IMG/VR virus record: IMGVR_UViG_3300010231_000010
Coordinates: 1-52,233 of that record
DNA: 52,233 nucleotides
Strand: one strand, 5' to 3'
DNA from: a virus
Shown: piece by piece, positions 1 to 52,233 of the stretch
Layout of the letters: every line of letters starts with the position of its first letter
Numbering within the stretch: the first letter of the stretch is position 1
Position numbers and translations under genes: made by a program
The notes under the pieces: model-generated
Databases searched by the model: none
What the model saw: only the letters and a program-made list of their open reading frames with translations
Told to the model about the DNA's origin: nothing

Positions 1-55
1 AGCGCTGCGGTCGTGACGATCACCTATGTGTCGGATATCTGGCTGGATATCGACT
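1..55. repeat. 55-bp terminal direct repeat, copy 1 (identical to 52179..52233); assembly overlap of a circular or circularly permuted genome
   Basis: Bases 1-55 match the last 55 bases of the window base for base. The flanking reading frame is continuous across the junction. Confidence 0.95.
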
Positions 56-363
56 ATCAGGCGGCTGCGGACATCTCGCTGGCGTGTATCGCGGTGTGGG
101 CCACGCTTTTCGCGATCCGGTACGCCGGTTGGTCGCGCTGGTGGACCAACCGCATCGGCAAGGTCTACCTCGCGAAGTCGATCATCCTGGCGCTCGTTCT
201 GATCCAGGCTGCGGTGTCGGTGTGGTGGTCTGGTGATTATCCTGGTCGTGATCCGGTGCGGTTCGCGATCTACGCGCTGGGTTCTGCGGCGTTGGTGTCG
301 ATGCTGGTGACGTTGTGGCAGGAGCAGCGACGCGACCGGAAACACCGCAAGGAGAACACCTAA
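1..363 (+). CDS. Membrane protein, 3' portion of a gene that spans the contig junction (starts at GTG 52146)
   Basis: ORF 13..363 remains open back to base 1. The same frame runs from GTG 52146 through the 55-bp overlap. Several hydrophobic helices are present (IAVWATLFAI, IILALVLIQAAV, AIYALGSAALVSMLV), followed by a basic C-terminus. Confidence 0.75.
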   Translation, partial: SAAVVTITYVSDIWLDIDYQAAADISLACIAVWATLFAIRYAGWSRWWTNRIGKVYLAKSIILALVLIQAAVSVWWSGDYPGRDPVRFAIYALGSAALVSMLVTLWQEQRRDRKHRKENT

Positions 364-508
364 CTTGTCACCCGTCGGCGCTACACTGGACCTCGCGGGA
401 CGGATTAGTCCCGCTGGACCCGATGTAAAGCGGAGTCTCCCAGATAGTTACGCGGCTGGATAGTCGGTGACGCGGGGTTGGACATTCGCCAACACAGGGC
501 AACGATAG

Positions 509-543
509 GCCGCCTCTCGACTTTGGTCGAGAGGCGGCTTTTT
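509..543 (+). terminator. Rho-independent terminator
   Basis: A perfect 13-bp stem, GCCGCCTCTCGAC / GTCGAGAGGCGGC, with a TTTG loop, followed directly by TTTTT. It lies downstream of the membrane protein gene. Confidence 0.85.
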
Positions 544-647
544 GTCGTTGGTGCGATGTATGCTGACGGCAATAGCTCATAGAGCCGGTTCGAGGCGATC
601 CAGCCGCTTATTTGATCGTCGTAGGCATGTACCCACCGGGCATGTCG

Positions 648-684
648 GAATCGCCCCTCGGCTTCGGCCGGGGGGCGATTCTTT
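648..684 (+). terminator. Second GC-rich hairpin with TTCG tetraloop and short T tract (terminator or 5' regulatory structure)
   Basis: GAATCGCCCC(T)CGGC-TTCG-GCCG(G)GGGGCGATTC followed by TTT. It sits about 50 bp upstream of the ATP-grasp start. Confidence 0.55.
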
Positions 685-698
685 GCGTTGTGGCGGAA

Positions 699-736
699 CG
701 CAAAACCAGGCGACAGGCGAAATAGAATCGCAAGTA
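699..736 (+). promoter_or_regulatory. Candidate promoter giving a leaderless ATP-grasp transcript
   Basis: A TAGAAT (TANNNT) hexamer lies at 723-728, 7 nt upstream of ATG 736 (730-735). There is no Shine-Dalgarno sequence and no convincing -35. Confidence 0.3.
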
Positions 737-1566
737 TGGTCGAGCGCCAATTCCGCGTAGTCACCCATAAGCGGTGGCTCGCTGAGTTGTTCCAGCCAAT
801 GGGCGCAGTGATCGATCATGGCTTCGACATCGACCCCACGACGGCACTGGACACGATCTGGTGGGCACCCGGCGCATGGGTCGCCAGCGCGCACCTGTCC
901 GGCATTCAACTGCCGCTTCTGAGTTGCGGACCGGATTGGCTGGTGCACCTGCCCCAGCGGTACAGCGGTCGCCGCGTGGAGAACAAGGTGCTCGCTGACA
1001 TCACGCCCGGGAAGCTGGAGCCGACGTTCGCCAAACTTCCCGAGGTCAAGCACGACGGCGTTCCTGCGCGGGCCTACGGTGAGTGCTACCTGCGCGACAC
1101 ACTGGCTCAATACAACCTCCCTGCCGAGACGGTGTGGCAGTTACAGGAGCCGGTCGACTTCCGCATCGAAGCGCGCTTCTGGATTGCACACCGCAAGATC
1201 GTCGCCGAGAGTCCATACCGGATCGGCACCATGATCTGGGGTTACAACGGCTTCGAGCGCGCGGGACAGCGGCTCATCAAATCCCGCACCTACGCCACGA
1301 TGCGAGACTTTATCCAGACCGTGCTGACCGATGACGGCGTGGATATCGCGCCGGGTTGCACCATCGACGTTGGCATGACGACCGACGGACCCCTAATCGT
1401 CGAGGCCAATGCCGCCTGGTCATCTGGACCGTATGACGGCGACCCTGCCGGTATTCACGCGGCAATCGTCGCCAGCCACGACTTCGAGGGGCGCTACCCG
1501 CAGTGGACGTGGCGGCACAGTCCGGTGTTCGACAAGGCTCGACCGCTGCACCTGACCGCCGCCTGA
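736..1566 (+). CDS. ATP-grasp fold protein (R2K/DUF4343-like amidoligase candidate)
   Basis: ATP-grasp motifs occur in the expected order: FAKLPEVKHDG (nucleotide-binding Lys), LQEPVDFRIEARFWI (conserved Glu/Arg) and DVGMTTDGPLIVEANAAW (Mg-binding E-x-N). ATG 736 is preferred over the upstream start at 688. Confidence 0.7.
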   Translation: MVERQFRVVTHKRWLAELFQPMGAVIDHGFDIDPTTALDTIWWAPGAWVASAHLSGIQLPLLSCGPDWLVHLPQRYSGRRVENKVLADITPGKLEPTFAKLPEVKHDGVPARAYGECYLRDTLAQYNLPAETVWQLQEPVDFRIEARFWIAHRKIVAESPYRIGTMIWGYNGFERAGQRLIKSRTYATMRDFIQTVLTDDGVDIAPGCTIDVGMTTDGPLIVEANAAWSSGPYDGDPAGIHAAIVASHDFEGRYPQWTWRHSPVFDKARPLHLTAA

Positions 1567-1647
1567 AACTCGTTGGAACCGTTCGGCCGTCGTAGCCGTC
1601 TATACCTGTAGATCGTCCCCGGTCAACTCTCCAGGCTGGGGGCGATC

Positions 1648-1896
1648 TCAGAACGGCAATTCGTCATCCCACAGAGCAATATCCTCGGCGGTCTCGCGCT
1701 CCACTTGTTCGGCAAGTGCGATCCATGGTTTGAACGCTTCCGCGAGCCGACCCGCCGCACGCGCCATCGCTTCGGTCGCGATGGCAACTCGACCAGCCAA
1801 GTCGGCAAACCGTGCATCGAGGCAGACAACCTCGGCGCCCGCCACCACCGCAGCGCCTTCGACGATCAGCTCAGCCTCGAACACCGCGTCTTCCAT
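1648..1896 (-). CDS. Hypothetical 82-aa Ala/Glu-rich helical protein ending in an SSB-C-terminal-tip-like motif (WDDELPF)
   Basis: GC3-rich minus-strand ORF located 8 nt after the upstream gene. The opposite-strand ORF 1730..2140 is a Pro/Ser/Thr/Arg-rich artefact. The last codons, 1651-1671, encode W-D-D-E-L-P-F. Confidence 0.65.
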   Translation of the reverse strand: MEDAVFEAELIVEGAAVVAGAEVVCLDARFADLAGRVAIATEAMARAAGRLAEAFKPWIALAEQVERETAEDIALWDDELPF

Positions 1897-1904
1897 GCCT
1901 CTGA

Positions 1905-2156
1905 TTATGCGCCGATCTGCTCCCGATACACGTCCTCCGCCCGCAACCCCGGCGCCAGATTCCCCAGCAGATTCGCCACCAACTTCCGCGCACCCGCCTC
2001 CGAGTAGTCGTCAATCCGGAAGCTCGACGACTTTCCGTTCTCCACAACCGACCACGCAACAACCCACACCGGATACCCGACGACAGCGGCACCGGTGGAC
2101 TCGGTTGCGGTGCCGGTCGTCAGCGTCACCTTGGTTGTGAAGCGGGTGATACCCAT
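1905..2156 (-). CDS. Hypothetical 83-aa protein (first gene of the minus-strand pair)
   Basis: GC3-rich ORF. ATG 2156 is chosen because TACCGT (TANNNT) lies 7 nt upstream, making a leaderless start plausible, and because the longer 2228 start would run through the attP arm repeats. Confidence 0.55.
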   Translation of the reverse strand: MGITRFTTKVTLTTGTATESTGAAVVGYPVWVVAWSVVENGKSSSFRIDDYSEAGARKLVANLLGNLAPGLRAEDVYREQIGA

Positions 2157-2167
2157 GACGCGGACGG

Positions 2168-2251
2168 TACGGAATGGAACCGACAAGCAAGGAATGGCAG
2201 TGCGGTATGTTGTGGGCGGCAAGTTCATGAGGGTACAGTTCTGGGTACAGT
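2168..2251. promoter_or_regulatory. attP P-arm: candidate arm-type integrase binding repeats
   Basis: GGAATGGAAC at 2171-2180, GGAATGGCAG at 2191-2200, and GGGTACAGT at 2231-2239 and 2243-2251. All are in direct orientation, and both motif families recur on the other side of the core. Confidence 0.6.
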
Positions 2252-2281
2252 GAATCCACTGAAACCCGGTCTGACCTGCAA

Positions 2282-2324
2282 GGGGCGGTAGCTCAGTTGG
2301 TTAGAGCCGGGGACTCATAATCCG
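2282..2324 (+). other. attP core candidate: 5' half of a tRNA-Met(CAU)-like sequence (not a complete tRNA)
   Basis: GGGGCGG-TA-GCTC-AGTTGGTTA-GAGC-C-GGGGA-CTCATAA-TCC gives an acceptor 5' strand, a full D-arm, and an anticodon stem-loop with CAT. The match breaks off in the 3' anticodon stem; there is no T-arm or acceptor 3' strand downstream. Confidence 0.6.
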
Positions 2325-2388
2325 TTGCATGGGGTATGCTCAACAGCACGGACTTGTCAAATGTGCAGGTAGAGACCGTTTCTGATTG

Positions 2389-2468
2389 AACGGAATGGAA
2401 CGAGATCGAATGCGTGTGGGTACAGTGGAAGGTGCAGTAACCCAAAACTGAGTTTGCTGGAATGGAGA
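2389..2468. promoter_or_regulatory. attP P'-arm: candidate arm-type integrase binding repeats
   Basis: GGAATGGAAC at 2392-2401, GGGTACAGT at 2418-2426, GGTGCAGTA at 2431-2439 and GGAATGGAGA at 2459-2468. Orientation matches the P-arm copies. Confidence 0.6.
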
Positions 2469-2472
2469 CGCA

Positions 2473-3741
2473 ATGACGCGCAGGTCGCCTGGCGATGGAA
2501 CCCTCTTCAAACGCGCTTCCGATGGCATGTGGATCGCCGGATACACCGTGCAGATCGAAGGCCGCTCAGTGAAGAAACGCGTCTCATCAAAAACCCGCAC
2601 TGGTGCCATCCAGAAGCGCAAGGAACTCAAAGCCCAACTCGACGCCGGCACCATTCCCGGCGCGACCAACATCCGCATGGACCGATGGCTCGACCACTGG
2701 CTCAACAACGTCAAGAAGCCCCGCGTCGACCCCACCACGTTCCGCAGCTACGAGAGCACTGTCCGCCTCTACCTAAAACCCACCATCGGACACCTGCGCA
2801 TGGACCGGCTCACCACCGACCACGTCCGCGAAATGCACAAGACACTGCAGACAGGCACCCACGAGACACCCGGCTCAACCCGCAACGCACAGAAGGCGCA
2901 CCAGGCCCTCGGCGCCGCACTCAAGGTCGCCCAGGCCGAACTCGGCCTGCAACGCAACGTCGCCGCCCTCGTTGGCATGCCCGTCCACGTCGCAAAGAAG
3001 TACCCTGCCTTCACAGTCCCCGAGGCGCTGCACATCATGAAGGTCGCCGACGAAGTGTGTGACCCCATGTGGGCCGCACGCTGGAAGGCCGGATTCATGA
3101 CCGGCAAGCGTGAATGCGAAGTCCTCGGCATCACCTGGCCGCGCCTCGACCTCGACGACGACCTCATCGACATCTCATGGCAGCTGCAGGAGCTGACCAA
3201 GGAACACGGCTGCGGCCCCGCCGTTGATGGCCGCTACCCCTGTGGCAAGAAACGCGTCAGCTTCTGCCCGGACGCCTACTGGGACTTCCGCGCCGGCTAC
3301 GAGCACGAGTTCTGCGAAGGCAACCTCGTGTGGACCCGCCCGAAAACCCCACGCACCGAACGCGTCGCAATCCCGGTCATAAAGCCCCTACACGACACCC
3401 TCGTCGACCTCCGCGAACTCAAAGGCCCCAACCCACACAACCTCGTGTTCCACCACGCCGACGGCTCACCCATCAGCCAGTCGCAGGACCAGAAGGCGTG
3501 GCAGAAGCTCCTGAAGACCGCCGGGGTTCCACACCGACGGCAACACACCCTGCGCCGCACCGCCATCACCCTGCTCCGTGCCGCCGATGTCGACGAGCAG
3601 ACCCGCATGGAACTGTTCGGCCACGCACACGCCGACACGCAGCGCCGCTACGCCGACTCCGACATCGCCGCCCACAAAGCCGCCATGGCCAAACTCGCCG
3701 ACATGCTCGCAGTCCAAGACCTCGACGACGACGAGACCTAG
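2473..3741 (+). CDS. int: Tyrosine integrase
   Basis: 422 aa with a basic N-terminal arm-binding-type region. The C-terminal catalytic signature is HTLRRTAITLL...LFGHAHADTQRRY (R...HxxR...Y). Confidence 0.95.
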   Translation: MTRRSPGDGTLFKRASDGMWIAGYTVQIEGRSVKKRVSSKTRTGAIQKRKELKAQLDAGTIPGATNIRMDRWLDHWLNNVKKPRVDPTTFRSYESTVRLYLKPTIGHLRMDRLTTDHVREMHKTLQTGTHETPGSTRNAQKAHQALGAALKVAQAELGLQRNVAALVGMPVHVAKKYPAFTVPEALHIMKVADEVCDPMWAARWKAGFMTGKRECEVLGITWPRLDLDDDLIDISWQLQELTKEHGCGPAVDGRYPCGKKRVSFCPDAYWDFRAGYEHEFCEGNLVWTRPKTPRTERVAIPVIKPLHDTLVDLRELKGPNPHNLVFHHADGSPISQSQDQKAWQKLLKTAGVPHRRQHTLRRTAITLLRAADVDEQTRMELFGHAHADTQRRYADSDIAAHKAAMAKLADMLAVQDLDDDET

Positions 3742-4373
3742 GGGCAACTCGGGTAGATCGCCATCACGTCGCCGATGAACACCTGTGCGATGACGTAGTT
3801 GCCTCGAGATGCCTGCGCGTATTCGTCCGTTACGGCCGCGATGGATCGGCCATTCGATAGGCGCGCGCAGACCAGGTGGGCATCGCGTGCCATTGATGCG
3901 TAGTCCTGGATCGTGATGCCCTGGCCAGTGAGCCGGTTGAATAGCTGCTGGTCGTAGATGCTCACCCACTGTGGCGCTGCGGGTGTTGGTGCTGGTGCGG
4001 CTTTCGTGCTGATGGCTGGCGGCGCTTGGATGACGGTGGTTATCACGGTCACCGGTGGTGGGGGAGGTGGCGCCGGCGGTGGTGCTGCGACAGGGGTTGG
4101 TGGCGTCGGCGATGGCGTTGCGGCCAGCGGCGTCGTGTCAGCGCGCCGTGAATGGCCAACGAATAGGACCGCGCCAACAACCAGGCCGGCTACCGCGACG
4201 ATGCCGCCCGCGATTAGGGCAACCCGCACCCGCGAAACGGGCTCGGGGTAGTCAAGCACCGGCAACTCTTCGCTGTACGCGAGCTGCGGGCCTGTCTCAG
4301 GTATAGCTACACCCAACTCTGTCGCGCCGCACTGCGTCAGCGCTTCGTGGTCGACCGATTCATTCTCTGACAT
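3738..4373 (-). CDS. Membrane-anchored DUF732-like protein (N-terminal TM, Pro-rich linker, C-terminal two-Cys domain)
   Basis: The start at MSENES (4373) follows the upstream gene stop at 4381. It has a TM segment ALIAGGIVAVAGLVVGAVLFV, then APPPAPPPPPP, then ...AHLVCARL...AIYPSCP. Its stop overlaps the int stop in a shared CTAG. Confidence 0.7.
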   Translation of the reverse strand: MSENESVDHEALTQCGATELGVAIPETGPQLAYSEELPVLDYPEPVSRVRVALIAGGIVAVAGLVVGAVLFVGHSRRADTTPLAATPSPTPPTPVAAPPPAPPPPPPVTVITTVIQAPPAISTKAAPAPTPAAPQWVSIYDQQLFNRLTGQGITIQDYASMARDAHLVCARLSNGRSIAAVTDEYAQASRGNYVIAQVFIGDVMAIYPSCP

Positions 4374-4380
4374 GGTGTTG

Positions 4381-4725
4381 TCACCCGCCGTTCTGGAGTG
4401 TCCATGTGCCGCAGTCCACGGTGGTGAAGTACTCGCCGTCGTGGAGTTCCACTCGCGCTGCGGCGCCCGGGGCGACCGTTGCGCGACCAATCTCACTGGA
4501 TGTGGACCACTGTTCTCCGCGCTGCCGAATCCACAGGCAAGCTGCACTTGAGGGCACGGTTGCGGTCCATACTCCAGGCTTGGCGTCGCACGACCAGGTG
4601 CATACCTCGTAGGTGCCGTTCTTCGTCAACGTCCATTTGGCCGGCTGGAGCGCGAAGTAGCTGCAGCTACCGAACGCCAGCACGGCGGCCGTTATAGCGA
4701 TCCACTTCCACGCCCCCCTGGACAT
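4381..4725 (-). CDS. Small secreted or lipoprotein-like Cys-rich protein
   Basis: AGGA lies 8 nt before ATG 4725. The N-terminal signal-like helix WIAITAAVLAFGSC contains an imperfect lipobox, and the mature part has five further Cys. Confidence 0.7.
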   Translation of the reverse strand: MSRGAWKWIAITAAVLAFGSCSYFALQPAKWTLTKNGTYEVCTWSCDAKPGVWTATVPSSAACLWIRQRGEQWSTSSEIGRATVAPGAAARVELHDGEYFTTVDCGTWTLQNGG

Positions 4726-5090
4726 AGGCCGATCCTAATTGTCGCCAGGGTCACTGGCTGGTTGTTTCCTGAATGCTGTGTGTGACTGAACGTTTAGCCG
4801 CTTCTGTTCAGTGCCTGGCAGCGGAACTAGCAATCTGGATAACAATTGCGTAACGGCTGGGCAAACGCTGGCAATATATCTGACTGGTACGTAAATTACC
4901 GGTCAGGCCGGGGAGCCTTCATAACTCCGAAAACCGTAGGAACGCAATGGATTCCGCATGCCCTCATACTGCCGACCAGCACCTTCGTTGAACCCGTGCG
5001 CGAATGGACCCTCCAGACCTCGACCAGCTACGAAACGATGTAGCGCTCCGCTTTGAGCAACACCCACACATGCAATGGTCGGCCGCGTTC

Positions 5091-5651
5091 CTACGCGTCC
5101 TCCGAGATGTCTTCGACTTGGAGTTTGGGCCTCCCCATGTCGACGGCGGCCCCCAGTCTGGCGGACGCAGACTGACCCTCGTCCGCTAGCTCGTCGGGGT
5201 TCTTCTCGTGCGGCGGCGTTTCGCCCGATGCATCCGGTTCCTGCGTAGCTTCCATGTCACTGCGATGTGCTCCCTTCATTCGGCGCCGTATCTCGGCTAG
5301 TAGTTCGTCGTCGGTGTAGTGGGTTATCGGCGCTTCGGTTGGCGCGCGGGGCGCTTCATCGGCGCTGAAGCCGGCAAGTTGGAGCGCGTCCGCTATGTCC
5401 CAGTCGACGACGCGGGCCACGGCCGCGACCGTGGCTGGCGTTGTTCCGATTGGGATCAGCACGCCCTTGTTCTTCTGCCACCCGGTCTCCAGCTGCTTCC
5501 AGCGACCCGCGCTGACCGCCGGCTTGCCACCACCCGGCGCAGTGCGCCGAGACGCTTCACGCTGGGACAACCCCGCCTTCTCCCTGCGTCGTTTCAGTGC
5601 TGGCCCGAATGGCCAGTCCGCGCGTACCTCGTCGCTCTCCATGCCTGACAT
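5091..5651 (-). CDS. Immunity repressor candidate (XRE/Cro-CI type HTH)
   Basis: HTH segment LKRRREKAGLSQREASRRT, with an acidic C-terminal half, divergent from a cro-like gene. The start is ambiguous among 5651, 5642 and 5732; 5651 places the HTH near the N-terminus. Confidence 0.7.
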   Translation of the reverse strand: MSGMESDEVRADWPFGPALKRRREKAGLSQREASRRTAPGGGKPAVSAGRWKQLETGWQKNKGVLIPIGTTPATVAAVARVVDWDIADALQLAGFSADEAPRAPTEAPITHYTDDELLAEIRRRMKGAHRSDMEATQEPDASGETPPHEKNPDELADEGQSASARLGAAVDMGRPKLQVEDISEDA

Positions 5652-5809
5652 GTTCGCGTGCAAACAGGTGCAAAGTCCACTGATAGCACCCCGCTGATTC
5701 TTTGCAGTTACAGCGGCGTAATTATCGAACATTGCAGGTCAGTGCATACAGATCGCTAAGTTCGCGCGAATGGTTGCGGTTTGCACTTGTTCGCAGTACT
5801 GTTCGCAGC
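5652..5809. promoter_or_regulatory. Divergent promoter/operator region of the genetic switch
   Basis: TGTTCGC occurs at 5651, 5788 and 5800. TTTGCA occurs at 5701 and 5780, and its inverse TGCAAA at 5659 and 5669 (10-bp phasing). Candidate rightward promoter: TTGCGG (5774-5779), 17 nt, TACTGT (5797-5802), then 7 nt to ATG 5810. Confidence 0.5.
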
Positions 5810-6043
5810 ATGGTCAAACAGTCCTACGGGGTGTGGCAAGAGCTCCGGGTCATCCGTGAACGCACCGGATGGTCTTCAGCTGACCTGTCGCGCGAAAGCA
5901 AACTTTCCGCCCCATACCTGTCGCAGCTCGAGAACGGCGACCGCTGGCCGAACGCCAAGGTCACCAAGCAACTCGCGGTCGCACTGAAGGTGCCGGTTTC
6001 CGTGCTGGAACGGCCGCTCGATCAGAAGACCCCAGCCGCATAA
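5810..6043 (+). CDS. Cro-like HTH regulator (XRE family)
   Basis: 77 aa. The sequence IRERTGWSSADLSRESKLSAPYLSQLENGDRWP is a textbook HTH_XRE. There is no SD, so it is probably leaderless. Confidence 0.7.
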   Translation: MVKQSYGVWQELRVIRERTGWSSADLSRESKLSAPYLSQLENGDRWPNAKVTKQLAVALKVPVSVLERPLDQKTPAA

Positions 6044-6099
6044 GAAAAGGCCCCCGCGTGCGAGGCGAGGGCCAACCGACAAGAGAAGGGAATTTCTCC

Positions 6100-6924
6100 G
6101 TGTCAGACAGACAGAATACCGAGCTGGTGCCGATTTCTGTGCCGGGTGCCGGCCGACAGATTATGGCTGCCGTCATCAACGGCACGCCGATGGTGTCGCT
6201 GCGCCACGCATGCGAGGCCATCGGCATTGATTACTCCGGCCAGCTCCAGAAGCTCCGCGCCAAGTCATGGGCAACCGTGGGGCTGGTCTCCACGGTTGCC
6301 GAGGACAACAAAGTCCGCGAGATGGCGATGATGGACCGCCGCACGATGACGATGTGGCTCGGCGGGATCGACGAGAACCGCGTGAATGCAGCGGCTCGCC
6401 CGGTCATTGTCGCGTTCCAGGCTGAAGCCGCCGATGTGCTTGACGCCTACTTCACCGAGGGCGGCGCAATCAACCCGCGCGCCACCGAGGATCAGCTCGA
6501 CCGGCTCTCGCGCCAGGCGCAGGCGCAGGCCGCCGTCCTCCAGGCGCTGCGCGGGATCGTCGACCCGAAGCACCTCGAGGCCAAGGGCCGCATCATCCTG
6601 GCCCGCGCTCTCGGTGAAGCGCCCGAGATTGACGCGCAGGACATGCCGCTGTACGTCCACGACTATCTACTGAGCAAGGGGTTGAAGCGCAGCCTCGTTG
6701 AGGCCAAGGCTTCTGGATTCGGCAAGCGGCTGAAGGCCCTGTACACGGTTGAACGCGACCGAGCGCCGCAGATGCACCCGCAATCGTTGGCTGGCGGCCG
6801 GATTGTCCAGGTGTGCTCATACACCGAGGCCGACCGTCCTCTGTTCGATTCCGTCTGGGCTCGTCACTACGCAAACGCTGTCGCTGAGTCTGCTCTGACG
6901 GTGGTTCAAGGCGGCGCCTCATGA
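6100..6924 (+). CDS. Antirepressor (P22 Ant N-terminal-domain-like)
   Basis: LVPISVPGAGRQIMAAVINGTPMVSLRHACEAIGIDYSGQLQKLR...REMAMMDRRTMTMWLGGIDENRV matches the P22_AR_N pattern. GTG 6100 is preceded by GAAGGGA; an alternative start is at 6058. Confidence 0.75.
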   Translation: MSDRQNTELVPISVPGAGRQIMAAVINGTPMVSLRHACEAIGIDYSGQLQKLRAKSWATVGLVSTVAEDNKVREMAMMDRRTMTMWLGGIDENRVNAAARPVIVAFQAEAADVLDAYFTEGGAINPRATEDQLDRLSRQAQAQAAVLQALRGIVDPKHLEAKGRIILARALGEAPEIDAQDMPLYVHDYLLSKGLKRSLVEAKASGFGKRLKALYTVERDRAPQMHPQSLAGGRIVQVCSYTEADRPLFDSVWARHYANAVAESALTVVQGGAS

Positions 6925-7043
6925 CGCACGTCCTCCACGCGCTCTCCCTGCCGCTGTTCATGTTCGCCATGTGCGCGCTAGGTGTCCTGTCGAGCGTCCG
7001 TACCGAGAAGGGCCGCAACAAGTCTGGGAGGTTCCGCGCATGA
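6921..7043 (+). CDS. 40-aa single-pass membrane peptide (below the ORF-track cutoff)
   Basis: ATGA overlaps at both ends (antirepressor stop and xis start). High GC3. The product is MTHVLHALSLPLFMFAMCALGVLSSVRTEKGRNKSGRFRA. Confidence 0.55.
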   Translation: MTHVLHALSLPLFMFAMCALGVLSSVRTEKGRNKSGRFRA

Positions 7044-7234
7044 CTCAGTGGATGACGGTGGCGAACGCCGCTAAGTATGTCGACAACGTTTCGGAGCGAA
7101 CGATCCGTGACGCTATCAAGGCCGGCGATCTGATCGCCTATCCGGTTGGCAAGGGCGGCACCCACATTCGGTTGCGTGCTGAGGATATCGACGAGTGGAT
7201 GACCTCACGCAGCTGGGAACCGAGGGCTTCATGA
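7040..7234 (+). CDS. xis: Excisionase / HTH_17-type DNA-binding protein
   Basis: WMTVANAAKYVDNVSERTIRDAIKAGDLIAYPVGKGGTHIRLRAEDIDEWM is an excisionase-family winged helix. GGGAGG lies 8 nt upstream of ATG 7040. Confidence 0.75.
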   Translation: MTQWMTVANAAKYVDNVSERTIRDAIKAGDLIAYPVGKGGTHIRLRAEDIDEWMTSRSWEPRAS

Positions 7235-7539
7235 GGTCTTCTGTTCTTCCGTGGGTTCGTCGGGCGGTGTTCTCGATTCCCGTGTCGGATCAGGACGTCG
7301 CTGATCGTGAGCGTCTTGAGCATGAGTTGGCGGTGTTTCGTCAGTTCTTTGCGGCTGCGGTTCCTGGTCATACGTGCCCTGATTGCGGTGAAACGTTCGA
7401 GTTCACAACGGATTCGGACATGGATGACTACGTGGAGTTGCAGCGGTTCATTGGCTTTCATGGCCGGTGTTTGGAGTTGGAGACGGCGCACAAGCAGCGG
7501 TTGTATTGGACGGCTCGTGCAGGGGTGGTGTCGCGATGA
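7231..7539 (+). CDS. Hypothetical protein with CPDC motif
   Basis: ATGA overlap with the xis stop; coding-like composition. Confidence 0.6.
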   Translation: MRSSVLPWVRRAVFSIPVSDQDVADRERLEHELAVFRQFFAAAVPGHTCPDCGETFEFTTDSDMDDYVELQRFIGFHGRCLELETAHKQRLYWTARAGVVSR

Positions 7540-7712
7540 GCATGGTTCAGCAGGTCATTGTCTACGGCGTCGTGATCGTCCTGTTCGTTTCTGCTGCTTG
7601 GTTGTTGGCGTCTGAAGCGTTGCGGGCGGCTAACTCTCAGCTTTGTCGGAGTTTGTCGGTTCTGGATGATCCGGGCGATGATCACCCCGAAGATGACTGG
7701 GCGGCATCATGA
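7536..7712 (+). CDS. Small membrane protein
   Basis: ATGA overlap; TM segment VIVYGVVIVLFVSAAWLLA. Confidence 0.6.
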   Translation: MSMVQQVIVYGVVIVLFVSAAWLLASEALRAANSQLCRSLSVLDDPGDDHPEDDWAAS

Positions 7713-7924
7713 GCGACCCGGCTGTAGAGGCGGCACAACGGGCGCTTGAGTCACACACCGGTGGCGTGTTGCAGATGGCGGACATTGCCCGTGAAGCACT
7801 CAAGCCGATACGGAACATTCACTACAAGCGCACCATTGGGGAGCATTCGTGGTGTCCGACTTGTCAGGTGTGGCCGTGTAGCACAGCCAAACTCATCTAC
7901 TCCACCGAGGAGCTGGCCCAGTGA
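7709..7924 (+). CDS. Hypothetical protein
   Basis: ATGA overlap with the upstream stop; contains a CPTC...C motif. Confidence 0.6.
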   Translation: MSDPAVEAAQRALESHTGGVLQMADIAREALKPIRNIHYKRTIGEHSWCPTCQVWPCSTAKLIYSTEELAQ

Positions 7925-8346
7925 TCCGCCGGTTTCGTTACGCGCTGACCATTGTCCGTGATCTGTCCATGATTCTTTGTCCTGCTTCGGCTTCGGTGCG
8001 TGCTGAGGTTGTTGCTCGTCGGGCTGCTGATCTGCTGGCTGAGCGTGAGGCTGCCGTGGACGTCATGGAGCCGTGGAGTTTTCCCGCCGCTGGGGTTGCG
8101 GCGGGAACTGGCCCCGAGGTGGTGAGTGCACCCCCGATCGCGCCCACCTCGGGGCATCCCGTCGAGGACCTGGTCGAGTTCCACCACGTCGCATCCATCA
8201 CTGGTGACGGCATCTATTGCGCGTGTCATCACCGGTCCCGGAATTTTCACGGTCACGCCAAGCATGTCGCCGGGTTCGTCCTGTCGATGGTCGAGGCAGA
8301 CGCACGTATGTCTGCCGCCACCAACAAGTTTGGTAGGCAGTCATGA
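7921..8346 (+). CDS. Hypothetical protein
   Basis: GTGA overlap; 141-aa ORF in the same operon. Confidence 0.6.
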   Translation: MIRRFRYALTIVRDLSMILCPASASVRAEVVARRAADLLAEREAAVDVMEPWSFPAAGVAAGTGPEVVSAPPIAPTSGHPVEDLVEFHHVASITGDGIYCACHHRSRNFHGHAKHVAGFVLSMVEADARMSAATNKFGRQS

Positions 8347-8540
8347 GTCATCCATCTCCAGGCAAGTATGCGATCCGGAAGTGCCGATCCAGTGGCAAGT
8401 GGTTGGTGTGGTGGCCGAACTCATCTCGCCCAACCTACGGGTTCGTGTCCTTCGGCGGTGCGTTGAGGAACCTGCTCAAGGAAGTCGGGCCGGTGGTGTG
8501 GCGCCGCAAAGTGCTTCACGACAACAAGTTTCAGAAGTAG
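8343..8540 (+). CDS. Hypothetical basic protein
   Basis: ATGA overlap; 65 aa. It is followed by an 8-bp stem hairpin (8544-8574). Confidence 0.55.
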   Translation: MSHPSPGKYAIRKCRSSGKWLVWWPNSSRPTYGFVSFGGALRNLLKEVGPVVWRRKVLHDNKFQK

Positions 8541-8601
8541 GTCGGTCCGCGCCGGATTGCCCCCGACGCGGACCACGACAACAAGGAAAGGAAGCTTCCA
8601 A

Positions 8602-8853
8602 GTGCCAGAGAACACTTTACCCGAGGGGTATAAGCGCCTAACCCTCACAACCGGGTCGCGAATGTGGCTCGATCCTGACGAGTTGATGGTCGTCTATGCG
8701 CTGCCGAACGCGAGCGCGACGAGCTATGACGTTCAGTTCCAAACCCATTCTGGCGCAGAAGGTTCGACGGAGTGGAAGACGATAGCAGCGGCCGAACTTG
8801 AGCATGCCGCCGCGTCGTTCTGCCGCCAGCTCGCAAAGGGGGTGTCCGCATGA
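8602..8853 (+). CDS. Hypothetical protein
   Basis: GTG 8602 is preceded by AAGGAAAGGAAG. Confidence 0.6.
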   Translation: MPENTLPEGYKRLTLTTGSRMWLDPDELMVVYALPNASATSYDVQFQTHSGAEGSTEWKTIAAAELEHAAASFCRQLAKGVSA

Positions 8854-9089
8854 GCCTACCCGACGGCGTCACGGTCTATCAGACCCGCAGCGACACGTTC
8901 ATCTGGGGACATGGTGACCGCGCCATCATCCATGCCCAGCACTTCCCGCTGATTCTCGGTGGCGGTTGGACGGTGCACGCGGTAGACGTGGATGGTGTCC
9001 AGTCTCGGCACCACGTCGATGAGGGGTGCATGGATCGGTTTGCGGCCGATTGGTGCGGCCGGGTGCTGGGGTCGGCGGTGGGAGCATGA
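8850..9089 (+). CDS. Hypothetical protein
   Basis: ATGA overlap. Confidence 0.6.
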   Translation: MSLPDGVTVYQTRSDTFIWGHGDRAIIHAQHFPLILGGGWTVHAVDVDGVQSRHHVDEGCMDRFAADWCGRVLGSAVGA

Positions 9090-9448
9090 GCGCGACGGAA
9101 GCCAACCAGCCTGACCCGATCGCCGTCGATGTATTCGCTTACTGGCTAGAAGGATTCGCGTATGGCATCGATGGCAGAAGCATCGACGGGCCATGGGTAG
9201 CAGGCGAATTGCACGACTGCCTGATCCAATGCGGATTCGCGTTGGTGAAGCTACCCGCACCGGCTGGCATGGACAGCGACGGGCAAATCTGGTTCGACAC
9301 CACGGAGACTCGCGTCGACACCACTGGCCGTGAACCGGAAATCTACAGCGGCCGAAACCAGCGGACAGTGAAGCAACTCCGCGAGGAAGCCGCCGAACTC
9401 CTGTCCATCGCCGCCCTGGTCGACGCCATCAACGCTGGTGCCAAGTGA
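9086..9448 (+). CDS. Hypothetical protein
   Basis: ATGA overlap at 9086; 120 aa. Confidence 0.6.
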   Translation: MSATEANQPDPIAVDVFAYWLEGFAYGIDGRSIDGPWVAGELHDCLIQCGFALVKLPAPAGMDSDGQIWFDTTETRVDTTGREPEIYSGRNQRTVKQLREEAAELLSIAALVDAINAGAK

Positions 9449-9564
9449 TCTCCATCGCCGATTGGGTCGCCGCGTTCGACCGGATGACCGAAACCGAGAT
9501 CGCCGACACCCTGGCCGCACTCCACCAGTCCTACACCAACGAACTCCAAGGAACACAAGCATGA
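9445..9564 (+). CDS. 39-aa hypothetical protein (below the ORF-track cutoff)
   Basis: GTGA overlap upstream and ATGA overlap downstream fill an otherwise 112-bp gap. GC3 is very high. Confidence 0.5.
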   Translation: MISIADWVAAFDRMTETEIADTLAALHQSYTNELQGTQA

Positions 9565-9899
9565 GACCAATCACCGCCATCGCCGCACTCACCTGCCCAC
9601 TCATGATCCCGGTCGTCGGGTTCTTCCAGCCGGTCGCGCACGCTGACTCACTGACGGCGAAGGAATACAGCTTCGTCACCGAGTACGGCCAGTCGGTCAT
9701 CTGCCCAACTGTCGCGAAGTATCACAGCATCGGTGGTGTCGTCGGCGTCGTGAAAGGCGTCATGGACCAAGGGTTCAGCGCAACCGAGGCAGTGGACGTG
9801 ACGAATGCTTCCGTCGCTGCGTACTGCCCTCAGTTCTGGCCCCTCCTGCAGCAAACCGGCGAATACTTCCGCAACCAGAGCAAGGGCCAGCTGGTATGA
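9561..9899 (+). CDS. Secreted DUF732-like protein
   Basis: AAGGAA RBS. Signal peptide MRPITAIAALTCPLMIPVVGFFQPVAHA, then a two-Cys domain (VICPTV ... AAYCPQ) resembling the C-terminal domain of the 3738..4373 product. Confidence 0.65.
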   Translation: MRPITAIAALTCPLMIPVVGFFQPVAHADSLTAKEYSFVTEYGQSVICPTVAKYHSIGGVVGVVKGVMDQGFSATEAVDVTNASVAAYCPQFWPLLQQTGEYFRNQSKGQLV

Positions 9900-10420
9900 G
9901 CGGCGATGTCGTAGCCAGAGCCAAAGCAGCACTCGATGCCACCAGATGCGCTGACGAGATGCAGGAGTTCTTTCGGGTCGGCTTAGTGCGCGAGTTGATT
10001 GAAGAGCTGGAGATGCAGACAAGTCTTCAGGGGCTGTCCGTGCAAATCCCGGAGTATGGCGAGTGGGGGTCTGAGACCTTGCTGTGCCTGTTCCAAGACT
10101 TCGGGATTCAGCCAGGCGACGGATACCAAGAGGCCTCTTCACGTCAAGGTGACTTGCTCCGCGCACTCGCCGCCGCCAATGCCGAGGTCGAGAAGCTGCA
10201 GAAGAATCAGTGCTCTGCTCTCTGTTCCGATATTGAACGTGACCGGGACCGATATGAGGCCGAGGTTGAGAAGCTGCGCGGCGCAATCGAAGCCATCCGC
10301 ACACTCGCCCGTGTGAACGCCGACCGCACAGAGGGCGACATCTTCAGCCGCGACACCAAGAACCACAACTCCTGGGTCAGCGTCCTGGCTGTCATCGAAC
10401 GCGCAGGAATCGAACCATGA
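9896..10420 (+). CDS. Hypothetical coiled-coil protein
   Basis: ATGA overlap; heptad-like region AEVEKLQKN...YEAEVEKLRGAIEAIR. Confidence 0.6.
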   Translation: MSGDVVARAKAALDATRCADEMQEFFRVGLVRELIEELEMQTSLQGLSVQIPEYGEWGSETLLCLFQDFGIQPGDGYQEASSRQGDLLRALAAANAEVEKLQKNQCSALCSDIERDRDRYEAEVEKLRGAIEAIRTLARVNADRTEGDIFSRDTKNHNSWVSVLAVIERAGIEP

Positions 10421-10743
10421 CCGGCGACACACGAGGCAGCTACCAGCCCCCGCACATCAGCGTCTCGTTTACCCGGCTCGCACCCATCCACAATCAACAG
10501 TGGCGCGAGAACGCTTCCTGCCGAGGCAAAAACGTCAACAACTGGTACCCACACGCAACACCAGGACCAGGCCACGAAGAACGCCAACAATCCCTGGAAG
10601 CCGGCGCCAAACTCGTCTGCCGAGACTGCCCCGTCCGACTCCAATGCCTCCACCACGCCATCACCACCGGGGAGCGATACGGAATCCACGGCGGCCTGAA
10701 CTACCACGAACGCCTCGCACTGAAACGCCGGGCAACCGCATGA
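10417..10743 (+). CDS. whiB: WhiB-family transcription factor
   Basis: Four Cys (C-x25-C-x2-C-x5-C) in ASCRGK...VCRDCPVRLQCL, followed by the G[IV]HGG turn (YGIHGG). Confidence 0.9.
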   Translation: MTGDTRGSYQPPHISVSFTRLAPIHNQQWRENASCRGKNVNNWYPHATPGPGHEERQQSLEAGAKLVCRDCPVRLQCLHHAITTGERYGIHGGLNYHERLALKRRATA

Positions 10744-10895
10744 GGCACCTTCAGTCTGTCCCGCCGCCACCCTGCCTATGCCAACACGGAGCCGAGTGGC
10801 ATTCCCGCAACTACCACATCTGCACCCGCTGCCTCTGCAACGAATACAGACCCGACAAACACGTCTATCCAATGGGGGAGATCGTAACGTCATGA
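10740..10895 (+). CDS. 51-aa Cys-rich protein
   Basis: ATGA overlaps on both sides. The product is MRHLQSVPPPPCLCQHGAEWHSRNYHICTRCLCNEY... Confidence 0.5.
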   Translation: MRHLQSVPPPPCLCQHGAEWHSRNYHICTRCLCNEYRPDKHVYPMGEIVTS

Positions 10896-11062
10896 AAGAC
10901 ACCAGACTTCAGCAAGCACTCGCCGCACTCGACGACGCCAGAACCACACTCAAAGACATCCTGGACGAGGGCGGCATCATCGGCCCCGACCACACATTCC
11001 TGATCCTTGCCTGCGACGACACCAACCGCGCCATCGACAAGGTGAAAGCGGTGGCGGCATGA
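10892..11062 (+). CDS. Hypothetical 56-aa protein
   Basis: ATG 10892 with GGGGAG upstream. Confidence 0.55.
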   Translation: MKDTRLQQALAALDDARTTLKDILDEGGIIGPDHTFLILACDDTNRAIDKVKAVAA

Positions 11063-11889
11063 CCCTGCACACCTACCCCGACATCGAACAAGGCTCCGAC
11101 GAATGGCTCGAACTCCGAAGAGGCATCGTCACCGCCAGCACCGTCGGCTCACTCATCACCACACGCCGACTCACCGCAATCGACTACGAATGCCCCAAAT
11201 GCACAGCCCCACCAAAGAACCCATGCGTCGGACTACGCGACCCAGGCAAGCCACTCGCCACACTGCACGGCGAACGGACCGCCTTCGCCAAGGAGCAACC
11301 GTCGCCGCTCATCATCGAACCGGCCAGCAACGACATCAGCCGCGACCTCACCGCACTCCTTGTCTCCGAACGCATCACCGGCTGGGTTGAACCAACTTGG
11401 GTGTCCGATGACATGCTCCGTGGGCATGAGGACGAGCCCCTAGCGCGTGCTGCCTACGCCGAACACACCGGACTAACCGTCACCCAGTGCGGGTTCATGG
11501 CTCGCGAAGAGCAGCACTGGAAGCTGGGATTGTCACCGGACGGTCTGGTCGGCTCGGACGGGCTATTGGAGATCAAGTCCCGCCGCCCCAAAGGCCAACT
11601 GAAAACCGCTCTCCTGGACGGCATCCCCGCCGAACACATGGCGCAGTGTCAGGCCGCGATGGTCGTGTCTGGACGCTCCTGGGTCGACTACGTGTCATTC
11701 GCCGGCGGGATGCGGCTGATCATCAAACGTGTTCGCCCGAACACGGACTGGAACCGCGCCATCGTCCAGGCGGTCAAACAGTTCGAACTGAATGCGCGCG
11801 AGTTGCAACGCCAGTACGACGAGGCAACGGCGCACATGCCGATGACCGAACGCAATCCGATGATCACGGGGGAGCTGAAACTCGCATGA
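11059..11889 (+). CDS. YqaJ/lambda-Exo-like recombination exonuclease
   Basis: N-terminal QGSDEWLELRRGIVTAS and the central ...LLEIKSRR (E-x-K) PD-(D/E)xK motif. Between them is an inserted CPKC...C segment. Confidence 0.8.
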   Translation: MTLHTYPDIEQGSDEWLELRRGIVTASTVGSLITTRRLTAIDYECPKCTAPPKNPCVGLRDPGKPLATLHGERTAFAKEQPSPLIIEPASNDISRDLTALLVSERITGWVEPTWVSDDMLRGHEDEPLARAAYAEHTGLTVTQCGFMAREEQHWKLGLSPDGLVGSDGLLEIKSRRPKGQLKTALLDGIPAEHMAQCQAAMVVSGRSWVDYVSFAGGMRLIIKRVRPNTDWNRAIVQAVKQFELNARELQRQYDEATAHMPMTERNPMITGELKLA

Positions 11890-12458
11890 AGATCACCGCA
11901 GAACCACGCAGCGATCAACTCAATGCCGATGATTTCGTCGGCAGTGCGATGACGTACACGATCGCGGGCGTCAAAGTTGGTACAGCAGAACAGAAGTACG
12001 ACATCGCCTTAGCTGAGGTGTCGGGTCGTGTGTGGCGTCCACCGTTGACTGTGCTGCGCCTGTTGATCGCGGCGTGGGGTGACGAGGCCGCGAACTGGAC
12101 CGGCAAGCGAGTCACCCTGTACCGCGATGAGACGGTTCGCTTCGGCTCCGATGCGGTCGGTGGAATCAGGGTGTCGCACATGAGTCACCTTCCGACCGGC
12201 GACAAACCGTTCACCGTGAAGCTGACATCAACACGGGGGAGACGTGCCAGCCACACCGTCGAACCGCTTGTGACCCTGCCTCCGATCACTGATGACGATG
12301 CGCTGGATTTTGGGCGTGCGATCAGTGAGGCCGCGTCGGTTATCGAGTTGGAAGAGCTTAAGGCGCAACTGAAGGCGCGTGATTTGGGTGGTCATCGGGG
12401 CGTGTTGCAGTCGGCGTGGACGGCCAGAAACAACGAACTGAAGGGGACGGGAGCATGA
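11886..12458 (+). CDS. Hypothetical protein in the position usually held by the exonuclease partner (annealase/SSB)
   Basis: ATGA overlap with the exonuclease; 190 aa. I do not recognise any RecT, Erf or Rad52 motif. Confidence 0.6.
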   Translation: MKITAEPRSDQLNADDFVGSAMTYTIAGVKVGTAEQKYDIALAEVSGRVWRPPLTVLRLLIAAWGDEAANWTGKRVTLYRDETVRFGSDAVGGIRVSHMSHLPTGDKPFTVKLTSTRGRRASHTVEPLVTLPPITDDDALDFGRAISEAASVIELEELKAQLKARDLGGHRGVLQSAWTARNNELKGTGA

Positions 12459-12757
12459 GCATTGATGTCACGTTCAATCGACTGACCGACAGCTACGAGG
12501 TAAGCGATCCGGTCGACATCGGTAGCGGTGTCTCAATCAAATTCGAGCGCAGCGACGGCGTCATCGTCGGTCTGTTCTGGGATCACGGTTGCCGTTGGGA
12601 TGCAATCGCGTTCGATGTCCCGAGCAATGGTCACGTCCCACCCGACGGCAAGTGGCAGCTCGAATCACTTGAGCCTCTGACTTTGTCGCCGTCTTTGCTA
12701 TGTGGGCAGTGTGGGAAACACGGCTACATCCGCGACGGACGCTGGGTGGGTTGCTAA
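12455..12757 (+). CDS. Hypothetical protein with C-terminal CGQCGKHGY motif
   Basis: ATGA overlap; 100 aa. Confidence 0.6.
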   Translation: MSIDVTFNRLTDSYEVSDPVDIGSGVSIKFERSDGVIVGLFWDHGCRWDAIAFDVPSNGHVPPDGKWQLESLEPLTLSPSLLCGQCGKHGYIRDGRWVGC

Positions 12758-12906
12758 TGGGCGTTACTGCCAGAGAGTTCGGCGCGTGCTGCGGTATGTG
12801 CGGTCGTAACTTCATGTTTGAGACCAAGGAAGGCCGAGATGCGTGGCTCAAGAACCACGACGGCACACACCTCGATTTCGTCTCCTACTTCCGCGTGTCG
12901 TCATGA
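12757..12906 (+). CDS. 49-aa Cys-rich protein
   Basis: TAATG overlap; CCGMCG motif. Confidence 0.5.
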   Translation: MGVTAREFGACCGMCGRNFMFETKEGRDAWLKNHDGTHLDFVSYFRVSS

Positions 12907-13112
12907 ATCTCACCCATCCCGACAGTCCCGACGTCAAAGCCGCCCTCGAAACCAAATGCCGACACTGCGACGTCCGAATCATGTGGCTCGAACACATCGA
13001 ACAGTGGTGGCACATCACCGGAACCAACGTCACCCACGCATACCGAGGCTGCCGAGACGCAAAGGGCAACTTACTCGGACGCGGACCAGCAGAACCCAAG
13101 GAGGAACCGTGA
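12903..13112 (+). CDS. Hypothetical Zn-ribbon-like protein
   Basis: ATGA overlap; CRHC ... C motif. Confidence 0.55.
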   Translation: MNLTHPDSPDVKAALETKCRHCDVRIMWLEHIEQWWHITGTNVTHAYRGCRDAKGNLLGRGPAEPKEEP

Positions 13113-13384
13113 ACGCAACAGAAGACGGCGACGAACCAGTCGGCGAGGCACCGGAATACGTCATCATCACCGCCCCACTACGTGAAGCACTGACCAGCAT
13201 CCCCGTCCTGGGTGAGAACGAACGCCAAGCCATCGCCGAGATACGTGCACTGCACGCCAAGGAATCATGCTGCGGCACATGCGATGCGCGCAACCACTTC
13301 ATGTGCGCATCATGCGGCTGGGGACTCAACAACAACGGATGGCCATGCCAGACTATCGACATCCTCGATGAACGCGGCCTGTGA
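13109..13384 (+). CDS. Hypothetical Cys-rich protein
   Basis: GTG 13109 follows AAGGAGGA; CCGTC...CASCG...C motif. Confidence 0.6.
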   Translation: MNATEDGDEPVGEAPEYVIITAPLREALTSIPVLGENERQAIAEIRALHAKESCCGTCDARNHFMCASCGWGLNNNGWPCQTIDILDERGL

Positions 13385-13800
13385 TGAACACTCCCTACCC
13401 GCGCACCCAACCCAACATCATCGGCAACTTCACCCACGCCCCCGAATGGATGACCGAAGCCGTCTGCGCACAAGTCGATCCGGAATTGTTCCATCCCAAA
13501 AAGGGCGGCCTGACAAGCGAAGCCAAACGCATATGCGCCGGCTGCCCCGTCGCCGCACAGTGCCTCGAATACGCCCTCAACCTCGGCTACGGCGCCACCG
13601 GCATATGGGGCGGAACCTCAACCGCCGAGCGTCGGGAAATCCTGGGCCGCAAACAAGCTCCCCGACACCTGACCGAAGCTGAATCACAGGAAGTCGCCGA
13701 CCTCGTCGCAGCCGGCCTGAGCTACGCCGAGATCGGTCGACGGATGGGATTTCCGCGGCAGACCGTACGCCAACACGCACTCGGCCGAGTCGCCTCATGA
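13384..13800 (+). CDS. WhiB domain fused to a C-terminal HTH
   Basis: AVCAQVDPELF...RICAGCPVAAQCLEYAL...GIWGG, then LSYAEIGRRMGFPRQTVRQH (LuxR / sigma region 4-like HTH). An alternative GTG start lies at 13381. Confidence 0.85.
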   Translation: MNTPYPRTQPNIIGNFTHAPEWMTEAVCAQVDPELFHPKKGGLTSEAKRICAGCPVAAQCLEYALNLGYGATGIWGGTSTAERREILGRKQAPRHLTEAESQEVADLVAAGLSYAEIGRRMGFPRQTVRQHALGRVAS

Positions 13801-13988
13801 CCGTGTGGATCATCAACCAGCGCACCGGCGGCAAAACTGGACCATTCGACACCTACGTCGAAGCCGCAGAGTTCCGCAAGAACGTCCTACGCCCACGCCT
13901 GGACCCAAACCAGCCATGCCCGTTCGCCATCCGCAGCGACCAGCCACCGGCCACCGACGAGCCCGGACTATTCGAGGTGGCGTCGTGA
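13797..13988 (+). CDS. Hypothetical protein
   Basis: ATGA overlap; 63 aa. Confidence 0.55.
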   Translation: MTVWIINQRTGGKTGPFDTYVEAAEFRKNVLRPRLDPNQPCPFAIRSDQPPATDEPGLFEVAS

Positions 13989-14206
13989 GCAACCCCTGCG
14001 GAGTATCCACCGGCGACACCCGACTCGACCACGGCAAGCGCACCGAATGCACAGACCTCGGCCACCCCGGCGTCACCTTCAACGACTGGCTCGACCGCAC
14101 CTGGTGCCTATGCGGAGAGACCTCATACCCCGGCCGCCCCGACACCGTCGACCAACACCTCGCGTGCTGCGGCGGACCACTCGACAGATTCAAGGAGGGC
14201 GACTAG
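13985..14206 (+). CDS. Hypothetical Cys-rich protein
   Basis: GTGA overlap; 73 aa with six Cys. Confidence 0.55.
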   Translation: MSNPCGVSTGDTRLDHGKRTECTDLGHPGVTFNDWLDRTWCLCGETSYPGRPDTVDQHLACCGGPLDRFKEGD

Positions 14207-14817
14207 TGGCCAGACGTGTTCGCCAGGTGCAGATCGCGGGTGACAACTCGGTGCAGATTCAATCCGGCGGCGACATCACCAACATCAGCATCTCCGCATC
14301 GAACGGCAGCGTCGCAGCTTGGAACATCAACAGCGGCGTCACAATCGGTCGACCGCCGCCACCGTCGATCCACTGGGAAGTAGCGGCCCAGAAGCGTCGG
14401 CCTGTGTCGTCTGAATTCAAGTTCGACATCTTCGCAGCCCTGCTCACCGCGACGATCACCGTTGGCCTGCTGGCTGGTTCATTCGTCGGTGGCTTCACCC
14501 CACTCGGCATCGTCGGCATGGTCTGCAATGGTGCGTACGCCGCGATCAAGTCCTGGGATGCGTACAAGCATCGCCCGCGCCTAGTCGAGGTACAGGCCGC
14601 AGAACTTGAGCCACCGGTCGAGAACAAATCCCACACCTGCAAGTGGCGAGAGATGCGCGCCCTTCCGACAAGGGAATTCAGCGCTGCTGGCGACTGTCCA
14701 TGCTGCGGAGTCGTCGATGTTCATCACATGCGAGAACCGATCCAGCCAACCGACCCGCTGGACGCCAGCGTTGTTCGCGCGTGCGTGGAATGCGGCCAGG
14801 AATGGGGCGAGAAGTGA
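14206..14817 (+). CDS. Membrane protein with cytoplasmic Zn-ribbon
   Basis: N-terminal repetitive beta-like segment (VQIAGDNSVQIQSGGDITNISISASNGSV), two TM helices (IFAALLTATITVGLLAGSFV, LGIVGMVCNGAYAAI), and C-terminal CPCC...CVEC. Confidence 0.6.
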   Translation: MARRVRQVQIAGDNSVQIQSGGDITNISISASNGSVAAWNINSGVTIGRPPPPSIHWEVAAQKRRPVSSEFKFDIFAALLTATITVGLLAGSFVGGFTPLGIVGMVCNGAYAAIKSWDAYKHRPRLVEVQAAELEPPVENKSHTCKWREMRALPTREFSAAGDCPCCGVVDVHHMREPIQPTDPLDASVVRACVECGQEWGEK

Positions 14818-14826
14818 GGTCGACGA

Positions 14827-15756
14827 GTGCCTAGAGATCACGCCAGAATCAACCTGGACCTGTGGGGCGATGACGACTGGATGGACCTATCCGTCGATGC
14901 CCAGATGCTCTACCTGACGCTATACACCAACCCTGGATTGTCGTTCTGTGGCGCCGGAGAGTGGCATCCCGGACGCATCGCCGCTCGGGCACGTGACTGG
15001 ACCGTGCCGCGCGTAGAGGCTGCCGCCGCTGAGCTGTCGCTGCGCCTGTTCGTCGTCATCGACACCGACACCGGCGAGTACCTGCTGCGGTCCTGGATCA
15101 AGCACGACGGCCTGTGGCGCACCCCGAACATGGCCGTCACGGTCGCCAACGCACGAGGCGAACTGTCGTCCCGGACCTTGCGGGGAGTGGTGGTCTTCGA
15201 GGTCGCCAAGATCAAGAAATCCCACCCCGAATCAGGCTCATGGGATCGGCCGGCAGTGCAGAAAATGTTGGGCCAGAACGCCATCGACGCGGTCGAATTG
15301 GAGCCCTACAACCCCGGTCCCAACGGTGGGCTTAACCCCGGCTCTAACGGTGGCGCTAAGGGTGCCTCTAACCCTTACGGCGAGAACGGCGTTAACCCCA
15401 CCGCTAAGGGTGGCCCTACTCCAGCTCCTACTCCTAGCTCCTACTCCAACTCCAAGGGGGGTTACGTAAGTACGGAAGGTCACCAGGGCGCGACTGAGCA
15501 CCCCCGCCCTCATTGCCCTGACCATGAAGAGAACTCGGACGCTCCTTGCCCGAAGTGCAGAAGACGCCGGGAGTGGGACGAGCAGCACGAGGCCGAGGTG
15601 AAGCGCGACGAGCTCGAGCGCAAACGACAGTTGCGCGATATCGCCAAAAACTGCCCGGATTGCCACGGCACCAACACGATCGATGACGGCTTCAATGACG
15701 ACGGGTACCCCGTGTCCCGCCGCTGCGATCACGGATTGGCGGCTGACCATGCGTGA
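14827..15756 (+). CDS. Hypothetical protein, possible DNA-binding/replication-initiation-type protein with low-complexity linker and C-terminal Zn-ribbons
   Basis: 309 aa. It has a globular N-terminal half, an Asn/Pro/Gly-rich linker, and then HCPDH...CPKC and CPDCHG...C. The functional call is weak. Confidence 0.5.
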   Translation: MPRDHARINLDLWGDDDWMDLSVDAQMLYLTLYTNPGLSFCGAGEWHPGRIAARARDWTVPRVEAAAAELSLRLFVVIDTDTGEYLLRSWIKHDGLWRTPNMAVTVANARGELSSRTLRGVVVFEVAKIKKSHPESGSWDRPAVQKMLGQNAIDAVELEPYNPGPNGGLNPGSNGGAKGASNPYGENGVNPTAKGGPTPAPTPSSYSNSKGGYVSTEGHQGATEHPRPHCPDHEENSDAPCPKCRRRREWDEQHEAEVKRDELERKRQLRDIAKNCPDCHGTNTIDDGFNDDGYPVSRRCDHGLAADHA

Positions 15757-15946
15757 CTGGCTCGGATCATCCATCCAGCGCGAAGCCCTGGCTGTCTGTT
15801 GCCCTCATTGCCGCGCACCTGCTGGCGAGTTGTGCGTGAACGGGGATCAGCCACTCCGAGCGTTCCCTGCGCACGAAATTCGGATCAGAACGGCCCGTCA
15901 GGCACAACCACCCCAACCAACCACTTCTGAGCCCTCAGGAACCTAA
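15749..15946 (+). CDS. Small Zn-ribbon protein
   Basis: CCPHC...C motif; 8-nt overlap with the upstream gene. Confidence 0.55.
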   Translation: MRDWLGSSIQREALAVCCPHCRAPAGELCVNGDQPLRAFPAHEIRIRTARQAQPPQPTTSEPSGT

Positions 15947-15948
15947 CC

Positions 15949-16287
15949 ATGACACGAGAACCGCTATCCCTGATCGAACCCGCCACCCGACTGCCGCACG
16001 AATGCGACGGATGCCACCAGCGATGGGGCGGTTACAACACCGCACACTGCTGCGGATGCCACGAGACATTCACCGGCATCACCGCATTCGATGCCCACCG
16101 GACCGGATCGCACACCGAGACCGGCGAATCGATCGTCGACAAAGGCCGAACGGAACCGCGCGGACCAAGACGCTGCATAACGCCCGAATCGGTCGGCCTT
16201 GTCGATGCAGGCCGCGCATACCCGTGCTGGGGATTCCCTGGCGCTGACACCCATTGGACCGACGAAAACAGCCAGGAGACGCAATGA
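15949..16287 (+). CDS. Hypothetical protein with CDGC...HCCGCH..F...FD.HR motif
   Basis: 112-aa ORF carrying a Cys/His cluster. Confidence 0.6.
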   Translation: MTREPLSLIEPATRLPHECDGCHQRWGGYNTAHCCGCHETFTGITAFDAHRTGSHTETGESIVDKGRTEPRGPRRCITPESVGLVDAGRAYPCWGFPGADTHWTDENSQETQ

Positions 16288-17006
16288 GCCCCCAAAACGA
16301 CACGCCCCAGGACAACGACGAAGCCACGGCTAAGGCGACCATCGCGAAAGCCATCGATGACCACCTGAGCGTCATCGGCAACGGTCCGCTCGGAAACCTC
16401 CTTGCTGGACGCATCCTCGAAGCGCTCAAGAAGGCGGGATGGCTGCTCGTTCGCGCGGATCGATACCGCGTCGATGTGACGGCCGTCGGTGGACAACTCG
16501 GCGTATCGAAAGGGCTGCCCGGACTCGGCAACGGATTGACCCGGATCACCCGGAAGATGACTTCCGTAGGCCAGGAGGCCGGGGCGGGATTCGTGGGCGC
16601 ATTCGAACCCATAGCACCCGGAGCAACCCAAGCCGCGAAGACCGGTTTCGATCTCGTGAACCGCACCATCGACCGGCGCAACGCACAAGCCGCGCAACGA
16701 GCCATCGACGCCGAAGCTGAACTCGCTGCCGCCTTGGATTTGATCGGCCGGCGTAGTGACATCGTCGCCGTCCAACTGCCCGAACCGGACAAGACATCGC
16801 CGCCCGAGGACTGGAACTTCCCGGACGCCTACTGGGAGCCGCAACACGACTGGCACGCGGTCTCGGTTGAGGACGGGATGGTCGACGTCGGTTGCCAACT
16901 GCTGACGCCCGATCAGACGCGCGGTGTGGCTGCGATTTGGCTTGCCGCTGCTGCCCGTGCCGACGCTGCGAACGCCGCTGACACTGCCGACGGTGGTGAG
17001 AAATGA
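16284..17006 (+). CDS. Hypothetical protein
   Basis: ATGA overlap; 240 aa. Confidence 0.6.
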   Translation: MSPQNDTPQDNDEATAKATIAKAIDDHLSVIGNGPLGNLLAGRILEALKKAGWLLVRADRYRVDVTAVGGQLGVSKGLPGLGNGLTRITRKMTSVGQEAGAGFVGAFEPIAPGATQAAKTGFDLVNRTIDRRNAQAAQRAIDAEAELAAALDLIGRRSDIVAVQLPEPDKTSPPEDWNFPDAYWEPQHDWHAVSVEDGMVDVGCQLLTPDQTRGVAAIWLAAAARADAANAADTADGGEK

Positions 17007-17317
17007 GTTTCGAGGCGCGCGACATCATCGACAGGCACGTCATCAACCCCGGTGGACAGCACGACGGCTGGTGGGCGTGCATGTGTGGCGCACCATGGTC
17101 GGGCGAACACGTGCTGACGGCGCTCGCTGACGTCGGGTTCGCCGTCATCAAGCTACCCACTGTCGCGTATAAGGCTGAGGGCCGCACTGACGCTGAGTTC
17201 TTTCGTCAGGTCGCAGATCGCCTGGCGGACAGGCGATCCGGTTACGTGGGTGGCAGCAACGTGCGTGAAGCAGCCTCAGTCATCATGCGGGCAGTTGCGG
17301 CAGAGGCCGAACGATGA
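17003..17317 (+). CDS. Hypothetical protein
   Basis: ATGA overlap; 104 aa. Confidence 0.6.
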   Translation: MSFEARDIIDRHVINPGGQHDGWWACMCGAPWSGEHVLTALADVGFAVIKLPTVAYKAEGRTDAEFFRQVADRLADRRSGYVGGSNVREAASVIMRAVAAEAER

Positions 17318-17381
17318 CCGCTGATTCCCTCACCTCGTGGCGTCGTCGCCGCAGGTATCACCGCACAAGCTGGAGGATGCG

Positions 17382-17822
17382 ATGAGCGACAGTCGTAAGG
17401 CAATCGCCGAAGCTGCTGAGGAATACTTCCGAGCCTTGGAGCGCGACGGCTACCGGCCAGAAGGATGCTCCGGTGATGACGCTGCCAATGCCATTCTCGC
17501 GGCCCTCGATGCAGCCGGATGGGTCGCATTCCGTCCGTCCGAGATCACACGCATCGACATCATCGGAGAGCGTGTGTCGGAGACGTGGGCCGATGAATGC
17601 TTCGCCTCGGTCCAGGATGAAGGCCGTACGCTCAAGCTGTTCCCGTACGGCGAAGGGCTTGCCACACAGGAACTTAAGGCCAAGTCGTTGGTTGCCGATC
17701 TCAAAGCCGCCATCGCGGCGCGGCGACGACCTACGTGCGATACGTGCGCATGGAAAGACTCCGACCAATCTTGCCCTGGTCGCTGGTGCGAGAAGCGAAA
17801 CCACCTGGCGGATGAGCTATGA
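17382..17822 (+). CDS. Hypothetical protein
   Basis: ATG 17382 follows GGAGGA; 146 aa. Confidence 0.6.
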   Translation: MSDSRKAIAEAAEEYFRALERDGYRPEGCSGDDAANAILAALDAAGWVAFRPSEITRIDIIGERVSETWADECFASVQDEGRTLKLFPYGEGLATQELKAKSLVADLKAAIAARRRPTCDTCAWKDSDQSCPGRWCEKRNHLADEL

Positions 17823-18160
17823 ATCGTCACCAGCTCCAAGCCTGCATCAGCGCCGAACTTCAAACCGCCATGAAGGACTACACCCACGACGATTTGCCAC
17901 GCACAGTCACCGATACCGCCGCGCATGATGTCCTGTCGGCGTTGCGGGAAGGGCTGCGGATCACCACGATTCAACAGTTGGATGCGCTACCACAAGGCGC
18001 AGTCATCCGTTGTGCTGACCGAAGAATTCGGGAGAAGTTCGCCGACGGGCACTGGTATGCAACAGGTTCAAACTGCATGTATGGCAGCCACCTTCGCCAA
18101 TGCATGCTGGACGCGCACCTGATTTGGCATCCGGCGTGGATCACGAAAGGCATGAGATGA
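17819..18160 (+). CDS. Hypothetical protein (paralogue of the next gene)
   Basis: ATGA overlap. It shares ...T(I/V)(Q/E)QLDALP.G.V(I/L)R... and a C-terminal H.(I/W)HP.W motif with 18157..18546. Confidence 0.6.
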   Translation: MNRHQLQACISAELQTAMKDYTHDDLPRTVTDTAAHDVLSALREGLRITTIQQLDALPQGAVIRCADRRIREKFADGHWYATGSNCMYGSHLRQCMLDAHLIWHPAWITKGMR

Positions 18161-18546
18161 GCGACCAATTCCCAAGCCATGCCCAAGTACTCGCGCAACA
18201 CCTGCGCTACCAAGATCGACCCGACCGTGGAGAGTGGCGAGTGTTCTGCTCATGCGAATCACGCAAATGGTTCACCGAGCCGATTGAAGTCGTCAATGAC
18301 GAGACCTACATCGCGCACGTCGAGCGGGTGTGGCGTGAGGCGTGCACGGTCAAGACGGTCGAACAACTGGATGCGCTGCCCGTCGGAACGGTCCTACGTG
18401 AGGACTATGACGGCACCATCTGGACACTCCACGACGGCGGAAAGCACATCGAAGCGTACCGGGAATGCGACTACCTGCCGCTCCTCACATCAGCAATCAA
18501 CCTGCCTGCCCGCGTGATTCACCACCCCTACTGGGAGACCAGATGA
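18157..18546 (+). CDS. Hypothetical protein (paralogue of the previous gene)
   Basis: ATGA overlap; contains TVEQLDALPVGTVLRE ... RVIHHPYW. Confidence 0.6.
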   Translation: MSDQFPSHAQVLAQHLRYQDRPDRGEWRVFCSCESRKWFTEPIEVVNDETYIAHVERVWREACTVKTVEQLDALPVGTVLREDYDGTIWTLHDGGKHIEAYRECDYLPLLTSAINLPARVIHHPYWETR

Positions 18547-18908
18547 GCAAGCACGCCAAACCCACGCTCGTGCATATCTGGACATCGGACACCGAGAACC
18601 CGCTGAACCTGCTGGTCAACGACTGGTTCGAGAGCGGTCACTACGCGCGCTTCACCATCCCTAGGGATATCGGCAAGTCGATCTTTGGGTTGGTGCACAA
18701 GGCGACCGTTCGAGCGGTTGTACTCAGCTCCGAGGAAATCGAATGGCACATCGAAGCTATGCACGCCCGCGACTACATGCCAGCGCTCATGGTCGAGTGC
18801 ACCTCTCGGCGCGCATGGCGTGAGCGCGCAACCCTGACTGACGAATGGTTCCTACTGAACCACGAATCAATCGGCCTCAGCCTCGCCAATCCGGAGGCGA
18901 TCCGATGA
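18543..18908 (+). CDS. Hypothetical protein
   Basis: ATGA overlap; 121 aa. Confidence 0.6.
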   Translation: MSKHAKPTLVHIWTSDTENPLNLLVNDWFESGHYARFTIPRDIGKSIFGLVHKATVRAVVLSSEEIEWHIEAMHARDYMPALMVECTSRRAWRERATLTDEWFLLNHESIGLSLANPEAIR

Positions 18909-19093
18909 GCTTCCAGGCCAACTACCCCGGAGACTGCCAAGAATGCGGCCACCGATTCAAGGCAGGTGACTGGATCGACAGGCACATCGACGGCTACCAG
19001 CACCACGACTGCAAAACCGCCGTGAAGCACGAATACACACGCGGAGACGCCTGCACCAAATGCCTACTCGTACATGCAGGGGAGTGTTTCTGA
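18905..19093 (+). CDS. Small Zn-ribbon protein
   Basis: ATGA overlap; CQECGH...C...CTKC motif. Confidence 0.55.
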   Translation: MSFQANYPGDCQECGHRFKAGDWIDRHIDGYQHHDCKTAVKHEYTRGDACTKCLLVHAGECF

Positions 19094-19299
19094 TGACCGA
19101 CCGCGAACTCATGGACCAACTCGCCGCCATCCGAAAAACCAAACGCATCAAACAATCCACCGTAGCCAGACGCATGCACACAGCAGCCAGCAGCATCAGC
19201 CACCTCGAAAACCACCGCCACCCAAGCCTCGAAACCACACTCCGATACGCCGCAGCCATCGGAGTCACCATCGGAATCACAGGAGCCGCCGACAAATGA
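19093..19299 (+). CDS. HTH DNA-binding protein (XRE-like)
   Basis: IKQSTVARRMHTAASSISHLENHRHPSLETTLRYAAAIG; TGATG overlap. Confidence 0.7.
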   Translation: MTDRELMDQLAAIRKTKRIKQSTVARRMHTAASSISHLENHRHPSLETTLRYAAAIGVTIGITGAADK

Positions 19300-19460
19300 G
19301 TGATCTCCCGATTGGACACGCCACCACCTACATCGACAGCGAAGGCGAAGAACGCTGCGAATGCGGGAAATGGCTCGAACCGCCCTACTACGAGCATGAA
19401 GACCACGTGCGGTCCGTTGAACGGAAAGCCAAGTTGAGCGCCAAAGGAGCCGCCGAATGA
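19296..19460 (+). CDS. 54-aa hypothetical protein
   Basis: ATGA overlap. Confidence 0.5.
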   Translation: MSDLPIGHATTYIDSEGEERCECGKWLEPPYYEHEDHVRSVERKAKLSAKGAAE

Positions 19461-19858
19461 CCACGCCCGCCGAGACTTGCCCGCACTGCACGCACCCCTG
19501 GGCTGGCCACGCACCCGACTACGACAACCCCAAGGCGGCCCGCTGCGGCGAATGCGGATGCCGATGGCGCAACCCGGCAGACATCCCACCACCAGCGCCG
19601 CCAACTGAACGTGACGACCTGGCGGAAACCATCGCCAACGTCATCTGGGGCGAGCTCGAATCTCAATCTGAGGCAGACCCATTCAGTGGTCCGTGTGTTG
19701 TCCGAGGTGAATTGATCGACGGGTTTGTGGACATGACCGCAGTGGCCAAAGCTGTCGCCGCCATCTTCGTCGACGACCGGGATGACTGCACCTCGTGCCA
19801 TAGCCCATGTGCTGTATCCGAATGGAAGACGCCGCTGAACGGAGACGACGCCGAATGA
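19457..19858 (+). CDS. Hypothetical Cys-rich protein
   Basis: ATGA overlap; CPHC...CGECGC motif. Confidence 0.6.
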   Translation: MTTPAETCPHCTHPWAGHAPDYDNPKAARCGECGCRWRNPADIPPPAPPTERDDLAETIANVIWGELESQSEADPFSGPCVVRGELIDGFVDMTAVAKAVAAIFVDDRDDCTSCHSPCAVSEWKTPLNGDDAE

Positions 19859-20523
19859 GCCAGCCAGTGAACGAAGACGGAAACCTGCCCGCCGCCAAAA
19901 CCAAACTCGGGAACGCCATCTCGGCACTCATCGACCCAAAACCACACACCCTCAAACGCGAATACGACGACGGCACCAGCGTCGGAGTCGAATGGATCGA
20001 CAGCCTCTACGACCAACTCACCGACGCCATCCCCGGCGGACAAGGCAACGCCAGCCGCGTCCCACAATCCAGCCCACCCATGTGCATCGACGCCGTCGAC
20101 CTCATGCACAAAATCAACACCCGCACCGCCGAATGGGAACCACGCCCCCAAATCGACGCATCCGGCGACATCACCACCACCATGGCCATCATCCGACTCA
20201 AATCACTCGACAACCACGGATGGAGACCACAAGACACCACCCACGTCGAAAACATCGCCACCGAGATCGAAGCCTGGTGCGAAGCAATCAAATCCCTACT
20301 CAACCCCGCCAGAAAGTGGACTTTGCCCAATCCGTGCCCAGCCTGCGACGTCGCAATCGTCTACCGACGCAACAGCGCCGGCGAAACCGTCAGACAACCC
20401 GCGCTACAAATCGGACCGCTCGGATGCGTCTGCCAACACTGCCACTACGCATGGGCACCCGAATACTTCCAACACCTCGCCCAAGTGCTCGGATATCAGC
20501 TTCCACCAGGCGTTTTGGAGTAA
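19855..20523 (+). CDS. Hypothetical protein with C-terminal Zn-ribbon (CPAC...CQHC)
   Basis: ATGA overlap; 222 aa. Confidence 0.6.
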   Translation: MSQPVNEDGNLPAAKTKLGNAISALIDPKPHTLKREYDDGTSVGVEWIDSLYDQLTDAIPGGQGNASRVPQSSPPMCIDAVDLMHKINTRTAEWEPRPQIDASGDITTTMAIIRLKSLDNHGWRPQDTTHVENIATEIEAWCEAIKSLLNPARKWTLPNPCPACDVAIVYRRNSAGETVRQPALQIGPLGCVCQHCHYAWAPEYFQHLAQVLGYQLPPGVLE

Positions 20524-20598
20524 AATCGAACATGCAAACGAAGGCCCCGGCGACGGCTGGCACCGCCCCGGGGAATGGCCGACCACAAGGAGTCGACA

Positions 20599-21135
20599 AT
20601 GGCCAAGTCTAGAACAATCAACGCCCGAAAGATGTGGGCACAAGACGACGACGTCATATACAAAGATCGAATCCGCTGCGCGATCTTCGGATGCCACAGC
20701 GATCCAATGATCGGCACTTATGTCTGCATCCACCATGCAGTAGAGATCAGCGACGACGTAAAACAGACATACGAGCGATGGCTCGGACCCATAGACAATG
20801 ACTGGTCGCCCCCAACATTCCCGCCATTCGTCTACTACCTCATGCTTGGACCGGCCACAGTCAAGATCGGCACGTCGCGGAACGTCGTAGACCGGATCAG
20901 GCAACTGCGCAGTGACATCCAGTATGTGGTCGCACTCGAACGAGGAAGCTACGAACTCGAACGGCAACGACACCTGCAATTCGCAGATGAACGACTCGGA
21001 CAACGCGAGGACTTCCGCCTGACAGACCGACTCAAGGCGCACATCGAATCGCTCATCCCGCAGCGAGACGAGATTCTGAAAGAAGCCACGGCACGCCGAG
21101 TGCCTTTGCGTCCTCCGCCACCAGCGAAAACCTGA
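20599..21135 (+). CDS. T5orf172 / GIY-YIG-superfamily domain protein with N-terminal Cys/His finger
   Basis: AAGGAG lies 8 nt before ATG 20599. N-terminal CAIFGCH...CIHH, then YYLMLGPATVKIGTSRNVVDRIRQLR...ERQRHLQF...EDFRLT. Confidence 0.6.
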   Translation: MAKSRTINARKMWAQDDDVIYKDRIRCAIFGCHSDPMIGTYVCIHHAVEISDDVKQTYERWLGPIDNDWSPPTFPPFVYYLMLGPATVKIGTSRNVVDRIRQLRSDIQYVVALERGSYELERQRHLQFADERLGQREDFRLTDRLKAHIESLIPQRDEILKEATARRVPLRPPPPAKT

Positions 21136-21222
21136 TACGGTGTCAGACGGCGCTATTAGTGTGCCCAATCCCGGAAAGCCCTGACCATGCGGTTGGGGCT
21201 TTCGTCATGTCAGGGGGTCGAC

Positions 21223-21399
21223 GTGGCCAAGGTCTACCCAGCCCCACCACTGCCAGTACGCATCACGGCAGCACTCAGGCGACTCCGAGAAGCACGAGCA
21301 GACGGCGACGCACACCGAATCCACTACGCAGCACGGTTGCTCGATCAGCTCTTGGATCAGTGGCCACGTACATCCAGCAGCCTGAAGGAATCGAAGTGA
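21223..21399 (+). CDS. Hypothetical 58-aa protein
   Basis: GTG 21223 follows AGGGGG. Confidence 0.45.
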   Translation: MAKVYPAPPLPVRITAALRRLREARADGDAHRIHYAARLLDQLLDQWPRTSSSLKESK

Positions 21400-21677
21400 A
21401 CGACGCCATTGCCCTGGCCAACCGGTCGATCCAATACGCCGGCGAGCGTGCTGGCATCGTCACCAACGGGCTCATGGACCAGCTGCTCGCACCAGACACC
21501 CGGACACCCCGCGAACGCCTCATGGAAGATTGGCTCGACTTCAACGGTGCCGATGCGGGATACGGCCTCGGCCTGCTGATCTACATCAGCTCGGCGGTCG
21601 CGCTGATCTTCGCGCCAGCTCCGATCCTGCTCATACCGATCGTCATCTCGTTCGCACTCTGCTGGTACTTCGCGTGA
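21396..21677 (+). CDS. Small membrane protein
   Basis: GTGA overlap with GAAGGA upstream. C-terminal TM pair LGLLIYISSAVALIFAPAPILLIPIVISFALCWYF. Confidence 0.55.
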   Translation: MNDAIALANRSIQYAGERAGIVTNGLMDQLLAPDTRTPRERLMEDWLDFNGADAGYGLGLLIYISSAVALIFAPAPILLIPIVISFALCWYFA

Positions 21678-22102
21678 ACCTCGACGACCTCGCCGAACAA
21701 GCAGCACCACACCTCGCAACACTCATCTACCCCGGCGACAACGACACACCAGCATTCCCACTCAACGTCCCCGTCTTCCAACCACACACGTTGCCTGAGG
21801 GCATGGCCGACGCAGAAGCCGAAGAACTCGGCCTACCGACCAACAACTTCGGCGTACTGTTCCTCAAAGCTCTGTTCCACACGCTCACCACGCAGCTCGG
21901 CATCACCATGGTCGATGCTGCTGAACTGGCCGACCTACAAGCGGCAGCCGCCACCAACGAACACAAGCGCAACGAAGTCAAACGCTTCCAATTCGCATGC
22001 GGCCAACCAGCATTCCGCGTCATGGTCAAAGACTTCGACAGCGAACACCCGATCATCCCGTGCGAGACCGAAGACGTACAGAAGGCCCACACCCATGGCT
22101 GA
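21674..22102 (+). CDS. Hypothetical protein
   Basis: GTGA overlap; 142 aa. Confidence 0.55.
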   Translation: MNLDDLAEQAAPHLATLIYPGDNDTPAFPLNVPVFQPHTLPEGMADAEAEELGLPTNNFGVLFLKALFHTLTTQLGITMVDAAELADLQAAAATNEHKRNEVKRFQFACGQPAFRVMVKDFDSEHPIIPCETEDVQKAHTHG

Positions 22103-22298
22103 CATCCGCATCGAGATCGACGGACAAGAGTTCTGGGCTGGCAACGTCACCGACTGGAACCCACCACCCACACCACCACGTATCCAAGGCCCCATCAAAG
22201 CCGCCGACATGCCACCATCAATCCGAGGTGTACTCGCCAAGGCCATGTGCAAAGCCATCGAACAGGCGACCGGGTTCAAAGTCGACATCAAAGCCTGA
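22095..22298 (+). CDS. Hypothetical protein
   Basis: 8-nt overlap with the upstream gene; 67 aa. Confidence 0.55.
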   Translation: MADIRIEIDGQEFWAGNVTDWNPPPTPPRIQGPIKAADMPPSIRGVLAKAMCKAIEQATGFKVDIKA

Positions 22299-22534
22299 TG
22301 CCCAGCTACGACGCAGCACACAAAGCACGACGCCGGCGCGAACAGAAGAACGTAGACGCCGGCATTGCCTACTGCTGGCGCTGCACCAAACACATCCCAC
22401 CCGGCAGCCAATGGGACCTCGGCCACGACGACAACGACCCCACCAAATACATGGGACCCGAACACGTCGGCTGCAACCGAGCCACATCAACCCATAAAGC
22501 CATGACGGTCACCGACAACTCCCGCGACTGGTAG
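22298..22534 (+). CDS. HNH endonuclease
   Basis: CWRC...WDLGHDDNDPTKYMGPEHVGCNRA is an HNH core. It lies immediately upstream of the terminase genes. Confidence 0.85.
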   Translation: MPSYDAAHKARRRREQKNVDAGIAYCWRCTKHIPPGSQWDLGHDDNDPTKYMGPEHVGCNRATSTHKAMTVTDNSRDW

Positions 22535-22598
22535 AAGTTTGCTGGAACGGTCGACGGTGTTAGCTGACCGCTAGTCGACCGGCTGGACTGTCCATACT

Positions 22599-22664
22599 AT
22601 AACCGCAGGTCAGCGCACCGGCACCCACGACCCAGCTCGGCCGCTCGACATAACCGCAGGTCAG
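22599..22664. repeat. Two 15-bp direct repeats (ATAACCGCAGGTCAG) in the HNH-terminase spacer; candidate terminase recognition / cos-region element
   Basis: Exact copies at 22599-22613 and 22650-22664, 51 bp apart, inside the 297-bp non-coding gap before terS. Confidence 0.6.
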
Positions 22665-22831
22665 AGGCCCGGGGGTGGGTCGCCCACGAGACCGGCATCG
22701 GCCCAGGTGGGACCGCCAATCGAAGTCCTGATCCCTCCCCGGGGTAGTCGTGCACAGATAGTTGTTTGCAGACGCTCTGCTTATTTGGCGGAATGCTCTG
22801 CGGCGCAACGACTCTGGAGAGGAGTGGACAC

Positions 22832-23212
22832 GTGCAACAGATATGCGATGTGTGCGGTCGCGACTTCGAGTCGAAGCGCAAGGACGCCAAGACATGCAGC
22901 GCTACGTGTCGCAGCAACAAGCGCAACACGTCGGCGCCTCCCGATGACGACGATGCCGGCGGGTATTCGCTGGTTGATGCGATCCGGTCTGAGCTTGAGG
23001 AAGCCGGGAAGCTGAATACGTCGTTGGGGCAGTTGGCTTTGGTGCTTGCTCGGCGAATTGGCTCGGAAACGACTGGCGTGGCGGCGTTGTCGAAGGAGTT
23101 GTCGCGGGTGACCGCCGCGGCGATCGGATCGGCAACTCCTGGTGCGTCTGCCGGCGAGGGTGACTACATCGATGAGTTGAGGAAGCGCCGCGACGCCAAG
23201 AAGGCTGTTTGA
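22832..23212 (+). CDS. Terminase small subunit candidate
   Basis: GTG 22832 follows GGAGAGGAG. It has an N-terminal Zn-ribbon (CDVCG...CSATC) and lies directly upstream of the large subunit. Confidence 0.7.
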   Translation: MQQICDVCGRDFESKRKDAKTCSATCRSNKRNTSAPPDDDDAGGYSLVDAIRSELEEAGKLNTSLGQLALVLARRIGSETTGVAALSKELSRVTAAAIGSATPGASAGEGDYIDELRKRRDAKKAV

Positions 23213-24786
23213 TGGCCAACTTGCTTCGGCCAGCGCTGGTTAAGCCGGCGTATTTCAGTCATCCCGTCTACAACCAGACTCTCGGTCCGGAGGTGTGCGA
23301 CCTGGCGGCGCGTGCGGGGTTCGCTCCGGACCCTGAGCAGGAACTGGCGCTCAATGCGATGTTCGCGATCGCACCCAGCCGACTCACGCTGTCAGGCCAA
23401 CGTGCGACTGCTGCATTTGAGTTCGGAATTGTGTGTGCGCGTCAGAACATGAAGACCGGGTTGCTGAAGCAGGCGGCGCTTGGGTGGCTGTACGTGACCG
23501 ATCAGGAGCTCTCGATCTGGTCGGCGCATGAACTGGACACCACGGATCAGGCATTCGAAGACATCATCAACCTGATTTCGGATACGCCGCTGTTGAGTAA
23601 GCGTTTGGACCCTGATTTCGGTCAGGAGCCAGGCATCAAGCGTGGCAACGGCAAGCAGATGATCCGGTTGCGGCCGAGTGAGGCTTGCCGGTTTGGGCAG
23701 ACGTTGAGGTTCAAGGCCCGGACCAAGAGTGGTGGTCGTGGCTTGACGGGCAACAAGGTCATTCTCGACGAGGCGATGTATCTCGATCAGGGGATGATGG
23801 ATTCGTTGGTGCCGACGCTGTCGGCGGTCGATGATCCTCAGTTGGTGTATGCCGGGTCTGCCGGACTGCCGAAATCGAAGGTGTGGCGCGGTGTTCGGGA
23901 TCGTGGTCGAGCTGGTGGCGATCCGAGCTTGGGGTACATGGAGTACTGCTCGCTGCCTGAGGAGAACGCCTGCGCTGACGAGATGTGTCAGCACACGCTC
24001 GATACCGAAGGGTGTGCGCTCGATGACATTGAGTACATCCGTCAGTCGAATCCAGCACTCGAGCGTCGGATCAGTATTGAGTACGTCCGGAATGAGCGGC
24101 GCACATTGGCGGCGAATCCGCTGGGCTACGGGCGTGAGCGGGCCGGCTGGTGGGATAAGCCAGAGGATGAGGCGACTGAGCCGCTGATCGGTTACGAGGC
24201 TTGGCGCGCGCTGACTGATCCGTTGTCTGAGCCGCTTGACCCGGTGGCGTTTGGTTTGTACACGAAGATCGACCGGACGGCTTCGGCGATTGGTGTTGTG
24301 GGTCGGCGTGCGGACGGCAAGCTGCATGTCGGTGTCGTGCCGGCGGTGCGCGGTAAGTCGATTGACTCGCTGCCGGGTACTGCGTGGATTCCTGATCGCA
24401 TCAAGGAATTGGTTGATCAGTGGAAGCCGTGCGCGGTGGTGATCGACGGCCATTCGGCTGCGGCGTCGCTGATTACGACGATTGAGGGCCTGGGCGTCGA
24501 GGTTGTGAAGTCGAACGCGTCCGACTTGGCGAAGGCGTGTGGCGCGTTCTATGACGCGGTCACCGCGGACCCTAATTCGGCAGCGAGCCTGCGGCACCGT
24601 GGTGCGGCGCCGTTGACGCGGTCGGCGACGTCGGCGAAGCGGCGTGACCTGTCGGATGCGTGGGCGTGGGATCGCAAGGACAAAGACAGTGACATCACTC
24701 AGTTGATGGCCGTCACGCTCGCGCTGCATGGGCTGACTGAGCACGGCAATCCGGAGACGGTCGAGGTTTGGGGATTCTTATCGTGA
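23212..24786 (+). CDS. Terminase large subunit
   Basis: 524 aa. Walker A-like CARQNMKTG, Walker B VILDEAMY, and a C-terminal nuclease-type half. Confidence 0.9.
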   Translation: MANLLRPALVKPAYFSHPVYNQTLGPEVCDLAARAGFAPDPEQELALNAMFAIAPSRLTLSGQRATAAFEFGIVCARQNMKTGLLKQAALGWLYVTDQELSIWSAHELDTTDQAFEDIINLISDTPLLSKRLDPDFGQEPGIKRGNGKQMIRLRPSEACRFGQTLRFKARTKSGGRGLTGNKVILDEAMYLDQGMMDSLVPTLSAVDDPQLVYAGSAGLPKSKVWRGVRDRGRAGGDPSLGYMEYCSLPEENACADEMCQHTLDTEGCALDDIEYIRQSNPALERRISIEYVRNERRTLAANPLGYGRERAGWWDKPEDEATEPLIGYEAWRALTDPLSEPLDPVAFGLYTKIDRTASAIGVVGRRADGKLHVGVVPAVRGKSIDSLPGTAWIPDRIKELVDQWKPCAVVIDGHSAAASLITTIEGLGVEVVKSNASDLAKACGAFYDAVTADPNSAASLRHRGAAPLTRSATSAKRRDLSDAWAWDRKDKDSDITQLMAVTLALHGLTEHGNPETVEVWGFLS

Positions 24787-24950
24787 CATCGCAACGTGTT
24801 TCAGCCGTGCTGGCTGTGGTCGCTGTCGTGGCGATCGTGGCTGGTGTCGTGCTGTTGGCGGGTGTCGCGTGGGGTCTCATTGCCGGCGGCGTGCTCGCTG
24901 CCGTGGGTGCGTTCCTGTCGTATGAGCCAGCAGGTAAGCGCGGGCAATGA
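24783..24950 (+). CDS. Small membrane protein between terminase and portal
   Basis: GTGA overlap; two TM helices rich in Val, Ala and Gly. Confidence 0.55.
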   Translation: MTSQRVSAVLAVVAVVAIVAGVVLLAGVAWGLIAGGVLAAVGAFLSYEPAGKRGQ

Positions 24951-26410
24951 ATTGGCTTGATCGCCTGCGCGGCGGCCCTGCTCAGTCGGAACGGATGACT
25001 CTCGATGAGTACGGTCAGATGCTCAACCTGTACATGCAGGCGGGGCTTGGGTATCAGACGCCGTCGTTGGTGCAGACGCTCGCTGGCACGGGAACTGAGC
25101 GGCCGGCCGACAACTTTCAGGGCCTCGCGTCGCAGGCGTACGCCGCGAACGGCGTGGTATTCGCGTGCATGTTGGTCCGGCAGTTGGTGTTCTCGAGCGT
25201 CCGGTTCCAGTTCCAGAAGTTCCTGAATGGCAAGCCGTCTGAGACGTTTGGCGACCAGACCTTGGCGCTGCTCGAGCGCCCGTGGCCGGGTGGTACGACG
25301 CAGGATTTGTTGTCGCGAACAATCCAAGACGCTGACCTTGCGGGCAATTCGTACTGGGTTCGGGAGGCGTCGTTGGCGCGCCTCGGTACGCAGGACCCTG
25401 GCGGCGAACTGGTGCGGCTGCGGCCTGACTGGGTGCAGATCGTCGGGGCGAAGCGAACGATGGACACCCGCAACGGCGGCCGGGGGACTGGTCAGGTTGG
25501 TTGGGTGAAGAAGGGCTACCTGTACCACGAGGGTGGCGCGGCTTCCCAGAACGAGGGTGTGCCCTTCACGGTGGACGAGGTTGCGCACTTCGCGCCGATC
25601 CCTGATCCGCTTGCGGTGTTCACGGGGATGTCGTGGCTGACGCCGATCCTGCGGGAGATTCAGGCAGACCAGGCGATGACCCGTCATAAGCGGGCGTTCT
25701 TCGACAACGGCGCCACGGTCAACATGGTCATCAAGCACCCCACGGGCGCAACGCAAGACGCGGTCGAGAAGTGGGGCAAGGAGTTCCAGTCGAAGTTCGG
25801 CGGCGTCGGCAACGCGTACAAGACGCTGCAGCTCTACCCGGGCGCTGACGTGCAGGTTGTTGGATCGAACCTCAAGGAGATTGACTTCAAGGAGGTCCGC
25901 GGCGGCGGGGAGACTCGGATCGCCGCGGCGGCCGGCGTCCCGCCGGTGATCGTCGGACTATCCGAGGGCCTTGCGGCGGCGACGTACTCGAACTACGGGC
26001 AGGCGCGCCGGCGCCTCGCCGATGGCACCGCGCACCCGTTGTGGCAGAACCTTGCCGGCTCGTTTGAGCGCCTCGTGCCGCCTCCGAACCGTTCCTCGCG
26101 CCTCTGGTACGACCCCTCCGACGTGCCGTTCCTGCGGGAGGACGAGGCGGATGCGGCGAACATCGCCGCCGTCCGGGCGTCGACCATCAACACGTACGTC
26201 TCGTCTGGCTTCACCGCCGAATCTGCGGTCAAGGCCGTCGATTCCGGAGACATCAACCTGCTGGTCCATTCAGGGCTGGTCAGCGTGCAGCTCCTGCCAC
26301 CCGGTAGCGAGAAGACCCCGCCGACTCAAGGCACGAACGACGCGCCACCACTTCAACTCATAAGGAGGAACAGTGACGGCAGCACAAGCCTCGAAAACGC
26401 TTCCGCGTGA
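24947..26410 (+). CDS. Portal protein
   Basis: 487 aa, in the position after the terminase, with HK97-type portal architecture. Confidence 0.9.
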   Translation: MNWLDRLRGGPAQSERMTLDEYGQMLNLYMQAGLGYQTPSLVQTLAGTGTERPADNFQGLASQAYAANGVVFACMLVRQLVFSSVRFQFQKFLNGKPSETFGDQTLALLERPWPGGTTQDLLSRTIQDADLAGNSYWVREASLARLGTQDPGGELVRLRPDWVQIVGAKRTMDTRNGGRGTGQVGWVKKGYLYHEGGAASQNEGVPFTVDEVAHFAPIPDPLAVFTGMSWLTPILREIQADQAMTRHKRAFFDNGATVNMVIKHPTGATQDAVEKWGKEFQSKFGGVGNAYKTLQLYPGADVQVVGSNLKEIDFKEVRGGGETRIAAAAGVPPVIVGLSEGLAAATYSNYGQARRRLADGTAHPLWQNLAGSFERLVPPPNRSSRLWYDPSDVPFLREDEADAANIAAVRASTINTYVSSGFTAESAVKAVDSGDINLLVHSGLVSVQLLPPGSEKTPPTQGTNDAPPLQLIRRNSDGSTSLENASA

Positions 26411-27374
26411 AGACCTTTGCCGGTCGGCGAAGTTCACTCTACTGCGGTCGGATGCCAACGCCGATGGCGAGGATGACGGACTGACCTTCGAGGGCTACGG
26501 CGCGGTGTTCAACTCGCCGACCCGAATCGACTCGTGGGAGGGCACGTTCGACGAGCAGTTGGCCCCGGGCGCGTTCCGGAAGTCGCTGCGGGAGAACACC
26601 CCCAAGTTCCAGTTTGACCACGGCCGCTCGGTGTTCGGGTCGCTGCCGTGCGGCGTCATCACCGACATTCACGAGGACGACCGTGGACTGTTCGTCGTGG
26701 CCCGGATGTCGTCGTCCTGGTACTGGGAGCCGCTGCGGGAGGCCATCTCATCGCAGGCAGTGGACGGCATGTCGTTCCGCTTCTCGGTCGTGAACGAGGA
26801 ATGGCGCGACAACGCGGGCAACAAGGTCAAGCCCGAAGAACTCGACGGGATTCTGTACTACGGCGAGCAGCCTGAGCGGACGCCGCTGCTGCGAATCCTG
26901 AAGGAAGTGAAGTGCGCCGAGGTCGGCCCCGTTGTGTGGCCTGCCTACGACGACACGACTGCGGGGTTGCGGTCCAAGGTGATTGACCTTGACCGCCTCC
27001 GCAATGGAGACCCCGAACAGCGCAAGCTGTTCGCCGGAGCTGCCCTGACGATCAGGGCAGTCGAGGAACCCTCGGCCAACCGAGGTGCGTCCGATGAAGA
27101 GCCGCAATCCACCCCTAATCGGGCCGGTGAGCACTCGGATGAGGACACAACCGATGCGCCGCAAACCACCCCAGACGGGGCCGGCGAGCACGCAGACGAC
27201 GCGCCGCGATCCACCTCCAGCGAGGCCGGTGAGCACGCGGATTCCCCAACCGAAAACCCGCCGACTGACTCCGTCGATGCCGCACGGGCCGCCGAACAAG
27301 AACGGCTCTTCCGTGAGGCGCTGAACGAAGTCACGAATCAGCGAGAAGCCCATCCCCCCATGAAAGGACTGTGA
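26373..27374 (+). CDS. Capsid maturation protease (HK97 prohead protease family) with repeat-containing acidic C-terminal extension
   Basis: AAGGAGGA RBS. The motif FEGYGAVFNSPTRIDSWEGTFDEQLAPGAFRKSL...FQFDHG is present, and the C-terminal part may act as a scaffold. Confidence 0.85.
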   Translation: MTAAQASKTLPREDLCRSAKFTLLRSDANADGEDDGLTFEGYGAVFNSPTRIDSWEGTFDEQLAPGAFRKSLRENTPKFQFDHGRSVFGSLPCGVITDIHEDDRGLFVVARMSSSWYWEPLREAISSQAVDGMSFRFSVVNEEWRDNAGNKVKPEELDGILYYGEQPERTPLLRILKEVKCAEVGPVVWPAYDDTTAGLRSKVIDLDRLRNGDPEQRKLFAGAALTIRAVEEPSANRGASDEEPQSTPNRAGEHSDEDTTDAPQTTPDGAGEHADDAPRSTSSEAGEHADSPTENPPTDSVDAARAAEQERLFREALNEVTNQREAHPPMKGL

Positions 27375-28834
27375 TCGTGAAGCTCACGCACCAGCAGGCC
27401 GTCAACCGCGAGAAGGACATCCAGGAAGAACTGGAGCGGCTGAACAGCAAGCAGGACAAGACCGCCGAGGACCGTGCCAAGGTCCCCGCACTGCTCACCG
27501 AGTTCCGTGAGGTGCACGCGCACCGCCTGGACCTCGAGCATGATGCCGCGCTGGCTGAGGTCCGCGCAGCAGCCAACCCCGGCACCCCGGCCGCCCCCGC
27601 ATCCGCGGATGGCAGCGAGACGCGTCAGCAGTACGACGTCGTCGACCGCCAGCGCATGGCCGGCGTCGACCTGGTCAACGGCAAGTTCAAGGACCCCTGG
27701 AACGTGTCCGAGCTCCGCTATGGCGCCAACAGCGAGAGCGAAATCCGCGCTCGCGCACTGGACGCCGTCGAGCGCATGGAGTTCGCCGACGACAAGGTCC
27801 GCGAGGCCGCAACCAAACTGGTCGAGCGCGACCATGAGGGTCGGTCGAACAAGGCCCGTGATCTGGTGCTCGCCACCACCTCGCCCGCCTACTGCCGCGC
27901 CTTCATCAAGCTGATCCGCTCGCAGGGCCAGTTCGCGGTGCTCGATGGCGAAGAGATCGGCGCCATGCAGCGCGCGATGTCGCTGACCGACAACGCCGGC
28001 GGCTTCGCCGTGCCGTTCCAGCTGGACCCCACGGTCATCCTGACCGCCAACGGTTCGGTGAACCAGATTCGCCAGATTTCGCGGGTGGTGCAGGCCACCG
28101 GTGACACCTGGAACGGTGTGTCCTCGGCTGGCGTGACCGGCTCGTGGGACAACGAGGCCGACGAGGTTTCCGACGATGCGCCCACCCTGGCGCAGCCGTC
28201 GATCCCGGTGTACAAGCTGCAGATTTTCGTGCCGCTGTCGCACGAAGTTCAGCAGGATGCGCCGAGCCTCGCCGACGACATCGCCAACATGATCGCGTTC
28301 GAGAAGGACGCCAAGGAGTCGGCGGCGTTCGCCACCGGTTCGGGCTCGAGCCAGCCGACGGGCATCGTCACCGCCCTCACTGGCGGCTCTTCGGTGGTCA
28401 CGACCACCTCGAACGACACGTTCGCTGTTGGCGACGTGTACAAGACCGACGCCGCCCTGCCGGCTCGCTACGCGGCGAACGGCTCGTGGCTCGGTCACCG
28501 TGCGATCTACAACCTGATGCGCCAGTTTGACACCAACGGCGGTTCCGCGCTGTGGGGTCAGCTGGCCGATGCCCGCAAGCAGGAACTGCTCGGTCGCCCG
28601 GACTACGTGTCGGAAGCGATGGCCTCGGCCGTCGCCGACGCTGCGAAGCTCCTGGTGTTCGGCGACTTCTCGAACTACGTGATCGCCGACCGCCTGGGCA
28701 CGACCGTGTCCTACATCCCGCATCTCTTCGGCGCCAATGGCCGCCCGAAGGGTCAGGCCGGCTGGCACGCCTACATCCGGGTCGGTGCTGACTCGGTGAA
28801 CGATGGCGCGTTCCGGATGCTGCAGGTCCAGTAG
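27371..28834 (+). CDS. Major capsid protein (HK97 fold) with N-terminal coiled-coil delta/scaffold domain
   Basis: GTGA overlap with the protease; 487 aa. A charged helical N-terminal stretch is followed by a typical capsid body. Confidence 0.9.
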   Translation: MIVKLTHQQAVNREKDIQEELERLNSKQDKTAEDRAKVPALLTEFREVHAHRLDLEHDAALAEVRAAANPGTPAAPASADGSETRQQYDVVDRQRMAGVDLVNGKFKDPWNVSELRYGANSESEIRARALDAVERMEFADDKVREAATKLVERDHEGRSNKARDLVLATTSPAYCRAFIKLIRSQGQFAVLDGEEIGAMQRAMSLTDNAGGFAVPFQLDPTVILTANGSVNQIRQISRVVQATGDTWNGVSSAGVTGSWDNEADEVSDDAPTLAQPSIPVYKLQIFVPLSHEVQQDAPSLADDIANMIAFEKDAKESAAFATGSGSSQPTGIVTALTGGSSVVTTTSNDTFAVGDVYKTDAALPARYAANGSWLGHRAIYNLMRQFDTNGGSALWGQLADARKQELLGRPDYVSEAMASAVADAAKLLVFGDFSNYVIADRLGTTVSYIPHLFGANGRPKGQAGWHAYIRVGADSVNDGAFRMLQVQ

Positions 28835-28845
28835 TACGTCGGGCT

Positions 28846-28881
28846 GGTGGCCCTGGGTCTCGAATGGGGTTCAGGGCCACC
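28846..28881 (+). terminator. Stem-loop after the capsid gene (terminator/attenuator candidate, no T tract)
   Basis: GGTGGCCCTG (28846-28855) pairs with CAGGGCCACC (28872-28881), leaving a 16-nt loop. Confidence 0.45.
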
Positions 28882-28925
28882 GCCTTCCAACCTCACACCA
28901 CCACACAACGATTGCGAGTTGCCTG

Positions 28926-29216
28926 ATGAGTTACCGGTGCACAAACGCGTTCGTCCACGGACCCAATGTCTACGGCGGCGGCGCAGTCGTGACGGACGAC
29001 GACCCGATCCTGAAGACCCATGCGGCGCACTTCGTGAAGGTCAACGAGCCTCTGAGCGCCGTGAGTAGCGAAACTGCATCAGCAGACGCGCCTCGTACAC
29101 CCGCGCCCGCCAAGAAGGCCCCGGCGAAGAAGGCTGCCCCCGCGAAAGCCGCGGTCTCGCAGCAAGAAACGGCTCAGCCGAACACTGACTCCACATCGAA
29201 GAAGGAAACGCTATGA
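28926..29216 (+). CDS. Head-region protein with Lys/Ala/Pro-rich (PAKKA-type) tail
   Basis: 96 aa. The C-terminal half contains PAPAKKAPAKKAAPAKAA. Confidence 0.6.
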   Translation: MSYRCTNAFVHGPNVYGGGAVVTDDDPILKTHAAHFVKVNEPLSAVSSETASADAPRTPAPAKKAPAKKAAPAKAAVSQQETAQPNTDSTSKKETL

Positions 29217-29620
29217 GCTTCAACATCGGAGCGCGCACGAAGGCCGTCAAGGCGCTGTCATCGGGCACGGTGCAGACTGGCACCACCAACGGCGACGCGA
29301 TCGACCTGGCCCAGAACAACTCCAACTTTCGCGATGTCCTGTTCATCATCACCTCGGGCACTCTCACGGACGGCACCTACACGGTGTCGGTCGAGGAGTC
29401 GGACGCCAGCGGTTCGGGTTACGCGGCCATCGGGTCGCACCGACTCGTCACCGCGGCGCCCAGTTTCGAGGCCACTGACGACAACACCGTGAAGTCGGTG
29501 GCTTGCCGCCCGACGAAGCGGTATGTGCGCGTGGTGATCACCGCGGCAACTGCTACCACCGGTGGTGTTCTGTCGGCGGTCGCGGTTCTCGCCAACGGCA
29601 GCGACAACCCGCCGGCCTGA
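29213..29620 (+). CDS. Hypothetical structural protein (possible head decoration/accessory)
   Basis: ATGA overlap; 135 aa with beta-rich composition, lying between the capsid and connector genes. Confidence 0.6.
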   Translation: MSFNIGARTKAVKALSSGTVQTGTTNGDAIDLAQNNSNFRDVLFIITSGTLTDGTYTVSVEESDASGSGYAAIGSHRLVTAAPSFEATDDNTVKSVACRPTKRYVRVVITAATATTGGVLSAVAVLANGSDNPPA

Positions 29621-29624
29621 TCCT

Positions 29625-30176
29625 GTGGCTGAATTGGCGCCGGCTGATCTGCCGGCCGCGGTGCGTGCTCGGTTCGCCGACGACACCGCGGCGCAGGCGG
29701 CGATCAACGAGGTGCTTGCTGCCGCACGGCGCTACTGCGGGTGGCATGTTTCGCCGGTCCAGGTCGACCAGGTGTTCGAGCTGGATGGACCTGGTGGCCA
29801 TGTGTTGTCACTTCCGACGCTGAGCCTGAATGCTGTTGCGTCGGTGACGGAGTTGGGCGTTGCGGTGGACGTGACTATGCTCGACCGCTCGCGGCGCAAG
29901 GGCACGCTCACGAAGCAGTTCGGGCGCTGGACGGGCAGGGACGGGGCGATCACTGCCACGGTCACGCACGGGTATACCGAAGCGGAGGCTTCGGACTGGC
30001 GCCGGGGTGTCATCGCCGTGGTCGACGCTCGGTCCCAGCCGATGTTGCGCGATGACTCGGGTCTGAAGCGCAAGCATGTCGACGACGTCGAATATGAGTG
30101 GTTCGAGGCGCTGATGTCCGTCGATGCGGAGATGTCTGCGCGGTTCGCTCAGTTCCGGATTCTGCCGTCGCCATGA
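29625..30176 (+). CDS. Head-to-tail adaptor candidate
   Basis: Assigned by position and size (183 aa), starting at GTG 29625. Confidence 0.6.
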   Translation: MAELAPADLPAAVRARFADDTAAQAAINEVLAAARRYCGWHVSPVQVDQVFELDGPGGHVLSLPTLSLNAVASVTELGVAVDVTMLDRSRRKGTLTKQFGRWTGRDGAITATVTHGYTEAEASDWRRGVIAVVDARSQPMLRDDSGLKRKHVDDVEYEWFEALMSVDAEMSARFAQFRILPSP

Positions 30177-30511
30177 GCTTCGGTAGCCAGACCCTCATGT
30201 TCGTGAGCCTTGTCGGGACGGGAACGTACGACGACTACGGCATCGAGATCACATCGGAGACTGAGGTTCCCGTCGAGGGTTGCCGGCATCGTCCGTTGAG
30301 CGCGGCTGAGGCGACTGAAGCGTTTGGGAATGTGGCGCGTCAGGTGTGGAAGTCGACGTGTCCTCCTGAGGCTGCGGCGGTGGCTGCGAAGTCGACGGGG
30401 CGGATCAAGGTTGGTGGTCAGGTGTTTCACATCATCGGCGGGGCGACTCAGTTCGAGGATTTCGCGGATCCGTTCAAGGTGACGATCATGTCTGAGCTTT
30501 ACCCGGAGTAG
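30173..30511 (+). CDS. Head-to-tail stopper/connector candidate
   Basis: ATGA overlap; 112 aa. Confidence 0.55.
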   Translation: MSFGSQTLMFVSLVGTGTYDDYGIEITSETEVPVEGCRHRPLSAAEATEAFGNVARQVWKSTCPPEAAAVAAKSTGRIKVGGQVFHIIGGATQFEDFADPFKVTIMSELYPE

Positions 30512-30520
30512 GGAGCAATT

Positions 30521-30826
30521 GTGGGCTACTACAACGTTGTTCGGCCGTGTGTGGTCGGGAAGTTGCATTATGCGTCGGTTCCGTCGCGGCCGATCTTGGT
30601 TGATGACGAGGTGGCGGCGCTATTGGTCGAGTCGGGTGACCTGGTGGCCTATGAGCCCCGAGGTGCGGTGGAACTCAAGGGCTCTGTGGTGGTGGACCTC
30701 GAGGGTTCTGTGCTTTCCAAGGCGCTCACCGAAACCGGTGTGCATCTCGCAGCGCCACTCAGTGTGACACCCGATGCCGAGAACGCCACCGGCAAGCGTC
30801 CACGTCGTCCGCGAGCCGCTGAGTAA
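30521..30826 (+). CDS. Hypothetical structural-region protein
   Basis: GTG 30521 follows GGGAG. Confidence 0.55.
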   Translation: MGYYNVVRPCVVGKLHYASVPSRPILVDDEVAALLVESGDLVAYEPRGAVELKGSVVVDLEGSVLSKALTETGVHLAAPLSVTPDAENATGKRPRRPRAAE

Positions 30827-30829
30827 GCC

Positions 30830-31132
30830 ATGCCTGCGGACTACATCGTCGCGATGCAGCAGCACATCGAAGAGGACGAATCCATCACGGAGGCAAAGCT
30901 TGTGATGGCGCGTGAGGCTGCGGCTTATGCGCGTTCGATCGCCCCGGTTGATGAGGGTGATTACCGCGACGGTATCCAGGTGCAGCACGTTGGCGCTTCT
31001 GGTGTGGCGGTGGCGTTCACTGACTGGAAGTCAGTGTTTCTGGAGTACGGCACCGTGACCCCGTCTGGTGCGCCGCACACACCCGAGTACGCGGTAGCCA
31101 AACGCACCGCTGAACACTTCCGGACTCAATGA
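30830..31132 (+). CDS. HK97 gp10-like tail-completion/connector protein
   Basis: 100 aa. AREAAAYARSIAPVDEGDYRDGI...FLEYGT fits the gp10-family pattern. Confidence 0.65.
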   Translation: MPADYIVAMQQHIEEDESITEAKLVMAREAAAYARSIAPVDEGDYRDGIQVQHVGASGVAVAFTDWKSVFLEYGTVTPSGAPHTPEYAVAKRTAEHFRTQ

Positions 31133-31572
31133 CCACACCTGACCACCTCGACGAGAGCCAAGTGCCCGCCGAGGTGTTCCTGCGTGCCCGGATGCTGTTG
31201 ACGGCGGCGGGTCCGGGTTCGGTTGGGTCGCAGCTGTGGCGAGTCCAGTCCCCGCCGATGCCGCTGCCATACCGCACGGTCCGCCGTATTTCAGGCCCAC
31301 TCACCCCGTATGGCGACGAGCCGCTGATGCGTGTGCACACGTTCGCCGCTACCTACAGCGAGGCGGCATCTGAGGCGGCCAAGACTGACGCCAACATTCT
31401 CACCCTGGTCAACTATCCCGGTTGGGGCACAACACTTCCCAGTGGTCTGGTCGTGCATTGCGACTGGGCCGAGATCACCGAGGCGGCTCATGAGGAGCCG
31501 TACGGTGCCGAGTCGGTCGTGACGCGGTTCGTGTCCGAGTACCGATTCTGCATCTCCTTGATTCGGGCCTGA
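31129..31572 (+). CDS. Tail terminator candidate
   Basis: ATGA overlap; 147 aa, directly upstream of the major tail protein. Confidence 0.6.
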   Translation: MTTPDHLDESQVPAEVFLRARMLLTAAGPGSVGSQLWRVQSPPMPLPYRTVRRISGPLTPYGDEPLMRVHTFAATYSEAASEAAKTDANILTLVNYPGWGTTLPSGLVVHCDWAEITEAAHEEPYGAESVVTRFVSEYRFCISLIRA

Positions 31573-31689
31573 GCCCGCTACTCGTCCCGGCTAGTTCGGG
31601 TCGCGGCAACCTGCCGCACAACAGCAGCCCACCAACCACCCATCCGCCGGATGCCCTCTTCCGGTAATCCCTCATGGAAGGACGTCTCA

Positions 31690-32778
31690 ATGACGATTCC
31701 CGAAGTCGGCGTCGACTGGATTTCTGCCGGCATGGACCTGCGCGCGCCAGAGCTGTTTCGGCGCGGTACGGGTGTTGCGGCCATGTGCCGCGATGCCCGT
31801 GGCACAGCCACCGACCTGTCTCCCCACAACCCGGATGGCTCGATCCGCTGGTCGCCGTATGCGCAGGACTTTGGTCTGCGCGACGATCTGCTGCTGATCC
31901 TCAAGCCTGGCGGGTACTTTCAGCCGAACCCGAACCCTAATCAGGGATTCGTCCACCTCGGCCCACAGAAGGATGGTGACGGGCCGTCGTGGAAGCCGAA
32001 GGTCACCAACGACCACTTCATGATCTTGCAGGACATCGAGCCCTACGATTCCGAGATCACCGAACTGAGTGAGCCTTTCAGCGTCACGCCGGTCGATACC
32101 GGTACGCCGTGGGTTCAGCGTTTGCGCTACAACAACCCGTTCTCTGATGAAAACGGGGACTCGCTGATCGAGGACATTGGCACGACCAACGCGGTTTTCG
32201 CGCGCGGCAGCTCATCGCGTAACCCAGGTCGCCAGTTCCTGTTCTTCCGCGTCCGTGACGTCGGCGGCAAGCCGGTGTACTCGTGCGACGTCATTCCGTA
32301 CGCGAAGATGGACGATCTCGGCAACTTCAAGATGGATAAGAAGGAGTCGGAGGCGGCCGAGCTCACGTACCTGCCGACCCGCGATGGCATCGCCATGATG
32401 ATGAATGATGGCGTGTACCAGCCGGTTCCTGGTGGCGGGTACCGCATCTGGGGTGGTTCGGGTTACGCGGCGCTGGGTGGTCTGGCGACGTTCTCGGCGA
32501 CTCTGCCGACGGGAACTCCGGGCACAGGTTCGGTCACTCTGACTGTTCCGGCGCCGACGGGCCCGAACGATCCGTTCGAGTACGGCTTCCAGTACACCAC
32601 CGACGACGGCGTGACGTGGAGCTCGGTCGTGCTGGACGACACTCCGACACTGTCGGGTGGCAACGTGACCGTGAATGGCTCGGTTGCGTCCGGTGCCAAG
32701 AAGTTCCGCGTGGCAGCGAAGGGCACGAACGGCCTGTGGTCGTACAGCCCGAAGTCCGCGACGGTGACTATCGCCTAA
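31690..32778 (+). CDS. Major tail protein with C-terminal Ig/FN3-like domain
   Basis: GGAAGGA RBS; 362 aa. The C-terminal segment, about 95 aa long (SVTLTVPAPTG...FQYTTDDGVTWS...ATVTIA), is Ig-like. Confidence 0.8.
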   Translation: MTIPEVGVDWISAGMDLRAPELFRRGTGVAAMCRDARGTATDLSPHNPDGSIRWSPYAQDFGLRDDLLLILKPGGYFQPNPNPNQGFVHLGPQKDGDGPSWKPKVTNDHFMILQDIEPYDSEITELSEPFSVTPVDTGTPWVQRLRYNNPFSDENGDSLIEDIGTTNAVFARGSSSRNPGRQFLFFRVRDVGGKPVYSCDVIPYAKMDDLGNFKMDKKESEAAELTYLPTRDGIAMMMNDGVYQPVPGGGYRIWGGSGYAALGGLATFSATLPTGTPGTGSVTLTVPAPTGPNDPFEYGFQYTTDDGVTWSSVVLDDTPTLSGGNVTVNGSVASGAKKFRVAAKGTNGLWSYSPKSATVTIA

Positions 32779-32783
32779 GAGCC

Positions 32784-32824
32784 CCTGCCGGGTGCGTGTG
32801 CGGGCTGCTCGCGCACTCGGCAGG
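32784..32824 (+). terminator. Long interrupted hairpin after the major tail gene
   Basis: CCTGCCG-G-GTGCG ... CGCAC-T-CGGCAGG; no T tract follows. Confidence 0.4.
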
Positions 32825-32875
32825 TCGCCACTCTTGCAGCCCAATCCACCAGCAGCCCGAGAAGAAAGCAGCCCA

Positions 32876-33388
32876 ATGTCTGAAGATTCTGAAACCTACG
32901 CCCCCACAAGCCCATCGCAGGCCGCCGAGGCAGCAGCCAAGTTCCTGGGCGTGTTCCCGGGTGTCGGGTTCGAACTCGCGGACGGCAAGGTGTGGCGTCT
33001 GCCGATGCCGAGTTACCTGCCGCCGAAGATGAAGCGCCGGTATCTGGAGCATCTGCGCTTCATGGCCCACGACCTCGACACGGAGAAGGTCTCCAGCCGA
33101 GACCCGATCACCGACAGGCTGATTGAGCGCGAGCAGACGGTGTGGCCGCTGCAGTTCGGCGGCAAGCTGCTCGACGAGGATGAGTTGCTGTGTGTCGCCT
33201 TGATGGCCGACGACGGCGACGATGAGGGGCAGGCCGCCCGGGATGCGTATCTCAAGGACGGTACCCTGCCCGAGACGTATGAGCAGTTCCTGGCGGCCGA
33301 TGGTGTTCCGGGCCAGGTGCAGGTGCATTGGCGCGTGATGAACCTCCAGTTGGAGGAGCGTATCAAGCGCGATCCCAAAAGTCGTTGA
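32876..33388 (+). CDS. Tail assembly chaperone (short, G-like form)
   Basis: 170-aa acidic protein lying between the major tail and tape measure genes. Confidence 0.8.
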   Translation: MSEDSETYAPTSPSQAAEAAAKFLGVFPGVGFELADGKVWRLPMPSYLPPKMKRRYLEHLRFMAHDLDTEKVSSRDPITDRLIEREQTVWPLQFGGKLLDEDELLCVALMADDGDDEGQAARDAYLKDGTLPETYEQFLAADGVPGQVQVHWRVMNLQLEERIKRDPKSR

Positions 33389-33821
33389 CGCCCTGTGGTT
33401 TTGGGTCCAGTGGGCCGACGAAATCGAATCTGACCTACTGACCTACAAGGGCCTGGATATTGGGCTCTGGTATCGGCTGACCATCAACCCGGACACGACC
33501 GACCCGTACTTGTCGAGCCGGCGCCTGTTGGTGCTCTTGGAGTTCATGGACGAGAACGGCGCCTTCAAGACGGCGACGCGCGGCGGTGGCTGGCCGGACT
33601 GGAAGCGGATGTTGGCCGAGGGTGTCAACGAGCAGTACCGGATGCGGGCGTCGTATCACGCGGCGCACAGCACCAAAGAGAACGACGTCCGGTTCGATCC
33701 GAGCACGTTGTATTTCCTCGATCCGGTTGAGCGTGAGTTGCGTGATGCGGCGGTCAAACAGCAAGGCGCCGAGACGGATCAGGCCGTCTCTGATTTCAAC
33801 GCTGAGCTTGGTTTTGGATGA
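32876..33821 (+). CDS. Tail assembly chaperone, frameshifted long form (GT-like), join(32876..33379,33381..33821)
   Basis: The downstream frame is open from 33342 and encodes ...VVDALWFWVQWADEIESDLLTYKGLDIGLWYRL...SSRRLLVLLEF. It is the +1 frame relative to G, and CCCAAAA (33374-33380) is the only slippery site in the 47-nt overlap. Confidence 0.7.
33374..33380 (+). promoter_or_regulatory. Slippery heptamer CCC_AAA_A (zero-frame phasing) for a +1 shift
   Basis: tRNA-Pro can re-pair CCC to CCA, and tRNA-Lys AAA to AAA, one base downstream. Confidence 0.55.
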
Positions 33822-33837
33822 AAGGTGGTGAGCACGC

Positions 33838-36800
33838 GTGGAACCCATCCTCATGATGATCGAGCCGACGCTTGATGAGCGTGCCGCCACCTCGACGATG
33901 GCGCGGGCTCAGCGTGTGTATGAAGAGGGCGCCCGTGACATCTCGAAGGTGATGCGCCAGCAATTGACTCATGGCGCCGAGGCGGCCGGCAAGGGCTTCG
34001 ATGAGCTAGAGACCAAGGCGCGCAAGGCGTATCTGGGGATGCAGGATGCCAGCGAGAAGGTTGCGGCGGCTGAGCGTAAGCATCAGGCGGCTGTGGAAAA
34101 GGGCGCGGCCAACGCCGAGTCGTTGGGCCGCAAGGTTGAGCGGGCCCGCCTCGCTGAGATTGAGGCGATTGAGCGGGCTACGGCTGCGTACAAGGAGTAT
34201 GGGCAGGCCGCTGATCAGGCTGGCAACAAGGCTGTTGGCGGTCTGCGTGGCGCCTTGGCTGGCGCTCGTAGTGCTGGCGGGGAGATGGCGGGTGGTTTCG
34301 CTGAAGGGTTCGCTGGTTCGTCTGCGTTGATGCGTCTCGGTTCGGCCGCTGGACCCATCGGCCTTGCCATTGCGGGTACGGCGGCATTGGGCGTCATGGG
34401 TGGAAAGGTGTTGGCGGACAGCATCTTGGCCGGTATGGATCAGGCGCGGATGCGCGACCTGTTCCAGGCGCGCCTTGGCGTGGACTCCGGGGTGATGCAG
34501 AAGATTGGCGACGCGGCTGGGGCTGCGTTCGCGCAGGGTTTCGGCGGGTCCGCCGAGGAGAACCTGAAGACGATTTCTGCGGGTATCCGCGCGGGTCTGA
34601 TTGGTCCGAGGTCGTCGGATGCCGATTTGGCGAAGTTCACCGAGCGGATGGATACGACCAGCAAGATCACTGGGCTGGACACCGGCGAGATTGCGTCCAA
34701 GTCCCGCAACATCGTTCGCAACGGCCTAGCACGGGACTACGCCGAAGTGCTAGACCTACTGAACTCTGAAGCGGGCAAGCAGCTCGACATCTCTGGTGAC
34801 CTGTTGGACACCACCGAGGAGTATGCGACGGCTTGGCATGGTGTCGGGCTGTCTGCTGCCGATGCGTTCGGCTTGATGAAGCAGATGTCTGATGCAGGCA
34901 TCCGCAACACCGACGTGGCGGCGGATTCCCTCAAAGAGTTGTCGATCAACGTGGCCGACAACTCGAAGACGACGCGCGCGGCTTTCGTGGCGTTGGGATT
35001 TGATGCCGACGACATGAACCGGCGATTTGCCGAGGGTGGCGCTACTGCACGTGAGGCGTTCGGCGCGGTGCTGACCGCGATGCAGGACATGAAGGATCCG
35101 CAGGATAAGACCAACATTGGCTTGGCCCTGTTCAAGACGAAGTGGGAAGACGCCAAGACCGCCATCGAAGCCGCGAACCTGAAGACCGCGGCGACAGACA
35201 TGGGCAAGATCACCGGTTCCACTGATGATGCCACCAAGCAGCTCAACACCCATGCCGATGCGTGGGGCAACCTCGGCAACAAAATCTCGCAAATGTGGGA
35301 CCAGACCGAGCGAAAGCTTGCGAACAGTTGGCTTGGGAAGTTCGTCGGTATGACGTTACCGGACTGGCTGTCCAAATTCCTCGACTGGTCATCTCGGAAT
35401 CTGGATAACAAGCCCGCTCAGCCGCCGCAGCCAAAGGTGTACGGGCCGCCAATGCCCAGTAGTTCACGCTTCGCCCTACCTCCGGGCGCGACGCCCTCCT
35501 TGGCTCCGAATGACCTGGGCGGACTGCTTGGTGACACGCCACCTCCTCCGACGACTGCGGATTTCCGCGCTTGGTATGGGCCTGGTGTCCGGCCGCCCGA
35601 TGCCCCGCCATTGACGCACGGAGCTCAGGGGCACTACTCACCCGAGGATGCTGCCGGGTCGAAGAGTCTTCCACCCGCTCCGGTGTTGCCGTTGCAGTAC
35701 ACGAACACCGCTGGGCTGCCGGCGGGTATTGCGAACGCGCAGCAGAGCCTGGATGAGCGCAAGCATGACGTCGCCGAGAAGCAGGCGCGGGTGGCTCAGC
35801 TGGAGCAACTCAATGCCAAAGAGGATGACTTAACCAAGGCGCGCAACGACTTAACGAAGGCGCAGCAGGATCAGCTCAAGGCTGAGCAGTCGTTGACTGA
35901 TGCGCGGATCAATGCCACGAAGCAGGCGAACAAGCAACTCGCTGGCCTGTCGTCGGATATGGAGCAGTTGGGGTCGCAGCTCGACAAGGACTTCGGTATC
36001 TCCAAAGGCCTGGGTGGGATTGTCGAGAACGCGGTCAAGGCGCTCGGCAACATCGTCGCAGCTCCGTTCCTGCAGGCGCTCGGTTTCGTGGCCAAAGCCA
36101 ACCCGAACGAAGGCTCCGGCCTGATCGGTATTGCTGCCGCGAATGGTGCGTTCGGGTCTCAGTACACCCCGGGCGCGATCGCCATGATGCAGGCGTCTCA
36201 GCGGTCCGGTGGCGGCGGATATCCAGGCGGCTATGCCCCAGTGGCGGCAGCCGTAGGTGGAGGTCAGCCCTATGGACTGCCAAACGGCACCGATATTCGA
36301 CAGGGCGCCCCAGGCTTCCCTAGTTGGGTTTACCAGGTTGCCAACGCTTTCGGGTTGCAGGCGAGCACCTATGCGGGCCACCAGGAGGACAAGGGCCAGG
36401 GCAATCAGGGCATTGACTGGTGGGGCCCGGTGGAGAATCGGCAGCGGTTCGCCGAATGGCTCGCGCAGAACCGTGGCATGCCAGGGCTCGAAGACGTCAT
36501 TTTTGAGAACCCGACCACTGGTCAGGACATCGGCGTCAACAACGGTCGCCTTGTCGGAACGCCGGGTAGTGCGGACCCTGGCTACTTCCGGCGCGGGAAG
36601 AACGATTTCGCCGACCACCGGGACCACGTCCACACGACGCAGAGCCAGTCGTTCGGCCTCCCTGGCTCGCCGCAGGCAACCGATTCGATGAATAGCCTTG
36701 CAGGAGCGGCTAATTCGGCTGCCAACGCGCTGGGTGGTCTGTCCACGCAGCAGTGGAACAACATTGCGGGCGCGGAGGCTAGTGGGAACTGGGCCGCGAA

Positions 36801-37575
36801 CACCGGCAATGGCTACTCGGGTGGCCTGCAGTTCAGCCCGCAGACGTGGAATGCGTTCGGCGGTCAGGCGTTTGCGCCTCAGGCTTGGCAGGCGACACCT
36901 GAGCAGCAGATGGCGGTCGGCAACAACGTGCTCGCTGGGCAGGGTCCGGGTGCGTGGCCTGCTACGTCGGCGGCGCATCCGGAGTGGTTCCAGCCAGGGG
37001 TTGGCATCCCTGCGAGTGTGGGACCTACGGGTGGTCCGATGATGCCGGGAATGGGTCAGTCGCAGGGGCTCCCCAGCGTCGGTCTCGGCAGTGTGTATCC
37101 GTCGCAGGGTGGCAACTCGGGCAACATCCTCGGCGGTATGGCGATGGACGGCATCATGGCCGCGACGTCTGGTTTGGATGCGCTTGCCCCCGGCGCCGGT
37201 GCCGCAGCGAAGATTGGCATCCAGGTTCTGAATCGCACCGTGGGCTATGCCGCGCAGAACATGGGCATCGCGGCGAACGCAGTCGGTGAATTCCTCACTG
37301 TCGGCGACAACCCCAAGGGCAGCATCGGTGCTGGTTGGCTCGGGAAGCTGGCCGGTGGTATCGCTGGTGCCGCTCCTGCGCTGCCGAATCTGGCTGGCGG
37401 GAAGAAGCCTCCGGGGCCGATGGATCAGGCGACTGGTGGCCAGCAGCAGGGCGGCAACACCTACGGCGACACGAACATCACCGTGCAGTCGCGCGAGGGT
37501 GCGAGCGGGCAGGAGCACGGCGAGCAGATCGCGGCTGAGCAGGGACGCATGTACGCGCCGGCGGGTCGCCAGTGA
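33838..37575 (+). CDS. Tape measure protein with embedded cell-wall-hydrolase-like motifs
   Basis: 1245 aa with Ala/Gly-rich helical repeats. An Rpf/transglycosylase-like block (AGAEASGNWAANTGNGYSGGLQFSPQTWNAFGG) lies at about 36748-36975. An upstream His/Asp block ends in DHRDHVH. Confidence 0.95.
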   Translation: MEPILMMIEPTLDERAATSTMARAQRVYEEGARDISKVMRQQLTHGAEAAGKGFDELETKARKAYLGMQDASEKVAAAERKHQAAVEKGAANAESLGRKVERARLAEIEAIERATAAYKEYGQAADQAGNKAVGGLRGALAGARSAGGEMAGGFAEGFAGSSALMRLGSAAGPIGLAIAGTAALGVMGGKVLADSILAGMDQARMRDLFQARLGVDSGVMQKIGDAAGAAFAQGFGGSAEENLKTISAGIRAGLIGPRSSDADLAKFTERMDTTSKITGLDTGEIASKSRNIVRNGLARDYAEVLDLLNSEAGKQLDISGDLLDTTEEYATAWHGVGLSAADAFGLMKQMSDAGIRNTDVAADSLKELSINVADNSKTTRAAFVALGFDADDMNRRFAEGGATAREAFGAVLTAMQDMKDPQDKTNIGLALFKTKWEDAKTAIEAANLKTAATDMGKITGSTDDATKQLNTHADAWGNLGNKISQMWDQTERKLANSWLGKFVGMTLPDWLSKFLDWSSRNLDNKPAQPPQPKVYGPPMPSSSRFALPPGATPSLAPNDLGGLLGDTPPPPTTADFRAWYGPGVRPPDAPPLTHGAQGHYSPEDAAGSKSLPPAPVLPLQYTNTAGLPAGIANAQQSLDERKHDVAEKQARVAQLEQLNAKEDDLTKARNDLTKAQQDQLKAEQSLTDARINATKQANKQLAGLSSDMEQLGSQLDKDFGISKGLGGIVENAVKALGNIVAAPFLQALGFVAKANPNEGSGLIGIAAANGAFGSQYTPGAIAMMQASQRSGGGGYPGGYAPVAAAVGGGQPYGLPNGTDIRQGAPGFPSWVYQVANAFGLQASTYAGHQEDKGQGNQGIDWWGPVENRQRFAEWLAQNRGMPGLEDVIFENPTTGQDIGVNNGRLVGTPGSADPGYFRRGKNDFADHRDHVHTTQSQSFGLPGSPQATDSMNSLAGAANSAANALGGLSTQQWNNIAGAEASGNWAANTGNGYSGGLQFSPQTWNAFGGQAFAPQAWQATPEQQMAVGNNVLAGQGPGAWPATSAAHPEWFQPGVGIPASVGPTGGPMMPGMGQSQGLPSVGLGSVYPSQGGNSGNILGGMAMDGIMAATSGLDALAPGAGAAAKIGIQVLNRTVGYAAQNMGIAANAVGEFLTVGDNPKGSIGAGWLGKLAGGIAGAAPALPNLAGGKKPPGPMDQATGGQQQGGNTYGDTNITVQSREGASGQEHGEQIAAEQGRMYAPAGRQ

Positions 37576-39299
37576 CCGCGCCCGCGCCGAAGCGCTACCC
37601 GGCCAACAGAATCCTGCCGCACGGGGCCTACCACTTTCTCAAGGGCACGGGCCCGAATGTCCGGCTGACGTCGTTTGACGGCACGGTCATCTTCGACATC
37701 ATGGGCGGCGGTTCAATCGCCGACAAGTACCTCTCGCCTGAATGCGCCATCCTCAACGAGGCACCGAAAGGTGTTGGCGGGGCATGGAAAGCCGTTGTTC
37801 AGCAGGGCGCGAACGAGGACGGTGAGACGTTCCTGTTCGCGGTGAATGAGGCGATGGAAACGACTCTGCCTCTGCTGTTGGTTGGTCGTGATGCGGCGCA
37901 TGTGGCGCAGGTGCGGCAGGCTCTGGTGAGTTCAGTCGATAAGACGAAGCTTGCCCGGTTGCGCTGGTGGACGCAGAAACTCGGCTACTGGTGGGGCGAT
38001 GTCCGCCACGCCCGCCCGTCTGTCGGTGGCTACGACATCGGGAAGCGCCGCTCGGTCAAGTACGACCTGCATCTGAAGGTTGATGGTGGCTCGTGGCGGA
38101 CGTTCGATCATGTCGATGAGTTCCGGCTGCCGTACGACTCGATGAAGGACTCCTTCGATGTGGATTACGTCGAGGACAAGAACATGGGCCCGAACTGGCC
38201 GCTGTACTTCACTGGTCCGGGTGGTGGTTATCCGTACACGTTGCGTGGTGCGATGCGGTGGCGTGATGATCCGTCGCGGACGTTCTTCACTGAGCCGCGT
38301 TCGTTCGTCGCCGGCCCGTTCAAGGACTTCTCGACGGCGTCGGATAACCAGGTCATCAGCATCGTGTTCGACTCCATTCAGGAGTGGGGCGCGTCGAATG
38401 ACATCTGGGGGCGCAAAGGGCGCGGTCCGACGGGCCAGTGGAACGGCTATGGCGTCCGGGCGCGCATCACCGGTCCGTGGATTGAAGTCGCGGCGTACAA
38501 CAACTTCCACAAGACGATCATCGCGCAGGGTTTCGCGTCGATCCCGATTCCCCCAGGGATTGGTGATCGGTACCGGTTGGAGTGCGGCGGCCTGGATAAG
38601 GACGGCAACTTCAACCCGCGCATCTTCCGGGTTCGTCGTGGTGGGGCAACGATTTTCACCGCGAAGGATAAGGCAGGGGTTTCGGCGCTGGGTGCGTCGT
38701 TCCGTGGCGTCGGGACTGGCGGCCAGGCTGCGGGCGCGCTCGTCACACAGGGGACTCCGGCGTCGATCCGCGAGGTATCGGCCGGCGACCTCACGAACGC
38801 CGCGCCTACCGGGTACCTGACCCGCATCAACGTGGGCGATCAGGACATGTGGGACCGCTACACGATCTACGGGCCTGGGACGTTCGAGATCGCTTCCGGG
38901 CCTGGCGCTAAGCAGACGGTGAAGATCGGTCCGCTGCTACCGAATCAGGTGGTTCAGTTGCGCACGGATGGGACGAAGCGGCGCATCATCGACCTGACTT
39001 CTGTGCCGCCGACCGCCGCTGAGCTGCTGGAGTACAAGAAGGCTCTGGCCGAGTTGGATTCGTACGCGCCGATCAAGAACATCGGGCCCACGCGCCAGTC
39101 GAACGCCAGTGAGTTCGGTGTCGTTCCGCCGCAAGGGAATCTGCATCGGATCATCGATGGTTGGTTCACGCATCCGATTCCGCCGATGTCTGCTGATGGC
39201 ACGGTGAAGGAGTATCGCGTGGCGTGCAAGATCACGGGCGGTAATCCGGATTCGCGGATCATCGCTGCGGGAACACCATTGAGGAAGCTACCCGCCTAG
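37572..39299 (+). CDS. Minor tail protein (distal-tail-protein position)
   Basis: GTGA overlap with the tape measure stop; 575 aa. Confidence 0.8.
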   Translation: MTAPAPKRYPANRILPHGAYHFLKGTGPNVRLTSFDGTVIFDIMGGGSIADKYLSPECAILNEAPKGVGGAWKAVVQQGANEDGETFLFAVNEAMETTLPLLLVGRDAAHVAQVRQALVSSVDKTKLARLRWWTQKLGYWWGDVRHARPSVGGYDIGKRRSVKYDLHLKVDGGSWRTFDHVDEFRLPYDSMKDSFDVDYVEDKNMGPNWPLYFTGPGGGYPYTLRGAMRWRDDPSRTFFTEPRSFVAGPFKDFSTASDNQVISIVFDSIQEWGASNDIWGRKGRGPTGQWNGYGVRARITGPWIEVAAYNNFHKTIIAQGFASIPIPPGIGDRYRLECGGLDKDGNFNPRIFRVRRGGATIFTAKDKAGVSALGASFRGVGTGGQAAGALVTQGTPASIREVSAGDLTNAAPTGYLTRINVGDQDMWDRYTIYGPGTFEIASGPGAKQTVKIGPLLPNQVVQLRTDGTKRRIIDLTSVPPTAAELLEYKKALAELDSYAPIKNIGPTRQSNASEFGVVPPQGNLHRIIDGWFTHPIPPMSADGTVKEYRVACKITGGNPDSRIIAAGTPLRKLPA

Positions 39300-39355
39300 A
39301 TGGTTACTATCGTCGCCGCCCAGTTCGCTGGAGCGGCTAGTTCGGGCTGCGCGCG

Positions 39356-41521
39356 ATGAAGCTGACCGACGCTGAGGTCGAGCGGTGGAAGCGTGACCTG
39401 GACTCGGGTGATAAGTGGCGTGAGGCCGAAGCGGCTGAGGTGTTGTCGCAGTCGTTCTCGGCCGATGACACCGACCACATCATCACCGCGTGCGACTACC
39501 TGTGGCGCGAGATCGACCGCATCGGCGACTTCATCGAACTGACGTACACGATCCCGAGAAACCTTGCCCCACAAGCGACGTTGACGTTGAAGGGCGATCA
39601 CCATCTGGTACCGCTGTTCCGGACGTGCACGCAGACGATGGTCGGTATCACCATCGAGACAGCGGGTATCTCGGAGGCGTTCTACGTCAAGCGGCACCGG
39701 GAAAAGCTGGGCCCGGACGGTGTGTGGACGCACGTGCTGGAGCTCGTCGGCATCTACGACATCCTGAACTACCTGGTCATCTGGCCGTCGTGGTACCTGC
39801 CGATCCAGTCGCAGCCGTTCTCGCACGCGATCTACGCGGCGCCGATCTGCACGGCGATCGAGTCGATGGCGGCGGAACAGTCGTTGCGTATCCAGTCGGG
39901 CATGTGGGAGTTCGTCAACAACTTCCTGTCGGGCAACCCGGATGTGCGGTCCTACTTCGGCACTGTCCTGCAGGGATTGAAGCGTGATGGTAAGCCGTCG
40001 ACGATCCTGAAAACGCCTCTCTACGTTGTCCGTACGGGCCTACTGCGGGATAGCTCGCAGGTTTACGTGAAGACCGTCCGGATGCAGACGGTCGGCCAGA
40101 TCATCACGGAGATCACCGCAGCCTACGGTGTGGACGTTCGGGTGCATCTGTGGCGGCCGGGTGACCCGCAGCCGGACCAGTGGGCGAACCTCGAGGTACC
40201 CACATATGTGATGACGGTTCGGGACCGCACGCAGATCGAGGGCCCGACGAAGAGCATCCTGGATTCGGCGCTGCGTCTGGTTGTCGATGTGCAGGGTTCG
40301 CTGTTGGGCAATACGCTTTCGCCGCTGCTGAATCCGGATGGCAAGTACGCGCCTGAGGGTCTGTATATCGCGCCGCGGCTGGGCATCAATTTCGTGATGC
40401 CGTACGCAATGATCGTCACGCCGGACAACGTGATCACCGAGGACGGGGACGTTGTTCGGGAGCGGTCGCCGCTGGTGTCGTGCGAGATCGCGCACAACAC
40501 ACCCCTTGGGTGGCAACACATTATCGGCGGCAAGTGCGTCGCCGGTGAGACATTGGCGCACACAGCCGAGGGTCTCATACCGGTCAAAGAGCTTGTGGGC
40601 CGCACGATTCTGACCCTGTCTGCCGACGGTGTTTACCGGCCAGCGGAATGGAAGACCTACGGGGAGCAGCAGCTCTACAAGGTCGTGTTCGACAACGGCG
40701 ACCACATCTTCGCCACGGACACGCACGAGTGGGTAGCGATCGGCCGCAACAAGCGGATCACGACGGTCGAGCTTGTGGGCGAGCGCATTCCGCGCGTTGC
40801 ACACGCAGGCCGGTATGGACAGCTGGACTACCTCGCGGCAGAGGGTACGTCGGCCGTTGTCGTGAGGGTTGAGGAAACCGACCGGTACGAGACGGTGTAC
40901 TGCTGCGAGGAACCGGTCACCAACACCTGGGTGGCAGGCGACGGATACCTCACCTCGAACTCGCCGAAGTGGCTCAATGACCTGATCAACGCGTTCTTTG
41001 CCTACGTTATCGATGTTGCGATGATCGTCATCGGATTTACCGGTGTCCCAAGCAATCTGCTCGACGGCTTCATGAACGACAGCTTCTTGGCGTTCCAGTT
41101 GATCGAGCACTACACGCGGCGCAACAGTGTCGGTCCTTACCACCCGGCGATCGAGGTGTTCACCTCCACGAACAGCGCCCCGTACAACGTCGAGGCTCTG
41201 TTCCAGTTCATCCAAGTGCTTTGGAATAGCAGGGGTTACACGACGGCGATCGCGACATTCCGTGGTCAGAACGGCCCGTACAAGCTGGGTCGCGACATCT
41301 TCCCGGGCGCGCTGATGATCCTGGTGTACGCGTCGCGGACGAAGCTCTACACCGACTACATCGAGTTGGTCAGCGGCAAGGTCAACCGGAATACGCGTGA
41401 GTTGACGGTGCAGATGGGTGATGGGAAGCCGTTGGAGCATCCGATTGCGCAGTTGCGTCGAAACATGAGCGAAGCAATGGCAGCCGTGAACGTCGTATCG
41501 CTGGCGCCCAATAGTGGTTAA
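39356..41521 (+). CDS. Minor tail protein (tail-tip position) interrupted by a mini-intein
   Basis: 721-aa ORF. Residues 394-535 form a Hint domain, and the two exteins together total 579 aa. Confidence 0.8.
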   Translation: MKLTDAEVERWKRDLDSGDKWREAEAAEVLSQSFSADDTDHIITACDYLWREIDRIGDFIELTYTIPRNLAPQATLTLKGDHHLVPLFRTCTQTMVGITIETAGISEAFYVKRHREKLGPDGVWTHVLELVGIYDILNYLVIWPSWYLPIQSQPFSHAIYAAPICTAIESMAAEQSLRIQSGMWEFVNNFLSGNPDVRSYFGTVLQGLKRDGKPSTILKTPLYVVRTGLLRDSSQVYVKTVRMQTVGQIITEITAAYGVDVRVHLWRPGDPQPDQWANLEVPTYVMTVRDRTQIEGPTKSILDSALRLVVDVQGSLLGNTLSPLLNPDGKYAPEGLYIAPRLGINFVMPYAMIVTPDNVITEDGDVVRERSPLVSCEIAHNTPLGWQHIIGGKCVAGETLAHTAEGLIPVKELVGRTILTLSADGVYRPAEWKTYGEQQLYKVVFDNGDHIFATDTHEWVAIGRNKRITTVELVGERIPRVAHAGRYGQLDYLAAEGTSAVVVRVEETDRYETVYCCEEPVTNTWVAGDGYLTSNSPKWLNDLINAFFAYVIDVAMIVIGFTGVPSNLLDGFMNDSFLAFQLIEHYTRRNSVGPYHPAIEVFTSTNSAPYNVEALFQFIQVLWNSRGYTTAIATFRGQNGPYKLGRDIFPGALMILVYASRTKLYTDYIELVSGKVNRNTRELTVQMGDGKPLEHPIAQLRRNMSEAMAAVNVVSLAPNSG
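40535..40960 (+). mobile_element. Mini-intein (142 aa, no endonuclease domain)
   Basis: Cys1 in CVAGETLAHTAEG (block A), ATDTHEW (block B, TxxH), VYCCEEPVTNTWVAG (block F), GYLTSN followed by Ser+1 (block G). Confidence 0.75.
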
Positions 41522-41535
41522 TCCGAGGAGGTTTC

Positions 41536-42396
41536 GTGGCTGAGATTCTGTGGCGCACCGAATACCGCGATGGTGTGCGGTGGCTGTTCTGCAATCTCGC
41601 CGAGTTGGGTTTCCGGCTCGATGACGATGGCCAGGCGTCGGGGATGTTCCTTGCTGTTGCTGCCCCGCTTGGTGGCATCGCGTCGCTGGGGAACATTCTC
41701 GCAAAGGGCGATCAGGGTTTCTCGCCGTCGATCGAGATGGGCAGTTTCGTCGAGCTCGATGCTGACGATGTGACCCCGGCGTCGGTGTCGCTGAATCTGC
41801 TCGCTGAAGCGACGGATGTGTCGGGTCCGGTGTACAGCCTGGACGTGGTACTGCATCGCGGGGCGACGGGCGAGGCGGGCACTGTGGTGTTCAACCCGGG
41901 GGCCATCTCTGAGGACCCGCAGCTTGGTTGGATTCCCGCCGTGGCCGCTGGCCTCGAAGAGTTCGAGCTTGTGCCGCAGCGGGTTCCGACGATGCATTGG
42001 CCCGCGACCGTGACGGACGTACCCACGGGGACAACAGCCGGATTCACGCTGACCACTGTCCCGATCGCTGCCGTTCCGTACGACCGCTACGTGATCCCCA
42101 CTGGCGAGGTGCAGGTGGTCGCTGCATCGGGAACGAACCTGCGGGTTGACCTGGTCGCGCACCTGGACGATGAGACGGGCACGAAGATCGTGGGCCGGTC
42201 GTTCGGTGTTGCGGGCGCGAAAGACAAGCTGTCGCTGATCGGTTACCCGCCGGCCGGTACCACGTCGAGTGCGACGAAGATTCTGGCGAACAACCCGGCG
42301 AACGTGTACTTCCGCACTGAGAAGCAGGCTGGTTCGTCGGCGTACTCGTCGGTGGCTGGTACCGCTCTGTTTGGTTGCATGACGGTGCCCGCATGA
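41536..42396 (+). CDS. Minor tail protein
   Basis: GTG 41536 follows GAGGAGG; 286 aa. Confidence 0.75.
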   Translation: MAEILWRTEYRDGVRWLFCNLAELGFRLDDDGQASGMFLAVAAPLGGIASLGNILAKGDQGFSPSIEMGSFVELDADDVTPASVSLNLLAEATDVSGPVYSLDVVLHRGATGEAGTVVFNPGAISEDPQLGWIPAVAAGLEEFELVPQRVPTMHWPATVTDVPTGTTAGFTLTTVPIAAVPYDRYVIPTGEVQVVAASGTNLRVDLVAHLDDETGTKIVGRSFGVAGAKDKLSLIGYPPAGTTSSATKILANNPANVYFRTEKQAGSSAYSSVAGTALFGCMTVPA

Positions 42397-44033
42397 CTGA
42401 TGGTCCTGATTGGGCCGAAACTTTCGCGGCGATCAAGAATCCGCCCGGGAAGTCGGCTGTCGGTAACACGCGGCCTGGCATGGACCAGGTCAAGGCGTGG
42501 CAGGAGTTTCAGCAGCAGCGGACGGGCGCGGATGTCGCGGTGGCTGTCGGTGCTGTGGATACTGGTGACGACTTCGATGGTTGGGGTGCTGTCACTGAGT
42601 GGGCTCAGGATGTCGGCGACGGCATCGGTGGTGCGGTCAACCAGGTAACCACGCTCGCGAACAATCTGCTGACCGCTGCCGGGACGGTCATCGGCAACAT
42701 CGGGGCCGTCGTGGTCGACGGTCTCGGCAATGCCCTCCAGGATGTTTGGGACGCTATCGGCGCTGGTCTCGGTGGTGCAACAACGGGGCACAACGCCGCC
42801 TCGTTGAACGCTCAAGCGGTACAGCTCGCACTCACCGCACAGGATGCCGAGGCCGCCGCATACGCCGCCCAATGGTCCCTGCAGCAATTGACTGGGGGAG
42901 GCAGCACAGGCGGCGGCGGCGTCACGTTCGACATGGACATCACCGGCGCCGACGGTGACGCACTGTCCGCAACCGACTGGGCCACGGCATCGAACATGGT
43001 TGTCCGTGTCAACGGCAGCGTGTCCGCGATGGGCATCACCGCCGGCACCACCGTCGGGGTGATCAGCTACGCCAACTGCGCCCACCAGTACCTCAGTGAC
43101 AGCCAGTCGATCGCCGCGGTTCTCGGCCCCAAGGGTGACAGTGTCGCGGCGACCATCCTGCACTTCCACTGCAACAGCACCTACACGCGCGGCATGTACC
43201 TGTCGATCGTGACGACGGGCGTGACGTTCGGGTACTTCACTGGCGCGCTCGGATCGCGCACCTATACCCCGCTGACCGGCGGAACCCTCACGAGGTCAAT
43301 GACATCCGGCACCCGGGTCGAGGCTCGAGACTCTGGAACCAACTCGTACGCCATCTTGGTCAATGGCATCCCGTCGCTGACGGTCAATGACCCCGGCGCT
43401 CACGCAGTCGCGGGTGACTTCTACGCGCAGGTCACCGAGACATCCCGCACCGTCATCTACAACCCGGGTCTTCCGTGGCAGACGACGGGCACGAACTACT
43501 CGTTCCAGTTGGCCTCGATCCTGTTGTCGGATTACATCATTCCGACTGTCGTTGGTTCGACGGCGGCGATGTACCGGACGAGCACCGGCACCGTGTCGCT
43601 GAATGCCAGCCCTAATGCGGTGTTGGGTTCGTCGTTCTTCGGTGTGGTCGACTACGCGTCGGCGGACATCACCGTGGACCTCGCGAACTCGAAGTTCACC
43701 GTGTCAAAGGCTGGCACGTACCTGATTGGCCTGCGCGCCATCATCGACACCGGCACCAACACGACCAACACTCAAGAGGTCACGCCGCTTCTGTATGTGA
43801 ACGGGTCGATAGCCAAGTGGGGTAATCCTGCGACGGCCGTCTACGTGGTCGGTAACAACGGAAGCCTTTGGCGCGCAAAGCCAGATGCTATGGATACGAC
43901 CTTCCGGAAGTACCTGCAGGCTGGCGATTACGTGCAGCCGGGGTGGAACAACCAGCACATCTCCAGCGGCACTCTCACTGGTGAGGCCACTGGGACGCAA
44001 ACCTTTTTCGACATCACGCGGATTGGAGATTGA
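42393..44033 (+). CDS. Minor tail protein
   Basis: ATGA overlap; 546 aa. A Gly/Ala-rich N-terminal helical region is followed by a beta-rich C-terminal region. Confidence 0.75.
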   Translation: MTDGPDWAETFAAIKNPPGKSAVGNTRPGMDQVKAWQEFQQQRTGADVAVAVGAVDTGDDFDGWGAVTEWAQDVGDGIGGAVNQVTTLANNLLTAAGTVIGNIGAVVVDGLGNALQDVWDAIGAGLGGATTGHNAASLNAQAVQLALTAQDAEAAAYAAQWSLQQLTGGGSTGGGGVTFDMDITGADGDALSATDWATASNMVVRVNGSVSAMGITAGTTVGVISYANCAHQYLSDSQSIAAVLGPKGDSVAATILHFHCNSTYTRGMYLSIVTTGVTFGYFTGALGSRTYTPLTGGTLTRSMTSGTRVEARDSGTNSYAILVNGIPSLTVNDPGAHAVAGDFYAQVTETSRTVIYNPGLPWQTTGTNYSFQLASILLSDYIIPTVVGSTAAMYRTSTGTVSLNASPNAVLGSSFFGVVDYASADITVDLANSKFTVSKAGTYLIGLRAIIDTGTNTTNTQEVTPLLYVNGSIAKWGNPATAVYVVGNNGSLWRAKPDAMDTTFRKYLQAGDYVQPGWNNQHISSGTLTGEATGTQTFFDITRIGD

Positions 44034-44034
44034 C

Positions 44035-44223
44035 GTGGCCTACGTGGTGAATGACGTCAAGAAGGACCCGAGGACGGGGATTGTCGCGGTGAAGACCGGC
44101 ATGACTGATCCGGATCAGTCATGGCAGATCGTGATGACGTCGGACGGGACGTGCCATTTCGCGGCTGACGAGGATGTCGCCGCGTGGGATGACCTGACTT
44201 CAAACACCAACGGAGGTAACTGA
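44035..44223 (+). CDS. Hypothetical 62-aa tail-region protein
   Basis: GTG lies 2 nt after the upstream stop. Confidence 0.5.
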   Translation: MAYVVNDVKKDPRTGIVAVKTGMTDPDQSWQIVMTSDGTCHFAADEDVAAWDDLTSNTNGGN

Positions 44224-44225
44224 TC

Positions 44226-44612
44226 ATGCCTGCTGGGCCTTCGAAGTGGCTTATCAACTCGATGTGGGACGCAGCCTTGACGGGCGTTCCGTTCGTGATC
44301 AGCCAGCCGTATGTGCAGTTCCACTCCGGCGATCCCGGTAGTGGTGGAACCGCGAATGTCATTGCCCTGGACCGGCAGCCGGCATTGTTCGAGCGGGATT
44401 CCGATGGGCATTGGCAGACTGCTGGTGCGCCGATGGAGGTGTCCATCGACGTCGCCGATGTCACCGTGACCCACCTCAGCATCTGGGATTCACCGACCTC
44501 GGGCAACTGGGCGATCAACCTGATTGCGAACCAGCCGATCCTGGTCGTCGAGGGTGACCTGCTGATCCTGTCCGACAAGATTCAGTGGACCGTCACCGAT
44601 TGGGTCGCCTGA
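44226..44612 (+). CDS. Hypothetical tail-region protein
   Basis: 128-aa ORF, tightly packed with its neighbours. Confidence 0.65.
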   Translation: MPAGPSKWLINSMWDAALTGVPFVISQPYVQFHSGDPGSGGTANVIALDRQPALFERDSDGHWQTAGAPMEVSIDVADVTVTHLSIWDSPTSGNWAINLIANQPILVVEGDLLILSDKIQWTVTDWVA

Positions 44613-44613
44613 C

Positions 44614-45759
44614 ATGCCGGTGACGCGGATCGCGACGGCGCAAACGTCGGCGCTACTGGCCGGAAACCTCACGTCGCACACCATCGACCGTGCCGTGAAC
44701 GTCAACCCCAGCGCGGGACCGTACGTCTACGGGATCGTGCTCTACGGCTTCACTTCCGACGTGTCACTGACGGGCGACACCGTCACATGCACCTGGACCG
44801 GCGGCACACCCGTGGACCTACTGGCGTCTCCGCTGCTGTTCGGGTCGAGCATGAACATGCTGATGGGCTGGATCGTCGAGAACCCAGTGAGTGGCACGGT
44901 TCAGGTGTCGCACACGGGGATCGGCACTAGCACGTGGGCGAAGGCTCGGTTCCTGACGGTTGGTGTGTGGTCGCAGGCTCAGCAGTTGGACTTGGTGAAC
45001 ATTCAGTCCGCCGTGGTGTCGGCGGTGGGTTCGGCGAATGTCACGTCGCACACTGTGACTGTGCCGTCGATTCTGCCGGCGTCCCGGGTGATCGCCGCAC
45101 ACTTGGTTGGTCGGGGTAAGAAGATCACCGCATACAACGGGACCAAGGTCGCTGCGGCTAACTCGGCCGGTACTCCGAACTCGCCGTCGGGTAACGGGCA
45201 GATGATCCTCGGGGAATGCCGCGGCGCTGCGTCGGTGGATTCGACCGTGACACAGTCCCCGTCTACTGGCTTGTGGGCGACGCTCGGCCTGAACATCGAT
45301 CCGGCGCCGGTTGTGTTCGGCGCGAAGGGTTCTCACAAGGCGGGCAAGGGTGCGTTCGGTGCGTCGGTGTACCGGTTCGCCGAGCCGCACCCGGATCGCC
45401 TGTATGTGGTGCCGCCGATCGGTGCCGCGAATGACAAGGTGTTGGCCGACAACTTTGTGCGCTCACTCGACGGTGTTCCGATGCCGGTGTTCGTGAAAGA
45501 CCCGGATGACACAAGCGATTACACGCTGGACTGGTCGAACCATCTCGCGGACGACGACAAGATCATTCACGTTGAGTGCACGACGTCGGGATCGTTGCGC
45601 CTGATCTCGCAACCTGCTCTTGATGATGCGGGTGTGCTGACTCAGGTGTGGATCACTGGCAGCACGGTGAACGTGACGCGGACTGTGCGGATTCGTTGTT
45701 CGACCGCGAAGGGCCGCCGATTCGACCGCACCTTCTACATTGCTGGATCGCAGGGATAG
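44614..45759 (+). CDS. Minor tail protein
   Basis: 381-aa beta-rich protein. Confidence 0.7.
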   Translation: MPVTRIATAQTSALLAGNLTSHTIDRAVNVNPSAGPYVYGIVLYGFTSDVSLTGDTVTCTWTGGTPVDLLASPLLFGSSMNMLMGWIVENPVSGTVQVSHTGIGTSTWAKARFLTVGVWSQAQQLDLVNIQSAVVSAVGSANVTSHTVTVPSILPASRVIAAHLVGRGKKITAYNGTKVAAANSAGTPNSPSGNGQMILGECRGAASVDSTVTQSPSTGLWATLGLNIDPAPVVFGAKGSHKAGKGAFGASVYRFAEPHPDRLYVVPPIGAANDKVLADNFVRSLDGVPMPVFVKDPDDTSDYTLDWSNHLADDDKIIHVECTTSGSLRLISQPALDDAGVLTQVWITGSTVNVTRTVRIRCSTAKGRRFDRTFYIAGSQG

Positions 45760-45767
45760 GGGTTGGT

Positions 45768-48700
45768 GTGACGACTGTGACTGTGTCCGGCGTGGTGAAG
45801 GACGAGACGGGCCGGAAGGATTCGCGCGACTGGCTGGCGTTCTCGCCCGTGTATCGGGAGGGTTCGGACGGCTCTGTCGTGACGATGAAGCGGCAGCAAG
45901 TCCGTGTCGTGGCGGGCATGTTCTCAGCCAAGCTTGATCCGGGTGTGTGCGTCCTCGAAAACCCTGACGGCCAGCGGTACACGGTCACCGTGCCGGATGA
46001 GGATGCCGACCTGTGGGATGTCATCGCTGCGGCAGTGGCTTTCCCGCCGAACACCGACGCAGAGGCATTGGCTTCAGCGGTAGAGAGCTACCTGGTTGAC
46101 AACCCGCCGTCGGCCGATTGGAACGGCTTAGCCAACAAGCCGACCGTCATCGGCGCAGGCTCGACACAATCAGCGGCCCGCAGTGCGATCGGCGCGGCCA
46201 GCTCCACTGCTGTTACAACTGCGCAGACAACCGCCGATACCGGCGTAACCAATGCCGCAGCCGCAGCCGCAGCCGCAGCAGTCGCCGACGGGAAAGCTGT
46301 TGCCGCACAAGCAACCGCTAACGCAGCGGCCCCCCGCATCACCAGCGGCCAGTTCCCTTGGCCTTCGGGCCTGGTGGCGCTGTGGGATTTCCAGAACGAT
46401 GCCGTCGGCGGCGCCACGCTGACATCCAAGGTTGGCGCGATGGATCATGTCCTGACAGGGCTTCAGGGAAAGCTGGTCGCGAAAGATGCGACCGACCCCG
46501 GCCCCTTCGGTCCGTCGCTAGTTCTCGATGGCGCAACCTGTTTCGCGAAGGGCCCCGGGCTCGGGTCGCTGGATGTCGCGCAAGTCGGCGACCAGGTCAC
46601 AGTTATCGCGTGGGTGAACGATTCCGTTGCCGCTGACGTGGGTTCTGCGGGCTATAAGTTCCGCGCAGGATCACACTGCGAATCGACGACCCCTGCGCGC
46701 CAGTACGGCCTGTATTTCGATGCGTGGGGCTGGGTCTATAGCAATGGGCACCTCGGCCCGCACATCGGCGCTCAGGATGGACCGTCGACCGGGTACCCAT
46801 TCAACCGCGACCAGGCCATCAGTAAGCGCTGCTACTTCACCGGTACGGGCCAGAACCAGTGGCACATGGAAGCCATGACGTTCGACGGTGCCCAGTGCAT
46901 CGCGTATGTCGATGGCATTACCGACATTTGGAAGAACGCTGCCGAGCCTCCCTCGAGCTTCTTCGGCGCCTACTCGGACAGCACGTACCGCTCGGCCGTC
47001 GTGGACCGAAATCCCTTCCCATTCAAGAAGGGATTGAATCGATCTAGCACGAATAAGTACTTCACCATCGGTGCGGCAATGAGCAACGGCAACGCCGGGA
47101 TCAACTTCACGACAGGCAAACTCGGCGGTGTCGCCGTGTTCAATCGTGCGTTGACGGCCGCCGAGATCATGCAGGTCCGGTTGATGACGCTCAAGTCAAA
47201 CGAACCGATCTCGAAGTTCGGACTGGAGGTCAACCGGACCGGCGTGAACTCCCTATCGGAGACGGCCTGGCTCGGTAGGGCCAGCGCTCTGTGCGCCGAC
47301 GTGGGAACACTGACCGCCGCCGGATCAGAGTACGCAGTTATCCGACCTGCCGGCGGTTCGACGTCGTACCTGACCAAGACCTCTACGGGCATCGGTGCCG
47401 CGTGGATCGCCCTTACAGGACTGAACTCATCACAGGTCCGCAAGGTCAAGTTCGACCTGTTGTCGGCCGCGACAACCTCTGCGGCACAAAGGCTTCTGGT
47501 CAAGGTTGGATCGCAATGGTGGGCGACGAACACCACCTACGCCACCACGACGACCCACTCGGGTGACACCGACTGGACTGGTGCAGAAACGAAGACCATC
47601 GACATCAACTGGGACGCGGGCAACTGGCTCCCGGTGACACTGCAGGATTCAACCACGCCAACAGCTCAGACGTTCACCAACATGGTGAACAACCCGTCGC
47701 TGAGCGTGAACGCCACCAACTGGTTCAAGTCCGGGTCTGTCGCGAACGCTACAGCCGCGCGCACTGCGGTCACCGGTGGCTTCGCCTACATCCTCACTTG
47801 GTCTGGAACCGACTCCGTCACCACTATCCCGGTGTCGGTGGGTGGCATGGCGCAGGCGGGCGTGGGTGCCGTCACTGCGGGCACAAGCTACTCGGCGTCA
47901 ATGCAAGTGACGTGCTCCAAGACGCAAGCGCTGTACATGGAAATCCAGTGGTTCAACGCATCGAGCACGTATCTATCGTCCACGTTCGGCGGGACTGTGA
48001 CCACTGCGGCCGCGACTCCGATCACCCTCGCCGCGTCCGGTGTTGCCCCGGCGACCGCGACTCAGGCCCTGATCCGGATAGTGACCCCACCCGCCGCTTC
48101 TGGTGGCGTCTCGTGGGCTTCGGCTGACACCCTGGCGCTAACCAAGTGCATCATGGTCGCGAACAGCATCCTTCCGGCCTATTTCGACGGCGACACGGCC
48201 AGTGCATCATGGACCGGCACATCCGGAGCCTCGACCTCGACGCTCTCGACGACCGGCCTCCCAGTTGCCACCAACCTCGCGCTAAACCCCATCCTGAAGG
48301 CCGCGTCAACGGGATGGTTCACCTCCGGTGCGATGGCCCATGCCACAGGCGCACGCGTTCTCTCTGGCAGCGAATACGTTTGGCGGACAACATGGACCGG
48401 AACTGATACCACCAACGGTGCATCAGTGGCGGGTTGCCTGCAGTCCAGCATCGGCGCCATCACCGCTGGCCTGAGCTACACCACTTCCTTGAAGGTCACC
48501 GCCAACCGAGCACGCCGGGGCTGGCTGCAAATCGACTGGTACAACGCGAGCAACGCTCTGGTGTCCAGCACGACTGGCCAGATCGCGGTGTGTGGCAAGA
48601 ACTTCCCGACGACCGTCACGGCTACTGGCGTGGCCCCGGCGACGGCTACCCAGATGTTGATTCGGTTCATTGCCAGCGGCTGGGATTTCGTCAGCGGCGA

Positions 48701-48932
48701 CACATTAGATGTCGGCAGCCTGATGGTCGTACAGGCCACTTCACTACCTGGTGTTGTGATCGAGGGGAGTGGCACCTACACCGGCGGGACGCTGTCGATC
48801 GGTGGCAGCACTAATGCGGCCTGGATCGACAACGACCTCATTACCGCCATCGGCTTCATATCTAGCGGGGGTGATGGGTCGGCGGTTCGGGTGTCCAATC
48901 TTGCGCTGTATCCGGTTGGGACGGGCAGCTAA
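45768..48932 (+). CDS. Tail fibre / receptor-binding protein with LamG-like lectin domain and two tandem CBM-like modules
   Basis: 1054 aa. It has an Ala-rich stalk, then LVLDGATCFAKG...VTVIAWVN (ConA/LamG-like). Two homologous modules of about 135 aa start N.(V/A)(N/L)NP... W(F)(K/T)SG and end GVAPATATQ.LIR. Confidence 0.8.
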   Translation: MTTVTVSGVVKDETGRKDSRDWLAFSPVYREGSDGSVVTMKRQQVRVVAGMFSAKLDPGVCVLENPDGQRYTVTVPDEDADLWDVIAAAVAFPPNTDAEALASAVESYLVDNPPSADWNGLANKPTVIGAGSTQSAARSAIGAASSTAVTTAQTTADTGVTNAAAAAAAAAVADGKAVAAQATANAAAPRITSGQFPWPSGLVALWDFQNDAVGGATLTSKVGAMDHVLTGLQGKLVAKDATDPGPFGPSLVLDGATCFAKGPGLGSLDVAQVGDQVTVIAWVNDSVAADVGSAGYKFRAGSHCESTTPARQYGLYFDAWGWVYSNGHLGPHIGAQDGPSTGYPFNRDQAISKRCYFTGTGQNQWHMEAMTFDGAQCIAYVDGITDIWKNAAEPPSSFFGAYSDSTYRSAVVDRNPFPFKKGLNRSSTNKYFTIGAAMSNGNAGINFTTGKLGGVAVFNRALTAAEIMQVRLMTLKSNEPISKFGLEVNRTGVNSLSETAWLGRASALCADVGTLTAAGSEYAVIRPAGGSTSYLTKTSTGIGAAWIALTGLNSSQVRKVKFDLLSAATTSAAQRLLVKVGSQWWATNTTYATTTTHSGDTDWTGAETKTIDINWDAGNWLPVTLQDSTTPTAQTFTNMVNNPSLSVNATNWFKSGSVANATAARTAVTGGFAYILTWSGTDSVTTIPVSVGGMAQAGVGAVTAGTSYSASMQVTCSKTQALYMEIQWFNASSTYLSSTFGGTVTTAAATPITLAASGVAPATATQALIRIVTPPAASGGVSWASADTLALTKCIMVANSILPAYFDGDTASASWTGTSGASTSTLSTTGLPVATNLALNPILKAASTGWFTSGAMAHATGARVLSGSEYVWRTTWTGTDTTNGASVAGCLQSSIGAITAGLSYTTSLKVTANRARRGWLQIDWYNASNALVSSTTGQIAVCGKNFPTTVTATGVAPATATQMLIRFIASGWDFVSGDTLDVGSLMVVQATSLPGVVIEGSGTYTGGTLSIGGSTNAAWIDNDLITAIGFISSGGDGSAVRVSNLALYPVGTGS
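46254..46277 (+). repeat. (GCCGCA)x4 hexanucleotide tandem repeat encoding poly-Ala in the fibre stalk
   Basis: Four exact units followed by GCA, all in frame. Confidence 0.9.
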
Positions 48933-49054
48933 TGAGAAACCTCGCCGCCATCGCCGCCGGTGTTCTCGCAGGTCTCGCCCTGTTCGCCACCACCTTCTAC
49001 GCCTGGATGATCTGGGGCGCCGACCCGAACAAAGACTCGCTGGTGTCGTGGTGA
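48932..49054 (+). CDS. 40-aa membrane peptide (below the ORF-track cutoff)
   Basis: TAATG overlap with the fibre stop and TGATG overlap downstream. The product is MRNLAAIAAGVLAGLALFATTFYAWMIWG... Confidence 0.5.
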   Translation: MRNLAAIAAGVLAGLALFATTFYAWMIWGADPNKDSLVSW

Positions 49055-49209
49055 TGCACATCTTGACCTGGCGCGGCATTCAGATCGCAGCCGCAGTGAG
49101 GTTCCAACGGTTGTGCATGGAGATGGCGAAACACCCAGCGCGCGTGCAAAAGAACATGCGCATCACCAGTGGGACGCCACACAGCTTCGTGGAGGTGCTT
49201 GATGAATGA
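49054..49209 (+). CDS. 51-aa hypothetical protein
   Basis: TGATG overlap upstream; the gene overlaps the lysin A start by 8 nt. Confidence 0.45.
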   Translation: MHILTWRGIQIAAAVRFQRLCMEMAKHPARVQKNMRITSGTPHSFVEVLDE

Positions 49210-50416
49210 CGACTACGCCCGCGCAGTTCTCCGCGCAGGCACCGAACTCGGAATCACACCGCGCGGCATCGTCATCGGATTCGCAACCGTCTATGTCGAG
49301 TCGAACTGGTTGAACTACGCCAACGCCAAAGTCCCAGGCTCACTAGCACTTCCACACGATGCCGTCGGATCAGATGGCATGTCCGTCGGCCTATTCCAAC
49401 AGCAGGTCATCATGGGCAACGGCTGGTGGTGGGGTCCGGTCGAGGTGTGCCAGGACCCGTACCAGTCGGCGCGCCTGTTCTTCTCCCGGCTGGCGAAACT
49501 CGACTACAACGGCCCCAGCTCACCCGGCTCGTACGCGCAGGCAGTCCAAAAGTCCGCGTACCCGGACCGCTACGACCAGCGCATGGCCGACGCGCAGAAA
49601 CTCTACGACCGTATCGCCGGTCAAACCCCAACTGACACTGGAGGAACCGTGGGCGTATCAGGCGACCCCGTTTGGCTCGAAGACGTGCTACGTCCCGCGC
49701 TGGGCGACCGACTCAAGACACTCGACGGCTGGAAGACCGATGGCGTCGGCGGCACCATGGGCAACATCTGGGGTGTCATCTGGCACCACACCGGCAACGC
49801 TGCTGAAACCGCGCAGTCGATCAGCCAGGGACGTCCAGACCTCGCGGGCCCGCTCGCGCAGATTCACATCGCACCCGACGGCATCGTGACCATCGTCGCT
49901 GTCGGACCCTGCAACCACGCCGGCGCCGGTTCCTGGCCCGGGCTGCCGACCGACGGCGCCAACGCGTACACCATCGGCATCGAATGCGCCTGGCCCCGCA
50001 ACACCGCGCTCACCGAGGACACCGCCAACCAGGAACGGTGGCCCGACGCTCAGATCATCTCCATGCGCGACGTCGGCGCCGCACTCACCAAACACCTCGG
50101 CGTCCCGGTGTCGCACAACATCTCCCACCGTGAATGGGCGCGCTTCGGACCCGCCGGTCAGCGCCAGTACAAGTGGGACCCCGGCAATCTCGACATGGAC
50201 TGGTTCCGTGGCGAGATTCAGAAGGACATCGACGGCGCGTTCGACGGGCCGAGCATCCCTCAGCCGCCGGACCCCACACCGTTCCAGCATCCGTCGAATG
50301 ACCAGATGCTCAAAGACGTATGGGATCAGTTGAGAGGTCCTGAGGGTAAGGGTTGGCCGCAGCTCGGCGGGCTGACCCTCGTGGATGCCGTCGCGAAGTT
50401 GCTGGGGGAGAAGTGA
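49202..50416 (+). CDS. lysA: Lysin A: transglycosylase-like N-terminal domain plus N-acetylmuramoyl-L-alanine amidase (amidase_2/PGRP)
   Basis: VYVESNWLNYAN...GMSVGLFQQQ (E-S...GLFQ) is followed by WGVIWHHTGN...GPCNHAGAG...YTIGIECA. Confidence 0.9.
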   Translation: MNDDYARAVLRAGTELGITPRGIVIGFATVYVESNWLNYANAKVPGSLALPHDAVGSDGMSVGLFQQQVIMGNGWWWGPVEVCQDPYQSARLFFSRLAKLDYNGPSSPGSYAQAVQKSAYPDRYDQRMADAQKLYDRIAGQTPTDTGGTVGVSGDPVWLEDVLRPALGDRLKTLDGWKTDGVGGTMGNIWGVIWHHTGNAAETAQSISQGRPDLAGPLAQIHIAPDGIVTIVAVGPCNHAGAGSWPGLPTDGANAYTIGIECAWPRNTALTEDTANQERWPDAQIISMRDVGAALTKHLGVPVSHNISHREWARFGPAGQRQYKWDPGNLDMDWFRGEIQKDIDGAFDGPSIPQPPDPTPFQHPSNDQMLKDVWDQLRGPEGKGWPQLGGLTLVDAVAKLLGEK

Positions 50417-51435
50417 ACGGCCCCGACGGCAAGTGGCTCGGCCTCGGCCTCGGTGACGTCTCACCCGAAGTCCGCTCCATCAAAGCCTTCCTGCGCCGCA
50501 AGTTCTCCTACGCTGCAGGGCTTTCCGATGACGAGACATTCGACCCAACCCTCGTCGTTGTCGTCTCGGACATGCAGCAGCGGTACCAGGCATCAGGCAA
50601 GCTGCAGCCTGGTCAGTTCGTGCTCGGTGTCATCAACTACGCGACCAAGGTGGCGATGGGCTACACCGTCGTCGTCGCGCAAACCCTGCCCGTGCTGTTC
50701 ACCGTCGAAGGGCACCTGTCGGATATGTTCGTCGGCCCGTGCGCTGAGACCGCCCGGGTGCTCGAGCGTGAAGGCACATGCCGCTGGCAGCCCGTCGGCT
50801 ACGACAACGTCAGCCTCCCATTCAACGACGCGAGCGGTATCGCCGAACTCGACCGGCTGTTCTCCGACTATCTGACATTCCCACTCGGCACACCATGGGG
50901 CCTGTCCATCTTCAGCCAGGGTGCGCTGGTCGGCTGCCAGTTCTTCCTTGACCACGTGCAGAACCCGCACGGCAAGCACCACAACCGATTCGCCGACTGG
51001 CGCGGCACCCTCGCACACGGAAACCCCATGCGCGAGAAGGACGTCAACGCGCCATGGGTGCCCGACCCGCCGAAACCTGGCACACAAGGCATCTACAGCC
51101 GCCACATGACCGGCACCGCACCCGGCGGCGAGCTCGAGCCCCGCTGGCGCGAAGTGAACCGCACCGGCGACCTGTACGCCGAGAACCCCACCAACAACGC
51201 AGGCCGCGATCGGACCGCCGTCTGCACCGCAGTCGTCGACGGCCAACTGTTCGGCGCCGGCTCACTGGCTGAACGGCTCTGGATACTCGCCACCCACTTG
51301 GGCGACGAGGTGTGGGCGTTGGCGCAGGCCATCATCGGCGGCGTCAAGTTCCTGATCAACATGGCCCCACACGGTGCCTATGACCTCGGCCCGGGCATCG
51401 CATGGATGCGCGACAGACTGAAAGGCAAGGCGTGA
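50413..51435 (+). CDS. lysB: Lysin B (mycolylarabinogalactan esterase type; PG-binding N-terminal domain plus serine esterase)
   Basis: GTGA overlap. It contains IKAFLRRKFSYAAGLSDD...QQRY (PG_binding_1-like) and a G-x-S-x-G-type LSIFSQGA motif. Confidence 0.85.
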   Translation: MNGPDGKWLGLGLGDVSPEVRSIKAFLRRKFSYAAGLSDDETFDPTLVVVVSDMQQRYQASGKLQPGQFVLGVINYATKVAMGYTVVVAQTLPVLFTVEGHLSDMFVGPCAETARVLEREGTCRWQPVGYDNVSLPFNDASGIAELDRLFSDYLTFPLGTPWGLSIFSQGALVGCQFFLDHVQNPHGKHHNRFADWRGTLAHGNPMREKDVNAPWVPDPPKPGTQGIYSRHMTGTAPGGELEPRWREVNRTGDLYAENPTNNAGRDRTAVCTAVVDGQLFGAGSLAERLWILATHLGDEVWALAQAIIGGVKFLINMAPHGAYDLGPGIAWMRDRLKGKA

Positions 51436-51656
51436 TGTTGGCCAAGATCATCGAGAAGCTGTCCAGCGCCAGGGCGCGGAACTACTTCTACGCGCTGTCC
51501 ACGGCGTTCCTGGCGTTCGCAGTCGGCTATGACTGGATCGCTCCCGACAAGCTGCCTCTCTGGCTGACGCTGCTGGCCGCGCTGTTCGCCGTCACGTCAG
51601 GCGGCACGGCGACGGTTGTTCTGTCGAAGCAGCGCAAGGATGGCACCGTCCAGTGA
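51435..51656 (+). CDS. Holin candidate (two TM helices)
   Basis: TGATG overlap with lysB. TM helices YFYALSTAFLAFAVGY and LWLTLLAALFAVTSGG, with a basic C-terminus. Confidence 0.65.
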   Translation: MLAKIIEKLSSARARNYFYALSTAFLAFAVGYDWIAPDKLPLWLTLLAALFAVTSGGTATVVLSKQRKDGTVQ

Positions 51657-51946
51657 GTTGGTCGCTGCTGCGGGAGTTGAGCGGACTCGGGGCGCCGAGC
51701 CTTGCGACATTCATCAGCGCGATGTTTGTGGTTGCCTTGCAGCGTGGTTGGCTCATTCTCGGCAAGTACCACCGCGAAGTCGTCGCCGACCGAGAGAAAG
51801 AAAACGACCTGCTTCGCGCGGCGTACGACAAGGTGCTCGACTCCAACGGCGTACTCACCCGCACAGTGCTCGAGCAGAACGTCACCAAGGACACCACCAA
51901 CAAGCTGCTCGTCGCGTTGCGTGAAGCCGCGGAGGCTGATCGATGA
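51653..51946 (+). CDS. Membrane-anchored coiled-coil protein of the lysis region
   Basis: GTGA overlap. An N-terminal TM segment (LATFISAMFVVAL) is followed by a charged helix. Confidence 0.6.
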   Translation: MSWSLLRELSGLGAPSLATFISAMFVVALQRGWLILGKYHREVVADREKENDLLRAAYDKVLDSNGVLTRTVLEQNVTKDTTNKLLVALREAAEADR

Positions 51947-52149
51947 TGTTCCGTCGCCGCAAGGATGAAGTCGCGCAGTCACAGCTCCGCATCGAAGACG
52001 CTGCGGCGCGCAATGCTGCCGCGGAGGCGCATAACCGCGCCACCCGACTACTGGCCCAGCAGTCCCACACCGTCACGGAGCGGTTGCGGCGCGAGGTCGA
52101 GAAGAACCATTTCACGGAGATGCTGCTACAGGCCTGGGGGGCACGGTGA
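51943..52149 (+). CDS. Hypothetical charged helical protein
   Basis: ATGA overlap; 68 aa. Confidence 0.55.
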   Translation: MMFRRRKDEVAQSQLRIEDAAARNAAAEAHNRATRLLAQQSHTVTERLRREVEKNHFTEMLLQAWGAR

Positions 52150-52233
52150 CGCGCGGACTGCGCTACTGGTACGGATTCAGCGCTGCGGTCGTGACGATCA
52201 CCTATGTGTCGGATATCTGGCTGGATATCGACT
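52146..52233 (+). CDS. 5' portion of the junction-spanning membrane protein gene (continues at base 1..363)
   Basis: GTGA overlap with the upstream stop. The frame runs into the 55-bp terminal repeat and continues in ORF 13..363. Confidence 0.7.
   Translation, partial: MTRGLRYWYGFSAAVVTITYVSDIWLDID
52179..52233. repeat. 55-bp terminal direct repeat, copy 2
   Basis: Identical to bases 1-55. Confidence 0.95.

Follow-up and report, generated by a model that had tools for sequence, protein, structure and literature searches.

In bacteria, genome maintenance has its central recruiting peptide in the C-terminal tip of the single-strand DNA-binding protein (SSB), a tip that has been proposed as an antibiotic target. 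Its Pro-Phe pair is the most constrained part of the tip, the E. coli ssb-113 mutation being P176S, and the B. subtilis version reads DDDLPF. In phage T7, the SSB gp2.5 and the primase-helicase gp4 carry acidic, Phe-ending tails that dock on T7 DNA polymerase, and Staphylococcus phages make small proteins that bind DnaI or DnaN. The tip peptide of E. coli SSB is WMDFDDDIPF and the C-terminal peptide of M. smegmatis SSB (SSB-Ct) is GADDEPPF (PMC3575820), the M. tuberculosis protein ends GGGDDEPPF in the sequence of PDB 1UE1, and the Halomonas tip is FDDEIPF (PMC13490951). Phage RecT-type recombinases use SSB-Ct as a handle (PMC13490951), and the free mycobacterial peptide FGGGDDEPPF activates ClpX in a manner that needs its terminal Phe (PMC7847540). 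MsRecO does not bind SSB-Ct (PMC3575820), so mycobacteria and E. coli do not have the same set of SSB clients. SSB-Ct peptides and small-molecule mimetics disrupt interactions between SSB and its clients, as in fragment work on DnaG-SSB (PMC5872125). We found no description of a natural free-standing protein made of the tip only, or of a phage SSB-tip mimic or decoy, in open-access papers and preprints.

Here we analyse orf82, a small gene beside the attachment site of a temperate phage genome, whose product ends WDDELPF. On the basis of sequence comparisons, we assign a probability of roughly 45% to the reading that this product is a free-standing docking peptide of the SSB-Ct type carried on a helical scaffold, which would act as a competitor or an adaptor at the pocket of a host SSB client.

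Genomic setting of orf82 and orf83

The window, by which we mean the whole 52,233-nt stretch of DNA analysed here, is a 52.2-kb, 62% GC temperate genome of Mycobacterium-phage-like character. Comparison with a phage collection identified Mycobacterium phage Maddy2 as its closest relative, through an alignment that covers part of the genome only. Two minus-strand ORFs, orf83 (83 aa; positions 1905–2156, with its TAA at 1905–1907) and orf82 (82 aa; 1648–1896, stop codon included), are separated by 8 nt (1897–1904) and lie between an ATP-grasp gene and attP. The first-pass annotation had described this arrangement, and both its coordinates and its layout hold; its statement that the two ORFs would be the last genes of the prophage, reading inward from the attachment junction, is geometrically correct for the window. 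The plus-strand ATP-grasp gene (688–1566) is of the R2K clade (PF14243, 3.8e-15; PF18299, 1.9e-13; phrog_29595, 5e-64) and is convergent with orf82. On the other side, the attP common core (2282–2336, plus strand) matches the 5′ portion of a tRNA-Met (CAU) gene: it is 94–96% identical to both ends of M. abscessus prophage records, and its partial tRNA alignment covers the 5′ portion of a molecule whose anticodon is CAU. ARAGORN found no complete tRNA at attP. Repeated ACGGAATGGAAC sites resembling arm-type sites are present on both sides of the core. Beyond it, and divergent from orf83 across attP, a 422-aa ORF with a good coding score (2473–3741, plus strand) is read as a tyrosine integrase from its position beside attP and from a reading of its sequence.

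Both ends of the leftward unit carry conserved non-coding sequence. A 9-mer, TACCGTCCG (2161–2169, minus strand), lies 7–10 nt upstream of the orf83 ATG and recurs at near-equal distance, in differing surroundings, at the four loci examined (the window, L002, L003 and L006). We take it as the likely −10 element of a promoter for orf83 and orf82, whose transcript would have a short leader or none; a generic sigma-70 promoter scan around the two genes was negative. Starting from the orf82 stop codon is a conserved 75-nt non-coding block (1574–1649, minus strand) with 81–89% identity to L002 (501–576) and L003 (6407–6480), and with a further copy in Maddy2 (L001, from 4125) that lies inside a longer match of 74% identity. 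The block contains a hairpin (GATCG-CCC...GGG-CGATC, 1611–1647; 11 pairs in the consensus), a probable endpoint of the leftward transcription unit. The hairpin has no T-run and a scan for T-run terminators was negative; the block matched no family in Rfam.

orf82 is a real gene from a rare family of Mycobacterium phages

Among the six possible reading frames, that of orf82 has the highest codon log-likelihood (16.2), and its score per codon (0.198) is the same as that of the ATP-grasp gene. We searched 1.8 billion representatives with index-free HMMER and then 5.8 billion clusters with a profile. Five homologues of 82–87 aa with 36–49% identity were the sole relatives found in those searches; one of them is annotated as 'hypothetical protein' in a Mycobacterium aquaticum prophage. 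Pairwise dN/dS between orf82 and these homologues ranges from 0.09 to 0.51, with synonymous sites saturated. Because orf82 occupies the best frame of the six, has five homologues and shows dN/dS values in this range, we conclude that it is a real gene under purifying selection. At all six loci of the family the start codon lies between −8 and +9 nt from the stop of an upstream same-strand gene, an abutment that suggests translational coupling.

The alternative that orf82 is a non-functional ORF produced by chance in GC-rich DNA draws on its shortness, the extreme rarity of its family, a GC3 of only 0.66 and a weak Shine–Dalgarno spacing, with GAGG 1 nt from the ATG. Set against these features are not only the frame score and the dN/dS values (subject to the same saturation of dS) but also the conservation of start and stop positions, a start that always abuts the upstream gene, and the occurrence of five homologues of the same length in differing genomic contexts. 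A chance origin is scarcely credible in the light of these observations.

The family is very rare. Searches of 50,697 phage records by tblastn with three family members as queries yielded no member, a search of IMG/VR and the GTDB species genomes under the guidance of a profile yielded the M. aquaticum prophage only, and a metagenome scan for further members yielded none. The full HMMER search also matched the large repetitive proteins P0009, P0010 and P0012, through the Ala/Val/Gly-rich stretch at residues 10–64 and not through the tail, and we set these aside as compositional matches. The flanks of the metagenomic loci L008 and L009, compared with the phage collection, resemble Mycobacterium phages; every locus of the family that can be placed is Mycobacterium-phage-like. 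orf82 belongs to a very small family of acidic proteins of Mycobacterium phages, predicted to be helical and 82–87 residues long, and statistics drawn from its six members are thin.

A conserved C-terminal tail resembles the SSB tip

All six proteins end W-D-D-E-[LMI]-[PRG]-[FY] at the extreme C-terminus. In the window protein the tail is encoded by the codons for W76-D-D-E-L-P-F82 (1651–1671, minus strand), so that the end of the gene reads IALWDDELPF-TGA. Counting the last residue as position 0, the Trp at −6 and the acidic run D-D-E from −5 to −3 are invariant in all six members, and the codons for the invariant residues vary synonymously (GAT/GAC, GAA/GAG). The penultimate residue is Pro in four of the six, the window protein among them, and is replaced by Arg in P0013 and Gly in P0014; the last residue is Phe in five and Tyr in one (P0014). 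In every gene a stop codon, whether TGA, TAG or TAA, follows the terminal aromatic directly and at the same position. The terminal position of the tail therefore appears to have been selected, because the invariant residues are encoded by synonymously varying codons and different stops fall in the same place. A stop conserved immediately after the aromatic also fits a requirement for a free C-terminal carboxylate. On this pattern of conservation, we consider the tail motif to be functional and not accidental, and propose that the functional part of orf82 would be a C-terminal docking peptide, W-D-D-E-(L/M/I)-x-(F/Y)-COOH. The first-pass annotation had likened the tail to an SSB tip and had named loss of the C-terminal motif among homologues as evidence against that idea; with the motif present in all six members, the idea survives.

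The likeness itself is also borne out, WDDELPF standing beside FDDDIPF in E. coli and DDEPPF in mycobacteria. When the tips are aligned as W-DDE-L-PF (orf82), F-DDD-I-PF (E. coli SSB), F-DDE-I-PF (Halomonas SSB) and G-DDE-P-PF (mycobacterial SSB), the orf82 tail appears to have most, not all, of the sequence features of an SSB-Ct peptide. The comparison calls for some caution, since in sequence terms the resemblance spans seven residues only. Its conservation is also unlike that of SSB: W-D-D-E is fixed, whereas the penultimate Pro gives way to Arg or Gly in two of six members and the Phe to Tyr in P0014. Nor does the tip look like a copy of the mycobacterial host tip, which has Gly at −6 and Pro at −2.

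These differences give weight to a serious rival, in which the tail is a conserved docking peptide for a target outside the SSB interactome, either a phage protein or another host hub, and its likeness to SSB-Ct is convergent. That the invariant part is W-D-D-E and not P-F, with two of six members lacking the penultimate Pro, and that the host tip DDEPPF has no aromatic at −6, both favour such a target, as does the established binding of the Phe-ending acidic tails of T7 to targets that are not SSB clients. Against it, no other motif class fits the tail better. The β-clamp-binding motif (QL[SD]LF or QLxLxL) opens with Gln and then Leu; we rejected it, as D-E-L-P-F has no Gln and the acidic residues are invariant. 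In the FtsZ tail, residues continue beyond the Phe. The signals of WXG100/ESX small helical proteins fare no better: the alignment contains neither WXG nor Tyr-x3-D/E, and no Pfam match, PF06013 included, was obtained at E ≤ 1. We regard acidic-aromatic docking onto a target other than an SSB client as a reading to be taken seriously, if a somewhat doubtful one.

The body of the orf82 protein is acidic and predicted to be helical

The window protein is 26% Ala, with a net charge of −12 and a pI of 4.05, and across all six members the net charge is −10 to −17 over 82–87 residues and the pI 4.05–4.3. AlphaFold2 (AF2), given the six-sequence alignment, modelled the window protein, the only member so treated, as one long helix spanning residues 2–79 (pLDDT 91; pTM 0.45). 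The last block of the model has a pLDDT of 62, which suggests that the tail is flexible beyond the helix. The residues that precede the tip, EQVERETAEDIAL, are predicted to be helical to residue 79, and there is no disordered linker rich in Gly, Pro or Gln. Hydrophobic periodicity over the N-terminal 34 residues peaks at 164 degrees, more strand-like than helical. Within this part of the protein, the codons for residues 8–25 (1822–1875, minus strand) include the invariant positions A8, I11, A15, V18, E22 and C25, which follow an i, i+3, i+7... spacing and fall on one helical face; from this spacing the face is a candidate surface for interaction or oligomerization.

No database search assigned the protein to a known family. 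orf82 had no match in Pfam at E ≤ 1, PF00436 (SSB) included, and none to our own SSB HMM, for which we combined three bacterial SSBs (E. coli, M. tuberculosis and B. subtilis) with 53 viral ones. Searches of orf82, its five homologues and orf83 against Pfam, PHROGs, NCBIfam and PADLOC returned nothing meaningful. A profile search of orf82 against the PDB gave chance-level matches only, to designed antiparallel coiled coils, and a fold search with the single-helix model gave no match. We therefore rejected the possibility that orf82 is itself an SSB: it lacks both OB fold and linker, neither Pfam nor our own HMM matched, and the AF2 model is all-helical. The earlier description of the protein as helical and not an OB fold thus agrees with both the helix predicted at residues 2–79 and the failure of both SSB profiles to match, and the remark that no described family has this layout stands for Pfam, PHROGs, NCBIfam, PADLOC and the PDB. 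Searches with both proteins brought in the five homologues of orf82 and six of orf83, and no known family.

A protein of this composition might instead act as a whole: its acidic surface would imitate DNA or ssDNA and so block a host enzyme that binds DNA, much as Ocr, ArdA, gp5.9 or Gam do, with the tail a mere part of a larger mimicking surface. The strong negative charge and low pI of all six members and the elongated helix predicted for the window protein are in keeping with this. However, most of the acidic positions are unconserved, and conservation lies in the last seven residues and on an apolar face of the helix; no DNA mimic is known to require an aromatic residue exactly at its end; and orf82 matches known mimics in neither sequence nor fold. 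We consider such mimicry unlikely.

orf82 and orf83 are not a conserved pair

AF2 predicts a β-β-β-α-α arrangement for orf83 (pLDDT 71). A PDB profile search found nothing, and comparison of the model with the PDB and BFVD gave no match at E ≤ 0.001, the best being COMM-domain-like at E 0.02. Its six homologues are 66–87% identical; five begin MGIT and the sixth has a longer N-terminus. They adjoin integrases or integration modules, without orf82 downstream. On this evidence, orf83 appears to be a conserved stand-alone gene beside integration modules with no dedicated orf82 partner.

The boundary between the two genes is where the window departs from its closest relatives. Homology to L002 and Maddy2 in blastn stops at window positions 1919 and 1927 and resumes at 1649 and 1647, that is, at the orf82 stop codon. 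A segment of about 270 nt (1650–1918, minus strand), made up of the last orf83 codons, the 8-nt spacer and all of orf82, is thus absent from these relatives. Because homology breaks and resumes at these points, orf82 looks like a discrete mosaic insertion of about 270 nt in the orf83 transcription unit; set against L002 and Maddy2, the whole segment is a mosaic module that was either inserted or deleted. In the window phage, orf82 would accordingly be an inserted passenger inside the orf83 transcription unit beside attP.

Elsewhere, orf82 homologues are found in rightward operons of lytic type: directly upstream of the terminase gene in L009, a few genes before it in L007, and after the lysis cassette and a DUF7427 gene in L008. 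All-versus-all BLAST of the neighbours at the six loci showed that they are unrelated to one another and to orf83, and revealed no conserved partner gene of orf82; the lack of a conserved neighbour that might serve as a dedicated phage partner weighs against a docking target outside the SSB interactome. The window and the M. aquaticum locus have in common only a 153-aa protein of unknown function and part of the replication initiator.

These comparisons bear on a further reading in which orf83 and orf82 form a two-gene prophage defence or toxin–antitoxin module, expressed in the lysogen from the attachment junction. The genes are indeed on the same strand, 8 nt apart and beside attP, with a conserved promoter-like element on one side and a hairpin, also conserved, on the other, and in actinophages the attP-side position frequently houses genes expressed by lysogens. 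The pair, however, is found in the window only: six orf83 homologues occur without orf82 and five orf82 homologues without orf83, and the claim of a conserved gene pair falls with that count. The prophage-end position likewise fails as a trait of the orf82 family, being attP-adjacent in the window alone, where orf82 is an insertion or deletion relative to Maddy2 and L002. The defence framing found no backing either, as no PADLOC model meaningfully matches either protein. The lack of co-occurrence largely refutes the two-gene module, which we now hold to be very unlikely.

SSB-type tips occur on other viral proteins

We scanned IMG/VR for DDELPF followed by TGA and obtained at least 120 loci, whereas two scrambled controls matched to it in composition and degeneracy gave 8 and 5, so that the true motif is at least 15-fold commoner than the controls. 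Among the 120 loci listed, 53 encode canonical SSBs as judged by HMM, and the exact hexapeptide is therefore a natural SSB tip. Other listed loci encode a gp2.5-like SSB family, an HNH protein, a T7-gp4-like primase-helicase, an SF2 helicase and many small unknowns. Trp at −6 occurs in none of the listed DDELPF proteins, SSBs or others, a point in favour of a target outside the SSB interactome for the orf82 tail.

A search of metagenomes for ORFs with WDDE[LIVM]PF immediately before the stop found 86, only 12 of them canonical SSBs. Pfam matches among the non-SSB ORFs were to ResIII/DEAD helicase, Prim-Pol/PriCT_2 primase, NUMOD4-HNH nuclease, Abi_C and DarT, the last an ssDNA ADP-ribosyltransferase. 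With canonical SSBs and anything shorter than 40 aa left out, the 116 tip-bearing ORFs fell into 73 BLAST clusters, a count in which the ORFs were chosen by the motif itself and the SSB filter is crude. With the same proviso that the ORFs were selected by motif, these scans suggest that the tip behaves as a portable targeting module on many DNA-acting proteins of mobile elements. As a chance control we had considered WDDExPF matches that end in TGG, and discarded them because they consist of one real family with an internal WDDExPFW; scrambled motifs were used instead. Such tips are common on viral proteins other than canonical SSBs, and the carriers seen include helicases, primases, HNH nucleases, DarT, Abi_C proteins and many small unknowns.

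A possible route to host SSB clients

The gene content of the phage bears on what a tip of this kind could reach. Our SSB HMM found no canonical SSB in the window phage. Its early region (5.7–23 kb) has no ORF longer than about 325 aa, which leaves no room for a DNA polymerase or a helicase of DnaB size, and the ten largest early proteins showed no polymerase domain. The phage does encode a YqaJ exonuclease and a replication initiator. With these two proteins and yet no SSB, polymerase or replicative helicase of its own, it must use the SSB-centred machinery of the host. The rival reading of the tail as a peptide for another target loses some ground here, since the window phage encodes no polymerase for it to dock on.

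We propose that the tail, with a chemistry like that of the SSB tip (an acidic run, an aliphatic residue, usually Pro, and a terminal aromatic with a free carboxylate), would insert into the basic, hydrophobic client pocket that normally binds SSB-Ct, and that orf82 probably docks in this way onto a repair or replication enzyme recruited by SSB. The outcome could take several forms. orf82 might compete with host SSB for the client, as a decoy or inhibitor; it might, as an adaptor, link the client to a partner bound at the conserved helical face near its N-terminus; or it might form an oligomer with itself that presents several tips, much as an SSB tetramer would. We infer the engagement of tail and pocket, the identity of the client and the choice between inhibition and recruitment alike.

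Discussion

What would be new in orf82 is a known docking peptide on a new, domain-less carrier. A broader claim, which we put forward tentatively and rate as rather doubtful, is that orf82 would stand as the first antagonist or adaptor of the SSB-client hub to occur in nature as a free-standing protein, a bare tip on a helical and possibly oligomeric scaffold that switches off or redirects a genome-maintenance or ClpX-type client, and at the same time one of a large unrecognized class of mobile-element proteins of unrelated folds that carry grafted tips for access to the fork. If this is true, phages exploit the SSB hub by mimicry with a tip mounted on a helix, and orf82 would be a ready-made genetic tool with which to titrate SSB clients in mycobacteria, whose set of clients is poorly defined; ClpX, which binds the SSB tip, and RecO, which does not, are mycobacterial examples. 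It would also furnish a sequence rule, by which a conserved terminal [DE]3-aliphatic-P-F on a protein other than SSB finds fork-targeting proteins. Our scans suggest that dozens of unrelated viral or mobile-element families have such tips, the defence toxin DarT included.

Among described systems, the closest in sequence is bacterial SSB-Ct itself (DFDDDIPF in E. coli, DDEPPF in mycobacteria). Like the orf82 tail, it lies at the extreme C-terminus, where three consecutive acidic residues precede an aliphatic one, in most cases Pro, and finally an aromatic; an aromatic at −6 is likewise present in E. coli (F) and Halomonas (FDDEIPF), and the tip follows a region predicted to be flexible. Unlike SSB, which is an OB-fold tetramer with a disordered Gly/Pro-rich linker, orf82 carries its tip on an acidic, predicted helical body of about 75 residues and has no ssDNA-binding domain, and its family accepts P, R or G at −1 while keeping the Trp at −6 invariant.

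T7 gp2.5 and gp4 resemble orf82 in that they are phage proteins in which an acidic tail with a terminal aromatic serves as a docking or competition device, and they illustrate that such tails exist on proteins other than SSBs. Their tails, however, are borne by large DNA-binding or enzymatic proteins and target the polymerase of the phage, whereas the orf82 phage encodes no polymerase and its carrier has no recognizable domain. The DnaI- and DnaN-binding proteins of Staphylococcus phages are, like orf82, small, fast-evolving, phage-specific and aimed at host replication proteins; they have no sequence or motif relationship to it, and their mechanism is not mimicry of the SSB tip. Synthetic SSB-Ct peptides and mimetics are laboratory reagents, unlike orf82, yet as free tips that are uncoupled from ssDNA binding and fill client pockets they offer a functional analogy for the way in which orf82 would work as a decoy.

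SSB-type tips on other proteins

C-terminal tips of the DDELPF or WDDE[LIVM]PF type, which resemble the partner-docking peptide of bacterial SSB and with which the 82-aa acidic protein encoded by orf82 ends, are frequent on proteins other than canonical SSBs, both in IMG/VR (loci L012-L131) and in metagenomes (loci L134-L253). Our tip scan returned at least 120 loci, compared with 5-8 for scrambled controls, and the tip-bearing proteins that are not canonical SSBs formed 73 BLAST clusters among the matches listed. Among the bearers (example loci, L186, L200, L181, L243, L166 and L179) are enzymes, namely a ResIII/DEAD helicase, a Prim-Pol/PriCT_2 primase, a DarT ssDNA ADP-ribosyltransferase and a NUMOD4-HNH nuclease, along with a SpoVG-like protein, an Abi_C protein and numerous small proteins of no assigned function.

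An SF2 helicase with a WDDE[IV]PF tail was found in two lengths, a long form of 946 aa (L157 and L164) and a short form of 589 aa (L186). The longer protein carries approximately 350 extra residues, possibly an intein, inserted downstream of the helicase motif region. Separately, one conserved protein family, encoded at 34 of the metagenome loci within L135-L253 (L135, L138 and L146 are examples), has W-D-D-E-x-P-F-W as an internal motif, approximately 221-227 codons ahead of the protein end. This family has no relation to the terminal-tip proteins.

Conserved elements around orf82 and orf83

Beyond the end of orf82, a non-coding block of approximately 75 nt (window 1574-1649, minus strand; hairpin at 1611-1647) contains a GATCG-CCC/GGG-CGATC hairpin; the block, the hairpin and the loop sequence GGAGAGT are all conserved. 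Copies were found at two loci with orf83 homologues (L002, 501-576; L003, 6407-6480) and in Mycobacterium phage Maddy2 (L001, from 4125), which brings to four the otherwise dissimilar phage or prophage settings of the block. The block has no Rfam match and lacks a T-run; its candidate roles are those of a terminator, regulatory RNA or recombination boundary.

Maddy2 (PQ115172.1) also carries an unannotated remnant of orf83 (locus 4001-4123), which covers residues ~40-80 at 71% identity and sits between the integrase region and the ATP-grasp homologue. The gene appears to be decaying in this phage.

Upstream of the orf83 ATG by 7-10 nt lies TACCGTCCG (window 2161-2169, minus strand), and TGTCGG is found approximately 11 nt further upstream; both are kept in all four loci examined (the window, L002, L003 and L006). 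These elements together are probably a leaderless promoter.

Exonuclease locus and the attachment site

One gene in the window specifies an exonuclease of the YqaJ type that contains a phage zinc-finger insert; the stop of this gene overlaps the start of the next, which encodes a 190-aa phrog_11517 protein of unassigned function (together, window 11059-12458). Because this second gene occupies the slot expected for a RecT- or Erf-like annealing protein, its product may be an unrecognized single-strand annealing protein. No canonical SSB gene was found across the whole window.

The attP core region (window 2282-2383) is flanked on both sides by an exact repeat, ACGGAATGGAAC (2169-2180 and 2390-2401). 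In the window, the spacer of the putative orf83 promoter coincides with this arm-type-like repeat, so integrase binding might affect the promoter. Whereas attP cores usually contain the 3′ part of a tRNA, this core matches the 5′ part of tRNA-Met (CAU), and the intact tRNA after integration would therefore draw its upstream region from the orf83-side phage arm.

Follow-up and report, generated by a model that had tools for sequence, protein, structure and literature searches.

The great majority of inteins reside in enzymes that act on nucleic acids or nucleotides. The locus described here is a 721-aa open reading frame annotated as a 'minor tail protein' in a 52,233-nt stretch of viral DNA (the window, taken at its whole length), and it raises the question of whether a structural protein of the virion can host an intein and by which route such an element would be removed. 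An earlier note on this DNA had read codons 394-535 of the frame as a complete Hint domain. We find that this 142-aa segment is a mini-intein that has lost its homing endonuclease, that the interrupted protein is a baseplate hub, and that the element is probably active, most likely through standard four-step (class 1) splicing. The carrier is a temperate mycobacteriophage or prophage, and the hub is trimeric. The features of the gene are collected in Table 1.

Table 1. Features of the interrupted hub gene, in window positions; a hyphen marks an intein-extein boundary
Feature	Position	Strand	Basis
Hub precursor ORF, 'minor tail protein', 721 aa including the intein	39356..41521	+	ORF list
N-extein, residues 1-393, ends ...GWQHIIGGK (part upstream of 40535)	39356..40534	+	Maddy2 residues 1-393, phrog_20512
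Mini-intein, 142 aa, Cys394..Asn535, HINT splicing domain without homing endonuclease	40535..40960	+	homology, polymorphism, fold
Block A, CVAGETLAHTAEG; Cys394 (codon TGC, 40535-40537) is intein residue 1 and putative N-terminal nucleophile	40535..40573	+	TIGR01445
Block B, GDHIFATDTHEWVA (contains IFATDTHEWV); Thr454 (B:7), 40715-40717; His457 (B:10), 40724-40726; Trp459 (B:12), 40730-40732	40697..40738	+	MchDnaB1 alignment, family conservation
Block F, TVYCCEEPVTNTWVAG; Cys516 (F:4), 40901-40903; Asn523 at F:13, the position of His in most relatives	40892..40939	+	MchDnaB1 alignment, family conservation
Block G, DGYLTSN-S; Thr533 (G:5); Ser534 (G:6, penultimate); Asn535 (G:7), AAC, 40958-40960; Ser536 (+1), TCG, 40961-40963	40940..40963	+	read directly from sequence
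C-extein, residues 536-721 and stop codon, begins SPKWLNDLINAF..., then a hydrophobic predicted helix	40961..41521	+	Maddy2, phrog_18875

The limits of the insertion, which lies in frame and measures 426 nt, are drawn by homologues without it. The hub of the cultured phage Maddy2, 97% identical over the extein, lacks exactly residues 394-535 and is otherwise uninterrupted; its residues 1-393 are 97.5% identical to the N-extein, and identity over the C-extein is 96%. The N-extein also matches phrog_20512 (positions 3-383) and the C-extein phrog_18875. An alignment of this kind had been proposed in the earlier note, and in Maddy2 and 10 other aligned homologues of roughly 579 aa precisely these 142 codons are absent, so that the predicted 579-aa extein, joined as ...HIIGGK-SPKWLNDL..., is exactly what the intein-less genes encode. 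About 115 of the 120 closest homologues have this shorter length. The insertion recurs in four others among the 120, in diverged lineages and always at GG[KR]-SPKW, and one of these carriers, P0021, forms with P0089 a second exact presence/absence pair whose exteins are also 97% identical. Across lineages, the five tail copies are 60-77% identical in their inteins and 48-64% in their exteins. The intein is rare: a pattern scan for hub genes in IMG/VR recovered it in 1 of 249 matches, with an intein sequence identical to that of P0021, while the hub genes found in GTDB representative genomes and in JGI metagenomes yielded no intein allele (0/65 and 0/103 pattern matches, respectively). The window holds no second intein of the same family, and its ORF list has no endonuclease gene flanking the hub gene.

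Homology and fold give the identity of the inserted segment. An exhaustive phmmer search with the intein against 1.84 billion representative proteins returned 532 matches at E<=1e-3, 126 of them at E<=1e-10, the best being P0117 (3.5e-47); nearly all are inteins in ribonucleotide reductase (RNR), Toprim, RecA, DnaB or portal proteins. The hosts of the best 150 of the 532 comprise RNR (105), CHAP/tail lysozyme (11), Toprim (10), RecA (4), portal (3), DnaB (3) and others, and most relatives carry LAGLIDADG_3 between the N- and C-terminal splicing halves; this domain is present in relatives about 310 aa in length. No LAGLIDADG or HNH domain was matched within the 142 aa, in line with the claim that no endonuclease is present. 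Curated profiles respond less strongly: TIGR01445 (intein_Nterm) begins exactly at residue 394 with a borderline 24.5 bits, equal to its cut-off, and Pfam Intein_splicing (PF14890), at 17 bits, stays below its cut-off of 35.8. A word-indexed search for homologues of the intein by itself gave no match. The AlphaFold2 model of the segment has a pLDDT of 97.5 and a pTM of 0.90, and its 50 best Foldseek matches in the PDB are all intein, Hedgehog or BIL domains (TM 0.65-0.80), with TM 0.70-0.80 to NpuDnaE, NpuDnaB, Mtu RecA, gp41-1 and MchDnaB1. The four motifs quoted in the earlier note (CVAGETLAHTAEG, IFATDTHEWV, ETVYCCEEPVTNTWVAG and GYLTSN-S) are all in place, and its reading of a complete Hint domain with these exact coordinates agrees with both fold model and homology.

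The extein is a baseplate hub (Tal-like, Sipho_Gp37 family), a virion tail-tip protein as had been proposed, and gene order, profile and fold concur. The gene is placed after tape measure (33838-37575) and distal-tail-like (37572-39299) genes, and the PHROG minor tail families phrog_20512 and phrog_110 match the 721-aa ORF at E about 1e-131 to 1e-134. On the unspliced precursor, Pfam Sipho_Gp37 reaches 21.5 bits over profile positions 12-205; after in-silico splicing it reaches 26.5 bits (cut-off 26.2) over positions 12-370, the phrog_110 and Sipho_Gp37 matches cross the junction unbroken, and two PHROG stretches fuse to one. The AlphaFold model of the full-length 721-aa precursor has a pLDDT of 54 and was used cautiously, for extein fold matches alone; from this low-confidence model Foldseek retrieved the Bxb1 tail tip (9d93_Oa), the Douge baseplate (8zdo_s), VgrG and Mu gp44 (1wru). 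Chain s of 8zdo is presumably the hub gp18. A profile of the extein family had no match among PDB sequences.

Conservation across the family bears on whether the intein splices, and how. Among the 150 best relatives, Cys1 is present in all 146 that can be aligned at position 1. Non-tail relatives have Thr (147/149), His (149/149) and Trp (146/149) in block B, Cys at F:4 (139/140), Thr at G:5 (127/135) and Asn at G:7 (103/103), and Cys stands at +1 in 98 of 103 members of the wider family. All five tail copies keep C1, T, H, W, C, T, N and S+1. At F:13, His occurs in 111 of 139 non-tail relatives, whereas every tail-protein copy has Asn or Gln. The tail intein is without either of the histidines usually credited with a helping role in Asn cyclisation (G:6 is Ser, F:13 is Asn), so the C-terminal step could be slow or need another helper. 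The penultimate Ser by itself is a different matter. It had been raised as a warning about splicing, but the 130 alignable non-tail relatives have Gly (102), Lys (11), Ser (10), Arg (6) and a single His at G:6; since the penultimate His is nearly absent from the family, a Ser-Asn ending is normal and no sign of impairment. The Npu DnaE intein, which splices very fast, ends ...IASN-C in the alignment. For one phage intein with Gly at the penultimate position, changing this residue to His worsened splicing (Kelley et al. 2016, PMC5050341).

Three further residues complicate the choice of class. Trp459 at B:12, Cys516 at F:4 and Thr533 at G:5 form a WCT triplet that is conserved in the family; judged by sequence, the tail intein belongs to a large family that combines an invariant Cys1 with a triplet by which class 3 is otherwise recognised. 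As WCT and Ser+1 are class 3 hallmarks (PMC2807308, PMC5222942), Cys394 is a probable rather than an assured initiator. Of the class 1 traits, the intein has Cys1 and lacks the customary Asp at F:4 and His at G:6. The likeness to the classical Mtu RecA intein that had been drawn in the earlier note accordingly holds for the fold and fails at the diagnostic positions (WCT, Asn F:13, Ser G:6, Ser+1), where the Mtu RecA intein has Val B:12, Asp F:4, His F:13, His G:6 and Cys +1.

We infer that the element splices, that Cys394 is the initiating cysteine, and that splicing precedes hub assembly. In the class 1 scheme, the gene would be translated as a 721-aa precursor, in which the intein would fold and bring the two junctions together. 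An N-to-S acyl shift at Cys394, helped by Thr454 and His457, would be followed by transesterification to the hydroxyl of Ser536, cyclisation of Asn535 and a final O-to-N shift; Cys516, Trp459 and Thr533 would sit in the active site, replacing the usual Asp and hydrophobic residues. The intein would thus excise itself and ligate Lys393 to Ser536, leaving a 579-aa hub and a free 142-aa (15.6-kDa) intein. The new junction would read ...IIGGK-SPKWLNDLINAFFAYVIDVAMIVIGFTGVPSNLLDGFMNDSFLAFQLIEHYTR, with SPK/WLNDL..., preceded by GGK, as its predicted tryptic form.

The alternative for an active intein is the class 3 route, in which Cys516 would attack the Lys393-Cys394 bond and a block-F branched thioester would be passed to Ser536, leaving Cys394 dispensable or auxiliary. 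The full signature of Trp B:12, Cys F:4, Thr G:5 and Ser+1 is conserved, as the definitions of the class have it (PMC2807308, PMC3196547, PMC5222942), and the spacing of His64, Trp66, Cys123 and Asn142 is close to that of Bvi IcmO (65, 67, 122, 142) and Mle DnaB (65, 67, 124, 145) (PMC5222942). When the single sequence is searched against the PDB, its C-terminal two-thirds match the class 3 intein MchDnaB1, aligned to His65, Trp67 and Cys124 of that protein. Later papers add that class 3 inteins can do without an N-terminal nucleophile, and three inteins with WCT plus Ser1/Cys1 are on record according to the literature that cites them. Against this route, absence of the N-terminal nucleophile is a mark of class 3, and here Cys1 is present and invariant, which is unexpected for a dispensable residue; the wider family has predominantly Cys at +1, unlike class 3; and WCT grafted onto a class 1 intein was not sufficient for class 3 splicing (PMC7664689). 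The family profile also fits class 1 DnaE inteins over the whole domain (E 3.7e-9 to 1e-6) far better than class 3 DnaB inteins (E 0.026 and 0.5). Class 3 inteins are regarded as a monophyletic clade (Tori and Perler 2011, as cited in PMC3196547). Taken together, we consider the class 3 route unlikely and favour initiation at Cys394.

A less probable reading is that the intein has decayed or been domesticated, persisting as a tolerated or co-opted domain of the hub or acting by cleavage only, like a BIL domain, to give a two-piece hub. Both helper histidines are missing, and having lost its endonuclease the element can no longer home unaided; it is also rare in the three surveys described above, and a class-3-like intein pseudogene has been documented in a prophage remnant (PMC3196547). 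However, all nucleophilic and assisting residues are conserved in five diverged copies. For the intein, dN/dS is 0.078 between the window and P0001, where dS is 0.37, and 0.12-0.24 in distant pairs; values of 0.08-0.24 indicate that purifying selection acts on it and that its protein sequence is maintained. The insertion splits the single most conserved 16-residue stretch of the extein, and when stretches of the spliced protein are ranked by conservation, those that span the junction take places 1-4 and 6 of 564; an essential structural protein would probably not tolerate 142 additional residues kept permanently at such a place. BIL domains occur in variable secreted proteins, mainly cleave, and have no +1 nucleophile; here Ser536 is present at +1, and the interrupted protein is structural and conserved, most strongly so in the motif that the insertion splits. 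That the segment is an ordinary lineage-specific tail-protein domain resembling intein motifs by chance, for which the sub-threshold Pfam Intein_splicing score could be cited, is refuted for practical purposes by strong phmmer matches to intein-bearing proteins of unrelated function, by a confidently modelled HINT fold whose top 50 structure matches are all inteins or Hint domains, and by its exact absence from 97%-identical orthologues such as that of Maddy2.

The history of the insertion can be approached in the same way. A recent foreign origin is rejected: GC and GC3 of the intein match those of the extein, pairwise distances of the two give the same grouping, and their dS values are similar. 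As read from these comparisons, the concordance agrees with a long shared residence, punctuated by repeated losses or replacements, and not with a fresh invasion.

An active intein in a hub has consequences for tail assembly. The unspliced precursor probably cannot assemble, and splicing would then have to keep pace with tail morphogenesis. A bolder proposal, to which we give little credence, is that the tail-hub intein and its Cys1-plus-WCT family use both cysteines, and that slow or redox-conditional splicing, as the lack of both helper histidines in the tail copies would suggest, gates assembly of the tail initiator complex. The two cysteines may act as a Cys1/Cys-F:4 relay, or a disulfide between them may keep the precursor inactive; the gated complex may consist of tape measure, distal tail protein and hub. 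If such a checkpoint were real, it would be the first intein to regulate virion morphogenesis rather than an enzyme.

The element is of a known kind, and its insertion site is apparently undescribed in the literature searched. The mycobacteriophage census emphasised nucleic-acid binding as common to all phage intein hosts (PMC5050341), and neither that census (Kelley et al. 2016) nor the other literature searched contains a tail-protein intein, which bears out the view that such a host is unusual; with the hub intein, a tail component of purely structural function joins the range of intein hosts. The 97%-identical hubs with and without the intein offer a natural, genetically tractable pair for asking what an intein does in a structural gene: whether it is costly, makes no difference or has a regulatory role. 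An invariant Cys1, a full WCT triplet and the lack of helper histidines also make this intein a compact 142-aa substrate for studying the relation of class 1 to class 3. For annotation, a caution follows: what is listed as a 'minor tail protein' of 721 aa consists of a 579-aa hub and an intein.

Compared with known systems, the host protein belongs to the family of mycobacteriophage hub (Tal) proteins represented by those of Bxb1 and Douge, with which it shares the gene order tape measure, distal tail protein, hub, and a similar size (579 aa when spliced, against 586-595 aa). The likeness is at the level of fold (E about 1e-13, from the low-confidence model), with 13-18% sequence identity, and no solved or annotated mycobacteriophage hub has been reported with an intein, unlike the hub here.

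Among inteins, those of class 3 (MP-Be DnaB, Msm/Mch/Mle DnaB-1, Bvi IcmO, Dra Snf2) share with the tail intein WCT, Ser/Thr+1, mini-intein size, residue spacing, a proposed phage origin and, in structures 6rix and 6bs8, the HINT fold (TM 0.70-0.71); as a rule they have no N-terminal nucleophile and retain His at the penultimate position (THN), whereas the tail intein has Cys1 and TSN. The class 1 DnaE inteins (Npu, Ssp and halophilic; 4kl5, 1zd7, 7qil) give the best TM scores, 0.78-0.80, and the best whole-domain profile matches; Cys1 is common to them, and that of Npu also ends Ser-Asn. In contrast to the tail intein, they combine Asp at F:4 with Cys+1 and have a residue other than Trp at B:12; their host is a replication enzyme, and they occur naturally in split form.

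The intein of the Bethlehem RDF protein (a metallophosphoesterase) is likewise from a mycobacteriophage and has Cys1, Cys F:4 (VWCL), Thr G:5, a non-His penultimate residue and Ser+1, ending ...HLTGN-S. It is splicing-competent by experiment, and faster than its Gly-to-His mutant (PMC5050341). Unlike the tail intein, it has Val at B:12 and a LAGLIDADG endonuclease and is located in an enzyme active site; pairwise BLASTP gave no significant similarity, and it serves here as an analogue, for its Cys at F:4 and its TGN-S ending. Relatives by sequence are the phage and bacterial inteins of RNR, Toprim, RecA (Ser+1 site), DnaB and P22-like portal proteins (P0121-P0269; for example, the RNR intein of Thermobifida phage P318), which are 30-60% identical to the tail intein, with E values outside tail proteins down to 1e-38. 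They have in common with it Cys1, Thr B:7, His B:10, Trp B:12, Cys F:4, Thr G:5, a non-His G:6 and Asn G:7. Most of these relatives are about 300-340 aa long and have a LAGLIDADG endonuclease, Cys+1 and His F:13, whereas the tail intein has 142 aa, Ser+1, Asn or Gln at F:13 and a structural, non-enzymatic host.

The hub gene of the window was compared with its counterpart in the temperate Mycobacterium phage Maddy2, the one close relative found by megablast, which matches it in two pieces spanning 1740 nt, that is, 2166 minus 426. The Maddy2 homologue (579 aa, 97% identical at the protein level) is without exactly residues 394-535, ...HIIGGK being joined straight to SPKWLNDL..., and is thus one of the homologues lacking precisely these 142 codons that an earlier note had suggested looking for. 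In a large protein collection, about 115 of the 120 best homologues are roughly 579 aa long, and four (P0001, P0021, P0116, and P0117; 721-732 aa) carry an insertion that aligns to one common site, between GG[KR] and SPKW, although the exteins of the intein-bearing alleles are only 48-64% identical between lineages. Little beyond the insertion distinguishes P0021 from P0089, which lacks the intein and comes from a prophage of Mycolicibacterium austroafricanum. The intein-bearing allele is rare: among pattern matches, it was found at one locus of 249 in IMG/VR, belonging to the P0021 lineage, at none of 65 in GTDB representative genomes, and at none of 103 in JGI metagenomes. Three other hub alleles are frameshifted, with divergence starting right after SPKWL, five codons beyond the intein insertion site (P0110 and P0118), or about 35 codons farther on (P0063); they may reflect errors in sequencing, pseudogene formation, or an imprecise loss of the intein.

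Overall, the window is a mosaic relative of Maddy2, whose alignment covers only 16-28% of it at ~85% identity; many other mycobacteriophages also match, and the window itself has no entry in the phage collection compared. The early-first, structural/lysis-last gene order is compatible with either a prophage or a permuted assembly. The hub gene is flanked by genes of a standard siphovirus morphogenesis module, and each motif quoted in the earlier note was found in its ORF at the place given. A long antisense ORF, of a kind frequent in GC-rich DNA, extends over most of the hub gene and covers the intein as well. In the window, the genes next to the hub gene include none for an endonuclease. On the contig of allele P0021 (loci L003 and L004), a free-standing HNH endonuclease (1348-2100, minus strand) lies on the opposite strand, ~8 kb upstream of the hub gene.

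Coordinates of the hub gene, its intein, and neighboring features in the window
Feature	Position (nt)	Strand	Remark
Early, lysogeny, replication genes	1-23000		Match Maddy2 integrase, Bet recombinase, helicase region
Structural and lysis genes	23209-52233
Large terminase	23209
Portal	24947
Major head protein	27371
Major tail protein	31651
Tape measure	33838-37575		Transglycosylase motif
Distal-tail-like minor tail protein	37572-39299		Followed by hub gene
Intein-bearing hub ORF	39356-41521	+	721 aa; further minor tail proteins downstream
Antisense ORF	40040-41704	-	554 aa
Cys394 codon	40535-40537	+	TGC
Cys517 codon	40904-40906
Asn535 codon	40958-40960	+	AAC; next codon TCG, Ser536
Predicted hydrophobic helix	40967-41038		Residues 538-561
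Lysin A match	~49.6 kb

The extein is a Pfam Sipho_Gp37 member, encoded after the tape measure and distal-tail genes. The model of the full-length precursor is poor (pLDDT 54), and its N-terminal part matches the Bxb1 tail-tip chain 9d93_Oa (E 3e-13), the Douge baseplate chain 8zdo_s (E 8e-13), and also VgrG spikes, contractile-injection-system hubs, and Mu gp44. The components of the lower region of the Douge baseplate include the C-terminus of the tape measure, a baseplate hub protein that forms a trimer, and the central fibre (PMC13033339). Taken together, gene order, family, these low-confidence fold matches, and the Douge layout therefore identify the host as a predicted baseplate hub or Tal-type protein, in agreement with its earlier description as a tail-tip protein. 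Two residues past the splice junction begins a predicted helix, KWLNDLINAFFAYVIDVAMIVIGF, followed by TGV, which is strongly hydrophobic and highly conserved, and could be a buried or membrane-active hub segment.

By homology and by predicted fold, residues 394-535 qualify as a bona fide intein. The profile-HMM check that had been proposed came out only borderline: TIGR01445 (intein_Nterm) matches from exactly residue 394 at 24.5 bits, which is its cut-off, and Pfam Intein_splicing gave 17 bits. Searched exhaustively with phmmer, 1.84 billion representative proteins yielded 532 matches to the 142 residues at E<=1e-3, of which 126 reach E<=1e-10. When the 150 best matches and the four tail alleles (149 distinct non-tail proteins) were clustered with intein regions masked, the hosts comprised ribonucleotide reductases (105), CHAP/'phage tail lysozyme' proteins (11), Toprim proteins (10), RecA proteins (4), P22-like portals (3), DnaB helicases (3), and singletons including AAA_24, a glycosyltransferase, and a family B polymerase. 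Most matches form two stretches with a LAGLIDADG_3 domain between them, so most relatives are full-size inteins; fifteen are mini-inteins (126-153 aa). An AlphaFold2 model of the intein (input with 19 mini-intein relatives) reached pLDDT 97.5 and pTM 0.90; every one of its 50 top-ranking PDB matches is an intein, a Hedgehog Hint domain, or a BIL domain, with TM-scores of 0.70-0.80 against NpuDnaE, NpuDnaB, Mtu RecA, gp41-1, and the class 3 Mch and Msm DnaB inteins. In P0268, a CHAP protein, the intein (42-175) ends at the start of the CHAP domain (173-249) and the +1 residue is Cys; the eight match stretches in P0121 (1812 aa) suggest several inteins within one protein.

The hub intein occupies an apparently new insertion site, and the hub appears to be a new class of intein host. 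The mycobacteriophage intein census lists 13 host-protein groups, with the portal as the sole structural one; all hosts are classed as nucleic-acid binding, and the word 'tail' is absent from the text (PMC5050341). The literature searched, which took in actinophage tails, describes no intein in any tail or hub protein, though its incomplete coverage makes this absence of evidence only. Virion-associated hosts are not unique to the hub case, since CHAP and 'phage tail lysozyme' proteins outside the window (P0268, P0121, P0187, and eight others) carry the same intein family.

The residue combination of the hub intein is mechanistically interesting. The likeness to Mtu RecA that had been drawn holds for the fold and not for the diagnostic residues: Trp B:12, Cys F:4, and Thr G:5 form the WCT triplet, the defining mark of class 3 inteins (PMC2807308, PMC3196547), and Ser+1 is a further class 3 tendency (PMC5222942). 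Its spacing (His64, Trp66, Cys123, Asn142) is nearly that of the class 3 mini-inteins Bvi IcmO and Mle DnaB, and in a single-sequence search its C-terminal two-thirds finds MchDnaB1, a class 3 intein, as the best PDB match, with His, Trp, Cys, and the C-terminal strand aligned. A class 3-type route is a serious, though less probable, alternative. Against it, Cys1 is invariant (146/146 alignable relatives), Cys+1 prevails outside tail proteins (98/103), and the family profile matches class 1 DnaE inteins over the full length (E 3.7e-9 to 1e-6) far better than the DnaB inteins of class 3 (E 0.026 and 0.5). Three WCT inteins starting with Ser or Cys were already recorded by Tori et al. (2010), who left their mechanism open. 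We consider it somewhat probable that splicing would follow a class 1-type route via Cys394, with Cys516 occupying the Asp position. Directly after this F:4 residue stands Cys517 (F:5), giving VYCC; relatives mostly have Cys there, otherwise Ala, Val, or Gly, and a vicinal pair placed beside Cys1 within the active site hints that the intein may respond to redox state or metals.

Judged from sequence, the intein looks functional, and an inactive or cleavage-only domain is unlikely. The five tail-protein inteins are 60-94% identical pairwise, and all five keep Cys1, Thr B:7, His B:10, Trp B:12, Cys F:4, Thr G:5, Asn G:7, and Ser+1. Intein dN/dS (Nei-Gojobori) is 0.078 at dS 0.37 between the window and P0001 and 0.12-0.24 for distant pairs, where dS is saturated and ratios are approximate; it is equal to or below that of the flanking extein. 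When the intein is taken out in silico, the Pfam Sipho_Gp37 score climbs from 21.5 bits, over profile positions 12-205, to 26.5 bits, over positions 12-370, which exceeds the cut-off; two PHROG stretches likewise become one continuous match. When 564 sliding 16-residue segments of the spliced protein are ordered by conservation, the ones that cross the junction take places 1-4 and 6, so that the insertion point lies within the most conserved part of the extein, the classic position of inteins. GC and GC3 match those of the extein, and intein and extein distances give a common grouping, (window, P0001), then P0021, then (P0116, P0117), a pattern that points to an intein long resident in the gene, and repeatedly lost or replaced by alleles lacking it, rather than to a recent invasion.

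The penultimate Ser had been read correctly, but the concern it raised for splicing does not hold, since His G:6 occurs in only one of 130 non-tail relatives (Gly 102, Lys 11, Ser 10, Arg 6). The truly unusual feature is that the block F His is also missing: F:13 is Asn or Gln in the tail copies and His in 111/139 non-tail relatives. With both gone, Asn cyclisation has no obvious general base left, and the C-terminal step may be slow or conditional. Among mycobacteriophage inteins, Gly, Lys, and Ser are found at the penultimate position, and restoring His slowed a Gly intein (Kelley et al., PMC5050341). In alignment, Npu DnaE likewise ends in Ser-Asn (...IASN before C), and the Bethlehem RDF intein tested by Kelley et al., ending ...VWCL...HLTGN before S, shares Cys F:4, Thr G:5, and Ser+1 with the hub intein.
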